Source of the DNA: Rebecca billardiae RCC1528
Lineage: Eukaryota; Protista; Haptophyta
Length of the DNA: 64,000 bases
Assembly (NCBI GenBank): GCA_965240325.2
Contig: OZ251255.1
Location: forward strand, 186,001 to 250,000
Reading direction: 5' to 3'
The position numbers were made by a program, and so were the translations under genes. Positions 1 to 64,000 of the stretch are shown one piece after another. The notes below the pieces were generated by a model. The model worked only from the letters and a program-made list of their open reading frames with translations. It made no database searches and was not told where the DNA came from. Numbering within the stretch: the first letter of the stretch is position 1; each line of letters begins with the position of its first letter.

Positions 1-410
1 TACACGACGGCGACGTGACTTATGTGACGGCGCTCGTCAGTCTCAGCAACTAGCAGTGCGCCGCAGCCTGCCCGCTGAGCCTCGGGCGCAATCGCAGGCG
101 CCGGCCAGACTGAACCGCGTACGTACAGTCGTGCGCTGTACGTCATATGCTGATGCGACTCGGCCCGGTTGCGGCGCAGGCGGTCAGCCCGCGGGCACCA
201 GACGAGTGCTGTATCCGATCGACTGACGAGTAGATGGATGGCGGCCGACGCCGCGCAGAAGGCGCAGCAGATGCCATGCGGATCCGGGCCGCGGCAGCCG
301 GCAGCGCGCGCCGCCAGCGCGCTGAGGCGCGCCAGGTCGTCCGCGGCGGCGCCGGCCACGCCGGCCGGTTGGCGGGCGCGCGCGCGGCGCTGGCTGCGTG
401 GGCCTAGCCG

Positions 411-1356
411 CTAGCGCGCGCCAGCGTGCTGCCGCAGCTGCGCCACCTCCAGCTGCAGCTCGCGCGAGCGGCCGTCCACCCACTGCAGCGCGCCCAGGTG
501 CGCGTCGAGCACGCGCACGAGCTGGGAGAGCTCGGAGCCGCCGCCCAGCCCGCCGCCGAGCGCGTCGGCGGCCGCGGCGTCGGCCGCCGAGCCGCCGGCG
601 CCGCCGTCGTGGCCGGAGGCGCTGCCCGCGCCGCCGGCGGCGCGCGCCGCGCCGCCCGCGCGCCGGTTGAGCGCGCCGATCGCGGCGGCGAGCAGCCGCG
701 CGCTCTCCGCGAGCTCCGCGTCCGTCTCCTCCGCCAGCCGGTACGCGGCCTGCGGGGTAGGGGTAGGGTTAGGGGTAGGGTTAGGAGCAGGGGTAGGGTT
801 GGGGGCGGAGGGCCATGTCGAGAGGGGGCTGTGGTGAGGCGCGCGCGGGCGAGGCGTGGGCGCGCGGTGCACGCCCTCCCCACCCTCGGCCCGACGGCGC
901 GGCCGCAGCACCGGGCACACGCGCGGCGCGCGCGCAGGCCGGGCGCTTTGCACTGCGCTGCGCTCGCTCACCGCGCGCTCGACGGCGGCCGCCTCGCCCT
1001 CGAGCGAGAGCTCGCGCTCCACCGCGCCCTCGAGCTTGGTCAGGTGGTCGTGCAGCGCGTCCTGATGCTCAAGCACAAGCTCGAGCTCGGCGTCGAGCTC
1101 GTCCTGCGCCTCGCGCACCTGCAGGGGGGCACGCGCGGGTCGTGTGTCGCGCTCGGCGGTGGGCGCGCGTGCGCACACGCGCGCGCGCCGCCACCGAGGC
1201 GCGCACAGTCCGGGCGCACAGTCCGGGGGGACGGACGCAGCGGCGCGCGGCGCGCCCGCACGCGCCGCACCCGTAGCACGTCCTCGTGCAGCGACACGAT
1301 GGTGGCGCGGTTGGCCGCGATGGCCGAGTCCCACGCGCGCAGCTGCGCCGCCTGCC
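411..1356 (-). pseudogene. NUP62: 5'-truncated Nup62 copy 1 (Nsp1-type coiled-coil exons only, no FG region)
   Basis: Collinear with 8754..9696, including both introns. Homology stops abruptly at 1356, and there is no in-frame ATG upstream. Confidence 0.8.
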
Positions 1357-1821
1357 TGCAGCAAGGTAAGCGTCCGCAGAGCGATCAAACATCGGGCGCG
1401 CAGCATCGTTGCGCCATCCTCTTCCATTGCACGAGCGCTGCTGGACGAGGTAAACGTCGTCACGCTCGTGGCAGATGCGCTGCGCTTCATGTGCCTGCTC
1501 GAGCAGCGCGTGCCCACCCTCGATCGCGAGTGGCACACGCTCCTGCACTGCGCGCGCGCGCACCGCACCGAGAGCTCCTGATACCGCCTGATGGCCGAAC
1601 GTGCGAGTGCCGGACCTGGCGCGCGGAGCGGCGAGCGCCGACGAGCGCTTGGACCTGGACGCGCTGTTGCGCAGCGTGGCGGCCGTGCACGACGCCGACG
1701 CGACCTTCGCGAACCCGCTGGGGAAATATTGCGACAGCACTGGCACGGCCCGCCGACCCCCCCGCCCGCCAGGGCAGAGTTTACTGTTCTTTGTGCAGTG
1801 TTGGATGGCGTCAATCACGCC
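1357..1821 (+). pseudogene. Unrelated coding-like fragment fused to the Nup62 piece (weakly F-box-like), interrupted; also at 5166..5630
   Basis: Reads ALLDEVNVVTLVADALRFMCLLEQRVPTLDREWHTLL, then a stop, then LDLDALLRSVAAVHDADATFANPL in another frame. Confidence 0.25.
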
Positions 1822-1860
1822 TTAACCAAGTGTGCACGTTAAAACATAGTATAAACTGTA
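1822..1860 (+). mobile_element. TTAA plus putative left terminal inverted repeat (copy 1)
   Basis: TTAA|CCAAGTGTGCACGTTAAAACATAGTATAAACTGTA; inverted match to 49320..49359. Confidence 0.6.
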
Positions 1861-2076
1861 GTTGTTACGAGCCCCATGAACAGTGATCAGTACCCGCGCT
1901 TACCCTGATATATATATATGGCATGTCGTCAGGGTTGATATATGGTGATGCCAAGCCGAACGATTTCATGCGCGATGTGCGCTGAATCCGCTGATAATCC
2001 TGATATCATCCAGGACGGCGCCGGATCTCCGCCGCCGGGAAAGCGCAGCGCAGCGGCCTAGCCAACTCCCACCGTG

Positions 2077-3174
2077 ATGCGGCAGGTGCGCGCTCTTCGG
2101 GCGCACACGTACGGCGATGCCCGGGATGTCCTGGACGTGAGCAGGGTCCCCGCTCCGACGCGCGCATCGCCGGGCGAGGTGCTCGTTCTCGTCGCATGTG
2201 CCTCACTCCGCGTGGCTGACACGTTTCTGCTCACGGGCAAGCACCCAATGTCACCGCCGGTGCCGTACACGCCTGGCCATGATGCGGCCGGTGTCGTGGC
2301 GGAAGTCGGCGCGGGCGTTACACATGTGAGCGTCGGCGATCGTGTGTGGCTCTGCGGCGCTTCGAGTGGCGCGTGTGCCGAGCTGTGCGTGTGTGACGCC
2401 AACCGTGTGCATGCGCTGCCTGAACACGTGACTTTTGCCGAGGCGGCTGCGATGCCAACGCCGCTGCTCACAGCGCATCGTGCGCTGTTCACCAAGGCGC
2501 GTGTGCGGCCTGGCGAGACTATCTTGGTGCACGGTGCGTCGGGGGCTACCGGCCTAGCCGTCGTCACGCTCGCTGCCGCGCACGGCTGCGAAGTCGTGGG
2601 GACGGCATCCACGCCCGAGGGATCGCGAGCCGTGCGCGCCGCAGGTGCCAAGACCGTGCTTGACCACTCGCAGTGGCGTGAGCCCGACCAGCCGATCAGC
2701 CTGCCACTGGGCGTGCACCCGACGCTGGTCATCGAGATGGCGGCCCACGCCAACCTGCAGAAGGCGGTGGAGGCTGTCGCGCAGGGCGGGCACGTGCTCG
2801 TCATCGGCTCTCACGGCTCACTCGACTTCAGCCCTCGAGCGCTCATGAACCGCGAGGCAACTGTGAGCGGCATGATGGTGCACCACGCATCCGACCAGGA
2901 GTACCGCAGCGCAGTGAACGACGTGCAGGCGCTGATCGCGCGACCGGGTGCAATCGTGCTGCCCCGCGTCGAGGCCGAGTACCCGCTGGAGGAGGCCATC
3001 GCTGGCTTCGACCGCGTGCAGAAGCGAATTGGCCCGCCTGGCTCTTCTGGGCGTGTCGTGCTGCGCGTGCACTCAGATGAGGAGATGGGGAGCGTCGCAG
3101 CCACATACTTGGCCGCCGCCAGTGCTGGCATGCAGCCATCACACGCCAGCACGGCGGCGCGCAATAAGCAGTGA
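2077..3174 (+). CDS. CRYZ: Zeta-crystallin / NADPH:quinone oxidoreductase (MDR superfamily), intronless, copy 1
   Basis: Motifs PYTPGHDAAGVV, GETILVHGASGATG (NADPH binding), IEMAAHANL and GSHGSLDFSPRALM match CRYZ/qor. Confidence 0.92.
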   Translation: MRQVRALRAHTYGDARDVLDVSRVPAPTRASPGEVLVLVACASLRVADTFLLTGKHPMSPPVPYTPGHDAAGVVAEVGAGVTHVSVGDRVWLCGASSGACAELCVCDANRVHALPEHVTFAEAAAMPTPLLTAHRALFTKARVRPGETILVHGASGATGLAVVTLAAAHGCEVVGTASTPEGSRAVRAAGAKTVLDHSQWREPDQPISLPLGVHPTLVIEMAAHANLQKAVEAVAQGGHVLVIGSHGSLDFSPRALMNREATVSGMMVHHASDQEYRSAVNDVQALIARPGAIVLPRVEAEYPLEEAIAGFDRVQKRIGPPGSSGRVVLRVHSDEEMGSVAATYLAAASAGMQPSHASTAARNKQ

Positions 3175-4219
3175 TTCAATAAGGCGACCGGCGGGACCGC
3201 GCCCGCCGGTCGCGCGCCATATCAGTCCATCGGCCGTGAAACGACGCTGCCACCGACTAGTGCGCCGCGGGGTCCAGGCTCCAGCCGGCAGTTGCCGCGC
3301 AGCACGCTGCCGCCGAGAATGCCGTCGTCGCCGTGAGAAGTCGCGCGTGCGGCATCCGAAGTGTGGCGTCAGTCCGAGACTCAGACAGCGCAGCGTCGTC
3401 ACTCGGATCGGATTAGCCAGCATCATGAAGCCGCAGTAGTGTCAGTGTGTCACGGCGGATCTGCGGCCGACAGATCGTCATCGTCATCAGTAGCAGCATG
3501 CCGCCACTCGATCATCCGGTACGTCGGCGGCGGCTTAGGCGGTCTTTACTCGTACTATACCGGGACAGGAGACGACGCGGGTAGTAACCGCTGCTATAGC
3601 CAATATCTCTCGGGAGGCGCCCCGGACTGGAGCGCCTATATATATCGGTCAGCCGACCCGGCGCACGGTGGCCCCCGGCCGCGAGTGCCGCCCGGCGACA
3701 GCGGCGGCCTGACGGCCGGGCCCGGGGGCGGCGGGCCCGACTCGGTGGCACCGTGTGAGCGGCGGGGCGTGACCGTATTCATAACATGCACTACGGCCAC
3801 TAGGTCACTTACACGACGGCGACGTGACTTATGTGACGGCGCTCGTCAGTCTCAGCAACTAGCAGTGCGCCGCAGCCTGCCCGCTGAGCCTCGGGCGCAA
3901 TCGCAGGCGCCGGCCAGACTGAACCGCGTACGTACAGTCGTGCGCTGTACGTCATATGCTGATGCGACTCGGCCCGGTTGCGGCGCAGGCGGTCAGCCCG
4001 CGGGCACCAGACGAGTGCTGTATCCGATCGACTGACGAGTAGATGGATGGCGGCCGACGCCGCGCAGAAGGCGCAGCAGATGCCATGCGGATCCGGGCCG
4101 CGGCAGCCGGCAGCGCGCGCCGCCAGCGCGCTGAGGCGCGCCAGGTCGTCCGCGGCGGCGCCGGCCACGCCGGCCGGTTGGCGGGCGCGCGCGCGGCGCT
4201 GGCTGCGTGGGCCTAGCCG

Positions 4220-5165
4220 CTAGCGCGCGCCAGCGTGCTGCCGCAGCTGCGCCACCTCCAGCTGCAGCTCGCGCGAGCGGCCGTCCACCCACTGCAGCGC
4301 GCCCAGGTGCGCGTCGAGCACGCGCACGAGCTGGGAGAGCTCGGAGCCGCCGCCCAGCCCGCCGCCGAGCGCGTCGGCGGCCGCGGCGTCGGCCGCCGAG
4401 CCGCCGGCGCCGCCGTCGTGGCCGGAGGCGCTGCCCGCGCCGCCGGCGGCGCGCGCCGCGCCGCCCGCGCGCCGGTTGAGCGCGCCGATCGCGGCGGCGA
4501 GCAGCCGCGCGCTCTCCGCGAGCTCCGCGTCCGTCTCCTCCGCCAGCCGGTACGCGGCCTGCGGGGTAGGGGTAGGGTTAGGGGTAGGGTTAGGAGCAGG
4601 GGTAGGGTTGGGGGCGGAGGGCCATGTCGAGAGGGGGCTGTGGTGAGGCGCGCGCGGGCGAGGCGTGGGCGCGCGGTGCACGCCCTCCCCACCCTCGGCC
4701 CGACGGCGCGGCCGCAGCACCGGGCACACGCGCGGCGCGCGCGCAGGCCGGGCGCTTTGCACTGCGCTGCGCTCGCTCACCGCGCGCTCGACGGCGGCCG
4801 CCTCGCCCTCGAGCGAGAGCTCGCGCTCCACCGCGCCCTCGAGCTTGGTCAGGTGGTCGTGCAGCGCGTCCTGATGCTCAAGCACAAGCTCGAGCTCGGC
4901 GTCGAGCTCGTCCTGCGCCTCGCGCACCTGCAGGGGGGCACGCGCGGGTCGTGTGTCGCGCTCGGCGGTGGGCGCGCGTGCGCACACGCGCGCGCGCCGC
5001 CACCGAGGCGCGCACAGTCCGGGCGCACAGTCCGGGGGGACGGACGCAGCGGCGCGCGGCGCGCCCGCACGCGCCGCACCCGTAGCACGTCCTCGTGCAG
5101 CGACACGATGGTGGCGCGGTTGGCCGCGATGGCCGAGTCCCACGCGCGCAGCTGCGCCGCCTGCC
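4220..5165 (-). pseudogene. NUP62: 5'-truncated Nup62 copy 2
   Basis: Same sequence as copy 1 at offset 3809. Confidence 0.8.
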
Positions 5166-5630
5166 TGCAGCAAGGTAAGCGTCCGCAGAGCGATCAAACA
5201 TCGGGCGCGCAGCATCGTTGCGCCATCCTCTTCCATTGCACGAGCGCTGCTGGACGAGGTAAACGTCGTCACGCTCGTGGCAGATGCGCTGCGCTTCATG
5301 TGCCTGCTCGAGCAGCGCGTGCCCACCCTCGATCGCGAGTGGCACACGCTCCTGCACTGCGCGCGCGCGCACCGCACCGAGAGCTCCTGATACCGCCTGA
5401 TGGCCGAACGTGCGAGTGCCGGACCTGGCGCGCGGAGCGGCGAGCGCCGACGAGCGCTTGGACCTGGACGCGCTGTTGCGCAGCGTGGCGGCCGTGCACG
5501 ACGCCGACGCGACCTTCGCGAACCCGCTGGGGAAATATTGCGACAGCACTGGCACGGCCCGCCGACCCCCCCGCCCGCCAGGGCAGAGTTTACTGTTCTT
5601 TGTGCAGTGTTGGATGGCGTCAATCACGCC

Positions 5631-5667
5631 TTAACCAAGTGTGCACGTTAAAACATAGTAAACTGTA
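5631..5667 (+). mobile_element. TTAA plus putative left terminal inverted repeat (copy 2)
   Basis: TTAA|CCAAGTGTGCACGTTAAAACATAGTAAACTGTA; equals the reverse complement of 49320..49359 apart from a 3-bp indel. Confidence 0.6.
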
Positions 5668-5883
5668 GTTGTTACGAGCCCCATGAACAGTGATCAGTAC
5701 CCGCGCTTACCCTGATATATATATATGGCATGTCGTCAGGGTTGATATATGGTGATGCCAAGCCGAACGATTTCATGCGCGATGTGCGCTGAATCCGCTG
5801 ATAATCCTGATATCATCCAGGACGGCGCCGGATCTCCGCCGCCGGGAAAGCGCAGCGCAGCGGCCTAGCCAACTCCCACCGTG

Positions 5884-6981
5884 ATGCGGCAGGTGCGCGC
5901 TCTTCGGGCGCACACGTACGGCGATGCCCGGGATGTCCTGGACGTGAGCAGGGTCCCCGCTCCGACGCGCGCATCGCCGGGCGAGGTGCTCGTTCTCGTC
6001 GCATGTGCCTCACTCCGCGTGGCTGACACGTTTCTGCTCACGGGCAAGCACCCAATGTCACCGCCGGTGCCGTACACGCCTGGCCATGATGCGGCCGGTG
6101 TCGTGGCGGAAGTCGGCGCGGGCGTTACACATGTGAGCGTCGGCGATCGTGTGTGGCTCTGCGGCGCTTCGAGTGGCGCGTGTGCCGAGCTGTGCGTGTG
6201 TGACGCCAACCGTGTGCATGCGCTGCCTGAACACGTGACTTTTGCCGAGGCGGCTGCGATGCCAACGCCGCTGCTCACAGCGCATCGTGCGCTGTTCACC
6301 AAGGCGCGTGTGCGGCCTGGCGAGACTATCTTGGTGCACGGTGCGTCGGGGGCTACCGGCCTAGCCGTCGTCACGCTCGCTGCCGCGCACGGCTGCGAAG
6401 TCGTGGGGACGGCATCCACGCCCGAGGGATCGCGAGCCGTGCGCGCCGCAGGTGCCAAGACCGTGCTTGACCACTCGCAGTGGCGTGAGCCCGACCAGCC
6501 GATCAGCCTGCCGCTGGGCGTGCACCCGACGCTGGTCATCGAGATGGCGGCCCACGCCAACCTGCAGAAGGCGGTGGAGGCTGTCGCGCAGGGCGGGCAC
6601 GTGCTCGTCATCGGCTCTCACGGCTCACTCGACTTCAGCCCTCGAGCGCTCATGAACCGCGAGGCAACTGTGAGCGGCATGATGGTGCACCACGCATCCG
6701 ACCAGGAGTACCGCAGCGCAGTGAACGACGTGCAGGCGCTGATCGCGCGACCGGGTGCAATCGTGCTGCCCCGCGTCGAGGCCGAGTACCCGCTGGAGGA
6801 GGCCATCGCTGGCTTCGACCGCGTGCAGAAGCGAATTGGCCCGCCTGGCTCTTCTGGGCGTGTCGTGCTGCGCGTGCACTCAGATGAGGAGATGGGGAGC
6901 GTCGCAGCCACATACTTGGCCGCCGCCAGTGCTGGCATGCAGCCATCACACGCCAGCACGGCGGCGCGCAATAAGCAGTGA
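5884..6981 (+). CDS. CRYZ: Zeta-crystallin / NADPH:quinone oxidoreductase, copy 2
   Basis: Protein identical to copy 1. Confidence 0.92.
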   Translation: MRQVRALRAHTYGDARDVLDVSRVPAPTRASPGEVLVLVACASLRVADTFLLTGKHPMSPPVPYTPGHDAAGVVAEVGAGVTHVSVGDRVWLCGASSGACAELCVCDANRVHALPEHVTFAEAAAMPTPLLTAHRALFTKARVRPGETILVHGASGATGLAVVTLAAAHGCEVVGTASTPEGSRAVRAAGAKTVLDHSQWREPDQPISLPLGVHPTLVIEMAAHANLQKAVEAVAQGGHVLVIGSHGSLDFSPRALMNREATVSGMMVHHASDQEYRSAVNDVQALIARPGAIVLPRVEAEYPLEEAIAGFDRVQKRIGPPGSSGRVVLRVHSDEEMGSVAATYLAAASAGMQPSHASTAARNKQ

Positions 6982-8753
6982 TTCAACCGCCCGCGTCGCG
7001 CGCCGGCGCATAGATCATCAGTCCGCGCCGCATCGGCCGTGAACGGGCGACGCTGCCACCGACGAGTGCGCCGCGCGGGGTCCAGGCTCCAGCCGGCAGT
7101 TGCCGCGCAGCGCGCTGCCGCCGAGATCGAATGCCGTCGTCGTGAGATCGCGCGTGCGGCATCAAGTGTCGTCATCATTCGGACTCAGACAGCGCGCGTC
7201 ACTGATGATTATATTAGCCATTAAGCCGCCCGAGTGTCCGACTCACGGCAGGATCTGCGGCCGCCACTCAGATCATCGTCAGTAGCAGCATGCCGCCACT
7301 CATCGGTACGTCGGCGGCTGGCGGTCTTTGTACCGGGACGGACCGGCGGGTATAACCGCTATAGCCAATATCTCTGGAGGCGCCCGGGACTGGAGCGCCT
7401 CGATATTCTTCAGCCGGCATGCCGCCTTCAAGCCTCCCTCCCCAAGATAGGTGCCAGCCCCCTCCTTCGAAGCGCGACGCAAACACGTGCGCTTGGGTGG
7501 GCACGCGCACAGATGCGCCGGCGCAAGGCGCAACCCCGCGCCCGTCCACTCTCCGCGCCGGGGGCGCGGCGCAGGAGGCGCGCCCGGCCGCAAGACTTCG
7601 CCGCAGGACGAAATGGCTGCCACTCGGTGCGGCGACCGTCGATAGGTTGCCTCTGCCCGCTGCTCGGGGGCCGCACCCGGCCACGGTCCTCGTGCGGCGT
7701 GTGATCCTCGTGTGTCGCACGAGCCTCTGCCTTCGTGGGCTCCGCGTTTGGTCCCGGCTCCGCCTGTCCTCTCCCTTCTGCACTGGCGCGCGCGCGCGCG
7801 CGCGGCGGCGATGACTGATCGTACTTCACACTCTTCCTGTCGCGCGACAGTGTACCTCTGCATCATACGTATTGCCCGTACGGCTGCATCCAAGTACGTT
7901 TGTACGTCCTGGATGTTCCATTTGCCAGCTACCTCTCTCCGAGGCCTCACGCGTTCGGCTGCCTACTGGGCCCTTGGCTGCCAGCTACGATCCGAATGGT
8001 GTCTGTCTCCTTGCGCGCGCGCGCGACGCGCGCGGCGCCGCCAACTCTGGTGAGAGCCTCCGCCTGGATCCTGCCTTACTGTCGGCCTCTACCGGCCGTC
8101 AATGGCCATGTTGCCAAGGGCCGCCGACGGTTGGCCCGACTAAAGTTCTCGTTAGACACTGTGGTCTAAGAGGGGATATATATCGGTCAGCCGACCCGGC
8201 GCACGGTGGCCCCCGGCCGCGAGTGCCGCCCGGCGACAGCGGCGGCCTGACGGCCGGGGGCGGCGGGCCCGACTGGCCGGGTGGTCAGCACGGCGTGACC
8301 GCGAGGCGGCGTGTGAATCACACTATAGCCACTACTCGACGCGACGAGTGACTTTGATCATTGATGTGACGGCGCTCGTCAGTCTCAGCAACTAGCAGTG
8401 CGCCGCAGCCTGCCCGCTGAGCCTCGGGCGCAATCGCAGGCGCCGGCCAGACTGAACCGCGTACGTACAGTCGTGCGCTGTACACGTCATATGCTGCGTC
8501 ACTCGGCCCGGTTGCGGCGCAGGCGGTCAGCCCGCGGGCACCGACGAGTGCTTAGTATCCGATCGACTGACGAGTAGATGGATGGCGGCCGACGCCGCGC
8601 AGAAGGCGCAGCAGATGCCATGCGGATCCGGGCCGCGGCAGCCGGCAGCGCGCGCCGCCAGCGCGCTGAGGCGCGCCAGGTCGTCCGCGGCGGCGCCGCC
8701 ACGCCGGCCGGTTGGCGGGCGCGCGCGCGGCGCTGGCTGCGTGGGCCTCGCCG

Positions 8754-11176
8754 CTAGCGCGCGCCAGCGTGCTGCCGCAGCTGCGCCACCTCGAGCTGCA
8801 GCTCGCGCGAGCGGCCGTCCACCCACTGCAGCGCGCCCAGGTGCGCGTCGAGCACGCGCACGAGCTGGGAGAGCTCGGAGCCGCCGCCCAGCCCGCCGCC
8901 GAGCGCGTCGGCGGCCGCGGCGTCGGCCGCCGAGCCGCCGGCGCCGCCGTCGTGGCCGGAGGCGCTGCCCGCGCCGCCGGCGGCGCGCGCCGCGCCGCCC
9001 GCGCGCCGGTTGAGCGCGCCGATCGCGGCGGCGAGCAGCCGCGCGCTCTCCGCGAGCTCCGCGTCCGTCTCCTCCGCCAGCCGGTACGCGGCCTGCGGGG
9101 TAGGGGTAGGGGTAGGGGTAGGAGGGAGTAGTGTTAGTGTTAGGGGCGGAGGGCCACGTCGAGAGGGGCTGTCGTGAGGCGCGCGCGGGCGGGGCGTGGG
9201 CGCGCGGTGCACGCCCTCCCCACCCTCGGCCCGACGGCGCGGCCGCAGCACCGGGCACACGCGCGGCGCGCGCGCAGGCCGGGCGCTTTGCACTGCGCTG
9301 CGCTCGCTCACCGCGCGCTCGACGGCGGCCGCCTCGCCCTCGAGCGAGAGCTCGCGCTCCACCGCGCCCTCGAGCTTGGTCAGGTGGTCGTGCAGCGCGT
9401 CCTGGTGCTCAAGCACAAGCTCGAGCTCGGCGTCGAGCTCGTCCTGCGCCTCGCGCACCTGCAGGGGGGCACGCGCGGGTCGTGTGTCGCGCTCGGCGGT
9501 GGGCGCGCGTGCGCACACGCGCGCGCGCCGCCACCGAGGCGCGCACAGTCCGGGCGCACAGTCCGGGCGGACGGACGCAGCGGCGCGCGGCGCGCCCGCA
9601 CGCGCCGCACCCGCAGCACGTCCTCGTGCAGCGACACGATGGTGGCGCGGTTGGCCGCGATGGCCGCGTCCCACGCGCGCAGCTGCCCCGCCTGCCGGCC
9701 GAACGCGTGCATGTGCGCGGCCAGCTCCGAGCGGGTGGCCTGAATGATTGACTGCAGCGTGGAGGACGCGTGGCGCGAGGGGAGGCGACTCGAGCCGCCG
9801 CACCCCGCCGCGCCCGACGCCGCCGCGCCGCCGCCGCCGCCGGAGCCGGCCGCGCCCGCCGCCGCGCCGAGTGCGCCGAGCCCGGCCGCGCCGCCGCCGC
9901 CGCCGCCGCCGCCGTGCGCCGCCGCCGCGCCCGCCGCGGCGGCGCCGCCCCCGGTGGCAGCGCCGGGCGTGCCGCCGCCGGCCGCCGCGCCGAACAGCGG
10001 CGCGGGCGTGCCGCCGCCGCCCGGCGGCGCCGGCGCGGCGCTGCTCGGTGCAAGCGGCGCGAGGCTGAACCCTAACCCGCCCGCCCCGCCGGCGCCGCCC
10101 GCGCCAGCGGCGGCGCCGCCGGCCGGCGGCGGCGCGGCGGCGGCGGCGGCGGCGGAGGTTGGTGCCAGGCCAGGCGCGCCGCCGGGCGCGGGCATCGCGA
10201 GGGAGGCGGGGGGCTGCGGCGCGCCGAACAGCGACGGCGCCGCCGCCGCGCTCGCCGCGGGCGGCGGCGCGCCGAAGAGCCCGGCGCCGGCCCCGGCACC
10301 CGCGGCGGCGGTTGGCGCGCCGAAGAGCCCGGACCCGGCCCCGGCGGCGGCGGTGGGCGCGCCGAAGAGCCCGGCCCCGGCCCCGGCACCAGCGGCGGCG
10401 GTGGGCGCGCCGCCGCCGCCGCCGGGCGGCGCGGCGGCGGTGGGCGGCGCGGCCGCGGACGCGCCAGGCAGCCCGCCGCCGCCGCCGCCGCCGAAGGAGA
10501 AGCCGCCGCCGGGCGCGGGCGCGGCGGGCTGCGCGGCGGAGGTGGGCGCGCCGCCGAACAGCCCGCACGCGCCGCCCGCCGCGCTCGACGCCGTCGGCGC
10601 CGCCGCGCCGAAGAGCGACGGCGGCGCGGCGCCGGCCGCGCCCGCCGCCGGGGTGGGCGCTCCGCCGCCGGCGGCGGCGGCGGCGCCGCCGGCACCGAGG
10701 CTGAAGGAGGGCGCGGCCGAGGCGGCGGGCGTGACGCCGCCACCGCCGAAGAGTGAGGGCGCGCCTCCGCCGCCCGGCGCGCCGCCGCCGCCGAAGAGCG
10801 ACGGCGCCGCCGCCGAGCTCGCCGGCGGCGCGCCAAACAGCGAAGGCGCCGCAGCCGCCGCGCCGCCGCCGCCCAGCGCGGGCGGCGCGGCGGAGGAGGG
10901 AGTGGGCGCGCCGCCAAAGCTGAAGGCGCCAGCGCCGGCCCCGCCCGCCGGCGCCGGCGCCGCGCCGCCAAAGAGCGACGGCCCCGCGCCCGCGCCCGCG
11001 GTCGGCGCGGCCGCGCCGCCGCCGCCGCCGCCAAACGCAAAGCCGCCGGGCGCGGGCGCGGCGGGCTGCGCGGCGGCGGCGCCGCCGGCGGGCGGCGCGC
11101 CAAACGAGAAGGCGCCGCCCCCCGCCGCGGGCGGCGCGCCGCCCTGCGCCGTCGGCGCGCCGAACGAGAAGCTCAT
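8754..11176 (-). CDS. NUP62: Nucleoporin Nup62/Nsp1; exons 11176-9611, 9458-9294, 9092-8754
   Basis: N-terminal FSFG/SLFG/GLFG repeats. The C-terminal part matches Nsp1_C (QLRAWD..IVSLHEDV, ELELVLEHQDAL, AYRLAEETD, VRVLDAHLGALQWVD). The GT-AG introns keep the frame. Confidence 0.93.
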
Positions 11177-11349
11177 CGGCGCGTGCGCGTGCGCTCGGTC
11201 GGGTCTGCGCTCGGCGCCGGCCCTCGTGCGCCGGGCTGGAGAGCTGCCGCTCCAGTGCCAAGTCCGGGGCGGGCACTCACGCGCGCCGGACTTGCTTGGG
11301 CTGTTCGAAGCGGGGCCACGCCACCGAGCGACCCGGGCGCTGGCGCGCG
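11177..11349. promoter_or_regulatory. Probable compact bidirectional promoter region
   Basis: 173 bp lie between divergent ATGs at 11176(-) and 11350(+). Confidence 0.5.
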
Positions 11350-14300
11350 ATGGCGGACGCGCGCCCGCGCGCCGACGGGCGCCCGCCGCCGCGGAACATC
11401 GTGGTGGACGTGAGCACGTCGTTCCACCTCGAGCGTGTGGGCAAGGTGACCGACAAGTGGCGCAGCACGTCCACGCCCGCCACGCCGCGCGCCGCGCCGC
11501 ACGCGCGCGCGTGCGGCGCGCTCGGCGCGGCCGGCGGCGCGGCCGACGCGCAACCGCCGCCGGGCTCGAGCCTCGACGCGCTCAACTCGGAGTACGTGCA
11601 CCGCGCGTACGCCGGGCTGGGCGGCACGGCGCCCGTCTTTGCGCGCCACGCGCCCGCCGGCGCGGCCGCCCCGCCCAAGCCGCCGCCGCCCACGCTCGCT
11701 GCGCTGCGCGGCGCATGCGGCGGCGGCGGCACGCCGCCGGCCGCGCCGTCCGCCGCCGCCGCGGCCGGCTCGCCGAGCGTGTCGCCGCCGCCGCCGGCGG
11801 GCGCTATCTTCGAGCTCTTCCGCCCCGAGCGCCCGCACCCCGCCGCGGCCGCCGCCGCCGCCGCCGCGCACGCCCGAGCCCGCTACGTGCCGCCGCCGCC
11901 GCTGCCCGCGCCGCAGCCGCAGCCGCAGCCGCCGACGTGCGCCGCCGGCGCGCGCGCCGCGCCGCCCGGCGCGCCAGCCCGGGCGGTCCCCGGGCTCTTC
12001 GCCGGTCTGGCGCTCACCGACGCCCGCGCAGGGGGGGTGCCGCCCGGCGCGCACGCCGGCGCTGAAGCGGCCGGGGCGGCGGCGCCGCCCGTGCGGGCAG
12101 CCTGCGGCGGCGCGCCGCCGGCTTGGCCGCCGCGCGCGTCTGGCGGGGCGGCGGTGGGCAGTGCGCCGGCGGCGCAGGGCGTGGGGGCGCTCTTTGGTGG
12201 CCTGTGCGTGCACGAGGCCGCGCCGAGCGGCGCCGACGCCACCGCCGCCTCGCTGCCGCCGGCGCCGGCCGCGCCGCAGCAGCGTGGGGCCGAGTGCGCT
12301 CGGCGGCGGCACGCGGCGGCGGGCGCGGCGGGTGCGGCGGGTGCGGCGGGTGCGGCGGGTGCGGCGGGTGCGGCGGCGGGGATGGCCGCCCCCGGCGGCA
12401 CGCGCGCAGCCGGTGGCGCGCACGGGGCCCCGCCCTGCGCGGGTGGTGGGGACGGCGGCCTCTTCAGCGGGCTCACACAGCTGGGCGCGCCAGCCGCGCC
12501 CTCGCCGTCAGCGGCGCGCGCCGCCGACGCGACAGCCGGCCTGGGCGGCGGCGCGGCGGCAGCAGGCGGCGGCGCGGCGGCAGCAGGCGGAGGCGCGGCG
12601 GCGGCATGCGGCGCCCCGGGCGCGGAGGGCGCGGCTGGCGCGCTGTTCGGGGGGCTCACCGTCGTCGCGGCCGATGCGGGGCCGGGCTGCGCGGCGGGCG
12701 GCGGCGCGGCGGCGGCGGCGGTGGCGGCGCAGCCAGACGCGCCGCATGGCGGCGGCGGCGGCGGCGGCGGCGGCAGCGGCTGCGGCAGCGGCCGCGGCCT
12801 CGGCGGCCGCGCCGGCTGTGCGGGCGGCGGTGGCTGCGGCGCTGTGGGCAGCAGCAGCTCGGCGCCGGCGCTCTTCGGCGGGCTGCAGCTGGTGGGCGCG
12901 GAGGGCTGCGCCGGCGGCGGCAGCGCGGCCGTGAGCGCGGGCGGTGGCAGCTGCTGCAGCCTCTTCGACGGACTGGCACTGGCGGGCGGCGGCGGCGGCG
13001 GCGCCGACGCGGCCGCGGCCGCGGGCGGCGGCGGCGCGGCGGCGGCGGGCGCCGCCGCCGGGAGCGGCGGCGCGCGCGGCGGTGGCGGCGATGGCGCGGC
13101 TTTGCCGCCCGCTGGCTCGGGGCTCGGGCTGGCGTGGATGGCGCACGCCGCCGAGTTCGAGGCGCTCGCCAACGAGTATGCCGGCCTCGGGCCGGACGGG
13201 GACGGGGCGGCGCCGGCCAATCAGAGCGCGGCAAGGCCGGGGCCGGGCGGGGCGCCGGCCAATCAGAGCGCGGCAGGGCCGGGGCTGGACACCGGCGGGC
13301 CCGGGGACGCCGCGGGCGTGGCCCTGGGCCCAGGCGGCGCGTGGGGCGCTGAGGACGCCGCGCCGCCGGCTTCTGCCGCACCGCCGCCGCGCGCCGCCGC
13401 GCGTTGGGCGGCGGCGGCGCGCGACGACGACGCGGCCGGCGCGGCGCGAGGCAGCGGGGGGGGCAGCGCCGATGGTGGCGGCGAGGGCGGGGGCGGCCTC
13501 TTCGCCGGCCTCGCGCTCGGCGCGGCGGCGGCGCCGCCCGACGGCGGTGCGCTGGAAGAAGCGCCGCCGCACGCGGCCGCCCCCGCGCGCCCCTGGGCGG
13601 GCGCCGCGCGCGCAGCCGGCGGCGGCGGCGATGGCGGCGGCGGGGACGCGCCGCTCGGCGCGTGCGGCGAGCGCGCGGACTGGCCTGGCGTGGACGCGGC
13701 GGACGACGGCGCGGCCGACTACGGCGAGCCCGCGCCCGTGGACGCGGCAGCCATCGTGCTCGGCCACGAGCAGCTGCCGGATGCCACCGGTGGCGCGGGC
13801 TTCATGGCGGCCGACGTCAAGGCGCCCGCCACGGCGCCCGTAACGGCCGTAACGGCCTCTGTAACGGCGCCCGTAACGGCCTCCGTCACGGCGGGATCTG
13901 GCACCGCGCGCGCGGGCGCGCGGACGGAGCGCGAGGCGGGAGGCGCGGCCGGCGCGGCGCGCCCGCCGCCCGCAGCACCGCGCGAGGCGGGCGTGGCGCA
14001 CGGCGCGGCGAGCGGCCGCCCGCCGCCGCCGCCGCCACCGCCGCCGGCAGGCGGCGCGGCCGCCGCCGCGCCGGGCCGCGACAGCCAGGCCCAAGCACAG
14101 GGGGGCGCGCCGCGCCGCTGGGAGCAGGTGTACGCGCAGCGGCAGCGCGAGCGCGAGGCGCTCGAGGCGGATGCAGACCGGCTCGCTGCGGCGGTGGGGA
14201 GCGCGCGCGCCGCGCACGACCGCTCGTCACGCGAGCTGGCGCGAGCCGCCGCCGAGCTGAGCGGCGCGCGCGAGCGGTGCGAAGCGGCGGCGGCGGCCAA

Positions 14301-14505
14301 GCGCGCGGCGGTGGAGGGGCGGCGCTTCAAGGAGGCCGCGGCGGCGTCAGCGGCGGAGAAGGCGGCCTCAGAGGCGCTGGCGCCGCTCGCCGACGCGCAC
14401 GCGCGCGCGGAGGCGGCGCGCGACGCGTCGGCGCGCGAGTGCGCCGCGCTCGAGGCCGAGCAGGCGGCGGCGCTCGAGGCGGTTGCGCTCGCGCTGCTGC
14501 GCTGA
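11350..14505 (+). CDS. Low-complexity protein with 7 LFxGLx[LV]-type motifs and a C-terminal coiled coil with a UVR-like segment
   Basis: Single 1051-codon ORF from the ATG at 11350, with repeated GLFAGLAL/ALFGGLxV/SLFDGLAL and a helical C-terminus containing KRAAVEGRRFKEAA. Confidence 0.75.
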   Translation: MADARPRADGRPPPRNIVVDVSTSFHLERVGKVTDKWRSTSTPATPRAAPHARACGALGAAGGAADAQPPPGSSLDALNSEYVHRAYAGLGGTAPVFARHAPAGAAAPPKPPPPTLAALRGACGGGGTPPAAPSAAAAAGSPSVSPPPPAGAIFELFRPERPHPAAAAAAAAAHARARYVPPPPLPAPQPQPQPPTCAAGARAAPPGAPARAVPGLFAGLALTDARAGGVPPGAHAGAEAAGAAAPPVRAACGGAPPAWPPRASGGAAVGSAPAAQGVGALFGGLCVHEAAPSGADATAASLPPAPAAPQQRGAECARRRHAAAGAAGAAGAAGAAGAAGAAAGMAAPGGTRAAGGAHGAPPCAGGGDGGLFSGLTQLGAPAAPSPSAARAADATAGLGGGAAAAGGGAAAAGGGAAAACGAPGAEGAAGALFGGLTVVAADAGPGCAAGGGAAAAAVAAQPDAPHGGGGGGGGGSGCGSGRGLGGRAGCAGGGGCGAVGSSSSAPALFGGLQLVGAEGCAGGGSAAVSAGGGSCCSLFDGLALAGGGGGGADAAAAAGGGGAAAAGAAAGSGGARGGGGDGAALPPAGSGLGLAWMAHAAEFEALANEYAGLGPDGDGAAPANQSAARPGPGGAPANQSAAGPGLDTGGPGDAAGVALGPGGAWGAEDAAPPASAAPPPRAAARWAAAARDDDAAGAARGSGGGSADGGGEGGGGLFAGLALGAAAAPPDGGALEEAPPHAAAPARPWAGAARAAGGGGDGGGGDAPLGACGERADWPGVDAADDGAADYGEPAPVDAAAIVLGHEQLPDATGGAGFMAADVKAPATAPVTAVTASVTAPVTASVTAGSGTARAGARTEREAGGAAGAARPPPAAPREAGVAHGAASGRPPPPPPPPPAGGAAAAAPGRDSQAQAQGGAPRRWEQVYAQRQREREALEADADRLAAAVGSARAAHDRSSRELARAAAELSGARERCEAAAAAKRAAVEGRRFKEAAAASAAEKAASEALAPLADAHARAEAARDASARECAALEAEQAAALEAVALALLR

Positions 14506-14780
14506 GGCGTGGCGGACTGCCGGGCGCGGCCGCGTGTGCGGTGGGGGCGTTCGGGAGGCGCCGGCCGTCGGGGTGGGCGCGGCTGGAAGGGTGGAACGCG
14601 TGGGCCGTGCTCTCGTCAGCCCGAAGGCCGGTCGGCGCCATCGTGTCCATCTTTTCGCGGCATCTGGGGTGTGCGATTTAGCCATTTAGGCGATTTGCTC
14701 GCGTCGCGCATATTATTGGCGCGATTTTCATTTTCTAGCGGCCGTCTCGCTCTCGATCGTCGCGCGATTTTCTCGGCGAG

Positions 14781-14924
14781 GACTACTACTAACTTCGGCG
14801 AGTCCAACTACTACTAACTCAGGCGAGTCCAACTACTACTAACTTCGGCGAGTCCAACTACTACCAACTTCGGCGAGTCCAACTACTACTAACTCAGGCG
14901 AGTCCAACTACTATTAACTTCGGC
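14781..14924. repeat. 25-bp minisatellite (AACTACTACTAACTTCGGCGAGTCC) x ~5.8
   Basis: Head-to-tail units start at 14781, 14806, 14831, 14856, 14881 and 14906; there are no spacers. Confidence 0.95.
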
Positions 14925-15419
14925 CACAACATCACCCACCAGCTGCTGACCAAGAACAGGCTACACCATCGTCCACCATGACCTGCCACTGACCAAGTAG
15001 GCGACGACATCATCCGCACCAGCTGCTGACCAAGTAGGGGACGGCCTGGCCGACGCCAACATGCTCACTCGCCTTTGATTTCGTACCCATGCACTTCCTG
15101 GTGGGCCTGACGACGTCCGGACGACGACAACAACGACATCCGCCATGGGGACCAACATCAACGCGCTCACACCACTGCCACTGCTGCAAGCTTCGACCAG
15201 TACCACTACAGACGAATCAGGAGAGCTGCGCCCTCGTGCCTGTGTCTTTAAATCATAGAATTAGTCCCGGACCGGAAGAATGAGCACTGGGCACACACCG
15301 ACGAAGACTGGAGCGGCATTTCATCGAGCGGGCCCGGCCGAAAACCGCTTCGTCGTGCTGACGTTTCAGCGCGCCAGCCCTCAAAGCGCGCAGCAGCGCA
15401 GGCGGCCTAAGCAGCAGCC

Positions 15420-18400
15420 ATGTCGTCCGCGTCGCGGGCGGCGGCGCTCTCGGCCGCCACCGACGACGACGAGTCGGAGGACGGCGACTCTGCGGCGCCG
15501 CCGCCGCTGCCCACGCCGCACGCGCGCGTCGTCGTCGCGCGCACCGCGCGGGAGGGCGGCCCAGCCCGCCGCGGGCAGTCGACGGCCTCGGCGGCGCCGC
15601 AGCATCAGGGTGGCCGCGCGGCCGCGGCGGCCGCTCGCGGCGCGTCGCCCTCGCCCCCGCGCGAGGGGCATGGCGGGGGCGCGCCGGGCGCGAGCGCGGC
15701 CGGGCCGCACGACCGACCGTCCACGGCCAACGGCTACGCGGCGGCCGCCCACGGCGGGCTGCTCGCGCGCGCCCTGCGCGCCGCGCCCGCCCCTGCTGCA
15801 TCCGGCGGCGCGCCCGGCGGCGGCCGCGGCGGCGCGCGCGCGCGCGGCGGCGCGGCGGCAGGGGCCGTGGTCAAGCTCTCGCCGCGCCCGGCGGGCGCGG
15901 CGCCCGCGGGGCCCGCCGAGTTCCGCGAGGCCACCGGCGTGCCGCTCCGGCTGCCGCGCCGCGCGACCGCGCTGCCGCGCGGCCGCGCGGGCGCGCAGCT
16001 CGCGCTTGGAGCGATCGGCTCCACGGCGGCGGCGGAGCGCACGCCCGCCGCGGCGCTGGCGAGCGCGGCGGCGAGCGCGGCGCGCGAGGCCGAGGCGCGG
16101 CGGCGGCGCAGGCGCGAGGCCGAGTCCAGTCCGGGCGGCGCGCCGGACTCGGCCGCGCGCCTCCCGGCCGGAGTCCGGGCGACGGTGGGCGCGGGCGCCT
16201 CCGTGGCCGCGCTCGCTTGCGGCGGCGGCGGCCGCGGCGCCGGCGGCACGCGCGATGGCGCGGCGGACGGCGGCGGCACGGCGTCGACGGCGCGCTCGCT
16301 CGCCAGCGCCGCGCTCGAGGCGCTCGACTTTGCCAGGCTCGCGCAGACCGGCGCCGCCACCGCGGGCGGCGGCGGCTGCCGCGCCGAGCCGTTCGCCGCC
16401 GCCGCCGCCGCCGGCTCGGGCGGCGGCGGCGGCGCGCCGCCTCCGCCGCTGACGGAGGCAGAGGCGGCGGTCGCGCGGATTGAGGCGGAGTGGGCGCGGC
16501 TGCAGGCGCGGCGGCTCGGCCGCGTGCTCGCCACGCCACCCGCGCGCCTCCCGCTGCACGACCAGGCAAGCGGCCGCACCGTCGGCGAGACAATCCTCGC
16601 AGCCGCCGCGGCGCGCGCGCGCGCGCCCCAGCGACACACGGCGCAGCGGCCGAGCGGCGGCGCGGACGGCGGGCGTCCGTCGGCGGCCCCGGCCCTCGTC
16701 GTGCAGTGCTCCGCTGGCTCCGCGGCTGGGAGCCGCGTCGCGTCCACCGCATGCGCGGACGCGCACCGCCAGCTGGCAGCCGCCGCCGCCGCGAGGGTCG
16801 GCGGCGGCGGCGTCGGCGGCGGCGGCGGCGTCGGCGGCGGCGGCGGCGGCGGCGGCGGCAGCGCGCTCGGCGGCGGCGGCGGCAGCGCGCTCGGCGGCGG
16901 CGGCGGCGCGCTCGGCGGCTGCCGAGCGTCCGAGCTTGCGGCCGCGCAGCGCGCGCGGGAGGCGGCCGTCGCCGCGGCGCACCGGCGCGCAACGGCCGGC
17001 GTGGCGCCCTCCACGCCAGGGTCCGCTGGCCCACCGGCGCCCCGGCAGCCGCCGCAGCCGGGCGCGGCCGACGACGCACCGCTCGGCGCGCGAGGCGCGG
17101 GCGGCGGCGCGCAGCCGGCGCCGGCCGCCGAGCGGCGCGGCAGCGGCAGCCCGGTGGCCGCGTGGCGACTGCGCACTCTGCTGGCGTGTGCCGGGGGCAT
17201 CGGCGCCGAGGCGGAGGGCGCAGGCACAGGTGGCGGCGGAGGCGGCGCCGCCGCGGCCGCGGCCGGCACGCCGCCCCAGCCCGCCATCGCGCGCTCGCCT
17301 TCCTCGTCGCGCGGCGGCGGCGCGCGCCCCGCCGCCGCGCCGCCGCCGCGCCCTCCCATGCCGCCGCCGCGCACTCCGATCACTCGGCTCGGCGGCTCTG
17401 ACTGGGCGTACGGGCCCGCGGAGCGCGGGGCGGTGCTCGGGCTCGTCGAGACGCCGCCGCGGTCGCTGACCGCCGACGGCACGGCGCTGCCCTCGTGCGG
17501 CGTGCTGTCGATTCGCGCGAGCGCCGCCGCTGCGGGCGGCGTTGTCGTGTCGCGCACGCCGCAGCAGCAGCCGCTGCCGCTCTCGGCGGCGCCCGGCGGC
17601 GGCGGCGGCGCGCGGCCGCGCGGGGCAGCAGCCGCCGCGCAGCCGTGGTCCACCGAGCACCACGCGCACGCGTCGGCGCTGCCGCCGCGGGTGGTCACGG
17701 AGCCGCGCCCACGCCCGCCGACCATCGCCCTCCCACCCCACCTCGCGCCGCCAGGCCCGCCCAGTCCGCTCGGCCGCGCCAAGTCGCACCACCCGGCGGC
17801 GGGCTGCGGCGGCGGCGGCGGCGGGTTTCGCGCGGACGCCGCCGCGGGCGCGGTGGCGTGCTGCCGCCCGGTGTTCAAGAGGGAGTCGACGCGTGAGATC
17901 CGATCCTCCTCGCTCGGCGCCGAGCCCGTCGCGGACATGGCCTCGCTGCTCAGAGCGGCCGCAGCCAAGCGCGGCGGCGGCGGCGCGGCGGGCGTCGCGG
18001 ACGGCGGCGAGAGCGGCGGCGGCTACAGCGGCGGCGGCGTGACGCTTGAGCCGCTGCTGCTCAGCGCGGTGGGCGGCGGCGGGGTTGCCCCGGCGGCGCT
18101 GCTTGCGACCGCCACGCCACTGCCCGCGGCGCACGCCCACGCCCGCGACGCCGCGCCCGCGGGCGGCGACGCGGCGGCGCGGCGCGGCGTCGCGCCGTCC
18201 GGCGGCGGCGGCGCGCGCGCGCAGGCGGCGCCGGCGGCCATCGTGTTTGGGGACCGCTCGCTCTCGCGCGCGCGCGTGCGGGAGCGCGCGCGGCCCACGT
18301 CGGCCTTCTTCGGCTCGAGCGCGCTCCGCGCCTCGACGGCGGCGGCCGCCGCCGCCGCCGCCATCGCGCCGAGCGCCCACGCGCCCGGGTGGCGCGCGCT

Positions 18401-21400
18401 GTCGCCCGGCGCGGGCGCGCGCGCGTCGCCCGACGCCGCGGCCGCGGACGGTGGGCGCGCGCGTGCGCGCACGCCGGCGACCGCGCCCGCGGCGTATCGC
18501 GGCCGCCCGTCGGCGCGCGCCGCGACGACGCCGGGCCTCGGCAGCGGCGTGGGCGGCGGCGGGCCCCGCGCCGCGCCGCGCCACGCCGCCACGCCGCCCG
18601 CCGCGCCGCTGCCCGCGCCATCGCCCCTACTGCTCACGCGCGCGCTCGGGCGGCCGGTGACGCCTGCTGACTTTCGCAGCATGCCGCCGGCCGAGGCGGC
18701 GTACCGGGTGGGCTGCGAGTACGCGCGGCTGCTGCCGTCGGCCTCCGCCGCCGCCGCCCCCGCGGCTGGTGGGCCGTGGGGCGGCAGCGGCGGCGGCGGC
18801 GGCAGCAGCGGCGGCCGGGCCGGCGGCGCGGGCGAGGGCGACGCCTCGCGCCGCGGCGCCGGCCGCGCGGCGCGCGCGATGCGCGAGCGGCGGGTGCCGC
18901 GCTCGCAGCACGCGGGCGTGCTCGCGGCGGCGGCGTCGGAGGCGGCGGCGCGCGCGTGCGCCGCGGCGCTGGCGGAGGCGGGCTGCGGCGCCGGCCCCGG
19001 CTCCGCCCTCGCCTCGCCGAGCAGGGGCCGCGACGGCGCATGGTCCGCCAACAAGCGCATCATGCGCCGCTCGGCGCTCCTCACACCGATGGCGGGCGAT
19101 GAGCTGCTGAGACACCAGCAGGAGGCGGCGGCGGCTGCGGAGCGGCTGGCGATGGAGGGGCTGCTGCGCTCGGCGATGACGACGCCGAGCACCAAGCCGC
19201 GCCACGCGCAGCGCCACCTCGTCCTGCAGGACCGGCCCGACGCGCCGGAGGGCGGCGGCGGCGGCGGCGGCCGCGGCGGCGGCGGCGGCCGCGCGGGCAG
19301 GCGCAGCCACAGGCGCGCGCGCCGCGCCGGTGGCCCGGGCTCTGGCTCGTCGGCGTCTGCGTCGGCGGACGGCTCGGAGGAGGACGCGGACGGCTCGTCC
19401 TCCTTCCGCTCCTCCGCCTCCGACCTCTCCTCCTCCGACGCGCACGGCGGCGGCGGCGGCGGCTCGGGCCGCTCCTCCGAGCCGGGCTGGGGCTCGCCTG
19501 CCAGCGCCGCATCCGAAGAATCAGACCTGGGCTCGTCGTTTGATTCATCCTCGTCCGCGTTTGATTCCGCCGCCGACTCGGACGACCTCGGCTCGGAGCG
19601 CGGGGACGGGGACGGCGGCGGGGGCGGAGCGGGCGGGGCTGCGGGCGCCGCCGCCGCCGGCGGTGCGGGCGGCGCGCCCGACGCCGAGCACGGCGCGGAC
19701 GAGGGCGGCGGCGGCGGCGGCACCAAAGGGCGCGGCGGCGGCGCGCCGGACGACGGCGGCGGCGCGGGCGGCGCGGCCGCGGCCGCCGCCGCGGCGGCGC
19801 GCGCGGGCGGCAGTGCCGCAGAGGGCGGCCTGCACGCCGAGGCGGGCGGCGGGCTCGGCGCCCCCCCCGCAACCTCGGCGCGCCGCTCGTTCGCCGCCGC
19901 CCTCGCCGCCGCCTCCGCCCCGTACATTGCGGAGGAGGATGAGGAAGCCATGCTGATGGACGAAGCGGCGGCCATGCTGCCGCCCGACCCGCTCACTCGG
20001 CTCAAGCGAGTGGTGGCCGAGCTGGCGGCGGAGCAGGCGGCGAGGGAGGGGCAGGGGGGCGGCGGTGGCGGGCTGGCCGGCGTCGCGCGCGCCGCGCTGC
20101 TCGCGAGCAGGGCCGCCGCCGACGCCGACGCGGCGACGGCGCGTGACGCGCCGCCGCCGCGCTCGCCGTGCGGCGGCGGCGCCCGCGCGCGCGCGGCCGC
20201 GGGCGGCGCCCGCGGCGGCGCCAGCGCCAGCGCCGGCGGCGGCGGCGAGACGCTGAGCTTTGCGCGCGAGGAGGAGCGCCGGCGGCGGCGCCGGCAGCGG
20301 CGCCGTCGGTTCCGCGCCGCGCGCGCCGCGGCGCAGCGCGCCCTCGCCTCGGGCTCAGTCGAGGACATGCGCGACGCGTTGCGCGCAGCCAAGGCGGCCG
20401 CGCGCGCGATCGGCGGCGAGCGCGGCGCGGCGCTCGAGGCGACGCTGCGCGCGCGGCTGGCGGTGGTGGCGGGCGTGGGCGGCGGGGCGGGCGCGCCGGC
20501 GGGGGAGCAGCCCGCGCCGCACCGCCGCGCCGCCTCGTCCACCGCCGCAGCCACCGCCGCCGCCGCAGCCGGCGGCGGCGGCGGTGGCGGCGGCGGTGGC
20601 GGCGGCGGCGCCGGCGCGGGCGCTGGCCGCAAAGGCTCAGACGCGGCCGGCGGTGGCGGCAGCGGCGGTGGCGAGGTGGAGGGCGGCGAGGGCGGCAGCG
20701 TGGCGCCGCCCGCGCGCGAGCGCGCGCCGCGCATCTCGTCGTACCACGGCGTGATCACCGGCACCGGGTTGTACCGCCGGTGCGTGCGCGCCGCGCCGCG
20801 GCGCGCCGCGCCGCCGCGCGCCGCAGCGCGCCGCAGCGCGCCGCGCCGCGCCGCAGCGCGCCGCGCCGCGCCGCCGCGCCGCCGCGCCGCGCGCCGCGCG
20901 CGCGCTGTGGGCTCATCGTCGCGCCCCGCCGGCCGTGCGGCGCTCGCCGCCGCCCCGCGCCGCCCCTTGCCCCCACCCACTGCGCGTGCGTGCGTGTGCG
21001 CGTCTGTGCGTGTGCGCGTCCGTGTGTGCGCGCGTGCGTGCGTGTGCGCGCGTGTGCGCGCGTGTGCGCGCGCGCGCGCCGCGCACAGTGTGTGCATGGC
21101 GCCGGGCGCGTCGGCATGCCTCCTCTTCGACGGGATGCGCCCCGTCACCGTGCACCTGGACGAGGGCGCGGCCGCAGCCGCCGCAGCCGCCGCCCCCGGC
21201 CCCGGCGGCCTCGTGCGGCGCGACTCCGCCTCGTCCGAGGCCTCCTCAACCGTCGGCTCCGCGCGACGGCTGTCAGGCGGCGGCGACGGCAGCGGCGGCG
21301 TGCTGCCTTTCGCGCTGTCGGGCGGCGCGGGCGGGGGCGGCGGCGGCGGGCTGCGGCGCTCGAGCTCGTTCGGAGGCGGCGCGCCGCCCACGCTCGGCCG

Positions 21401-22143
21401 GCGCGACTCCTCCTCCAGCGCCACGTCGGGCGGCGGCGGCGGCGGCGGTGGCGGGGCCCACCTCCTCGACGCTTCGACTCGGGACGCGCTTGCGCAGCGG
21501 CAGATGCGCTTTGGGCTGCGCGGCGAAGCGCTCGTCGGCGCGCTGGTGGAGCGAGGTGGCGAGAACGAGCGCAAGATGGCGGCCGAGGAGGCGCGGATGC
21601 GCGACGAGCACCTCGCCGCGCAGGCCGCGTCCGCCGCGTCCGCCGCCGCGCGCAGCGGCCTCGTCGGCGCCGCGGCCAACAGCGCGGCGGCCTCTCGCTT
21701 TGCGGCGATGCCCGCGCGCGGCACGCGCCGCCGCGGCCCGGATGCAGGCGGCCCGTCCGTTGAGAGCTCGCCCGTCGCGCGGCGCGCGGGCGCGGGCGCG
21801 GCGTGCGGCGGCGGCGGCGCGTGCGGCACGCGGCAGTCCACCGGCGAGCTCGACCTCTCGGTACGCGGCTGCTCGGGCGCACACGCCGCCGAGCCGCCGT
21901 CCGCCGAGCGGTCGCCGCCGTCGCCGTCGCCGTCGCCCTCCGGCACGCCGATGGCCGAGCGGCGGCGGCGGCGGCGGCGGAATTCGTCCGGTGGGGCGTC
22001 GGACGCAGCGCCGGACTTCTCGCGCGCGGAGTTTGCGCGCACGTCCGGCGGCGGCGGCGGCGCGGAGGGCGGCGGCGCGGGGCCGCTGCTCGCGCTGCCG
22101 CCGGGGTCCTCTCCCGGACCCTCTGCGCGCCGCGGCAGCAGCA

Positions 22144-22190
<47 letters not shown>

Positions 22191-25100
22191 CACGCGACGC
22201 CCGCGCGCGCGGCCGAGCCGAGTGGCGGCGGCAGCGGCGGCGGCTCGTTCGAGCGGCGTGCCGTGCGGCGCAGCCGCTCGCGCACGCCCTCGCCCGCGCC
22301 CTCCGCCGCCGACGGCGCCGCCAGCCCCACGCCCGCGGCCGGCGGCGGCGCCGGTCTGCCTCCGTTCGTGTCGCCTGCTCGCGCGGGCGAGGTCGATGAG
22401 GCCACGGGCGAGCGGCGCGGGACCACGATCCTGCCGCTGGCGAAGTCGCGCGGCTCGGGCGCGCTCGTCGCGCGGCGGCACTCGGAGGTGGTGCTGCCCT
22501 CGCCGCTCGACGCGCCGCTCGTCAGCGCCGCGCTCGACGGCGGCCGCGAGCAGCGCGCCGCCGGCCGCGGCCGCGCCGAGCGCGCGCGCGGCGCGACCAC
22601 TCAAAGCATGGGCTGCGTGCCGGCGGCGCGTCCGAACGAGCCCGCGGCTGCGCCGCTGGCGGAGCCGGCGGCGGCGGCGTCGCCGCGCACGCCGCCGCCG
22701 GTGCAGCTGGCCTCTGTGGCGTCGCCCAAGCCGCCGCTGCCGCTGCCGCCGCCGCCCGCCGGCGCGGGAGGCCCCGGCGCCGGCGCGGCGCCGTCGGCGG
22801 CTGGCCGGCAGCGGCTGCAGCCGCCCGCGGAGGGCGCGCGCAACCGGCGCTCCTCCGCCGAGCGCGCGGGCGGCAAGACCGAGGCCGTCTCCTCGCCCGG
22901 CGAGGTGCGCCGCACGCCCTCGCTGCAGCGCGCGCTCAAGCGCGGCACGGCCGCGGCCATCCTGCCAGGGGCGGCGCTGCGCGCGGCGCGCGCCTTCAGC
23001 TCTGCGCCCGAGTCGGGCGCAGCGGATGCAGCGGCCGCGGGCGCGCCCGCCGCGGCCGAGCCCGCGGACGGCGGCGCGCTGGAGCTCGGCGCGTCGCTCA
23101 CGAGCGCCGCTGCAGCCGCGCCCGACGGCGCCGCGCCCGCGCCGTCAGCAGGCGCCACCCCCGAGGGCGAGCCGTCCCTCCGTCCCGCTTCCCTCGAGCT
23201 TGAGCTAGGCCTTGAGCTGGACGGCGCCGAGCTGCCCTCGCCCTCGCCCACGCCCGCCCCGGTCCGGCTCGACCCTGTCGTCGACGGCGTCGCGACGTAC
23301 CTCCTCGAGTCCGGCCTCTTCGGCGCGTCCTGCCCGCGCGCCGACGCGCTCGCGGCCGCGCAGGGCGCGGGCGTGCGCTCGTGCCTCCGGTACGAGGGAA
23401 TCTATCGAGAAGGACTGCGCGGGGCGTTCATGTATGTGGTGCTCAAGGGGACGGTGCTGCTGCGCTCGTTCGACGGCGGCGAGCTCGTGCGGGTATGCGC
23501 CGCCGCCGCGCCGCGCGCGCGACCCATCCCGCCGCGCGACGCCGCGCGACCGCCGCGCCGCCGGCCGCGCGCGCGCTCGCGCGCGCCGACCCGCGTGTCC
23601 CGTAAGCCGACGCGCTCCGCACCGCGCCGCCTGCCTCGGCGCCCGCCGCCGTGCGCCGCAGGTGGGCCCGGGCGTGTGCATTGGCGAGGAGGCGTGCTGG
23701 CGCGTGCAGCAGGCCGCTGAGCACTCCAAGCTGCACGGCGTCGGCCTCGCTGTCGGGCTGGGCGTGCGCGCGAGCGCGCCGCGCGGCCCCCTGTCGGCGG
23801 CGTGTGGCGGCGGCGGCGCGGCGGCGGGGTCGCGCGGCGCGGGCGGCGCGGGCGCGGCGCAGCAGCAGGCGGCGCAGGGCGGCGCGCCGGCCGGCGTCGC
23901 CGCCGCCGCCAGGCCGGGCGGCGGTGGCGGCGGCGGCGAGTCGCTCTTCGAGGCGCTGCCTCGGCTGGCCAGCGCGACCGTGGGTGGAGACGGCGCGGTG
24001 CTCCTGGCCATTCCCTCCGAGGTGTGCGCGTGCCCGAGGCGCGTGTGCGCGTGTGCGCCCGCCCGCCGCCGCTCGCCCTCCCTCCCTCCGCCGACGTGTT
24101 ATTCACGTGTTCGCCCGCCGCCGCGCCGCGCCGCGCCGCCGCCCGCCCCCTTCTCTCGCAGGCGGTGCCCAAGGCGATCACGCGCGCGGTGCACACGCGC
24201 GTCGCCGCGCGGCTGCTCGCCGTGCACTCGGGCCCGCTCTTCTCCGCCATCGTCGCCGGCGCGCTCGCCGGCCAGGAGGACCAAACCGAGACGCTTTTGG
24301 AAAAGCTCGGCAGCTTATTCCAATTTAAATCGATCCCGACCGACGGCGTGATTTGCCGGCAGGGGCAGAACGCCGACGAGTTCTACGTGATGCTGCGCGG
24401 CTCGGCGAGGGTGCGCGCGGCGCGGCGGCGCCCACGGGCGGGGCGCCGGCGGCCGCCCGACGCCTTGCACGCGCGCGCGGATGCCGACGCCGCGCGCACC
24501 CTCGCCACCCGCGCCGCGCTCCGCCCTACTGACCATCCCCCTAACCCTAACCCCCTAACCCTAACTACCCTCCTTGCCCCCTTACCCTCCTTGCAGGTGC
24601 TCGTGTGGCTGGGCAAGCAGAAGGAGGCGATCCACGTGGGCACGATCACCGCGAAGGAGGGCGAGGGCACGCAGGCCGGCACCCGCCACTTCGGCGAGGC
24701 CGGCCTCATCGCCGCGGCGAACGCGCACGACGCGCCCCTGCCGGTGCGCACGGCGTCCATCATCGCCAACGAGCCGTGCTGGCTGCTCGTGCTGCCGCAG
24801 AAGAAGTACGCGGCGTTCAACAACCTGCTGCCCGGCGTGGACGGGCACTTTGCCAAGGCGAAGGTGTGCGCGCGCGCGCGCGCCACGCGCGCGCGCGGCC
24901 GCGGCGGCGCGGCACGCGGCCGCGCGCACGCCCGCCGCTTCCGAGCCGACCCCCCCTCCATCCGCTCCGCCCCGCCCGCGCCCGCGCCGCACGGCCGCGC
25001 GCGCGCGCGCGCAGGCGATCCAAGAGCAGCTCAACGCGGGGCTCAAGGTGCGCCGCGGCTTCATCGACAAGATCTTCGCGCGCAACTCGCAGGGCTCCGA

Positions 25101-25257
25101 GTGGGAGGAGGCGGCCGACCTCGTCGGCGAGACGCGCGGCGGCGGCGGCGCGGGCGCCGAGCACGCGCACATGTGGAAGCGGGTCAAAGAGATGCGCGAG
25201 GCGCGGCGGGAGGACCGGGTGCTGCGCCGCCGCCGGCGGTACTCGCACGCGACGTGA
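15420..25257 (+). CDS. Very large low-complexity protein with two C-terminal cyclic-nucleotide-binding domains; introns 20780-21088, 23493-23661, 24022-24161, 24411-24596, 24864-25014
   Basis: CNB1 reads [38 protein letters not shown]2 reads [42 protein letters not shown]. Splicing joins the frames. The extent of the N-terminal part is less certain. Confidence 0.8.
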
Positions 25258-25473
25258 GGCGGTGGCTGATGGGCGCCGGCGGCGCGCGGCGCGCAGACCG
25301 GCGCCGAGCCGTGCGCGCGGACTGATGCCCACAGCGCCTCATGCGCGCGGAGTGACCGGCGACGACGAGGAGCCGCCGGCCCGCGAGCGGCCGGCGGCAT
25401 ATGGCGTAGTAGATCCATGCTCGGCGTGCTGCGCGCTCGCTTGGGCGTCGCTCTCCGCCGACGACCGTGCGTA

Positions 25474-25749
<276 letters not shown>

Positions 25750-26055
25750 CGCACCCGCCGGTCGCGGCGACCTCCGTCGCACGGGCGTCAGCCATAAGAC
25801 CCGCGTCGCGCAATAGCGCCGGGGCAGCCATCGTGTCTGTCGATGCAAAACTTAGCTACCACAACCGCGTGCTGTTTCGGCAGTTTCGCGGGGCACAGCC
25901 GCGGCAAGTGCAACGATCCGGGCTCGCGCGAAAACTGACGAAAAGTCGTCGTCACGAATTCTTTCGATCGGGAAGGCAGGCTGGTGGGGGCATCCCCGGC
26001 GCATGGCGGCAGCCGTGGCGCCCCGCGCGCGCCAGCCAGCCCACAAGCGCCGCGC

Positions 26056-27024
26056 ATGAAGAGCCTGCGCAAGGCCGCGCAGAAGTTCACCGGTGCGCGC
26101 TCCGCACGCGCGCGCCGCGCGCGCGCCGCGCGCGCGCCCTGCGCCCACCGCGCCGCCGCCGCGCGCCGACCGCGAAGCGCGCGCGACGCGCCGCGCCGCG
26201 CCCGCGCGCGCGCCGCAGCCGTCACGGGCGGCGCGGCCCGGAGGTCGTCGAGCGGCGGCGGCGCGCAGCCGGGGCCGGGCGCGTCGGACCCGCGCGCCTG
26301 CGTGCACACCACCGCGGCGCACGTCCGCGCCGGCCTCGCCAACGAGCCCCCGGAGGCGCGCGCGGCGTCGACGGCGGAGGCGCTCGCGCCGCCGCCGCGG
26401 CTGGAGGGCGCGCGCGCGGCGCAGCGCGCGCTCGAGGGGGGCGGCGGTGGTGCGGCGCTCGAGGCGCTGGGTCTGACGCCGCGCGACGCGCTGGAGGGCC
26501 TGCGCCACGCCCTCTTCCACGCGCCCGACGAGCCGCTCCTCACGCCGGCCGTCGCGGAGGCGCTGCGCGCCGTGCACGGCGGCGGCGGCAGCGCGGACGC
26601 GCTGCGCGCGGCGCTGCTCGAGCTGCCCGCGGCGCACGCCGACGCGCTGCGGGCGCTGGTCTCGCTGCTGTACGAGCTGCGCGACGTCGCGCGCGCGCAG
26701 CCCACCGTGCCCGCGCTCGCCGCCCTCTGGGGGCCGGTCGCACTGCGCGGCCTCGCGCCGGCCGCGGACGCGCCGCCGCTGCCGCCGCCGACGCCGCCAC
26801 CAGGCTCGGCGGTCGAGCCGCCGCCGCTGACGGCGGCGTCGGCGGTGTTCGGGCAGATGCTCCGCGTGGGCCCGCCCATCTTTGACCGCCCGGCCGCGCG
26901 CCAGCCCGCCGCCACCGGCGTCGCGCCGTCCGCCGCCTCGGCCGCCGCGCAGTCCGGCGGCGCGGCGGCGGCGGGTGTGGCGGCGGACGGCGCTGAGGCG
27001 GTGCAGCCGTTCTCGGCGGGCGAG

Positions 27025-27062
<38 letters not shown>

Positions 27063-30000
27063 GCCGAACCCGCTCAGCTCCTTCCGCCCGCCCGCCGTCG
27101 CCACCGCCGCGCCGCCCCCGCCCGGCGTGGAGCTCGGTCCGTCGCACCCCGACCGTCGGCTCGGCTCGGTGGACGCGCAGCTGCAGAGTCGGAGCCCGCA
27201 GCAGCGGCTGGCGCCGCCGCCGAGCGGGCAGCGCGCCTTCTCCCTCGACGCGCAGCTGGGCAGCCTCGACCGGCGCGCCGACGGCGCGAGCGCCGAGCTG
27301 GACGGCGGCGGCAGCAGCGAGCAGCTGTCGCCCGTCGCGTCGTCGCCGAGAGGCGAGCCGCTGCCGCCGTCGCCGCGCCCGCCGCAGCCGTCGCCCGCCG
27401 CGCCCGCCGCGCCGCCGCGCGGCGCGGCGGAGCAGGAGCCGAGCGCCGCGCCCAGGGGCGCGGTGCGCCCGTCCGCCTCCGCCTCGGCGCTGCCGCCGCG
27501 GCACGCGGGCGCCGAGCCGCGCACGGCGACGCTGGCGCCGCCGGCCGAGCAGCGCTCCCTCCAGAGCTCGCAGTCTGAGATTGCAATCTCGAGCCAGCGC
27601 GCGCCCCCCGGCGGCGGCGGCGGCGGCGGCTCCGCCGCGCCCGCGCCGCACGATCCCGCCGCCGAGGCCGCGGCGTGGGAGTCGAAGCACGACGCCCTGC
27701 TCGCGTCGAAGCGCGCGCTGAAGGCGGAGCTCGAGCGCGCGGCCGCGGCGCGCGCGGCCGCGGAGGCGGAGGCGACCAGACTCGCCCGCGAGCTGGAGCT
27801 GCAGCGGAGCGCGGTGCGCTCGCTGTCGCACGACGTGAGCGCCGAGCGCGCACGGCGGGAGCGCGCCGAGGCCGCCGCCAGGGCGCCCGCCGCGCCCGCC
27901 GCCGCGCCCTCGCCCTCCGCCGCCGCCGCCGCCGCCGCCGCCGCGTCGGCCGCGCCCGACGCTGAGCGCGAGGCCGAGGCGGCGCGCCGGCGGCGCACGG
28001 CCGAAGAATTGGGGCTGGGGCTCGAGTCGGCCGACTTGGACTTCTCCTCCGCCTCGCTCGAGCTCGACGCCGCCGTGCCGACGGGCGCGCCGCCCACCGC
28101 CCGCCGCCCGCCGCCGGCTGCCGGTGCGGCGGCGGCGGTCGGCTCGGCGGCCGATTCGGCGGAGCAGCGTCAGCGGCAGGCGCAGGCGTTGGCGCGCGCC
28201 GAGCTCGAGCTCGCTGCCCTGCGCGCGGAGGTGAGCGAGCTGCGGACGGCGTCGAAGCGCGGCGCCGCCGGCGAGGCGGGCGGCGGCGGCGGCGCGGGCG
28301 CGCGGCAGCGGCGCGGCGCGGACGGCGGCGGCTCGGACGCGCCCTCTGAGGTCCCCTCCGAAGACGACTGGGCCCCCGACTCTGCCGCGGACGGCGCGGC
28401 GGGCGCTGCCGACGCGGCGGGCGGCGGCGGCGGTGGTAGCGCGGGCGCGGCGCGCGCCGCGCGCGCCGCCGCGGCCGACGCGGCCGCGGCGCGCGAGGAG
28501 GCCGCGGCGGCGCGCGCGCGGTACGAGCTCGCGCGCGCCACAACGAGCGCGCAGCAGCAGGAGCTCGCGCTGCGCGCGGCCGCCGAGCGCGCGCGCGCGC
28601 TGCGCGCGCCCCTCTCGTGGGCTCGCGCCGCCGCCGCCGCGGCCGCGCTTCACGGCTGGCGCGCGGCCGCGCGCGCCGCCGCGGCGGACGCGCTCGGCGC
28701 GCAGCTGAGCGCGGCGCGCGACGCGACGGCACTCTCCGAGGGCCGCGCGGCGGCGGCGCGCGCGCTCGGCGCGCGCGCCGTGCTCGGCGGCGCGCTGCGC
28801 CGCTGGGAGCGCGCGCCGCTCGGCGCCGCGCTCGTCCTGTGGCGCGCGGCCGCGGCCGCGGCCGCGGCGGGCGCGCGCGGCGCCGCGGCCGCGGCCTCGG
28901 CCGCCGAGGCGGCCGCCGCGACGGACGCCGAGGCGGCGGCGGCTTCGCGCGCGTCGCGCGCGACGGCGGCTGCGGAGGACGCGCGCCGCCGGCTGCGCCT
29001 CGCCGCGCGCGAGCTCGGCGCCAGCCAGGCCGAGCTAGCGCTCGCGAGGCGCGTCGCGCCCGCCGCGGCGGCGCGCGCCGCGCTCGCGGGCGCGCGCGGC
29101 GCGCGGCTCGGCCGCGCGCTGCTGCGCTGGGCGCACGGCGCGGCGGCGGTGGACGCGGACGCGGCGGCCGCCGCGCTGCGCGCCGCGCCGAGCCAGGCCG
29201 CGCTGCGCGCCGCGCGCGACACGCTCGGCGCGCAGCAGCGCGAGATCCGAGCGCTGCAGGCGGCCGCGGCCGCGGCCGCGCTCGGCGGCGCGCTCGGCGG
29301 CGCGCGCGCCGCGCGCGCCGCGGCCGCGCTCGGCGCGTGGCGCGCGGCCGCGGCGCGGCTGGGCGGCGGCGGCGCGGCGGCGGCGACCGGCGCGGACGGC
29401 GCGCGCGCGCTCGGCGCGCACGCGCCGCTGCGCGCGCTGCTCGGCGGCCGCGCCGCCGCGGCCGCGGCGCGCGCGCTCGAGCGGTGGCGCGGCGCGGCCG
29501 CCGCCGCCGCCGGCGCGGACGGGCGCGCCGCGGGCGCGCGCGCGTCGGCGGCGCGCGCGTCGCTCGCCGAGGCGCTGGACGACCGGGCGCTGCTCGCGCG
29601 CGACTTCAGCGCGCTGCAGGCGCGGCACGAGGCGCTGCGGGCGCGATACGAAGAGGCTCGTGGCGCGGCGTCCCTCGCGCAGGCGGAGGCGCGGCGGCTG
29701 CGCGCGCACTGGGGCGGCGGCGGCGGAGGCGGTGGCGAAGGCGAAGGCAGCGGCGGCGCCGCCGCGAGCACGGCGGCGGCGGCGGCGGCGGTGGCGGCGG
29801 ACGCCGCAACGGCGGGTGCGGAGCAGGGCGCGAGGCGCGAGGCGACGCTGCGCCTGCTGACGCGCGCCGCGGCGGCCGACGCCGCGGCGCGCGCGCTGCG
29901 CCGCTGGGCCGCGGCGGCGGCGCTGGCGGGCGCGGTGGAGGCGGCGGCGGCGGCGGCGGCCGCCACGGCCGCGGCCGCCTTGGCCGCCGCCGGCGACGAC

Positions 30001-31355
30001 GGCGGCGGTGGCGGCCCGCAGACGCGGGCGTTAGCCCTCGCCTCGGCGGCGGGCGCGCACGCGCGCGCCGACGCGGCGCGCGCCGACGCCGCGTCCGCCA
30101 CCGCGCGCGCCGCCGTCGAGGCGTCAGCTCTCGGCGCCGAGCTGCGCGCGCTCGAGGCGGCCGCCGCGCGGCTCGCGGCCGAGCAGAGGCCGCTGCGCGC
30201 GCACGCGCGCTCGCTCGCGGCAGAGGTGCGCGGCGCGGCCGCCGCGGGCCGCGCGGCGGCGGAGCGCGCGGCGGCGCAGCGGCGGCAGCGGCAGCAGCAG
30301 CAGCAGCAGCAGCAGGGTGGGGCGGAGGAGGAGGAGGGCTCGGCGGCACGTGTGCGCTTCGACGTCGCGGCGCTGTCCTCGGCGGCGGATGACGCGGGGC
30401 CCGGCAGCAGCGGCCGCGCGCGCGCTGTGCGCTTCGCCGTGCTCGCCGGCGCGGACGGCGGCGGCGGCGGCGGCGGCGCTGGCGGCGGCGGCGGCGGCGG
30501 CGGCGGGGGCGGATCGGCTGCGGCCGCGTCGGCGGCGTCTGAGCTGGCGACTGTGCGCGCGGGCCTGGACGAGCTGTCGACCGAGCTGGCGCGCGCGCTC
30601 GCCGACACCGTCGCGCAGGCGGCCACCGTCGCGCTGCTGCACGAGCGGTACGCCGAGGCGGCGGCGGCCGCCGAGCGCGACACTGCGCTCGCGCGCGCGG
30701 AGGGCGCGGCGGCGCGCGCGCAGCTCGCGGGCGCGGCCGAGGCGGCGCGCGCCGCGACGGCGGCGCTGCTCGGCGCCGAGCTGCGCAAGGTGGAGGGGGT
30801 CGCGCACGGCGCGTCCGCGGCCGCGTCCGCCGCGCGCGCGCGCGCCGACGCGCTCGCCGCCGACACCGCCGAGTCGCGCGCGCGCGAGGCCGAGCGCGCG
30901 GCGCGCGCCGCGCGCGAGGCCGCGCTCGGCTGCGCGCTGCGCGCGCGCGGCGCGCTCGCGTGCACGGCCGCGCTCGCCGCGTGGCGCACCAAGGCATGGG
31001 CGGCGCACGCGAGCGCGCTGCGCGCGGACAACGCCGCGCTGATCCGCGAGTTCGCAGCCGCCAAGGCCGCGCTCGACGACGAGAAGCTCGCCGCGCGCAC
31101 CGCGGCCGACGGCGGCTCGGCCGTGCGCGCGCAGCTCGGCGCCGCGCGCGCCGACGCGGCGCAGGCCAAGGCGGACTTGGCCGAGGCGCGTGGCGCCCTC
31201 GAGGAGTTGCGCGCGCGGGCGGGCGCACTGCAGGTGCGCGCGGCCGCGCAGCGCGCGCGTGCGGCCGGGCTGTGCGCCGTGCGCGCGCGCGGCGGCGGGG
31301 CGGCGGCCCCCACGCCAACGCGCGCCGGTGCCTGCGGCGGACACGCGCGCCCCAC

Positions 31356-31418
<63 letters not shown>

Positions 31419-32122
31419 GCTGCCGCGCCGCGGGCGCGCGCGCCGCGCCGCGCCGCGCGCCGCGCGCCGGCCGCAGGAGCGCGTGGCGGAGGCGGAGGCG
31501 GCGCACGAGGCGGCGGTGCGGCACTCGGAGGGTATGCAGGGAGCGCTCGTGCGGCTCGACGCCGAGCGCAAGGCGGTGCAGGTGCGCGCGTGCCGCCGCG
31601 CGGCACGCGCCGCGCCGGCCGCCGCGCGCCGCGCGGCACGCCCGCGCGCGCCGCGCTCACGCGCAGCCGCGGCCGGCCGCCGCGCCGCCGCAGTCGTTGC
31701 TGGCGCGCGAGCGCGCGCGCACGCAGGAGTCGACGCTCGAGCTGCGCACGCAGCTCGCGCGCGCGGAGGAGCGCGCCGCCGTCCACGAGCAGGTGGCCAG
31801 TCTCTGGAGCGCGCGAGCCAACGGCGCGTCGCGCGCGCGCCTGCCCTCGCGCGCCGCGTCGACCGCCGAGCCGTCGGTCGTGGACGGCGGCGGCGCGTCG
31901 TACTACTACGAGGCGGAGGGCGAGGGCGGCGGCGCGGCGCAGGGCGGCCTGCACGCCTCCGCCTCCACCGCCTCGCACGCCGAGCTCGCCGCCGCCGCCA
32001 TCGCCGCGCAGCACGAGGCCACGCGCGCGCTGATGCGCGAGCACGAGTACAACCGCGCGCGCGCGCTCAAGGCGCACGAGCTCAGCGTCGACCTGCTCGC
32101 GTTCTCCGAGAAGGTGCTCTAG
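26056..32122 (+). CDS. RhoGAP-like N-terminal domain plus long coiled coil with Sfi1-like LxxW[RA] repeats; introns 26093-26218, 31234-31476, 31582-31693
   Basis: LRHALFHAPDEPLLT..LLELPAAHADALRALVSLL..ALAALWGPVALR follows the RhoGAP core pattern. Repeats such as ALxxWR recur, and the GT-AG introns are frame-consistent. Confidence 0.7.
31357..31415 (+). repeat. (CTG)n microsatellite, intronic
   Basis: About 19-20 CTG units inside intron 31234-31476. Confidence 0.9.
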
Positions 32123-32532
32123 CGGGGAAGCGTGCTCCGGGCGCACCTCGGGCAGACGCGCGCGCGTGGCGGCGTGTGCGCTGCGCCTTGATCGCCTTCA
32201 TCGCGCGGCCGTCTCGCTCCGTGCCGGCGGACATCTGACTGAGCCGCGGCTCCCGACCAACGGCGCCCGCCGATCGAGCAAATCGACGAAACCAAAAGGG
32301 CGACGAATCTGCATGGCTGTTCCGAAACTGCAGCATCGAAAAGTCAGTTGAGCGAACAGTTCCCGCTGACCAACGAGCGACTTGTTCAGTGTCATCGGAA
32401 CACGCCCGGGCGTGGAGAGCTGATGATCAAAGCAGCGCGGGTGCGCAGCCAGCTCTCCGCCAGCAGTGGGCGCGAGCCGCCGGCGCGCGGCCCAGCCCTC
32501 AGCAAGCGAAGCAGCCCCACGCGCGCCGCGCC

Positions 32533-32866
32533 ATGCCGTACGGCACGCCCTCGCCGCACGCGCGGCCGGGGCACGCCCCCGCCGACGCCCCCGGCGACCG
32601 CTTCATCGCCCACCGCGCCGCGTTCGGCTCCGCCGTCCGCCAGCTCGAGCTCGCGCGCCGCTCGGAGGCAGACGGACCGATGCCGATCGATTACAACGCC
32701 TCGCCCGCCAAGGAGGAGTACAAGCGCGAGCTGGCGAGCACGCTGATCGGCGGCGCGTCGCACGCGAACCGCATGCTCGCCTTCGCCGGCTCGCCGCGCG
32801 ACGCGTCCGCCACCGCCGGCTCGGCGGGCCCCTCCCTCCGCACGCTCTACGCGCTCAACGCGCCGC

Positions 32867-32897
<31 letters not shown>

Positions 32898-33661
32898 GCT
32901 GGGCGGCGGCGGGCTGGGCGGCGGCGGGCTGGGCGGTGGTCTCGGCGGGCTGGGCGGCGGGCCCGCCGGCCGCGACGACGCCCTCCGCTCCGCCGCGCAC
33001 GCCCGCCACGACCACCACGCCCACGGTGACGGGCAGCGCGCGCGCCGCACGCGCCCGCGCCAAATGCCTCAGAGTCCGGAGCGGATCCTGGACGCACCGG
33101 ACCTGCTCGACGACCCGTCGCTGCACCTGCTGGACTGGGCGTGGAGCAACGTGCTCGCCGTCGCGCTCGGCGAGTCCGTGTACCTCTGGAACGCGCACAA
33201 CGGCAAGATCACCCAGCTGCTGCACTCGCCGGGCGAGCGCGTCACTTCATTGCGCTGGGCGGTCGGCGGCGGCGGCGGCGGCGGCGGCGCGGACGGCGGC
33301 GGCGGCGGCGGCGGGCGCTGGCTGGGCGGGCGCGGCGGCGCGGACGCGGGCGCGGGCAGCGGCGCCGGCGGTGGGGGCAGCGCCGCCGCCGCCTCGCCGC
33401 TCCTCGCCGTGGGCACGAGCCGAGGGCAGACACAGCTCTGGGATGCGTCCAAAGAAGCTCGCGTGCGCACGCTGCACGGTGCGCACGCGGGGCGCGTGGG
33501 CGCGCTCGCGTGGTGCGCGCACACGCTGACGAGCGGCGGCGACGACGGCTGCGTGCTGCACCACGACCCGCGCGCGCCGAGCGCCGAGTGCGCGCGCGTG
33601 CCGGCGCACGCGCCCGCGATGGGCGGCGCGGGCGCGCACGGCACGGCCGGCGCCGCGCGCC

Positions 33662-33695
<34 letters not shown>

Positions 33696-33883
33696 TGCCG
33701 GCGGCGGCGGCGGGACGGGCGGCGGCGGCGTGAGCGCGCTGGAGTGGGCGCCGCGCGGCAGCTACCTCGCCTCCGGCGGGGCCGACGGCTTCGTCCGCCT
33801 CTGGGACGAGCGGCAGGCGGGCGCGGCGGTGGCGGCCGTCGGCCCGAGCTGCGCCGCCGCCTCGTGGGGTGGCGGAGCGCACA

Positions 33884-33920
<37 letters not shown>

Positions 33921-34019
33921 GATCGGCGGCGCCGCCGCCGCCCTCGGCTCGCCGCGCGGCGCCGCCGCCGCCGCCGGCATCGGCATCGGCGGCGGCAGCC
34001 CCGGCGGCAGCCCCGCGCG

Positions 34020-34052
<33 letters not shown>

Positions 34053-34509
34053 GCTGCGCGCGCCCGCGCACTGCGGCGCGGTACACGCCCTCGCCTGGGC
34101 GCCGTGGCAGCGCAACCTGCTCGCGTCCGGCGGCGCGGACGGCATGGTGCGTACGTGGTGCGCGGCGCGCGGCGCGTGCGTCGGCGTGGTCGACGCGCAC
34201 GCCGCCGTCTCCGCGCTGCAGTGGGCGGCGCACGCGCGCGAGCTCGTCTCGAGCCACGGGCCGCCCTCCAACCAGCTCATCGTGTGGCGCCACCCCACGA
34301 TGACCAAACTGGCGGAGCTCACGGGCCACACGTCGCGCGTGCTGCACATGGCTCAGTCGCCCGACGGCACGACGATCGCCTCCGCCGGCGCCGACGAGAC
34401 GCTGCGCTTCTGGTGCGTGCTGCCCAGCGTCGACGGCCGGTACGGGCCGGGCGGCCGGCTGCACGCGGACGCGGCGCTCGCCATGTGCCTCGACCGCGGC
34501 GTGCGCTGA
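32533..34509 (+). CDS. CDC20: APC/C co-activator of the Cdc20/Fizzy family (WD40), intronless
   Basis: C-box-like DRFIAHR, PERILDAPDLLDD..LLDW, NVLAVALGESVYLWNA, RELVSSHG..NQLIVW, ELTGHTSRVLHMAQSPDG..SAGADETLRFW, and a terminal VR. Confidence 0.92.
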
Positions 34510-35606
34510 GCCGCTGAGACGCTTCGGCACGCGGCCGGCGCCTGTCTGTTGAATGTAATAGTGCGCGCGCGCGCCGCGCGGCAAGGGTGCTCCACGCCGC
34601 GCGGCATGCACAGTGACAGTGCCGCTGCCGTGACGCCGCTGCGGCGAGGATGACGGCTGCCAAGTCAGGAGGCGGTGGCGCCGTCTTCGGGGCGGCGCCC
34701 GTTCCTGATCGGCGCCCGCCTGATGGCTAACTAGTATGCGGATGGCGCTGGGCGCTCGCGGAGTCACTTGATAGGCTACTGCACAGTCACCGACGCGGCC
34801 GACTCCGAGCTCCGAGCTGACAGCAAGTGCCAAGTGCCGGCCAGGCGCGTCCCGCCGTCCCGCGGACCGCTGCGCGGCGGCGGCTCAATGCCGAAGGAAG
34901 GCCGGACTCAGCGATACTCGCCATGCTGGCCCCGCGCCCCCTGGCTGGTACTCTCCGTCATCGGGCTGTGCCCGCCGAGTTGACGATATGGCGGCGCAGT
35001 CCGGAGTGACGCGGAGACTATGGCCGGTACCGCCATCAGTGCGGGCAGTCGAGCCGCCGCACGGCCCGCGGCGCCCCGCCGCGCCCCGGGGCAGCGGGCG
35101 GCGCGGCTCGGCGCCGGCGCTCACCGCGGCTAGCGCTACGGACCATCGTCAGTCATCAGAAGTACATACTATAGTGACGATATATGGCTAGTCGTAGCGC
35201 AGTCGCGTACGACTCCGCGCTCAGCACTGATGACTAGTGACTGGCTCACGCGCGATTACTCACTGACGCGGGCAGGTCGGGCCGGCCGCCCGGCGTGGCG
35301 GCGCCCGGCGGCGGCGCCGCGCGAGCGGTGAGCCCCCGCCGGGAGGCGCCGCCGAGCTGGTGAGACGGGCGGCGCGGTGCGCCACTCTGTGCTGCGCCAA
35401 TATAATATGAGTGTCGTGATGACGCCCAGAGTCCGGGAGCGGCGCCCCGTGCCGGGCCTGTGGCCAGTATGTGCGCGCGGGCAGTGAGCAGTCGTCTCAT
35501 CATCGTGACTCATCGTCCCGCGCGCGCGGAGCCGCGCGGGTCGAGTGGCTGCCACGGAGCAGTCTGGCCCGGTTAATTGGACCGCCGCGTATTGCGAGAT
35601 CTAGCG

Positions 35607-36938
35607 CTAGCTATGCGCACCGTCGGCGAAGTCGAAGGCGGCAGCGGCCGGCACCAGCGCGCCCACCGGCAGCCGCGACGCCATCAGCGCGCTGTTGTCG
35701 GCGCACCGGCCGGGCTCTGCGGCGCAGCACTCTTTGAAGCTGCGCAGCTGGCTGAACGCACTGAGCTGCCGCCGGAACACGTCGAGCGCCGCGGCGTACA
35801 CCGCCGAGTCCTCCGGGTCCGGGGCGACGTCCCGCGTGTCGTACAGCCGCAGCGCAGGCGGCGGCGCGTCGGCCTGGCTGCCGTTGGCGCCCGGCGGTGG
35901 GCCGCGCGCCGTGGGCCTGTTGTTGGCGAACGCGCGCTCGGGCGGCGGGCTGCTCGGGGGGAGGTACATCGCATGCCAGAGGCAGACAGTCAGGCCCCAG
36001 CTCTCGAAGATGCCGACGAACGCGAAGCCGGTGCGCACGGCGGAGAGCGCGCGCTCCGCGTGCGCCGCCGTCAGCCGCTCCGCGCCGTGGCACCGGAGTC
36101 CGTTGAGCGTGCGCGTCATGCAGCCGCGCGCGCGGAACCATCTGGAATATTCCGCCAGCCCCAAGCTGCGCTCCTCCAGGAGCTGGCGCACGAGGCGCGC
36201 GCGCACCGTCGGCCCGTACCCCCAGTCGTCGCCGCAGCAGGAGCGATTCAGCGCCTGCGTCATCCAGGAGTACCCCGACGCGAGCAGCTGGTCCGGCGCG
36301 CGGAACACGCCCACCAGCTGCCCCAGGTCGGAGCGGGCCGTGTGCAGCGCGTGGTTGCCCTTTAGGCTGGGCGAGAAGAGGGCGCGCGGGCACAGGTAGT
36401 GGCGCGCGAGCAGCTGGCCGACGTGCCGCGGGCTCCACTCGCGCGAGAGCCCGTCCGGCCGGCGCAGCCCGTACATGCGCTCCAGCTGCTCGTGCCGCGT
36501 GCTGTTCCAGACGAGGAACATCTCGGAGGCGAGATCGCACGCGCTGTCGTGCTCGACTCCAAACACGTCCAGCGCGCGCCGGCTCTGCAGCGCGACGGCT
36601 GGGCACAGCCTGCGCGTGCCCAGCAGCTCGAGCGGCTCGATCGGCGAGCACAACCCGTCGAGCAGCGCGTACTGGAAGCTCGTGCCCGCCTTGGGGAAGT
36701 GGAGCCAGTGGAAGCGCGGGGCCCTGCGAGCGGTGCTCGCGCTCAGACCGGGGGCGAGGGGAGCACGTGCAGGGGGAGGAGCGCCCTTGGCAGGGCCATG
36801 GGGCCGCTGGCCTCTGCGCGCGGTGGCGGAGTCGCTCCAACACGCCGCAGCGAGGAGCAGTGTCGGCGTCGTCAGCGCCAGCCGATGACGCCTGCGCGGG
36901 CGACGACGACGGCGCCTCGCCGCATCTGCATCCGCCAT
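35607..36938 (-). CDS. Golgi-type carbohydrate sulfotransferase-like protein
   Basis: N-terminal hydrophobic anchor, a 5'-PSB-like motif WLHFPKAGTS, a 3'-PB-like motif VFRAPDQLLASGY, and FAFVGIFE. Confidence 0.8.
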   Translation of the reverse strand: MADADAARRRRRRPRRRHRLALTTPTLLLAAACWSDSATARRGQRPHGPAKGAPPPARAPLAPGLSASTARRAPRFHWLHFPKAGTSFQYALLDGLCSPIEPLELLGTRRLCPAVALQSRRALDVFGVEHDSACDLASEMFLVWNSTRHEQLERMYGLRRPDGLSREWSPRHVGQLLARHYLCPRALFSPSLKGNHALHTARSDLGQLVGVFRAPDQLLASGYSWMTQALNRSCCGDDWGYGPTVRARLVRQLLEERSLGLAEYSRWFRARGCMTRTLNGLRCHGAERLTAAHAERALSAVRTGFAFVGIFESWGLTVCLWHAMYLPPSSPPPERAFANNRPTARGPPPGANGSQADAPPPALRLYDTRDVAPDPEDSAVYAAALDVFRRQLSAFSQLRSFKECCAAEPGRCADNSALMASRLPVGALVPAAAAFDFADGAHS

Positions 36939-37141
36939 GGCAACTGTCCGTGTGTACAGTACGGAGGCGCGACGATCGACGGGCGCCGCGCCCGGCCGCG
37001 GCACAGATTTTTTTTGCATCAGGGAGCCAGGGATGCACAGCAGTTCTTCGTCCCGTGAATGAAGAAGAGCGGCTGACCCGACGGCTATGATACCAGTGAC
37101 GTAGTCGTGTCAGGCTGATCAACTCGCCAGGGCGGCTCTCG

Positions 37142-42240
<5,099 letters not shown>

Positions 42241-42551
42241 GCGCCCGACGCCGACTCCGCGTTGGGCGCGCCGCAGTCTCAAGGCGTGTCGTGGTCGTGC
42301 GGCGCTTGGCCGCAGGGCGATCACTGTCGGGGGCCGCGAAGCGCCCGGCAGAGTCCAAGACCGCCGCTTCGCGGATCCAGCTCTGAGTTGGTGTTCAGGC
42401 TGGCGCGTGTCATCTGAGCAGGGACCGATATAAACAGGGTGGGAGTACGAACAAGTATGGGTGCGGAGCCCCCACAAGGGAATGGGTTCGGCGCAAATAC
42501 ATATCATTGATGCAAGTGCGCGCCCACATCATCGCATTGACGAGCCAATTA

Positions 42552-44868
42552 GGGCCATTCTGGACCCGGCGGAAAAATTTCCGCCGAGGGTATTCGGGGT
42601 AAAAGCCCGTTTTTTCTTGCCGGCATAGCTATGCCGGCAAAAAGTAACGAGCGTTTGGAAAAAATCTCAACTCGACCCCCAGATGAGATTTTTGCCGTAT
42701 GTACTACTATGGAAATTGTAAGCTCTATCTGGCGACCTGTCCTTTGTGAAGCCGAAGTTGGGGGGTCGTCGGAACCCGCCCCGCGGTACTGGGCTGCCCC
42801 GGCCGGCGCCGATCATGGTGTCCCGCCGCCGCACCCGCCCCGCTGCCCCGTGAGCTGGAGCGCGCGGGTGGGAACGGTGCGATCGCGGGTCCACCTTCCC
42901 CCACACCAAGCGATGTGCTGCGATTCGCTTTCCTCCGTGGTCACCAAGCGCGCGCACGCTCCTGCTCTTGCGCCTCCGCGCCAAATGCGCAGATGTGCGA
43001 CCGCACGCGACAGCGTACGCTGACGCTGCATCAGGGCTTGAAGTACGCACTGGTACGGCATAATGCTCTGATTGCGCATACGCCGCGCTTTGCCCCCGCG
43101 CGCGTTACCGTCATCGTGACGTGCATGCGCATCCGGAGGCATCGAGGAGTGAATCGGCACGAGAGCATGATGTTCACCCTTTTCTTGCGGCGTCGCCAGA
43201 TGCCGTTCGCGGTGCCAGTGCGCGCGCCCACGTGCCCCGGCTTTTTGTTATCCACGCGCTACTCAGAAGCCTACGCCGCTTGGTGCTCCCCCTGCACGGG
43301 CATCAGCGTGCTGGCCTTCGTGCCACTCCCAAGGCCAGACGTGCGACTCAGATGGGGCGAATGCGCGACACGCCTTGTTTGTTACCTGTGATGGCATGTA
43401 CGTTGAGCACTCGACGTGCGGCTAGCGCGATTGGTGCTCATTAGGAGTCTTGCGGTGGAGAGCAGTCCAGAGCCTAAGTTGCCAGCGCTTACATCTACAC
43501 CACCCCTGATCGCGCGTGACAACTCTCAGCCTCAGGCTGTAAAATGTCATGCTGTGCACTCATGCCAGCTCATCTACTCAACGTCTCACGCCAAACGGCG
43601 TTTGGCCGCGACTGCGGCTCAGCGCTGGCGACTTTGCCCGGACGTGAGCAAACGTACATTCGCCCCCACAACCGCGCCGGCGCCATTCAAGATGCGCTCG
43701 TGCCGACCCACTGTCAGTGCTCTAGTAGCTCACTGAGGACGTGCTCGCGCTTTTCATGCCGACACCAGTGTGATGCATTGAGCTAGGCGCTCTTGTCACT
43801 CGCGCGCGCAAGAGCGAAGTGAGTACGTACAAGGCCTGGCCAGAGACAAGGGCGGTAAGGGCTGTCAACTCCGAGTGGCGCCGAGTGGCGGAGGTTGGGC
43901 GCCCCTCAACTCGTGCGGCCTCGCGGCGCAGCGGCTAAGTCTCCTGGGGCGCAGCCCTGGAGGGCGCGTGGGGTGCGCACGCCGCGTGCTCCTGCGGCCG
44001 CGGCAGCGGCCGCGGACACGGCGCGCGTGGTTGGTCGTATCATCTGGCGCGAGGCGGCATGACGCGCGCCCATCATACGTGAGCCTCGCCCCGGGCGCGC
44101 GCCCGACCCGCGCCGACCGCACCGCGCACCGCGCGCGCGCCGGCGGCTGGCGCGTGGCCACGGCTGGCTCTTGGTGCGGCGCGCGTGCGCGGCTGGCCTG
44201 AGGCGCGGCGAGGGCGCCGGCAAGCGCGGCGCGCGGCGTGAGAGGGTACTACGTGCTGTCTAGCAGGCGACCAACCACGCGCGCCGTGTCCGCGGCCGCT
44301 GCCGCGGCCGCAGGAGCACGCGGCGTGCGCTTCCCCACGCGCCCTCCAGGGCGGCGCCCCAGGAGACTTAGCCGCTGGGCCGCGAGGCCGCACGAGTTGA
44401 GGGGCCCAGAACCTCCGCCACTCGGCGCCACTGGGAATTGACAGCCCTTCCCGCCCTTGCCAGAGATCAGGTGTGGGAGCGCTGCACGCTGCTGCAAAGC
44501 CGTGCCTGGTGCCACATCTGCAAGTTGGCTGCCGTCCTCGCCGTGCTCGAGCACTTCGCCCAGCGCTAGCGCCCAGCGCGCAAGCACGCCCTTGACCCGC
44601 TCACACGCGCATGGCTCGCGCCGTGCGCCTCGCCGCTGCCCATCGCGACAGGTGTCTCCGGGCGGTGCGTGGGCGGCGCTTGCAGCACGGGCGATGGCTG
44701 ATGGCGTTCTGCGACGAGCCCCGTTGCGACATCGGTCCGCGTCCTATGAGCTCGCGTTCGATCTCGCGACCTGTAAGTCGTTTCGTACGCGAACCGTCGG
44801 CAAGAAAAAACGGGCTTTTACCCCGAATACCCTCGGCGGAAATTTTTCCGCCGGGTCCAGAATGGCCC
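42552..44868. mobile_element. Non-autonomous PIF/Harbinger-type (PHIS) DNA transposon, 2317 bp
   Basis: Perfect 71-bp TIRs at 42552-42622 and 44798-44868, with GGGCC...GGCCC ends. TTA is duplicated at 42549-42551 and 44869-44871. Confidence 0.9.
43847..44459. mobile_element. Nested 613-bp MITE with ~190-bp TIRs, CA..TG ends and 7-bp TSD (P-element-like signature)
   Basis: 43847-44037 is an imperfect inverted copy of 44268-44459. CCAGAGA flanks both sides (43840-43846 and 44460-44466). Confidence 0.88.
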
Positions 44869-45289
44869 TTAGTCGCTCAACACTTCTCCTCGAAGCGCCG
44901 AAAGATCTACGGGCGCTGACCTTTGCGCGGGAGGAAAATGAGCTCCGCCGGTAGCGAGCCGATGTTATTCCCCGGAGACCCTCCGGGGCGCCTGGTTTAA
45001 GCCCAACATCAAGGGCCAATCAAGCGCATGTGGGTAGTATACGTCGTCCATTGAGTGCTACCTTTCGTGGCCACTAAGTGGCATCTTCGCATGGATTTGG
45101 AGCAAGAACGCGATCTCGTGTATTGAGATTCGGCAGCTGCATGCTAAATCGGGACGGTGTAATGGATTTTGTGTGTGGAGGTCAACCGATTCCTAACCAC
45201 TTTTAGCCGCATCTGTCTGAGACAAGATTCGAGACTCTCTCCTCCCGGACTGACCCGGTGTGGCGAGCGGCTTGGGCGCGGCGGCAGGG

Positions 45290-46064
45290 ATGGCGTCGCG
45301 TGAGCTCGCCGCCACGGCGGCGGCCGTCGCCGCCGTCGCCGCCGTCGCCGCCGTCATCCGCGCGCGCGGGCGACGGCGGCTCGGCCTCTTCCGCCCCCGC
45401 CACCACCCGCCGCCGCGCCTCATCCTCCACTTCGACGTGAACGAAACAGTACTCCTCTCCGACCCGGCGGGTGGGGATACTTACGAGGACTCGCTCAACA
45501 AAATCGTGGCCAAGGCGGCGCTGGTGCGCGCGGTGCCCGGGAGGCCGACGCCGCGCGACGGCGCGCCGCTCGCCGAGCTGCTCGCCGCGTACACCTGGGC
45601 CGACGGCTCGCCGCTCGACCCCCGCGCGCGCGCGCGCGGCGCGGCCCCGCCGCCACTCTTCTTCGGCTTCCGAGTGCCCGACGGCTGCGCGCTGTTCTAC
45701 GCGGTGCCGGCGCTCAAGGCGCGGTTCGCCAAGACGTTCTGCGTAGACGCGGCGTCGCCGGGCATCGTCTTCGCCCCGCTCTACGCCAAGCTCCGCGCCG
45801 CCGTGGCCTGGCCGCCCGCGGGCGCGGCCGACCGCGCCGCGGCCGGCGGCGACGCGGCCACGGCGCCGCTGCGCACGGCGGACGGCGCGCACCAGCTGGT
45901 GCTGCCCGCGCTGTTCCACACGATCAGCGAGCTGGCCGCGCGCGGGCGCGAGGTCGTCCTCGTCGTCCGCACCTTCGGCACCGACCTCGACGCCGTCTGC
46001 GCCGCGCTCTCCGCCTACGCGGCCGGCCACCACCCGCTGTTTGCACCGCCGGCGCCGGCGCCGA

Positions 46065-46095
<31 letters not shown>

Positions 46096-46981
46096 GCCGA
46101 CGCCACCGACGACCACGGCGGCGGCTGCGGCGGCGGTGGCAACGCTTCTGCCGCCGAGGATGACGACGACGACGACGAGGCCCCGGCGCGGCGCGCCGCC
46201 GCCGCCGCGGCCGTGCGTGCCACAGGCGACGCTGCCGCCCGACCGGCTGCTGAGCGCGAGATACACATCTCCCCTCGGGCCGCGCTCGCCGACGGACGCG
46301 CGCGGCGCAAAGGCGGCGCCGGCCGCGACGGCGGCGGCGGCCGCGGTCGCGGCGGCGGTGTCTGCGGGCGTGCCCGGCGCCGTCTCGCCCTTCGCGCTCA
46401 CCCGCCGCGCGGACGGCACCTGCCTCGCGGACGAGCGCGAGTTCGCGCAGATGCTGCGCGCGCAGCCGGCGCGGCCGATTCTGATCTACGGCGTCTCCGA
46501 CGACTACGGCGCGTGGGCGGAGTCCGGCTGCCGCCCGGACTGGGGCAAGCCGCTCTGGCTCACGGCGGACGACGAGGGCGCGCACGCCATCTTCTTCGAC
46601 GACAACATCAAGGACGACGCCCTCGACTCCATCGTCGCCGTGCGCGCGCGCCCGAGCGCTCACCCGGAGAGCGCCGACGCGGCGCCGCCGTCGCCGCGCG
46701 GCGCGGGCGCGGGCGCGGCTGCGCAGGCGTGGGCGTCCGAGCGGCCGTTCCGCCCGCTCTCGGGCGAGGCGACGCGCGCGCTGCACGGCATCGCCCTCGT
46801 GCGCGTGCCCACCGTGCAGCCCGTGCTCAACCCGAACTGGTTCGTCGAGCAGATCGACGAAGCCGAGGCGCGGCTCGCGGCCGCGCGCGCCGCCGCGCGC
46901 GCCGCCGGCTTTGGGTCCGACTGGATCCGATGGGCCACCGCCGCGGCGGACGCGCGCGGCGGGCGCGGCGCGGGCGCGTGA
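45290..46981 (+). CDS. HAD-like conserved hypothetical protein
   Basis: LILHFDVNETVLLSD (motif I-like), LVVRTFGTDL (motif II-like) and HAIFFDDNI (motif IV-like). Confidence 0.75.
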
Positions 46982-47566
46982 GCGCGGCGGGGTGGCGGCG
47001 GGGTCGGCCTCGGGCAGTCGGCACTGCTTCGCCTCATAGGAGCCGCGACGAGCGCCGCTCGGCCCGCCCCGGCGGATTCGCCGCGGCCCCGCCATCATCT
47101 GATCATGATGCCCAGGGACGCCCGCGGATCCGATGGCGCAACACTCATCGTCAATACGACCGAACAGCGTACTCCGCCGCCGTAGTTTTAGGCGGGGGTA
47201 GTACGGTGGCAATGCTGTAGTCTGACAGTCTGTCAAGGGCCGGATTATATCAGCCTTCGAGCATATGTAGTCCGTTTCGGGCGCGCGGCACTTCGGGCGC
47301 GCGCGCCGCCCGGGTCGCGGGCCTGTCGGGCTGTGCCGTGCGATCAGCGCCGCCTGGATAGTGGATGGCACTTGGCAGTGGCACGACTGAGTGGCCTCGG
47401 AGCCTCAGCAGCGCTGTCATCAGCAGCAACATGCACGACGGTACGACACGTCACGACGCGTATATACTGATGACTATAGCCGATCAGCGCGACTACGGCA
47501 CCCACGGCACACGGTCCGGTCCGCAGGGCGGCGGCCGTCAGTCGTAACTCGCGGCGCGCGGCTTAT

Positions 47567-49261
47567 TTATTCGCCGCCACCACTCACCGCCAGTCGCATC
47601 AGCGCGGACAGACGTCGCCGCCTCCGCCGCTTCTGCTGGCCCGCCGCCTGCCGAGCGCCCTCCCGCCTCCGCGACGGCGCGCGCGCCTTGGCGCTCTGCC
47701 CCTTTCCCAATGCGCGCAGCGCCTTCTTCTCCTCTGGGCTGATGGGGCGCGCGGCGTTCCACTCGGCCGAACGGACGTCCGGCGGCGGCGGGCCGTCTGC
47801 TGGGCAGGCCTGCGCCAGCATCGCCTCGAGCGTGCCGCCGCTCGTCTGCCACGCGCTCGCGCCAGACGTGTACTTGGAGCCTGAGTTGTGGAAAGCAAGG
47901 AGCGCGCGCAGCCGGCCGCGCTCGCACGGCAGCAGCTTCCGGACCAGGCTGAAGTTCTTGGCCGGCGGGGCGCGCGTATACGGGCACCGCTGTGCGTGCA
48001 GCCAGCAGCCGCCAAAGTACTCCTTCATCATGATGTTGTGCGTGTACGATGGGCGCACGCCCGCCCACGCCGCGACGAGCAGCTCGCGCGGCAGCACCCA
48101 CGACGCGGCGAACGGGTTGCGCGGCTCCCAGTACGTCCGCGCCACGCCCGCCGCGCCGCCGCTGCCACCTGCTGCCGCCGCTGCTGCGCCGACAGGGTCG
48201 ATGCGCACGCGCGCGTGCACGCCCATCGCCGGCCGCCAGTTGAGGTCGTTGGGCGCGATCGCGTCGAAGGGCACGTCGTTCATCCGCGCGGCGCGCCCGT
48301 CCACCACGCCGTCCGGACCGGTCCGGTTGCGCGGGTCGTTGAGCGCTTCGTGCCCCGCCGCCGCCTCCCACCTGACTAAACCGGGGAGCAGCCCGTGGCC
48401 CAGCACAGCTGTCTTGCCAGTGCCGTCGCCGCCCAGCTGGCGGTCGAGGGTGGCGAGCTCGGCCTGCAGCTCGAGCAGCGTGCTCGGCGTCCAGCCCAGG
48501 TCGTCCTCGACGTACGCGAAGTGCGAGAAGCGCAGCCGGTTCCGCCACACGACCTCAACGTGCATGCCGGTGAGGCGGTCGCCCACCGACCGCGGGTGGT
48601 ACCGCACCGCCGCTTGGAAGGGCGACGAGCGGCGCGCGCAGCCGAGCGGCGTGCACGGCGGGTCGGCGGCGCCGGCCGCTTCGGGCGCAGCACCACGGCC
48701 GCCGCCGCCGCCGCCACCACCCGACGCGCAGCGCAGCACACGCTCCCAATAGCTGCCCTCCGGCAGCTTCGCCGCGTCCACGTGCAGAGCCGCCGCCTGC
48801 CCCGCGGCACAGAGCCCAGCGACAGACTCCAAAAGGATCGCGCGCGCAGCTGCCTTCCCGCCGCCGTACGCGGCGGTGAGGACGAGCCAGCTCGGGCCGT
48901 CCGAGGCGGGTGGCGCGCTGAACTCGGGCACGTCCGTGTGCCCGTGGTGCACGCTCAGCACCACGCCCTCGCCCGAGCCGCCGCTGCCGGCGGCAGCGGC
49001 AGTGGCATTCCTGCCCGCCGATGCCGCGCTCGCCGGCGCCGCGGCACCGGGCACACCTCGCCGCGCAGCGTCCGGCCGCGCGAGATCACCCGCGTCCGCT
49101 TTGATCAGCGACAGCTCCGCCACCTCCGGCGGGCGCAGCTGCGTGCGGGAACCACCGCGCTCCGATCCGTCCTGCCGCTCAGACGAGTTCGCAGCGAGGG
49201 CGGCGGCGCCGAGGAGGAGTCCGGCGAGGAGTAGCGTGAGCAGCACGGTGCTCGCCCCCAT
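47567..49261 (-). CDS. Secreted or type II membrane glycosyltransferase-like protein, paralog A
   Basis: N-terminal hydrophobic segment and FSHFAYVEDDL (GT-A-like acidic motif); highly similar to paralog B. Confidence 0.65.
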   Translation of the reverse strand: MGASTVLLTLLLAGLLLGAAALAANSSERQDGSERGGSRTQLRPPEVAELSLIKADAGDLARPDAARRGVPGAAAPASAASAGRNATAAAAGSGGSGEGVVLSVHHGHTDVPEFSAPPASDGPSWLVLTAAYGGGKAAARAILLESVAGLCAAGQAAALHVDAAKLPEGSYWERVLRCASGGGGGGGGRGAAPEAAGAADPPCTPLGCARRSSPFQAAVRYHPRSVGDRLTGMHVEVVWRNRLRFSHFAYVEDDLGWTPSTLLELQAELATLDRQLGGDGTGKTAVLGHGLLPGLVRWEAAAGHEALNDPRNRTGPDGVVDGRAARMNDVPFDAIAPNDLNWRPAMGVHARVRIDPVGAAAAAAGGSGGAAGVARTYWEPRNPFAASWVLPRELLVAAWAGVRPSYTHNIMMKEYFGGCWLHAQRCPYTRAPPAKNFSLVRKLLPCERGRLRALLAFHNSGSKYTSGASAWQTSGGTLEAMLAQACPADGPPPPDVRSAEWNAARPISPEEKKALRALGKGQSAKARAPSRRREGARQAAGQQKRRRRRRLSALMRLAVSGGGE

Positions 49262-49319
49262 GATGATTACAGTTGACTAAGAATAAGAGACGCACACAGC
49301 TCAGGCAGGCGAGATTACG

Positions 49320-49359
49320 TACAGTTTACTATGTTTTAATAACGTGCACACTTGGTTAA
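49320..49359 (-). mobile_element. Putative right terminal inverted repeat plus TTAA
   Basis: TACAGTTTACTATGTTTTAATAACGTGCACACTTGG|TTAA, the inverse of 5631..5667. Confidence 0.6.
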
Positions 49360-49614
49360 CAGTAGGTGGCTTATCATACATTCATACCCCCATACTGACG
49401 ACATTTTTGCCGCGCGTCGTGTACTGCTCTTCTTGCAGCGCTAAATATACCTGACGGAGCTCACGCCCATTATGATATACGAAACACCGGCACCGGATGG
49501 TCATGAAAGCGCCGCGACGGCTTATCGCGCCATGATTCGCGGGTACATTGATTGGTGACAGTGCGCGGGGCTGCGCAGCCTGCTCCCAGTGCGCGCCGCC
49601 GCGGGTGCAGGCTG

Positions 49615-51315
49615 TCACGCGGCCGTCGCGGCCACCATCGCGGCGAGTCGCCTCCGCCGCCTGCGCGCCCTCCGCGCGCGCGCCTTGCCGCCCTGCCCCT
49701 TCCCCGATCGGCGCGCGCGCCACTGCCGCCAGCGCGCCGCGCGCAGCGCCTTCTTCGCCTCTGGGCGCAGGTGGCGCGTGCCGTTCCACTGAGCCGAGCG
49801 CACGTCCGGCGGCGGCGGGCCGTCTGCTGGGCAGGCCTGCGCCAGCATCGCCTCGAGCGTGCCGCCGACCGAGTACCGCGCGCCGTCGCCCAGCGTGTAC
49901 TTCGAGCCCGAGTTGTGCAGCGCGAGCAGCGCGCGCAGCCGGCCGCGCTCGCACGGCAGCAGCTTCCGGACCAGGCTGAAGTTCTTGGGCGGCGGGCCGT
50001 ACGCAAACGGCTGTGCGTAAAGCCAGCAGCCGCCAAAGTATTCTTTAATCATCTTGTTGTGCGTGAAAGACGGGCGCGCACCCGCCCACGCCGCGACGAG
50101 CAGCTCGCGCGGCAGCACCCACGACGCGGCGAACGGGTTGCGCGGCTCCCAGTACGTCCGCGCCACGCCCGCCGCACCGCCACCGCTGCCGCCTGCCGCC
50201 GCCGCTGCTGCGCCGACAGGGTCGATGCGCACGCGCGAGCGCACGCCCATCGCCGGCCGCCAGTTGAGGTCGTTGGGCGCGATCGCGTCGAAGGGCACGT
50301 CGTTCATCCGCGCGGCGCGCCCGTCCACCACGCCGTCCGGACCGGTCCGGTTGCGCGGGTCGTTGAGCGCTTCGTGCCCCGCCGCCGCCTCCCACCTGAC
50401 TAAACCGGGGAGCAGCCCGTGGCCCAGCACAGCTGTCTTGCCAGTGCCGTCGCCGCCCAGCTGGCGGTCGAGGGTGGCGAGCTCGGCCTGCAGCGCGAGC
50501 AGCGTGCTCGGCGTCCAGCCCAGGTCGTCCTCGACGTACGCGAAGTGCGAGAAGCGCAGCCGGTTCCGCCACACCACCCGGACGTGCATGCCGGTGAGGA
50601 AATCTCCCACCGATCTCGGGTGGTACCGGATGGCCGCTTGGAAGGGCGACGAGCGGCGCGCGCAGCCGAGCGGCGTGCACGGCGGGTCGGCGGCGCCGGC
50701 CGCTTCGGGCGCAGCACCACGGCCGCCGCCGCCCGACGCGCAGCGCACCGCGCGCTCCCAGTAGCTGCCCTCCGGCAGATTCGCCGCGTCCACGTGCAGA
50801 GCCGCCGCCTGCCCCGCGGCACAGAGCCCGGCGAGAGATTCGAAAAAGATCGCCCGCACCGCCTCGCGCCCGCCGCCGTACGCGGCAGTGAGGACGAGCC
50901 AGCTCGGGCCGTCCGAGGCGGGCGGCGCGCTGAAATCGGGCACGTCCTTGTGCCCGTGGTGCACGCTCAGCACCACGCGCCCGCCCGAGCCGCCGCTGCC
51001 GGCGGCGGCGGCGGTGGCAGCGCTGCTCGGCGCGCCGCCCGCCGGCGCCGCGCTCGCCGGTGCCGCGCTCGCCGGCGCCGCGGCACCGGGCACGCCACGC
51101 CGCGCAGCGGCCGGGCGCGAGAATCCCGCGAGCGCCAGATCACCCGCGTCCAGCTCGATCGGCGACAGCTCCGCCACCTCCGGCGGGCGCAGCTGCGCGC
51201 GGAAGCCGCCGCGCGTCAAGCCGACCAGCCGCTCAGACGAGTGCGCGGCGAGGGCGGCGGCGGAGAGGAGCAGTCCGGCGAGGAGCAGCGTGAGCAGCGC
51301 GGTGCTCGCCGCCAT
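49615..51315 (-). CDS. Secreted or type II membrane glycosyltransferase-like protein, paralog B (alternative ATG at 51408)
   Basis: Tandem paralog of 47567..49261 with the same YVEDDL motif. Confidence 0.65.
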   Translation of the reverse strand: MAASTALLTLLLAGLLLSAAALAAHSSERLVGLTRGGFRAQLRPPEVAELSPIELDAGDLALAGFSRPAAARRGVPGAAAPASAAPASAAPAGGAPSSAATAAAAGSGGSGGRVVLSVHHGHKDVPDFSAPPASDGPSWLVLTAAYGGGREAVRAIFFESLAGLCAAGQAAALHVDAANLPEGSYWERAVRCASGGGGRGAAPEAAGAADPPCTPLGCARRSSPFQAAIRYHPRSVGDFLTGMHVRVVWRNRLRFSHFAYVEDDLGWTPSTLLALQAELATLDRQLGGDGTGKTAVLGHGLLPGLVRWEAAAGHEALNDPRNRTGPDGVVDGRAARMNDVPFDAIAPNDLNWRPAMGVRSRVRIDPVGAAAAAAGGSGGGAAGVARTYWEPRNPFAASWVLPRELLVAAWAGARPSFTHNKMIKEYFGGCWLYAQPFAYGPPPKNFSLVRKLLPCERGRLRALLALHNSGSKYTLGDGARYSVGGTLEAMLAQACPADGPPPPDVRSAQWNGTRHLRPEAKKALRAARWRQWRARRSGKGQGGKARARRARRRRRRLAAMVAATAA

Positions 51316-51656
51316 GTCCGAGGCCGGCGGCCCCGCGCCGGGCAGCGGCGGCGCGCGCCGGCCCGGCTCGGCGCCGTCGTCGTCATCGTCGAACGCCCCG
51401 GGGTCCATCCTGCGGCGGCCCCTCGCGATCAAGAATGGCCGCACGCACAGTCGTGCGTGTTTGCGCTTGATTCTGGCGGATGAAACGTTTCGTTTTGATG
51501 CGCGCGCATTATTGATTGGTAATATTATCACAGTCGTCGGCGGGCGGGCGTGTGGGCATCGAGGCGGCGGGACCTTCGAGCACGACTGCCGGCGAGGGCC
51601 TAGCACTGTCCCTCCCCCGCGCACCGACACGCACGCGGCCCACACGCCCGCGCGCC

Positions 51657-52451
51657 TCAGCCCTGCTGCCGCCGCCACTCGCCGCGCGCGGGCGCGCGGC
51701 CGCGCCGCCTGCGGTGCCGCTGGTTGAGCTCCGGCTGCACGACGCACGAGCTGTTCGAGCTGGCCTCCACGCCGACGGTGTTGTTGGCGTGGCGCACGAG
51801 GCGGAGGCACGCCACGCGCGCCGGGTCGCCGTCGCCGTCGTTGAACTCGCCCTTCACCGCGCAGCGGTCGCAGTCGAGCGCGCCGCGGCCCGCGTGAGCG
51901 CATGCTGGGCTTGACACCCACAAGGAGCGCGCGGCGCCGCCCACGCGGAAGTCGGGGCAGGTCCACGTGACGCGCTCGCGCGTGGCGCGGCCGCTCACGC
52001 GGAGGGTGAGCGTGCCCGTCAGCGCGTAGTCCAGCGCCGCCGGCGCGTCCCCCTTCGCCGCGCCCATCCCCAGCGTCGCGTGCGGCCGCAGCCCCGCTGT
52101 GAACGCCTTGGCAATCAGCTCGGCGGCGCCGCGCGGCGGCGTGCCGCCGGTGGACCTGACGCCGATGTCTGAGACGCCCGAGCCGAAGCCGATCGTCTGC
52201 TGCCACCCGTCCACCCGCCACCCCGGGATCGCCTTGCGCACGTCGTAGTCGACGTGGATCCCGAAGAGAGAGCCGCCGCTGAACACGATCTGCTGCTCGC
52301 TGCCGCTCGTGGCGCTGGCGCCGCGCTCGCGGGCGCGGGCGGCGGGAGGCGGCGGGGGGGCAGAGCACCAGGCGAGGTAGCCGACGTAGAGCGCCGCGCC
52401 GGAGAGCACGAGCGCGGTGCTCACGGCCACGGCGCGCGTTCGCCGCGCCAT
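51657..52451 (-). CDS. Hypothetical protein with an N-terminal membrane anchor and a beta-rich, Cys-containing domain
   Basis: 264-aa ATG ORF with hydrophobic segment VAVSTALVLSGAALYVGYLAW and non-repetitive composition. Confidence 0.6.
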   Translation of the reverse strand: MARRTRAVAVSTALVLSGAALYVGYLAWCSAPPPPPAARARERGASATSGSEQQIVFSGGSLFGIHVDYDVRKAIPGWRVDGWQQTIGFGSGVSDIGVRSTGGTPPRGAAELIAKAFTAGLRPHATLGMGAAKGDAPAALDYALTGTLTLRVSGRATRERVTWTCPDFRVGGAARSLWVSSPACAHAGRGALDCDRCAVKGEFNDGDGDPARVACLRLVRHANNTVGVEASSNSSCVVQPELNQRHRRRRGRAPARGEWRRQQG

Positions 52452-52832
52452 GCCGGCCGCGAGAATGAGGATTGAGGTGGGCTGGCGGCCGGACGCACGG
52501 CTGCCGCCCTTTTCGATGGCGGCGTTTTCTACCGATGGGGGTACTTTTCTACCGCCCGGCGAGGTCTCGCAGCGATCACGATGGCGGACGACGACGGCCG
52601 GGTGGCGTGACGCAAAGGTGCCAACAAGACCCTCTGTCAGAGCGAGCTGCCGCCAGCAGCTCGCTCCCCAGCCAGGCCCCCCTCTCCGCCCTCGTCAGAG
52701 CACCAACCGCCGCCGACGCCAACGACCGTTCCAACGCGGCCGGTCAGGCCATCCCGCCAAAGCCGGAAGTCAACGCACCGGCTTTTATTGGCCGCGGACT
52801 GACGGGCCGGCCGCGCGGGCGCGGCGGTTCGG

Positions 52833-55284
52833 TCAGGCGGTGCGCGCGCGGCGGCGGCGGCGGCGGCGGTGCGAGAGGTCGAGGATGAAGTCGAGCTGCT
52901 CCGTGCTCATCGGGTCCCGGATCGAGCCGTCCTGGAACGCGCACGGAATGCGCGCGCGGATCGCGCGCGTCGCGCGCGCCGGCCGGCCCGGCACCTCCGG
53001 CACGCGCGCGGCGTCGAGGAGCAGGTTGGTGGCGACGCGCGAGCCGGGGGCGTGCCAGAGCACGTCGGCGGCGAAGTGGCGCATCAGCGCGCGCGCGTGC
53101 GCGCGCCGCTCCACCGGCCACGCCGCGAGCACCTCCGCGAGCGCCGCGGGCGCGTCCGCCCGGAAAAGCGTCGAATTTGCGCGCGCGAGCATTAATTCAA
53201 ATGGCACAAAGCACTGAAACGGCACCGCCACGGCCATGGCCGCCTGCGCGACCAGGACGGGGATCGCGCCGAACTCGAAGCCCACGTACAGCCGGTCGCA
53301 CCCCGGCGTGTCCCCCCGGATCGAGAGGATGAACTCCGAGCGGGCGAAGAGCGAGCCTGCCAGCGAGGCCTGCGGGCGCGGCGCGGGGCGGGGCGCGCAC
53401 GGCGGGGCGGGCGCGGGGCGCGGGCGTGGCACGGGCCGGGGCGCGGGGCGGGGCGCGGGGCAGGGCGCGGACGGCGCGCGGGCGGGGCGGGGTGGGTGGC
53501 GGCAGGTGGCGGTAAGAGGGGCGGGGCACGGCGGGCGCGGTGTGAGATGGGAGCAGATCTGGCGCATACCCACCCGGCTGCGGCGTGGGGCGCGCGCGGC
53601 CGGGCGGCGCGCCCGCCCCCCACCTCCCGGCTTGCAGGATGCCTGCCTCCGCGCGCACACCGCCCGGGGGCGCCGCGCGCCCACCGCCCCGCACCTTGAA
53701 CCGCCCCTGGCAGGCGACGCTCACCTCGCTGCCCAGGTCGACCCGCCCACAGGCGGGCAGCCGGTACGTGCCCGAGGCCGCCAGCAGCACGTTGGAGGGC
53801 GGCACGCGCTGCCCTGAGAGCAGAGCCTTGGCCTGCGCCCGCGCGCGGGGGCGAGCGCGCGCGCGCGGGGGCGCGGGCGGGGGCGCGGGGCGGGGGCGCG
53901 GGCGGGGGCGCGGGCGAAGGGGTGGGGTCGATCGGTCGGGTCAGGGCGGGCAGGGGTGGGGGTGCCCCGCCCCCACGCGCGGGGCGCGCGGACCGCGCGC
54001 CGGTGCGCGCGCGCTGCGCCGACGCCCGCACATCCTCAACCCCGCGCGCAGCGCCACGCCCGCGCCCAGCCGCAGCAGCAGCGGCGGGCAGCGGCGGCGC
54101 GCGGCGCAGCGCACGCCCCGAGGGAGATCGCGATCTCCCTGGAGGGAGGGAGATCGCAATCTCCCGCCCTCGCGCGCAACTACCTGTATGAACATGGACG
54201 CCCGCATGTGGTAGCCCGGCCGCACGATCGGGTGGTGCACCGACGACTTGCCGCCGAAGAAAAACGTGATGTTGCGCACGCGCCCGCCGCCCGCGGCGCC
54301 GCCGTCCGCGGCGCCGCCGCTGCCGCCGCCCGGTGGCAGTGTGGCGTGCGCGTGCGCGCCCGCCCCGCCGGCCGCCCGCGCGCCCGCCGTGGCGTGCGAG
54401 CCCGCGCCCCCGTCGCCCCCCAGTCCGGGCGCCGCGCCCTCCCCGTACGCCCAGAGTCCGGAGCCCCGGTCCGTCTGCGGCGCCATCAGCGGGGCCACGT
54501 GCACCGCGCCGGCGCTCGAGTTCACCGACACGTGCGATCCAAACTGCATGCGGGGCGGGGCGGTGGGGGGCGGGGGCGGGGAGGGCGGGGCGGGGCGGGG
54601 CGGGGCGGCGACTTGGGGCTCGGCCGGTGGGGCGCGTGGCGGTGCCGCCCAACGCGCAGCGGCGATGAACAGGCCCCAGCATGGCTGCCGCCGCCCTCAG
54701 CATGGCTGCCGCCGCCCTCAGCATGGCTGCCGCCGCCCTCAGCATGGCTGCCGCCGCCCTCAGCATGGCTGCCGCCCCGGGCTGACAAGGGCCGGCGCTG
54801 GGTGGGCGGCTCGAGGGCGCCAAAGCCGCGCCGAGCGCGCGCGCGCGCCTGCTGCCACAGCGCCGGGGGCACGCCGTGGATGTCCTTGCGAGGCAGCGCC
54901 GCCTTGAGTCCGGCCGGGGGCACCCCCTGCAGCATGGAGGAGTTGGGCGTGTTCAGCCCGCGCCCGGACTCTCGGCTCCCGGACTTCCCGGACTTCCCGG
55001 ACTTCCCGCGCTGCCGGGCGGCAGGGGCGCTCCCCGCGGGTGCGCCGTGGCCAAGGCCGATGGTGTCGCCCCGCCCGACCGCGCCGCCCCGGCCGTCGAG
55101 GTGCCACTCGAAGCGCACCGCCTCGTGGTGCACCCAGAGAGCGTCTGGCATGCCTGTTACGCCGCAGCACGCGCGCGCGCGCCGCCACCGCGCACGTCAT
55201 CCATGGCGCAGTCGTCAGCCGGCGCAGACCAGACACAAGGGGATGCACCATGGTGGGCATCGCGAAGCAGCAGCCGCAGCAGCC

Positions 55285-55326
<42 letters not shown>

Positions 55327-55338
55327 ACAGCAGCAGCC

Positions 55339-55413
<75 letters not shown>

Positions 55414-56158
55414 GCAGCAGCAGCAGCAGCCGCAGCAGCAATCCGGGCACGGTGAGGGCGTCGCGTGGCAGCCGGGCGGCATGGGGGACGCCGTGCTCGG
55501 CCGCGGGCGCGGCGCACTGGCGGCGCGCGCCCCCCTCGCCCGGCCGTGGCGCTACCCGCTTTTACCCACCCGGTATGTCCTCGGGACGGACGTCATAGTG
55601 GAGCGCCACGAACAGGTGGTCCTGCGGGCGCGCGCGCCAGCTGGGCGTGGCCTGCACCGCCGCGAGCGTGCGCCGCGTGCGCGCGGCGAACGGCTCGGGG
55701 CACCAGTGGTCCACGCCGATCGCCACCGGCGGCACGAGCAGCAGCGCCTCCTCCGGCCGCCGCACGCGCCACGGGTGGTTGAGCAGCTGCTCCAGAAAGT
55801 GGACGTCGCCCGTGTGCCGCGCGCCGGCCCAGGAGCGGTAGTGCGGGCAGCCCTTGTACGAGGCGATGAGCTGCGCTGCGTTGATCCCGCCCACGCCGTC
55901 GTACATGTAGAACGGCACGGCGGGCAGCGAGGCGCGCTGCGCCTCCCACGCGCCGATGAGCGCTCGCGGCTCCCACGCTCGCCAGTCGAGCGGGCGGCCG
56001 TCCAGCGGGTGCGGCGGCGCGGGCGCGGCGTCGGCGGCGCGCGGAGGCGACGTGCGGCGCCGCGCGCGCGTGCGGTTGCGGTGCGCGTGCCGCTTCGCGC
56101 TCGCGCCGAGCAGCAGCAGCAGGCACACGCCGCGCGCCGCGCGCCCAGCGGGCCCCAT
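52833..56158 (-). CDS. Exostosin-family (GT47) glycosyltransferase; introns 55569-55154, 54848-54544 (GC-AG), 54183-53833, 53694-53370
   Basis: Signal anchor plus PFYMYD, HPWRVRRPEEALLLVPP, PQDHLFVA, RNITFFFGG and SEFILSIRGDTPGCDRLYVGFEFGAIPVLV. Confidence 0.85.
54677..54778. repeat. 21-bp minisatellite (CAGCATGGCTGCCGCCGCCCT) x ~4.8, intronic
   Basis: Tandem units start at 54677, 54698, 54719, 54740 and 54761. Confidence 0.95.
55266..55440. repeat. Interrupted (CAG)n tract, intronic in the GT47 gene (CTG on the sense strand)
   Basis: About 55 CAG-type units with phase slips. Confidence 0.92.
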
Positions 56159-56487
56159 GCTGCGCACGCGCAAGCACCAAGAAGAACCGATCCCTCATCG
56201 ATCCCTCCTGCCTGTACAGTCGTCAATCGTCAATCCCTTGCTGATCCTCTAACGGCTACCGTTCGTTAGTTAGTTAGCACTTGAAAGCCCGGGCGGAATG
56301 CCGGATCCGGGGCCAGTTTCGCTCAAGCCGTCAAGCGCGAGGATCATCAGCCCCGGACCCCAGTGCGAGTGTCTTTGACCGTCAGCAGGGCGGTGGCCCC
56401 CGCGTCTCAACCGCTGCGCGCCGCGGCGCCCACACAGCCGCCACCCTCGGACGAGGGCGGCGCGCGCGCGGGGGCGAGCGCGTGCAG

Positions 56488-56561
56488 ATGGCGACCGACT
56501 TTCTCGCGCGCTTCGGCGACAAGCTCTCCGTCGTGAACAAGGACGGCAGCGCCACGCGGCT

Positions 56562-56597
<36 letters not shown>

Positions 56598-59427
56598 AGC
56601 CGGCGCGGCGAGCGGCGCGCCTGACGGCGGCGCGCCCCTGCACCGCCCGCCTCCCACGCTGCGCGTGAGCGCGGACCGCCCGCCCGCCGCGCCGATGTAC
56701 GCGAGCACCCTCCACCGCGCGTCCGCGCCCAACCCGGCCGCCGCCCTCGGCGCCGACCCCCAAGTGATGGGCGGCGGCGGCGGCGGCGGCATGGCGGCCG
56801 GCGGCGCGGGCGCGCCCATGCCGCCGGCGGCGTACGGGCTGCCGCCGCAGGCTGGGCCTGCTGGCGCGTACGGCTCGCCCGCGCCGCACCAGGCGCACCA
56901 CCGCCACCACCACGCGATGCTAAGCGCGCTCGGCGGCGGCGGCGCGCTCGGCGGCGGCGGCGGCGGCGCGCTCGGCGGCGGCGCCGTGGGGTGTGCACCC
57001 GCCTACGCAGAGCAGCAGCCGCCGAGCGCGCAGCCGCCGCCCGCCGGCGGCCGCGCGCCGATGCCCGGCGCATCGGCCGCGGAGTACGCCGCCGCGCCGC
57101 CGCGCCGCGCGCCCGGGCTCGCGGAGCTGCACCGCCTGGCGGCGCAGGACGCCGCCTCCTTTCAGCCGTTCGTGAGCCCTAACCCTAACCCTAACCCTAA
57201 CCCTAACCCTAACCCTAACCTAGACGCCGCCTCCTTTCAGCCGTTCGTGAGCCCGCAGCCGCAGCAGCCGCCGCAGCAGTGGCAGCAGCAGCAGCAGTGG
57301 CAGCAGCAGCCGCAGCAGCAGCAGCAGCCGTTTGGGCGCGGCGGCGGCGCATATGGCGGCGGGCGCGCGCCGCCCGCACACGCGCACGCCGCTGCCTACA
57401 GCGGCGGCTATGGCGGCGGCATGTATGGCGGAGGCTATGGCTACGGCGATGGCGGCGGGCCCGGCGGCGCGATGGGTGGCGCACCCGTCGTGACCGGTGG
57501 CGCGCACGCATACACCGGCGCCAAGGGCCGCGCGCACGCGCACGCCACCCCGACGGCTGGCGGCGGCGGTGGCGGCGGTGGCGGCGGCTGGGCGGGCGGC
57601 GAGGGCGCGGCTGCGATGTGCGGTGGTGGCGCCGGTGCGGCGGCGCACCAGTTGCACTACCAGCACCAGCCGCAGCCACAGCCGCAGCAGCAGCCGCCGC
57701 CGCAGCAGTGGCAGCAGCAGCAGCCGCCGCCGCAGCCGCCGCAGCAGCGCGCGCCGCCTCGGGCGGCGAGCGGCGGCGGCGACGGCGGCGGCGGCGCCGC
57801 GCGCCGCGCCGCGCTCGGCGCCGAGGGCGGCGCGCGCGCCGGCGCGCGGCGCGGCTCGGAGCCTCCGCACACGATGGCGGCCCCTGCGCCGGGCGCGCGC
57901 GCCGCCGCCGCCGGGCGGCGCGCAGGTCGGGACGGCGGCGCGACCGCCGCGGGCTCGGGCGCGACGGCTGTCGCCGTCCGCCGCCGGCTGAGCGGGGGCG
58001 CGTCGCCCGGCGCGGGCGGCGCCGCGCCGCCGCCGCTGCGCGGCGCGCACGCCGACGCCGGCGGTTACGGCGACAGCTACTCCGCGCCCGCGGGCGGCAG
58101 GCGGCACGCTCGCTTCTCGGCCGACCCGAGCCCTAACCCTAACCCTAACCCTAGTCGGGCGGAGGCGCCGCCGGACGCTGGGGGCTCGCCCGGGCCTGCT
58201 GCACCCGGGCCGGGGCGCGGCGGCAGCTTTCGGCGCGGCGCGGCCGCCGCCGCGGCCGACGACGACGACGGCGGTGCAAACGCCAGCGCGGGCGGCGGCG
58301 GCGGCGGGCAGCAGCTGTACTACTCGCGCCGGCCGCGCGAGGCCAGCAGCGCGTACACACCCTACAAGGGGCGGCCGGACTCGACCTATGTGACGTTGGG
58401 CGTGCTGCGCCCTGACCCCAACTCCGACCCGGAGCTGCAGAGCAAGCGCGCCAACGCCAACAAGGTGCGCTGCGAGGGCGGGCTGCGCGGCGGGGCGAGG
58501 GCGGCTGTGGCTGCGGCGCCGCGCGCCTGCGCCGGGCCGGGTGTGTGCCGCCACGCCGCGCGCTGGCTGCTGCGTGCGTGCGTGCAGGCTGCTGCCGGGA
58601 GGCAGGCTGGGCGGCACCTGCTGCCGGGTGGCAGGCTGGGCGGCTGGGCAGGCGGGCTGGGCGGCTGGGGGGGCGGGCGCCGCGCGCGCGCGCCGGCGTG
58701 GTCGCTCGCTGCGCGGCCCGTTGGTCGGTGCCGCCGCCGAGCGCACGGCGCCTGCGCCCCCGCCCACCCACCACCTTCGCCCCCGCATCCCTCCCCCTCC
58801 CCCCCCCGCGCCCGCGCCCGCGCCCTCCTCGGCCCCCTCTCCTATTTCCTATTTGTGTGCGCTTTCTTTTTTCCTTCTTCCTTTTTCCTTTTGTGCTGTC
58901 TTCGCAGGTGAAGGTGTTCTCGCAGAACCTGCGCGCCATCAACAGGCGAGAGCTCGAGGCGGCCGCTCTCGAGCGCGAGCCGCCGCCGCCTCGGGAGCCG
59001 CCCAAGGAGCTCACGAAGGCGCAGAAGGTGCGCTCGGCCGGCCGGGGTGCTCGCGCCGCGCGCCGCCGCGCCCGCCCGGTGCCCCACACGACCCACCCCA
59101 CACCCTAACCCTAACCCTCGACCAACCGCCACCCACCCTACCTGACCCTGCCCGCAGGCCCGCGAGTACGCGCAGTCGGTCCCAAAGCCGAAGCCACGGC
59201 CACCGCCGCCGCCGCCACCGCAGGCCTCGCAGCCAAAAGGGCGGCGGCGCGCCCCGGGCAGCCCCGGCGGCGGCGGCTCGGACAGCGAAGCCGACGCGGA
59301 TGGAGAGGGCGCGGCGGCGGCAGAGGCAGAGGACCCGTTGGCGGCGCTCGAGCGGCGGCACGAGGAGCAGCGGCAGCGCGCGCTGGAGATCAAGGCGCAG
59401 CTCGGGATGGTCGCCGCGGACGGATGA
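56488..59427 (+). CDS. JHY: JHY-like ciliary protein; introns 58465-58907, 59028-59157 (possible extra intron 57172-57240)
   Basis: The C-terminal pattern YTPY..LGVLRPD..K|VKVFSQNLRAIN..QK|AREYAQSVPKP..LAALERRHEEQR follows the JHY domain layout. Confidence 0.72.
57148..57254 (+). repeat. (CCCTAA)7 telomeric tract flanked by a 32-bp direct duplication
   Basis: GACGCCGCCTCCTTTCAGCCGTTCGTGAGCCC occurs at 57148-57179 and 57223-57254; the telomeric units span 57177-57218. Confidence 0.95.
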
Positions 59428-59848
59428 GCCGCGCTGCACCCGGCCGGCTACTGCGCCGCATCAGCAGTACACCTGACCGAGCAGTGGTCTCACGATCTAA
59501 CCATCCGGACAGTCCGGTCATCGTTGGTGGCCGACCGAACTCGAGCGCCGGCGGTCTCGCCGCGCCCCGACGACGACGTCAGCACAGTCACACGCGACTA
59601 CTATGCGCAGTCTGTACGCGCGACTACTGACAATGCGCGGCGGTATCGTCTGCTGCTGCTATTATAACTAGCAGCGCATAGCGCAGCTGGCCCGGCTGGA
59701 GTCGCGCGCGGCCGCGCGGTGACGTTTCGGCTCGTCGTAGTCGTCATCGTCGTATTTGATCGATGACGATGGATCTTCAGGACGACATTGTCAGCTCATC
59801 AGCAGTGTGGTCCGGAACGTCCGCCCCGTCCCCGTCGCTGGCGATATC

Positions 59849-62023
59849 ATGCTGCTCGCGACGATGCGCGCCGCGCAGCGCGCCGCGCGCGCCCTCGCTG
59901 GCAGGCCGACGCCCGCCACTGCGCTCCGGCTCGGCCGGCTCGCCGAGCGCGGCGGCGCCATCGGCTCGCACGCGCGGCGTGCGCTCAGCACACCGCCGCC
60001 ACCGCCGCCGGGCGCGCCGCCGGGCGGCGTCGGCGGCGCGGGCGCGGGCGCGGGCGCCGCCGGCTCGACCGCGGCGATCGTCGAGGTGAACCGCGGCAAC
60101 TTTGAGCAGCTCGTGCTGCGCGCGTCGATGGAGGACCCGCCCGTCGGCGGCGCGGTGATCATCGACGCGTACGCCGACTGGTGCGAGCCGTGCAAGCAGC
60201 TCACCCCCAAGCTGGAGAGACTGGTGCTCGCATCGGTGCGCGCGCGACGTGGACGTGCGCGTGGCGGGGTGGCGCCGCGCGGCGTGACCGCCCGAGCTGG
60301 AGCCGGTGAACGGCGCACCGCGTGGCCCTCGCGCGCCCCGCCGGCGCTCCCGGGCCCCGCGCGGCTGCCGCCCGTCCTCACCACGCACACACGCACACGC
60401 GCGCGCGCCTCCCGTGCGCGCGCGCCCCCGCCGCATCAAAAACGAACAACCCTTCCAATTGGGCTCTACGCAGGGCGGCGCGGTGCGGCTGGCCAAGCTG
60501 AACGTGGACGCGGAGCAGGAGCTCGCCGCCTCGCTGCAGATCAGCCAGCTGCCGACGGTGCTGCTGGTGCACAAGGGCAAGCTGGCCGACTCCTTCACCG
60601 GGGCGGTGCCGGACGAGCAACTCGCGCAGGTGCGGCCCAACCCTAACCCTAACCCTAGCCCTCACCCTAGCCCTCACCTGGGCCCGGCGGCAGCGGCCCA
60701 GCCCGGCACGTGAAGCGGCCCGCGCCCTCGCCTCCCTAACCCTAACCCGCCTGGGTGAGGCCGGCCGCCTCTGGCACTGCCGGCGCGGCGCGGTGGGCGG
60801 GGAGGATGCCGCCGGCTGCGCGGCCGCTGCGCCCCGCTGCCTCCACTCCAGCCCACGCACCCGCGCCCAACCACGCCCTCACCCTAGCCCTAACCCTAGC
60901 CCACGCACCCGCGCCCAACCGCGCACGTCTCCGCCGCGCCGCCGCGCCGCGCGCACGGCAGTTTGTGACCAAGGCGGTGCAGCTCGCTGGCGGCGCGGGG
61001 TCGGGCGAGCGCGCGCTGCAGGAGGCGACGGCCGCGCTCGAGGCGGGTGAGATGGAAAAGGCAGAGGTGCGCACCGCCTGTGCACGCGCGGCGCGCCCTG
61101 CTGCGCCGTGCCCGCGCCGCATGCACGGTGGTGGACGCGGGCACAGGCGGTGGCCTCGGCTGCGTGGCGCAGTGGGCCGCCCGCGCGCCGCGGTGACACC
61201 GGCCGTATCGTGCGCCGCGGCCCGGTGCAAGACCCGGCGCGTGCGGCCGCCAGCCGGGCGGCTGGCCCCGCGCGACCACTGACGGGCGTCACTGCCGCCC
61301 GCGCCCGCCCCCCCGCCCCTGGCGCCGCCAGGGCCTGTTCCACGCGCTGAGCCGGCTGCCGGAGTACGCTGCGGACGCCACCGCCGGCCTGGCGATGGTC
61401 GCCCTGCGCGCTGGCGACGAGGCCACGGCCAAGACGCTGGTGCGTTGTCGCGGGCGGGCGCGCGCGTGCGTGTGCGCGGCGGCGGGACGCTCGGCGGCGC
61501 GGCCGCGCAGCCCGCGCGCCGCACGCGCGAACGGCGCTCCGCGCTCGCGCACGCGCCCCTGCCTGCTGCCACCTCATCCGCACGCCCCTTTTTCTGCTCC
61601 CCCGCGCGCACGGCTGACCGGCAGGTGGCGAGGCTGCACGAGGTGCATGCGGATTCGATCGAGCGGCCGCTGCCGCGCCAGGCGCGCGCGCAGCTGGAGC
61701 TGGCCGAGGCGGCGGCGGAGGGCGGCGGCGGGGGCGGCGCGGGTGGCGGCGGCGCCGACCTCGACTCGCTGCGCGCGGCGGCGGCGGCGGCGCCCAAGGG
61801 CGAGGCGGGCGCGGAGCCGCGCTTCGCGCTCGCGCAGGCGCTCACCGCGCGCGGCGAGGCGGCGGAGGCCATCGAGCTTCTGCTCGCCATCCTGCGCGAC
61901 GACCACGGCTGGGCCGAGGGCAAGGCGAAGGAGCTGCTCTTCAAAACGTTCGACTCGCTCGGCGCGGGGCACGAGCTGACCAAGCGCGGCCGGCGCCGCC
62001 TCGCCAACCTGCTCTTCAACTGA
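59849..62023 (+). CDS. cnoX: CnoX/YbbN-type thioredoxin-TPR chaperedoxin, probably mitochondrion-targeted; introns 60236-60473, 60630-60961, 61067-61331, 61440-61624
   Basis: Arg/Ala-rich presequence, IIDAYADWCEPCKQLTPKLE, LAKLNVD, and the C-terminal AIELLLAILRDDHGW..AKELLFKTFDSLG..GRRRLANLLF typical of YbbN. Confidence 0.88.
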
Positions 62024-62578
62024 TGATCGATGATGACGATGGCTATGATGCAGGTCTGACAGCTCGCCGGAACGACTCGATCTGCCTAATAACCGTGCGT
62101 ATGCCAGTAGTAGTATGGCACCGCCGCCGCCAGATATCGGATCGGATCATCGGACAATACGCCTGTTTTATTATTTGCGCGCGTGCTGTTTAGCCATGGC
62201 CAGTGCCGCCAGCCCACGGTCAGACCGACTGATGATGACTATATGTGTAAACTTTTCTGAGGATAGCGCACCAGCAAAATGAAAAATCCCTTGACCGCCA
62301 TCCGGATTTTACGGAGGCCGCGTTTGGACGCAGAAACGCGCGATGGCGAGGCCCGCCCTCGCACCACCGCTCTCGCGAGATCGCGACCGTGCGACCTGCG
62401 GCGTTGCGCTCGACGCGCTCTTTCTGCTCGGAGGCCGCGAGGACTCCCAGGTGCGCCAGCTCGCGAGCGCGCACCTTCCTCCTCGCCGCGCTCGCCGAGC
62501 ACGAGCCGATCTGCAGCAGATGTGCAAGGAGCCGCATGTGGCCTTCCTCGCGCGCGCGGCACGGCTGCACACGAAAAT

Positions 62579-62655
62579 CGTTAGAGGGCACTTCTCCGCG
62601 CATTCTACATTTTGGGGAAAGAACGCCTGAACTGCACAAAAAGTGCCCTCTAACG
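62579..62655. repeat. 15-bp perfect inverted repeat with a 47-bp spacer
   Basis: CGTTAGAGGGCACTT (62579-62593) pairs with AAGTGCCCTCTAACG (62641-62655). Confidence 0.85.
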
Positions 62656-64000
62656 CTTCCGCTCCTCGCCGTTGCGTGCACGCGCAAAGGAGCACTGCAA
62701 AGGGTGCGACTGGGAGCATTCCTTCTCCCGGGCGGCCACCACGGCCTCGGAGGTGGTGAGGAACGCGTCGGCGACCACGGCGTGGACCACCTCCGTCGCG
62801 CCGGACACTCCGGTCGCCCCTCGCCGGACTCCATCCTCGCTGCGCGCTGACCGTTTGCCGAGCGGGCTGCCCCGCCGCCTGCCCGGCGTGTGCCCGCGTG
62901 GTGACACAAGATGGTCGAAGGCGTGGCAGCGCGGTGGTGCGTGCGATCGGGGGACCCCACCTGAGCTACGACACGGGCGCGCGCGCTCATCCGTGCTCAT
63001 CACGGTGGTGCACGCGCGCGTCGCGCGCTGACGCTCGTCGGCTGTCGCGCGCTGACGGCTGGGCTGCTTTGGGGTGTCGGCGGCGGCCACAGCTCGCTGG
63101 TACGGGCGCGATGGTGGCTGCGAGTGGTACGCGGCGTTGCACCAGGTCCGTGTGCGTCACGCACGACGCTCGGCCGGCTCGCCCTCGGACCATTGGCTGA
63201 GCCCTACTCGCCGCGCGCACTGCGCGCGGCAGCCGCTCCGCAGCTGCTCCGGGCACGAAGCGCGCCCCGCGCGCTGCACGTGGGCGCGACGAGGTGGTGC
63301 AGCGAGCATGCGCGAGAGTGTGCGCGTGATGGGCACCACAATGACGATACTTGCCATGCACATCTGCCTCTCGCCACGCCTTCGTCACGATAGCTGCGAC
63401 TGCTGCCCGGAGGTGCGCTCGAGCGCTCGCGCGCGTTTGAATCTGGGCTCGGCGGCGATCGCGTGGACGAGGGGCAGCGCGGTGCACGGTGGCGGAGCGC
63501 GTGCGGAGCGCAGCCTACACCTCCTACACGCTCCATCCAGACACATCGCGCATGCTCGCGCGGCCTCCTCGGTCCATCACGTGCGCGTGCGCGCGCGAGC
63601 AGGTGTGCATTCGCCGGGCGCGTTCACGGCGCGCCGCGTTGGCGCGCGCGCACCGATACCCGTGCGCAGCTCGACGAGCGAGCGCGGTGTGTTTCGATGC
63701 GTATGGGGAGGCTCGAATTTACGCGCGCGCACGCGCCGGCCCTCGCCGCCCCTTCGCTCGCCCACGCCTCATCTGCGCGCTCGGCGTTTGCAGGCAGCTG
63801 CGCATTCTTTCCGACACGTGCGCAAACGAGCAGATGGCGCTGGGCGAGGTCGATTGGTGCGTCAGATATTCGGCAACGACCAGGCCCGCTTGTGTGCCGC
63901 CGCTCGTGCTACTCTCGACGACCACCTCTGGCTCGGTCGCGCGCACGAGGCTGCTCGCGGCCGAATCGTGCCGTGTACCGTCAAGCTGTACCGTGCGCAG

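Follow-up and report, generated by a model that had tools for sequence, protein, structure and literature searches.

The β4 ear of the adaptor complex AP-4 is bound by tepsin through the motif LFxG[M/L]x[L/V] (PMC13335578), which in the human protein is printed as SLFAGMELV (PMC3317806). AP-4 and tepsin were found in all TSAR and Haptista species surveyed, every stramenopile and haptophyte among them included (PMC12517565). Whether AP-4 has any scaffold, and in particular a non-clathrin one, is still described as an open question (PMC7185972). AP-4 uses no clathrin, and tepsin (ENTHD2), its known ear-binding accessory protein, combines ENTH and VHS-like folded domains with a single β4-ear motif in a disordered region, an ε-ear motif and LIR-type ATG8-binding motifs. 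In Eps15/Ede1, many copies of the AP-2 α-ear motif DPF are carried by a disordered region and combined with helical self-association, and the protein clusters adaptors on the membrane. If the reading proposed below is true, a self-associating chain with six or seven β4-ear motifs has the look expected of an adaptor-clustering scaffold.

We analyzed a 64,000-nucleotide stretch of contig OZ251255.1 from the haptophyte Rebecca billardiae RCC1528, referred to here as the window. An apparently single-exon coding sequence on its + strand (11350..14505; ATG at 11350, stop codon at 14503-14505) encodes a protein of 1051 amino acids, the window protein. This protein resembles tepsin in that the β4-ear motif LFxG[M/L]x[L/V] lies within a disordered region, and its family has one conserved xLIR-type block where tepsin has its LIR-type motifs. 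It differs from tepsin in having no fold recognized by Pfam, six or seven copies of the β4 motif instead of one, no ε-ear motif, and a long C-terminal helix. Since sequence homology was not detected, the window protein is not a tepsin. The likeness to Eps15/Ede1 is one of mechanism only, consisting of many copies of one motif in a disordered region, with ear binding presumed here; EH domains, UIMs, DPF and NPF are all missing, homology was not found, the motif is a different one, and the adaptor presumably differs as well. Because tepsin binds the β4 ear through LFxG[M/L]x[L/V], we tentatively propose that the window protein is a multivalent docking scaffold with the AP-4 β4 ear as its best candidate partner. 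We infer the identity of this partner, the self-association of the chain and all cellular roles from the sequence and its predicted structure.

The LFxGL motif array and its conservation

The window protein contains seven copies, all in one frame and on the + strand, of an eight-residue linear motif of the form [GAS]-L-F-x-G-L-x-[LV], spaced about 30-180 residues apart. They are copy 1, GLFAGLAL (11992..12015); copy 2, ALFGGLCV (12187..12210); copy 3, GLFSGLTQ (12457..12480); copy 4, ALFGGLTV (12640..12663); copy 5, ALFGGLQL (12868..12891); copy 6, SLFDGLAL (12958..12981); and copy 7, GLFAGLAL (13495..13518), each at the position given by an earlier, sequence-only reading of the window. That reading had described them by the pattern [GS]LFxG[ML]x[LV]. 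Without the prefix, the pattern is matched strictly by six of the seven copies, the exception being copy 3 with a Q in the last position; with the [GS] prefix, just three of the seven fit. An alternative assignment of the motif to the SHP box (FxGxGxxLG) was dropped, as the second Gly is missing.

Copies 5 and 6 belong to units 1 and 2 of a 90-bp tandem duplication. With the exception of these two, the motif is conserved at the protein level and is not a DNA repeat, as synonymous codons vary among the copies (CTC/CTG, TTC/TTT, and GGT/GGC/GGG/GGA). In 20000 residue shuffles of the protein, LFxGL occurred with a mean of 0.006 and a maximum of 1, compared with the seven occurrences observed, and only three other LFxG[LM] strings are found in all six frames of the 64-kb window. 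Half of the Phe residues of the protein (7/14) are located inside the motif. Per-position information identifies L-1, F0, G+2, L+3 and [LV]+5 as the informative positions, and it is at the same five positions that the published β4-ear motif, which was defined on animal tepsin, is fixed. The linkers between the copies are rich in Ala, Gly and Pro, and residues 1-920 are without structure in AlphaFold2, in agreement with the disorder and Gly/Ala linkers described earlier.

Using an exhaustive HMMER (phmmer) search of 1.84 billion representatives, we identified one relative, the marine protist transcript P0001, together with a longer form, P0002. The relative carries 9-11 [GASP]LFxGLx[LV]-like copies, about half of which are degenerate, and strict matches to LFxG[M/L]x[L/V] number six in the window protein, four in P0001 and five in P0002. 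Its linkers are charged, unrelated to those of the window protein and unalignable with them, and the number of motifs has been altered by tandem duplication in both lineages. Keeping 9-11 copies between linkers that cannot be aligned is what functional short linear motifs typically do; the conservation of the motif in homologs, which had been put forward as a check, is seen in the only detectable relative, where the array is kept while the linkers diverge.

Common to the window protein and P0001/P0002 are an N-terminal block, the motif array, a WMAxAxEFExLA block, and a C-terminal helical region with RRFKEAAAA. We conclude that they form a small orphan family, so far comprising two algal taxa, and that this putative motif-array scaffold is new. 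A word-index protein search with the window protein returned nothing, and the same search with P0001, either whole or as residues 1-80, returned only P0001 and P0002. Scans of metagenome contigs with family alignments yielded 600 pattern matches, of which 0 were confirmed. By exact look-up, P0001 has no contig on record; P0002 is located on two 2.6-kb transcript-like contigs without neighboring genes.

Conserved blocks and the C-terminal helix

The N-terminal conserved block, IVxDVxTxFHLxRxxKVTDxWR (11398..11463, + strand; amino acids 17-38), is the stretch best conserved relative to P0001, and it has no match in Pfam or PDB. A second, smaller block, LDxLxxExVxRAxA (11572..11613, + strand; amino acids 75-88), is apparent from the alignment with the relatives. 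A further block, GLAWMAHAAEFEALANEY (13126..13179, + strand), shares 50% identity with LQWMANASEFELLAVHY in P0001 (E 6e-7 in the pairwise comparison) and contains AEFEAL (13150-13167, amino acid 601), the sole match of the window protein to the xLIR (ATG8-interacting) pattern. P0001 and P0002 likewise have one match each, and all three matches are located at the WMAxAxEFExLA block; in P0001 the match is SEFELL at amino acid 555, within the conserved block. A PAM2-like reading of WMAxAxEFE, made by eye, was dropped because the PAM2 Pro is missing. Pfam searches at E-values up to 10 detected no family in the window protein, its relatives or their termini, so the earlier statement that the protein lacks ENTH and VHS domains holds, as it does for every other Pfam family.

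Following the disordered region, AlphaFold2 predicts one 128-residue helix (14116..14499, + strand; amino acids 923-1050; pLDDT 73-93), which we presume to be a self-association module. This region is 41% identical to that of P0001, for which AlphaFold2 likewise predicts disorder followed by a terminal helix at residues 601-739. The sequence-only reading had termed the region a coiled coil. The helix is confidently predicted, but the hydrophobic periodicity of 3.5 residues (heptad) is absent, as even the best register places only 7/16 and 11/29 large hydrophobic residues at a/d positions, and the coiled-coil label was not confirmed. With no heptad pattern, the helix is a putative oligomerization module only.

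Within this helix, the segment KRAAVEGRRFKEAAAA (14299..14346, + strand) had been called UVR-like by eye, and its RRFKEAAAA stretch is invariant in the window protein, P0001 and P0002. In the UVR dimer interface, a loop Phe with an Ala at +3 is reported to be conserved (PMC13273187), and the corresponding F993 and A996 (RRF-KEA) are invariant in all three sequences. DISC1 proteins, too, are disordered in their N-terminal part and have a helical C-terminal core through which they self-associate. A language-model search returned plant hypotheticals, UVR and DISC1_C (scores 0.76-0.86; 0.78-0.86 for neighbors including the UVR-domain and DISC1_C clusters), which we treat as weak leads only. In contrast, HMM searches of Pfam and PDB at E-values up to 10 gave no match to UVR or DISC1, and the UVR-like label was not upheld. 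Furthermore, AlphaFold2 run on a three-sequence alignment draws one straight helix, with a dip in pLDDT near a conserved Pro, instead of the UVR hairpin of UvrB/ClpC, an antiparallel pair of helices that dimerizes head to head, and the single UVR-like segment found here compares with two or more in DISC1 homologues. When the conserved N-terminal block, the helical C-terminal region and the RRFKEAAAA stretch were searched against PDB by sequence and by profile, only noise came back (e.g., TPR-like repeats or viral polymerases with E-values near 1), and PDB profile searches with 141-aa and 51-aa alignments returned no UVR or DISC1 chain.

Candidate partners of the motif array

We hypothesize that about 900 disordered residues would present the seven motif copies for docking, with the side chains of Leu-Phe and Leu-x-Leu/Val in each copy entering a hydrophobic groove of the partner domain. 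The valency would be doubled or more by the conserved C-terminal helical region of 128 residues, through which chains most likely associate in pairs or bundles. A single molecule could hold several membrane-bound AP-4 complexes together, and the clathrin-independent AP-4 coat would be clustered at the trans-Golgi network, while a link to ATG8 may come from EFExL, the one conserved block of LIR type. For Rebecca billardiae, we infer the presence of AP4B1 from the surveys of haptophytes and stramenopiles (PMC12517565). The window protein has no clathrin boxes, no AP-1/AP-2 ear motifs and no DPF, FxDxF, NPF or WxxF, as expected for a clathrin-independent coat. The ε-ear motif, whose pattern S[AV]F[SA]FLN reportedly comes from Mattera et al. 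2015, was also not found in the family, and neither was its loose form [AVS]F[SA]F.

These properties make the window protein a concrete candidate for an AP-4 scaffold. The broader proposal, that the orphan family serves as a non-clathrin AP-4 scaffold in algae of the pelagophyte or haptophyte type, cross-linking AP-4 into a lattice and coupling carriers to ATG8 membranes through its LIR-type block, is unlikely in our estimation. The value of the case is limited by a family known so far from just two algal taxa and by a binding reaction that is a candidate only. Should the partner not be AP-4, the array would still be a clean natural case of a five-position linear motif that is kept while the chain around it drifts, which would help in the hunt for its receptor.

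With the architecture identical, the receptor of LFxGLx[LV] could be another domain, such as the appendage of a different adaptor or coat, ATG8, or a partner specific to the lineage, in which case the resemblance to the tepsin motif would be convergent or coincidental. A lineage-specific partner is plausible given that only two algal taxa carry the family, the same β4-motif residues in tepsin are reported to engage LC3B (PMC13335578), and a conserved xLIR-type block is located within the same protein. However, the LFxGL copies lie outside the xLIR pattern, which matches once per protein in a different block, and none of the other motif classes described so far suits them; searching the literature for LFxGL-type strings gave nothing relevant. 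The β4 motif, moreover, coincides at all five informative positions. We consider a different receptor almost as probable as the β4 ear, which we retain as the favored partner.

Docking onto a folded receptor could also be dispensed with altogether, if the hydrophobic LF..L.L patches in their Gly/Ala-rich spacer acted as cohesive stickers that bring about self-association, condensates or weak membrane binding. The long disorder, the low-complexity linkers, the regular reuse of hydrophobic patches and the change in motif number by tandem duplication in both lineages are all consistent with such behavior. Yet in FG-like stickers, as a rule, only one or two residues matter and the sequence around them is free to vary, whereas five positions with an invariant Gly are kept here, as would suit a binding site of defined shape, and the relative has linkers that are charged and not cohesive. 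Stickers of this kind are thus an improbable explanation of the array.

The Nup62-type neighbor and the reading frame

On the opposite strand, a gene for an FG nucleoporin of the Nsp1/Nup62 type, interrupted by one or more introns, is oriented divergently (8757..11176, - strand); it was assigned by Pfam Nsp1_C and serves as context only. One frame matches positions 15-71 of Nsp1_C at 24.7 bits (cutoff 24.1), a second frame downstream matches positions 65-104, and the protein has 16 FG repeats that are 26 aa apart on average. Between the start codons of the two genes lies a 173-bp spacer (11177..11349), a shared promoter region, in line with the Nup62 neighbor and the shared promoter of the earlier reading.

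The same reading had raised the alternative of an FG-like nucleoporin. The window protein would then be co-regulated with Nup62, bind transport receptors through its repeats, and be anchored in the pore by its helix like Nsp1/Nup57/Nup49. Besides the head-to-head arrangement (173 bp ATG to ATG), which a compact genome can also yield by chance, this alternative draws on the order of disordered repeats and C-terminal helix in both proteins, which is also that of the Nsp1/Nup62, Nup57/54 and Nup49/58 group, and on the three copies that read LFGG and resemble the SLFGG repeats of the neighbor. However, the F-G dipeptide occurs in 3/7 copies here and in 0/11 in P0002, compared with 16/16 in the neighboring Nup62, and this lack of conservation weakens the alternative. 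The array has five fixed positions instead of two and no conserved F-G core, its seven repeats are sparse (30-179 aa apart, against the mean of 26 in the neighbor), where FG nucleoporins have tens of copies at intervals of about 10-30 aa, and neither GLFG nor FxFG was found in the window protein. Nsp1_C, Nup54 and Nup58 were unmatched even at E 10, including in the C-terminal 141 aa of both proteins. On this evidence, a nucleoporin role is very improbable.

That the open reading frame at 11350-14505 is no gene at all, and an artifact of 85% GC with six frames staying open, is scarcely credible: frames of several hundred codons do occur here in all six frames, and the exact protein is absent from a 15-billion-protein collection by exact look-up, but proteins from assembled transcripts of another organism align, in this frame, to the motif array and to three distinct blocks, and third codon positions are 0.86-0.96 GC. 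Judging from this composition and from the alignments, in which the N-terminus, the middle block and the C-terminus of this frame all match the transcript-derived P0001/P0002, it is a real gene of a very GC-rich alga.

The window-protein gene and its relative

The protein is encoded on the + strand by an ORF at 11296-14505, which specifies 1051 residues from its first ATG at 11350 (Ala 31%, Gly 19%, Pro 11%, and only 14 Phe). The DNA is that of an extremely GC-rich eukaryote, with 64-87% GC in 2-kb bins of the window and 85% across the feature. Because long ORFs occur in all six frames at this locus, an open frame is by itself uninformative.

The exact sequence is absent from the protein collection, and word-index protein searches with it returned no match. 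Run exhaustively against 1.84 billion cluster representatives, phmmer retrieved exactly one relative, P0001, a 740-residue protein (E 1.8e-5) from an MMETSP marine-protist transcript. A longer form, P0002 (824 residues, 89% identical to P0001), is encoded on two 2.6-kb transcript-like JGI contigs. Pairwise BLAST aligned the N-terminus of the window protein with the relative at 37% identity (E 9e-14) and its C-terminal 119 residues at 41% (E 7e-11), while a middle block, LAWMAHAAEFEALANEY in the window protein and LQWMANASEFELLAVHY in the relative, is 50% identical (E 6e-7). All three conserved blocks lie in the same frame as the motifs. The ORF is thus a real single-frame gene, which may be expressed at this locus and belongs to a family that is transcribed in another organism.

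Two further repeats were seen in the coding region. A 42-bp tandem duplication at 13197-13285 holds two copies of GGCCAATCAGAGCG, which looks like a classic CCAAT box and encodes APANQSAA both times. An imperfect 12/24-bp repeat of CCGTAACGG units at 13821-13893, lower in GC, encodes VTA-type repeats; this stretch, which may be an in-frame retained intron, is absent from the relative together with about 190 residues around it.

The motif array

The seven LFxGL strings named in the sequence-only reading were all recovered in a single frame: GLFAGLAL (11992), ALFGGLCV (12187), GLFSGLTQ (12457), ALFGGLTV (12640), ALFGGLQL (12868), SLFDGLAL (12958) and GLFAGLAL (13495). Half of the Phe residues (7 of 14) lie in L-F-x-G-L, and in 20,000 residue shuffles such motifs averaged 0.006 and never exceeded one, against the seven observed. 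In all six frames of the remaining 61 kb, LFxG[LM] occurs just three times. Leu, Phe and Gly codons vary synonymously between copies, and the flanks are unrelated except in copies 5 and 6, which sit in a 90-bp tandem unit (12871-13034); the array is thus kept up at the protein level.

The motif is conserved in the equivalent region of the relative, with nine [GASP]LF-centred copies in P0001 and eleven in P0002, set in linkers that cannot be aligned with those of the window protein. Exact copies there include SLFEGLKL, PLFAGLSL, ALFNGLSL and ALFDGLAL, and degenerate ones GLFSTVAI and ALFADLRL. Information content is highest at L-1, F0, G+2, L+3 and [LV]+5 in the window copies, and at the same five positions in the relative. 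Compared with the 740-residue MMETSP form, the 824-residue form on the JGI contigs (L001 and L002) has extra 30-residue motif-bearing units, a difference that reflects either strain variation or a repeat collapsed in one assembly. These units, together with the window's own 30-residue duplication, indicate that copy number evolves through tandem duplication in both lineages.

Predicted disordered region and C-terminal helix

AlphaFold2, run on a three-sequence alignment, predicted residues 1-920 of the window protein without secondary structure (pLDDT <50) and residues 923-1050 as one helix (pLDDT 73-93). P0001 was predicted alike, with disorder at 1-598 and a helix at 601-739, so that the proposal of a disordered protein with a helical C-terminus holds as far as prediction goes. 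Rich in Ala and strongly charged, the helix has one conserved Pro, which coincides with a dip in pLDDT. The term coiled coil is not supported, as the hydrophobicity spectrum shows no 3.5-residue peak and a/d positions are barely enriched in large hydrophobics.

Pfam searches (E up to 10, whole proteins and termini) gave no match, with ENTH, VHS, UVR, Nsp1_C, Nup54 and Nup58 all absent, in agreement with the suggested lack of ENTH/VHS domains. Sequence and profile searches of the PDB returned noise, and the UVR-like label therefore reflects appearance. RRFKEAAAA, with its Phe followed by Ala at +3, is invariant in the window protein, P0001 and P0002; this pairing is reported to be conserved where UVR segments dimerise (PMC13273187). 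The C-terminal part has UVR-domain and DISC1_C clusters among its language-model neighbours (scores 0.78-0.86, rated as no more than leads). UVR-type self-association is plausible. The window protein and its relative form a new orphan family, comprising two taxa. Its members are disordered scaffolds in which a five-position linear motif, present in many copies, and a helical tail are both conserved.

Candidate partners and neighbouring features

PMC13335578 gives the beta4-appendage motif as LFxG[M/L]x[L/V], and human tepsin carries SLFAGMELV (PMC3317806). This motif was defined on animal tepsin and may differ outside animals. All window copies but one match it strictly (six of seven); the exception, GLFSGLTQ, ends in Q instead of Leu or Val. 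Adding the [GS] prefix originally proposed leaves three of seven. Strict fits number four in P0001 and five in P0002. Each informative position of the algal motif, five in all, corresponds to a fixed position of the tepsin motif, which has no others. The observation of the array is confirmed and its interpretation partly supported, the coiled-coil and UVR-like labels being unconfirmed. Pattern searches of the window protein and its relatives found no clathrin box, DPF, FxDxF, NPF or WxxF and, differing from tepsin, no epsilon-ear motif.

No receptor other than the AP-4 beta4 ear is known for a motif of this kind, and a literature search found no other described class of LFxGL type. A 53-species survey (PMC12517565) reported AP-4 and tepsin in all the TSAR and Haptista species that it covered, so that, by phylogenetic bracketing, AP4B1 is likely present in this alga. 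We tentatively regard the beta4 ear as a candidate partner and the best single explanation. Nearly as likely is a different receptor served by the same scaffold architecture. Cohesive stickers trail both readings and appear improbable.

AEFEAL (13150-13167, +; SEFELL in the relative) is the sole xLIR (ATG8-interacting) pattern match in the window protein. It lies inside a block at 13126-13179 that is conserved in the relative, and could serve as an additional docking motif, present once. This new detail would, as a pattern match, fit an AP-4/ATG9/ATG8 theme, given that LC3B is bound by tepsin (PMC11064669; PMC13335578).

An FG-like nucleoporin role was suggested by the divergent Nsp1/Nup62-type gene (8757-11176, -), whose start codon indeed lies 173 bp from that of the window-protein gene. 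The neighbour encodes 16 FG repeats in Ala/Gly/Pro spacers, and its Nsp1_C passes from one reading frame to another near 9400-9500, implying an intron. All 16 repeats contain F-G, at a mean spacing of 26 residues, and none is LFxGL, whereas F-G occurs in three of seven window-protein copies, spaced 30-179 residues apart, and in none of the eleven P0002 copies. F-G is therefore not the conserved core, and, with GLFG and FxFG missing from the window protein, we consider this role quite unlikely. That the ORF is an artefact is least probable of all, and very remote given the conserved blocks.

Elsewhere in the window, two identical ORF sets (411-3174 and 4220-6981, about 3.8 kb apart), including a 365-residue ORF (2077-3174 and 5884-6981), represent a recent tandem duplication. 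A much-lower-GC island at 24000-26000 (0.635 over 2 kb) is possibly a mobile element or was inserted recently; unlike host genes, its ORF at 25184-25831 (-, 215 residues) has a GC content of 44% at each codon position. Short Logan contigs L003 and L004 (ERR14847148 and ERR14847149) encode a protein identical to the window ORF at 51660-52451 (-), and both public runs probably derive from the organism to which the window belongs.

Follow-up and report, generated by a model that had tools for sequence, protein, structure and literature searches.

A telomere-repeat insertion flanked by a target duplication in a coding exon of a JHY-like haptophyte gene: probably read through, possibly a nascent intron

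In this article, I will discuss a 75-bp segment in exon 1 of a JHY-like gene from a haptophyte alga, for which an origin by break repair, with the addition of telomere repeats and the duplication of the target, is well supported, and which is somewhat more probably than otherwise a young interstitial telomere-repeat insertion that is really present in the genome, mostly retained in the mRNA and translated. The segment lies on the plus strand of a 64-kb stretch of DNA, all of which was analysed and which I call the window. A sequence-only reading of this DNA had described (CCCTAA)n between two exact 32-bp copies, together making an in-frame gain of 75 bp, and each of these features is found at the positions that it gave. 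The parts of the segment are as follows.

57148 to 57179, plus strand: copy 1 of the 32-bp target-site duplication, which holds CAG at 57163-57165 and GTGAGC at 57172-57177
57177 to 57222, plus strand: telomere-type array (CCCTAA)7.3 and the TA junction dinucleotide, which reads (PN)6
57223 to 57254, plus strand: copy 2 of the 32-bp duplication, which supplies CTCCTTTCAG (end at 57240) and a second GTGAGC (57247)

The direct repeat (GACGCC...GAGCCC) has zero mismatches between its copies at 57148-57179 and 57223-57254, the start-to-start spacing is 75, and no third copy was found within the 64-kb window with up to 3 mismatches allowed (shuffles: 0 expected). The two copies are kept apart by 43 bp of foreign repeat, and the array itself (57177-57220) shows 100% matches to the hexamer; since its first CCC doubles as the last 3 nt of copy 1, the length of the duplication is 29-32 bp. 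On the other side, the TA dinucleotide at 57221-57222 sits between the array and copy 2 and makes the right junction irregular (CC-TA), and the modification of the break site at 57148-57254 thus comprises the 32-bp duplication, the CCC common to copy 1 and the array, and the TA at the opposite junction. Besides the telomere hexamer, neither repeats nor open reading frames nor terminal inverted repeats (TIRs) were found in the insert. Telomere-type 15-mers have 19 matches in the window and 0 in 100 shuffles; the window does not include a chromosome end, and TTAGGG as the telomere of the host itself is taken from the haptophyte literature.

The C-rich strand of the array is the sense strand, its in-frame translation is (PN)6, and the 75 bp gained remain in the open reading frame of the plus strand without a stop, giving ...AAQDAASFQPFVSP-NPNPNPNPNPNPNL-DAASFQPFVSPQPQQ, in which NPNPNPNPNPNPNL is followed by a second occurrence of DAASFQPFVSP and then by QPQQ.... 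The same stretch also holds splice-like signals, namely GTGAGC at 57172-57177, seven CTAAC motifs and CTCCTTTCAG with its end at 57240, and excision of 57172-57240 would take out 69 nt and leave 6 nt extra (PF); the sequence-only reading had listed this donor, these CTAAC units, this acceptor and this in-frame 69-nt excision with PF left behind, and all of them were recovered.

The host gene, of the cilium-related JHY-like type, has three exons, and the protein used to delimit them (P0001, 580 residues, encoded on a JGI contig) carries a precomputed PF15261 (JHY) annotation and is colinear with all three.

56488 to 58464, plus strand: exon 1, with its ATG at 56488 and 659 codons including the insert; for the most part G/A/P/Q-rich and of low complexity; an open frame whose last 50 residues align to P0001 427-475
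58465 to 58907, plus strand: intron 1, 443 nt, with boundaries AAG/GTGCGC ... TTCGCAG/GTG; P0001 is continuous across the junction (residues 475/476)
58908 to 59027, plus strand: exon 2, 40 codons, aligned to P0001 residues 476-516
59028 to 59157, plus strand: intron 2, 130 nt; a CCCTAA tract in the sense orientation occupies 59102-59118 and is 43-49 nt away from the 3' splice site
59158 to 59427, plus strand: exon 3, ending in TGA at 59425-59427, the C-terminal part of the JHY domain (Pfam JHY; P0001 551-579 over 59158-59424)

Introns 58465-58907 and 59028-59157 and the stop at 59425-59427 are confirmed, because segments of P0001 align to each exon. The JHY domain was scored exon by exon, and exon 3 alone matches Pfam JHY (PF15261) with an E value of 1.4e-4 and 22.8 bits, under the 27-bit cutoff; this weak match and the colinearity of the three exons with the PF15261-annotated P0001 bear out the name JHY that the gene had been given earlier, and its identity as JHY-like is, as judged by homology, supported. 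An exhaustive representative protein search gave only 3 weak matches, among which P0001 is the sole real homolog and a true ortholog, and P0002 was set aside as its match is low-complexity; word-index protein searches with exon 1, either whole or as residues 165-260, gave no matches, and a transcript-derived protein of the JHY-like gene was not found in the protein collections that were searched. The insertion site itself falls in a G/A/P/Q-rich low-complexity stretch of exon 1 in which P0001 is unalignable, and neither an insert-free allele nor a relative spanning the site was found by protein searches or by looking for the exact 26-nt flank pattern in metagenome contigs.

Similar tracts occur elsewhere in the window, which has a GC content of 64-87%. 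Telomere-type tracts of at least 11 nt are present at seven independent places, and the transcript carries the C-rich strand every time. Four of the places are intronic (24539; 59102; 60639-60898; and a duplicated minus-strand intron, 750-971 / 4559-4780), with the tract either tens of bases from the 3' splice site or adjoining the donor, while the remaining three are exonic (10068, 57177 and 58131) and are all in an open Pro-Asn frame. Two of these tracts matter for the argument below.

58131 to 58153, plus strand: telomere-type tract (CCCTAA)3.8, reading PNPNPNPS; its exon and PN frame are those of the 57177 array
60852 to 60920, plus strand: second insert, with an exact 21-bp duplication, in the likely intron 60630-60961 of a neighbouring thioredoxin-domain gene

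The tract at 58131-58153 has no flanking duplication and no in-frame GT-AG pair around it. The insert at 60852-60920 emerged as a second clear case from a scan for telomere tracts with direct-repeat flanks, which had been proposed for the genome and was carried out on the window; its copies (60852-60872 and 60900-60920) flank ACG followed by the slightly decayed units CCCTCA CCCTAG CCCTAA CCCTAG. It is 3.6 kb from the JHY-like insert, in a non-coding stretch past the thioredoxin domain of a gene in which the exons cover positions 8-43 and 50-99 of Pfam Thioredoxin. Because of this insert, the insertion process can be described as recurrent and as striking introns and exons alike rather than making introns, and the telomere tracts seen in introns are explained if pre-existing introns take in such tracts, as at 60852-60920.

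Furthermore, an environmental relative provides what the JHY-like locus does not, an example together with its empty site. A weak protein match (P0003) led to a short-read TARA metagenome scaffold (L001) with a CS-domain gene, in which the 12-bp stretch CGCTTCGACCAG is exactly duplicated, at 817-828 and again at 892-903, with ten decayed CCCTAA-like units in between, and this insert too amounts to +75 bp in frame. In two genomic contigs of close relatives with ~89% protein identity to L001 (L003 and L004), the upstream intron is kept and the site is uninterrupted (...TTCGACCAGGGCGCGG...). The L001 insert has GT as its first nucleotides and the duplicated CAG as its last, and its exact removal would give back the ancestral WDRFDQ/SAAL. 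By sequence comparison, L001 and L003/L004 form a filled/empty pair for the class of insert, not for the JHY-like locus itself. A second contig of the L001 lineage (L005, from a word-index search) has the left junction in common with L001 and diverges within the repeat, and may be a mis-join through telomere-like arrays.

Now considering what becomes of the segment in the transcript, retention means in-frame read-through without a stop and no disruption of the protein, and an insert like the JHY-like one can do without splicing because it is in frame and stop-free. On the whole I find it moderately probable that the mRNA keeps the 75 nt, by which a Pro-Asn loop and the second copy of an 11-residue segment are built into a disordered region, where the 25 extra residues (NPNPNPNPNPNPNL and the second DAASFQPFVSP) would be tolerated in a low-complexity part of the protein. 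A length that is a multiple of 3 together with a stop-free PN frame has a chance of roughly 2/9 without any constraint, and the argument from the frame loses force if selection has not yet had time to act on the insertion. Taken together, the indirect evidence that can be drawn from the sequence leans against constitutive splicing. The insert does resemble the 3' regions of introns of this genome, so some splicing may occur in a gene that has no need of it, and two candidate introns, both with GT...AG ends and both keeping the frame, have to be weighed.

57172 to 57240, plus strand: hypothetical 69-nt intron that leaves +6 nt (PF); position weight matrix (PWM) scores of 4.3 for the donor and -0.3 for the acceptor, and the branch A of the last CTAAC at 57218
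57172 to 57258, plus strand: alternative hypothetical 87-nt intron with the acceptor CCCGCAG/CCG; acceptor PWM 4.6, the choice of the gene model

The PWMs were built from 15 hand-checked introns, intron length was taken from the credible introns of the window (n=20), and the same 15 introns were the seed of a conservative gene model, which served for length and signal statistics and not as evidence of splicing; a self-trained gene model was set aside, as it produced hundreds of tiny GC-AG 'introns'.

It is possible, and in my judgment rather unlikely, that the segment is a nascent intron in which the spliceosome would use GTGAGC at 57172, a CTAAC branch site of the array and, as acceptor, the AG at 57240 or 57258, such that it would be excised from most transcripts or from a substantial share of them, leaving a protein with two residues more (PF) or four fewer (VSPQ, lost relative to the pre-insertion sequence when 57172-57258 is removed in frame). 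What speaks for this is that the three types of signal are all present and native-like. The donor, at 4.3, is within the native range (3.5-8.7, n=15), and GTGAGC donors are used by the native introns 750-971, 4559-4780 and 9093-9311; 6 of the 15 reference introns have a sense CCCTAA tract at a distance of 19-52 nt from the AG, and the last CTAAC of the array is 22 nt from the AG at 57240, inside that native range of 19-52 nt; the C-rich tail of the candidate is on par with native intron tails, and no RNA structure was found across the insert (z +1.5). Also, both gene models, which are unsupervised, excise the segment, the L001 analogue with its GT start and duplicated CAG end can be removed exactly to restore the ancestral reading, and both imprecise gain from duplicated latent sites and gain in break repair are recognised mechanisms of intron birth (PMC3443670).

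However, the insert is in frame and stop-free, and splicing is not required for it. The acceptor at 57240 (-0.3) is under every one of the 15 reference acceptors (4.3-12.4), and its counterpart at 57258 scores 4.6, close to the minimum of that range; the 42.6 kb of predicted exon contain 321 GT-AG pairs that equal or surpass the candidate in both donor and acceptor score. The 69 nt of the candidate are below the shortest credible intron (85 nt in a range of 85-443 nt, median ~200, n=20 in the window) and the 87 nt of the alternative are about at that minimum. CTAAC is missing from 9 of the 15 reference introns and therefore is not required in introns here. Residual flank duplications were looked for at 20 established introns and did not exceed the control level, and the 60852-60920 case shows tracts entering introns that already existed. 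The other exonic tracts, 58131 and 10068, likewise read as PN in an open frame, and around 58131 there is no frame-preserving GT-AG pair, so the tract in the very same exon has no in-frame excision. In view of both sides, substantial or even partial splicing of the candidate intron seems to me a minority prospect next to retention and translation of the segment.

It is still less likely that new introns have repeatedly arisen in this haptophyte lineage from telomerase-type insertions with target duplications. An insert in the sense orientation would bring CTAAC branch sites and a C-rich tract and, when placed after a G of the target, possibly a GTAACC donor, and the splice site that is missing would be supplied by the duplicated target. 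If this were true, the JHY-like locus would be a nascent intron, at least partly spliced and caught before decay, and the L001 insert an older one that is exactly excisable.

Whatever its fate in the message, the segment is best understood as a product of break repair. The sequence-only reading had proposed a break repaired with telomeric sequence, and this part of it has held up well: the array is pure, one junction shares 3 nt in register with it, no transposon features are present, there is a mammalian precedent (PMC2246262), and the insert with the 21-bp duplication 3.6 kb off and the filled/empty pair of L001 are of the same kind. In primates and rodents, telomere hexamers were inserted at double-strand breaks in one step, with target duplications in 5-16% of loci and with nucleotides at the break ends in register with the repeats, i.e., microhomology (Nergadze et al., 2007; PMC2246262). 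At the JHY-like locus, the G-rich strand is the antisense strand and has its 5' end at copy 2. As I infer the enzyme and the order of events, a break or a staggered pair of nicks would have arisen in exon 1, the antisense 3' end at 57223 would have been extended by TAGG and then by TTAGGG units, most likely by telomerase, and microhomology would have let the final GGG pair with the terminal CCC of copy 1, whereupon rejoining of the extended end would have left 29-32 bp of the target on both sides of the insert.

Other routes to the same product, in place of the healing of a two-ended break by telomerase, are improbable; they comprise the end joining of a captured free telomeric fragment, a polymerase-theta-type templated insertion in which the 32 bp were copied, and a retroelement-like course in which telomerase reverse-transcribes from a nick and the second nick is staggered. 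Duplications of 21-32 bp are long for a plain fill-in of staggered breaks, the CC-TA right junction before copy 2 is compatible with imprecise joining, and the primate and rodent study allows for the capture of fragments and gives cases in which telomerase RNA was reverse-transcribed at breaks (PMC2246262). Against these routes, the arrays are pure and in one orientation only, the left junction has 3 nt in register, and all three young tracts of the window finish CCCTA/G at the right junction, which suggests a fixed start of synthesis and not random fragments. Assemblers do struggle with telomere repeats and short exact duplications, but that the 75 bp are an artefact of assembly or polishing is very improbable, given the clean junctions, an insert in frame, a like architecture 3.6 kb off with a different duplication, and an independent short-read metagenome scaffold (L001) that shows the architecture while its relatives have empty sites; moreover, I know of no artefact that yields telomere repeats within exact target duplications.

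Telomere repeats at breaks are known in mammalian genomes, mostly in non-coding DNA. Here, an undecayed scar of the mammalian type is found within a coding exon of an alga, a second scar lies a few kilobases off, and a third is found in an environmental relative whose sister lineages have kept the empty site, and what is new is the insert in the JHY-like gene, together with the one at 60852-60920 with its 21-bp duplication and the filled/empty pair from the environment. This makes the process unusually easy to investigate, from the frequency at which telomerase (or an equivalent) works on internal breaks, through what causes the C-rich strand to be always in the transcript, to whether the inserts are simply accepted as flexible Pro-Asn loops or serve as starting material for introns. 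Few intron births have been observed; if the JHY-like segment is unspliced, the locus still shows a route by which repair scars become low-complexity protein loops.

The interstitial telomeric sequences of primates and rodents (PMC2246262, with the 2004 work of the same group that it cites) resemble the present insert in being pure hexamer arrays acquired in one step at a non-telomeric site, with a target duplication and with repeats in register. They differ in that the insert described here is in a haptophyte-type alga, in a coding exon, and is translated or translatable, and in that duplications are a minority class there, whereas here those of 21-32 bp seem to be common; also, unlike in the mammalian cases, the tracts of the window always have the C-rich strand in the transcript. 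A pervasive presence of interstitial TTAGGG tracts is described for the genome of the coccolithophore Calcidiscus leptoporus, where the tracts are treated as an assembly nuisance, with flank duplications, exon or intron location and strand bias not described in the portion consulted (PMC13518057).

Intron gain at staggered breaks (PMC3443670) shares with the JHY-like insert the filler DNA, the direct-repeat flanks and the location within a gene, while intron status came from gene models or ESTs in those cases and here the candidate comes from sequence, is in frame and has telomere repeats as its filler. The 'imprecise' variant of tandem genomic duplication (PMC3443670) likewise takes its donor from copy 1 and its acceptor from copy 2, with latent sites that add +6 nt; in contrast to it, the present locus has 43 bp of foreign repeat between the copies and no AGGT in them, and it is the insert, and not the duplication, that would furnish the branch site and the pyrimidine tract. 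A literature search for reports that link telomere repeats with intron gain found no such report.

Mobile elements that give rise to introns offer a last comparison. Introner elements have reportedly been described in Micromonas, Aureococcus and dinoflagellates (by Huff, Zilberman and Roy in 2016 and by Gozashti et al. in 2022), and in such cases the introner and its target-site duplication together provide the splice sites. An origin of the JHY-like segment as an introner or transposon-derived intron was rejected, as there are neither conserved ends (TIRs) nor a fixed duplication length: in place of a TIR element family there are only telomere hexamers, and the duplication varies (12, 21 and 32 bp). 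The geometry of introners is nevertheless exactly that of the L001 analogue.

Every telomere-type tract in the window carries CCCTAA on the transcribed strand, the sense orientation being found at seven of seven independent places (p roughly 0.016, two-sided, within the window), and most of those tracts that lie inside introns precede the 3' splice site by 19-52 nt.

Features of the window
about 200-3000, 4000-6900 and 8500-9700, minus: copies 1, 2 and 3 of a tandem gene segment
750-971 and 4559-4780, minus: introns with a telomere-type tract (copies 1 and 2)
9093-9311, minus: the same intron in copy 3
1119-1270, 4928-5079 and 9459-9610, minus: the other intron of copies 1, 2 and 3
9744-12065, plus: Pro/Ala-rich open frame, 773 codons
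24411-24596 and 59028-59157, plus: introns with a telomere-type tract
57220-57223, 58150-58155 and 60895-60900: CCCTA|G junctions of the three youngest tracts
59850-62020, plus: neighbouring gene with thioredoxin domain
60236-60473, plus: intron of the thioredoxin gene
60630-60961, plus: probable intron of the thioredoxin gene, with telomere-type tracts
61067-61331 and 61440-61624, plus: further probable introns of this gene

Since the three youngest tracts all end in CCCTA|G at the presumed priming junction of the G-rich strand, their sequences suggest synthesis with a fixed starting phase, the junction G being ambiguous in that it may be attributed to either the target or the repeat.

Further telomere-like sequence occurs in the lineage of L001, the TARA metagenome scaffold with the CS-domain gene, where sense CCCTAA-type repeats (945-1027) start directly after ...GGGGATGCGG, at a point where the coding sequence simply continues in the genomic contigs of two close relatives (L003 and L004). 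Either this gene took up another insertion, some 50 bp downstream from the first one, or the contig breaks here. Together with the inserted TAACCC, the target G makes a donor-like GTAACC site. A second metagenome contig of the lineage (L005, 3440-3649) agrees with L001 at the left junction and over roughly the first 55 nt of the insert, after which come an unrelated stretch of about 80 nt and then another telomere-like array; it may represent a rearranged allele, or the arrays may have caused a mis-assembly. The protein P0005, related to the product of the L001 gene, ends in ...GRGKLQQTLTLTLSQSLTRTRT, which looks like a gene call running into an intron that begins with telomere-like repeats, in the CTAACC frame.

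The three tandem copies on the minus strand are spaced about 3.8 and 4.5 kb apart, and copies 1 and 2 are almost identical, including the telomere-like tract in the intron. On the plus strand, the Pro/Ala-rich frame contains an 11-nt telomere-type tract (10068-10078) that reads LNPNP in frame, and in the neighbouring gene, where a presequence-like N-terminus precedes the thioredoxin domain, the probable intron at 60630-60961 holds three such tracts.
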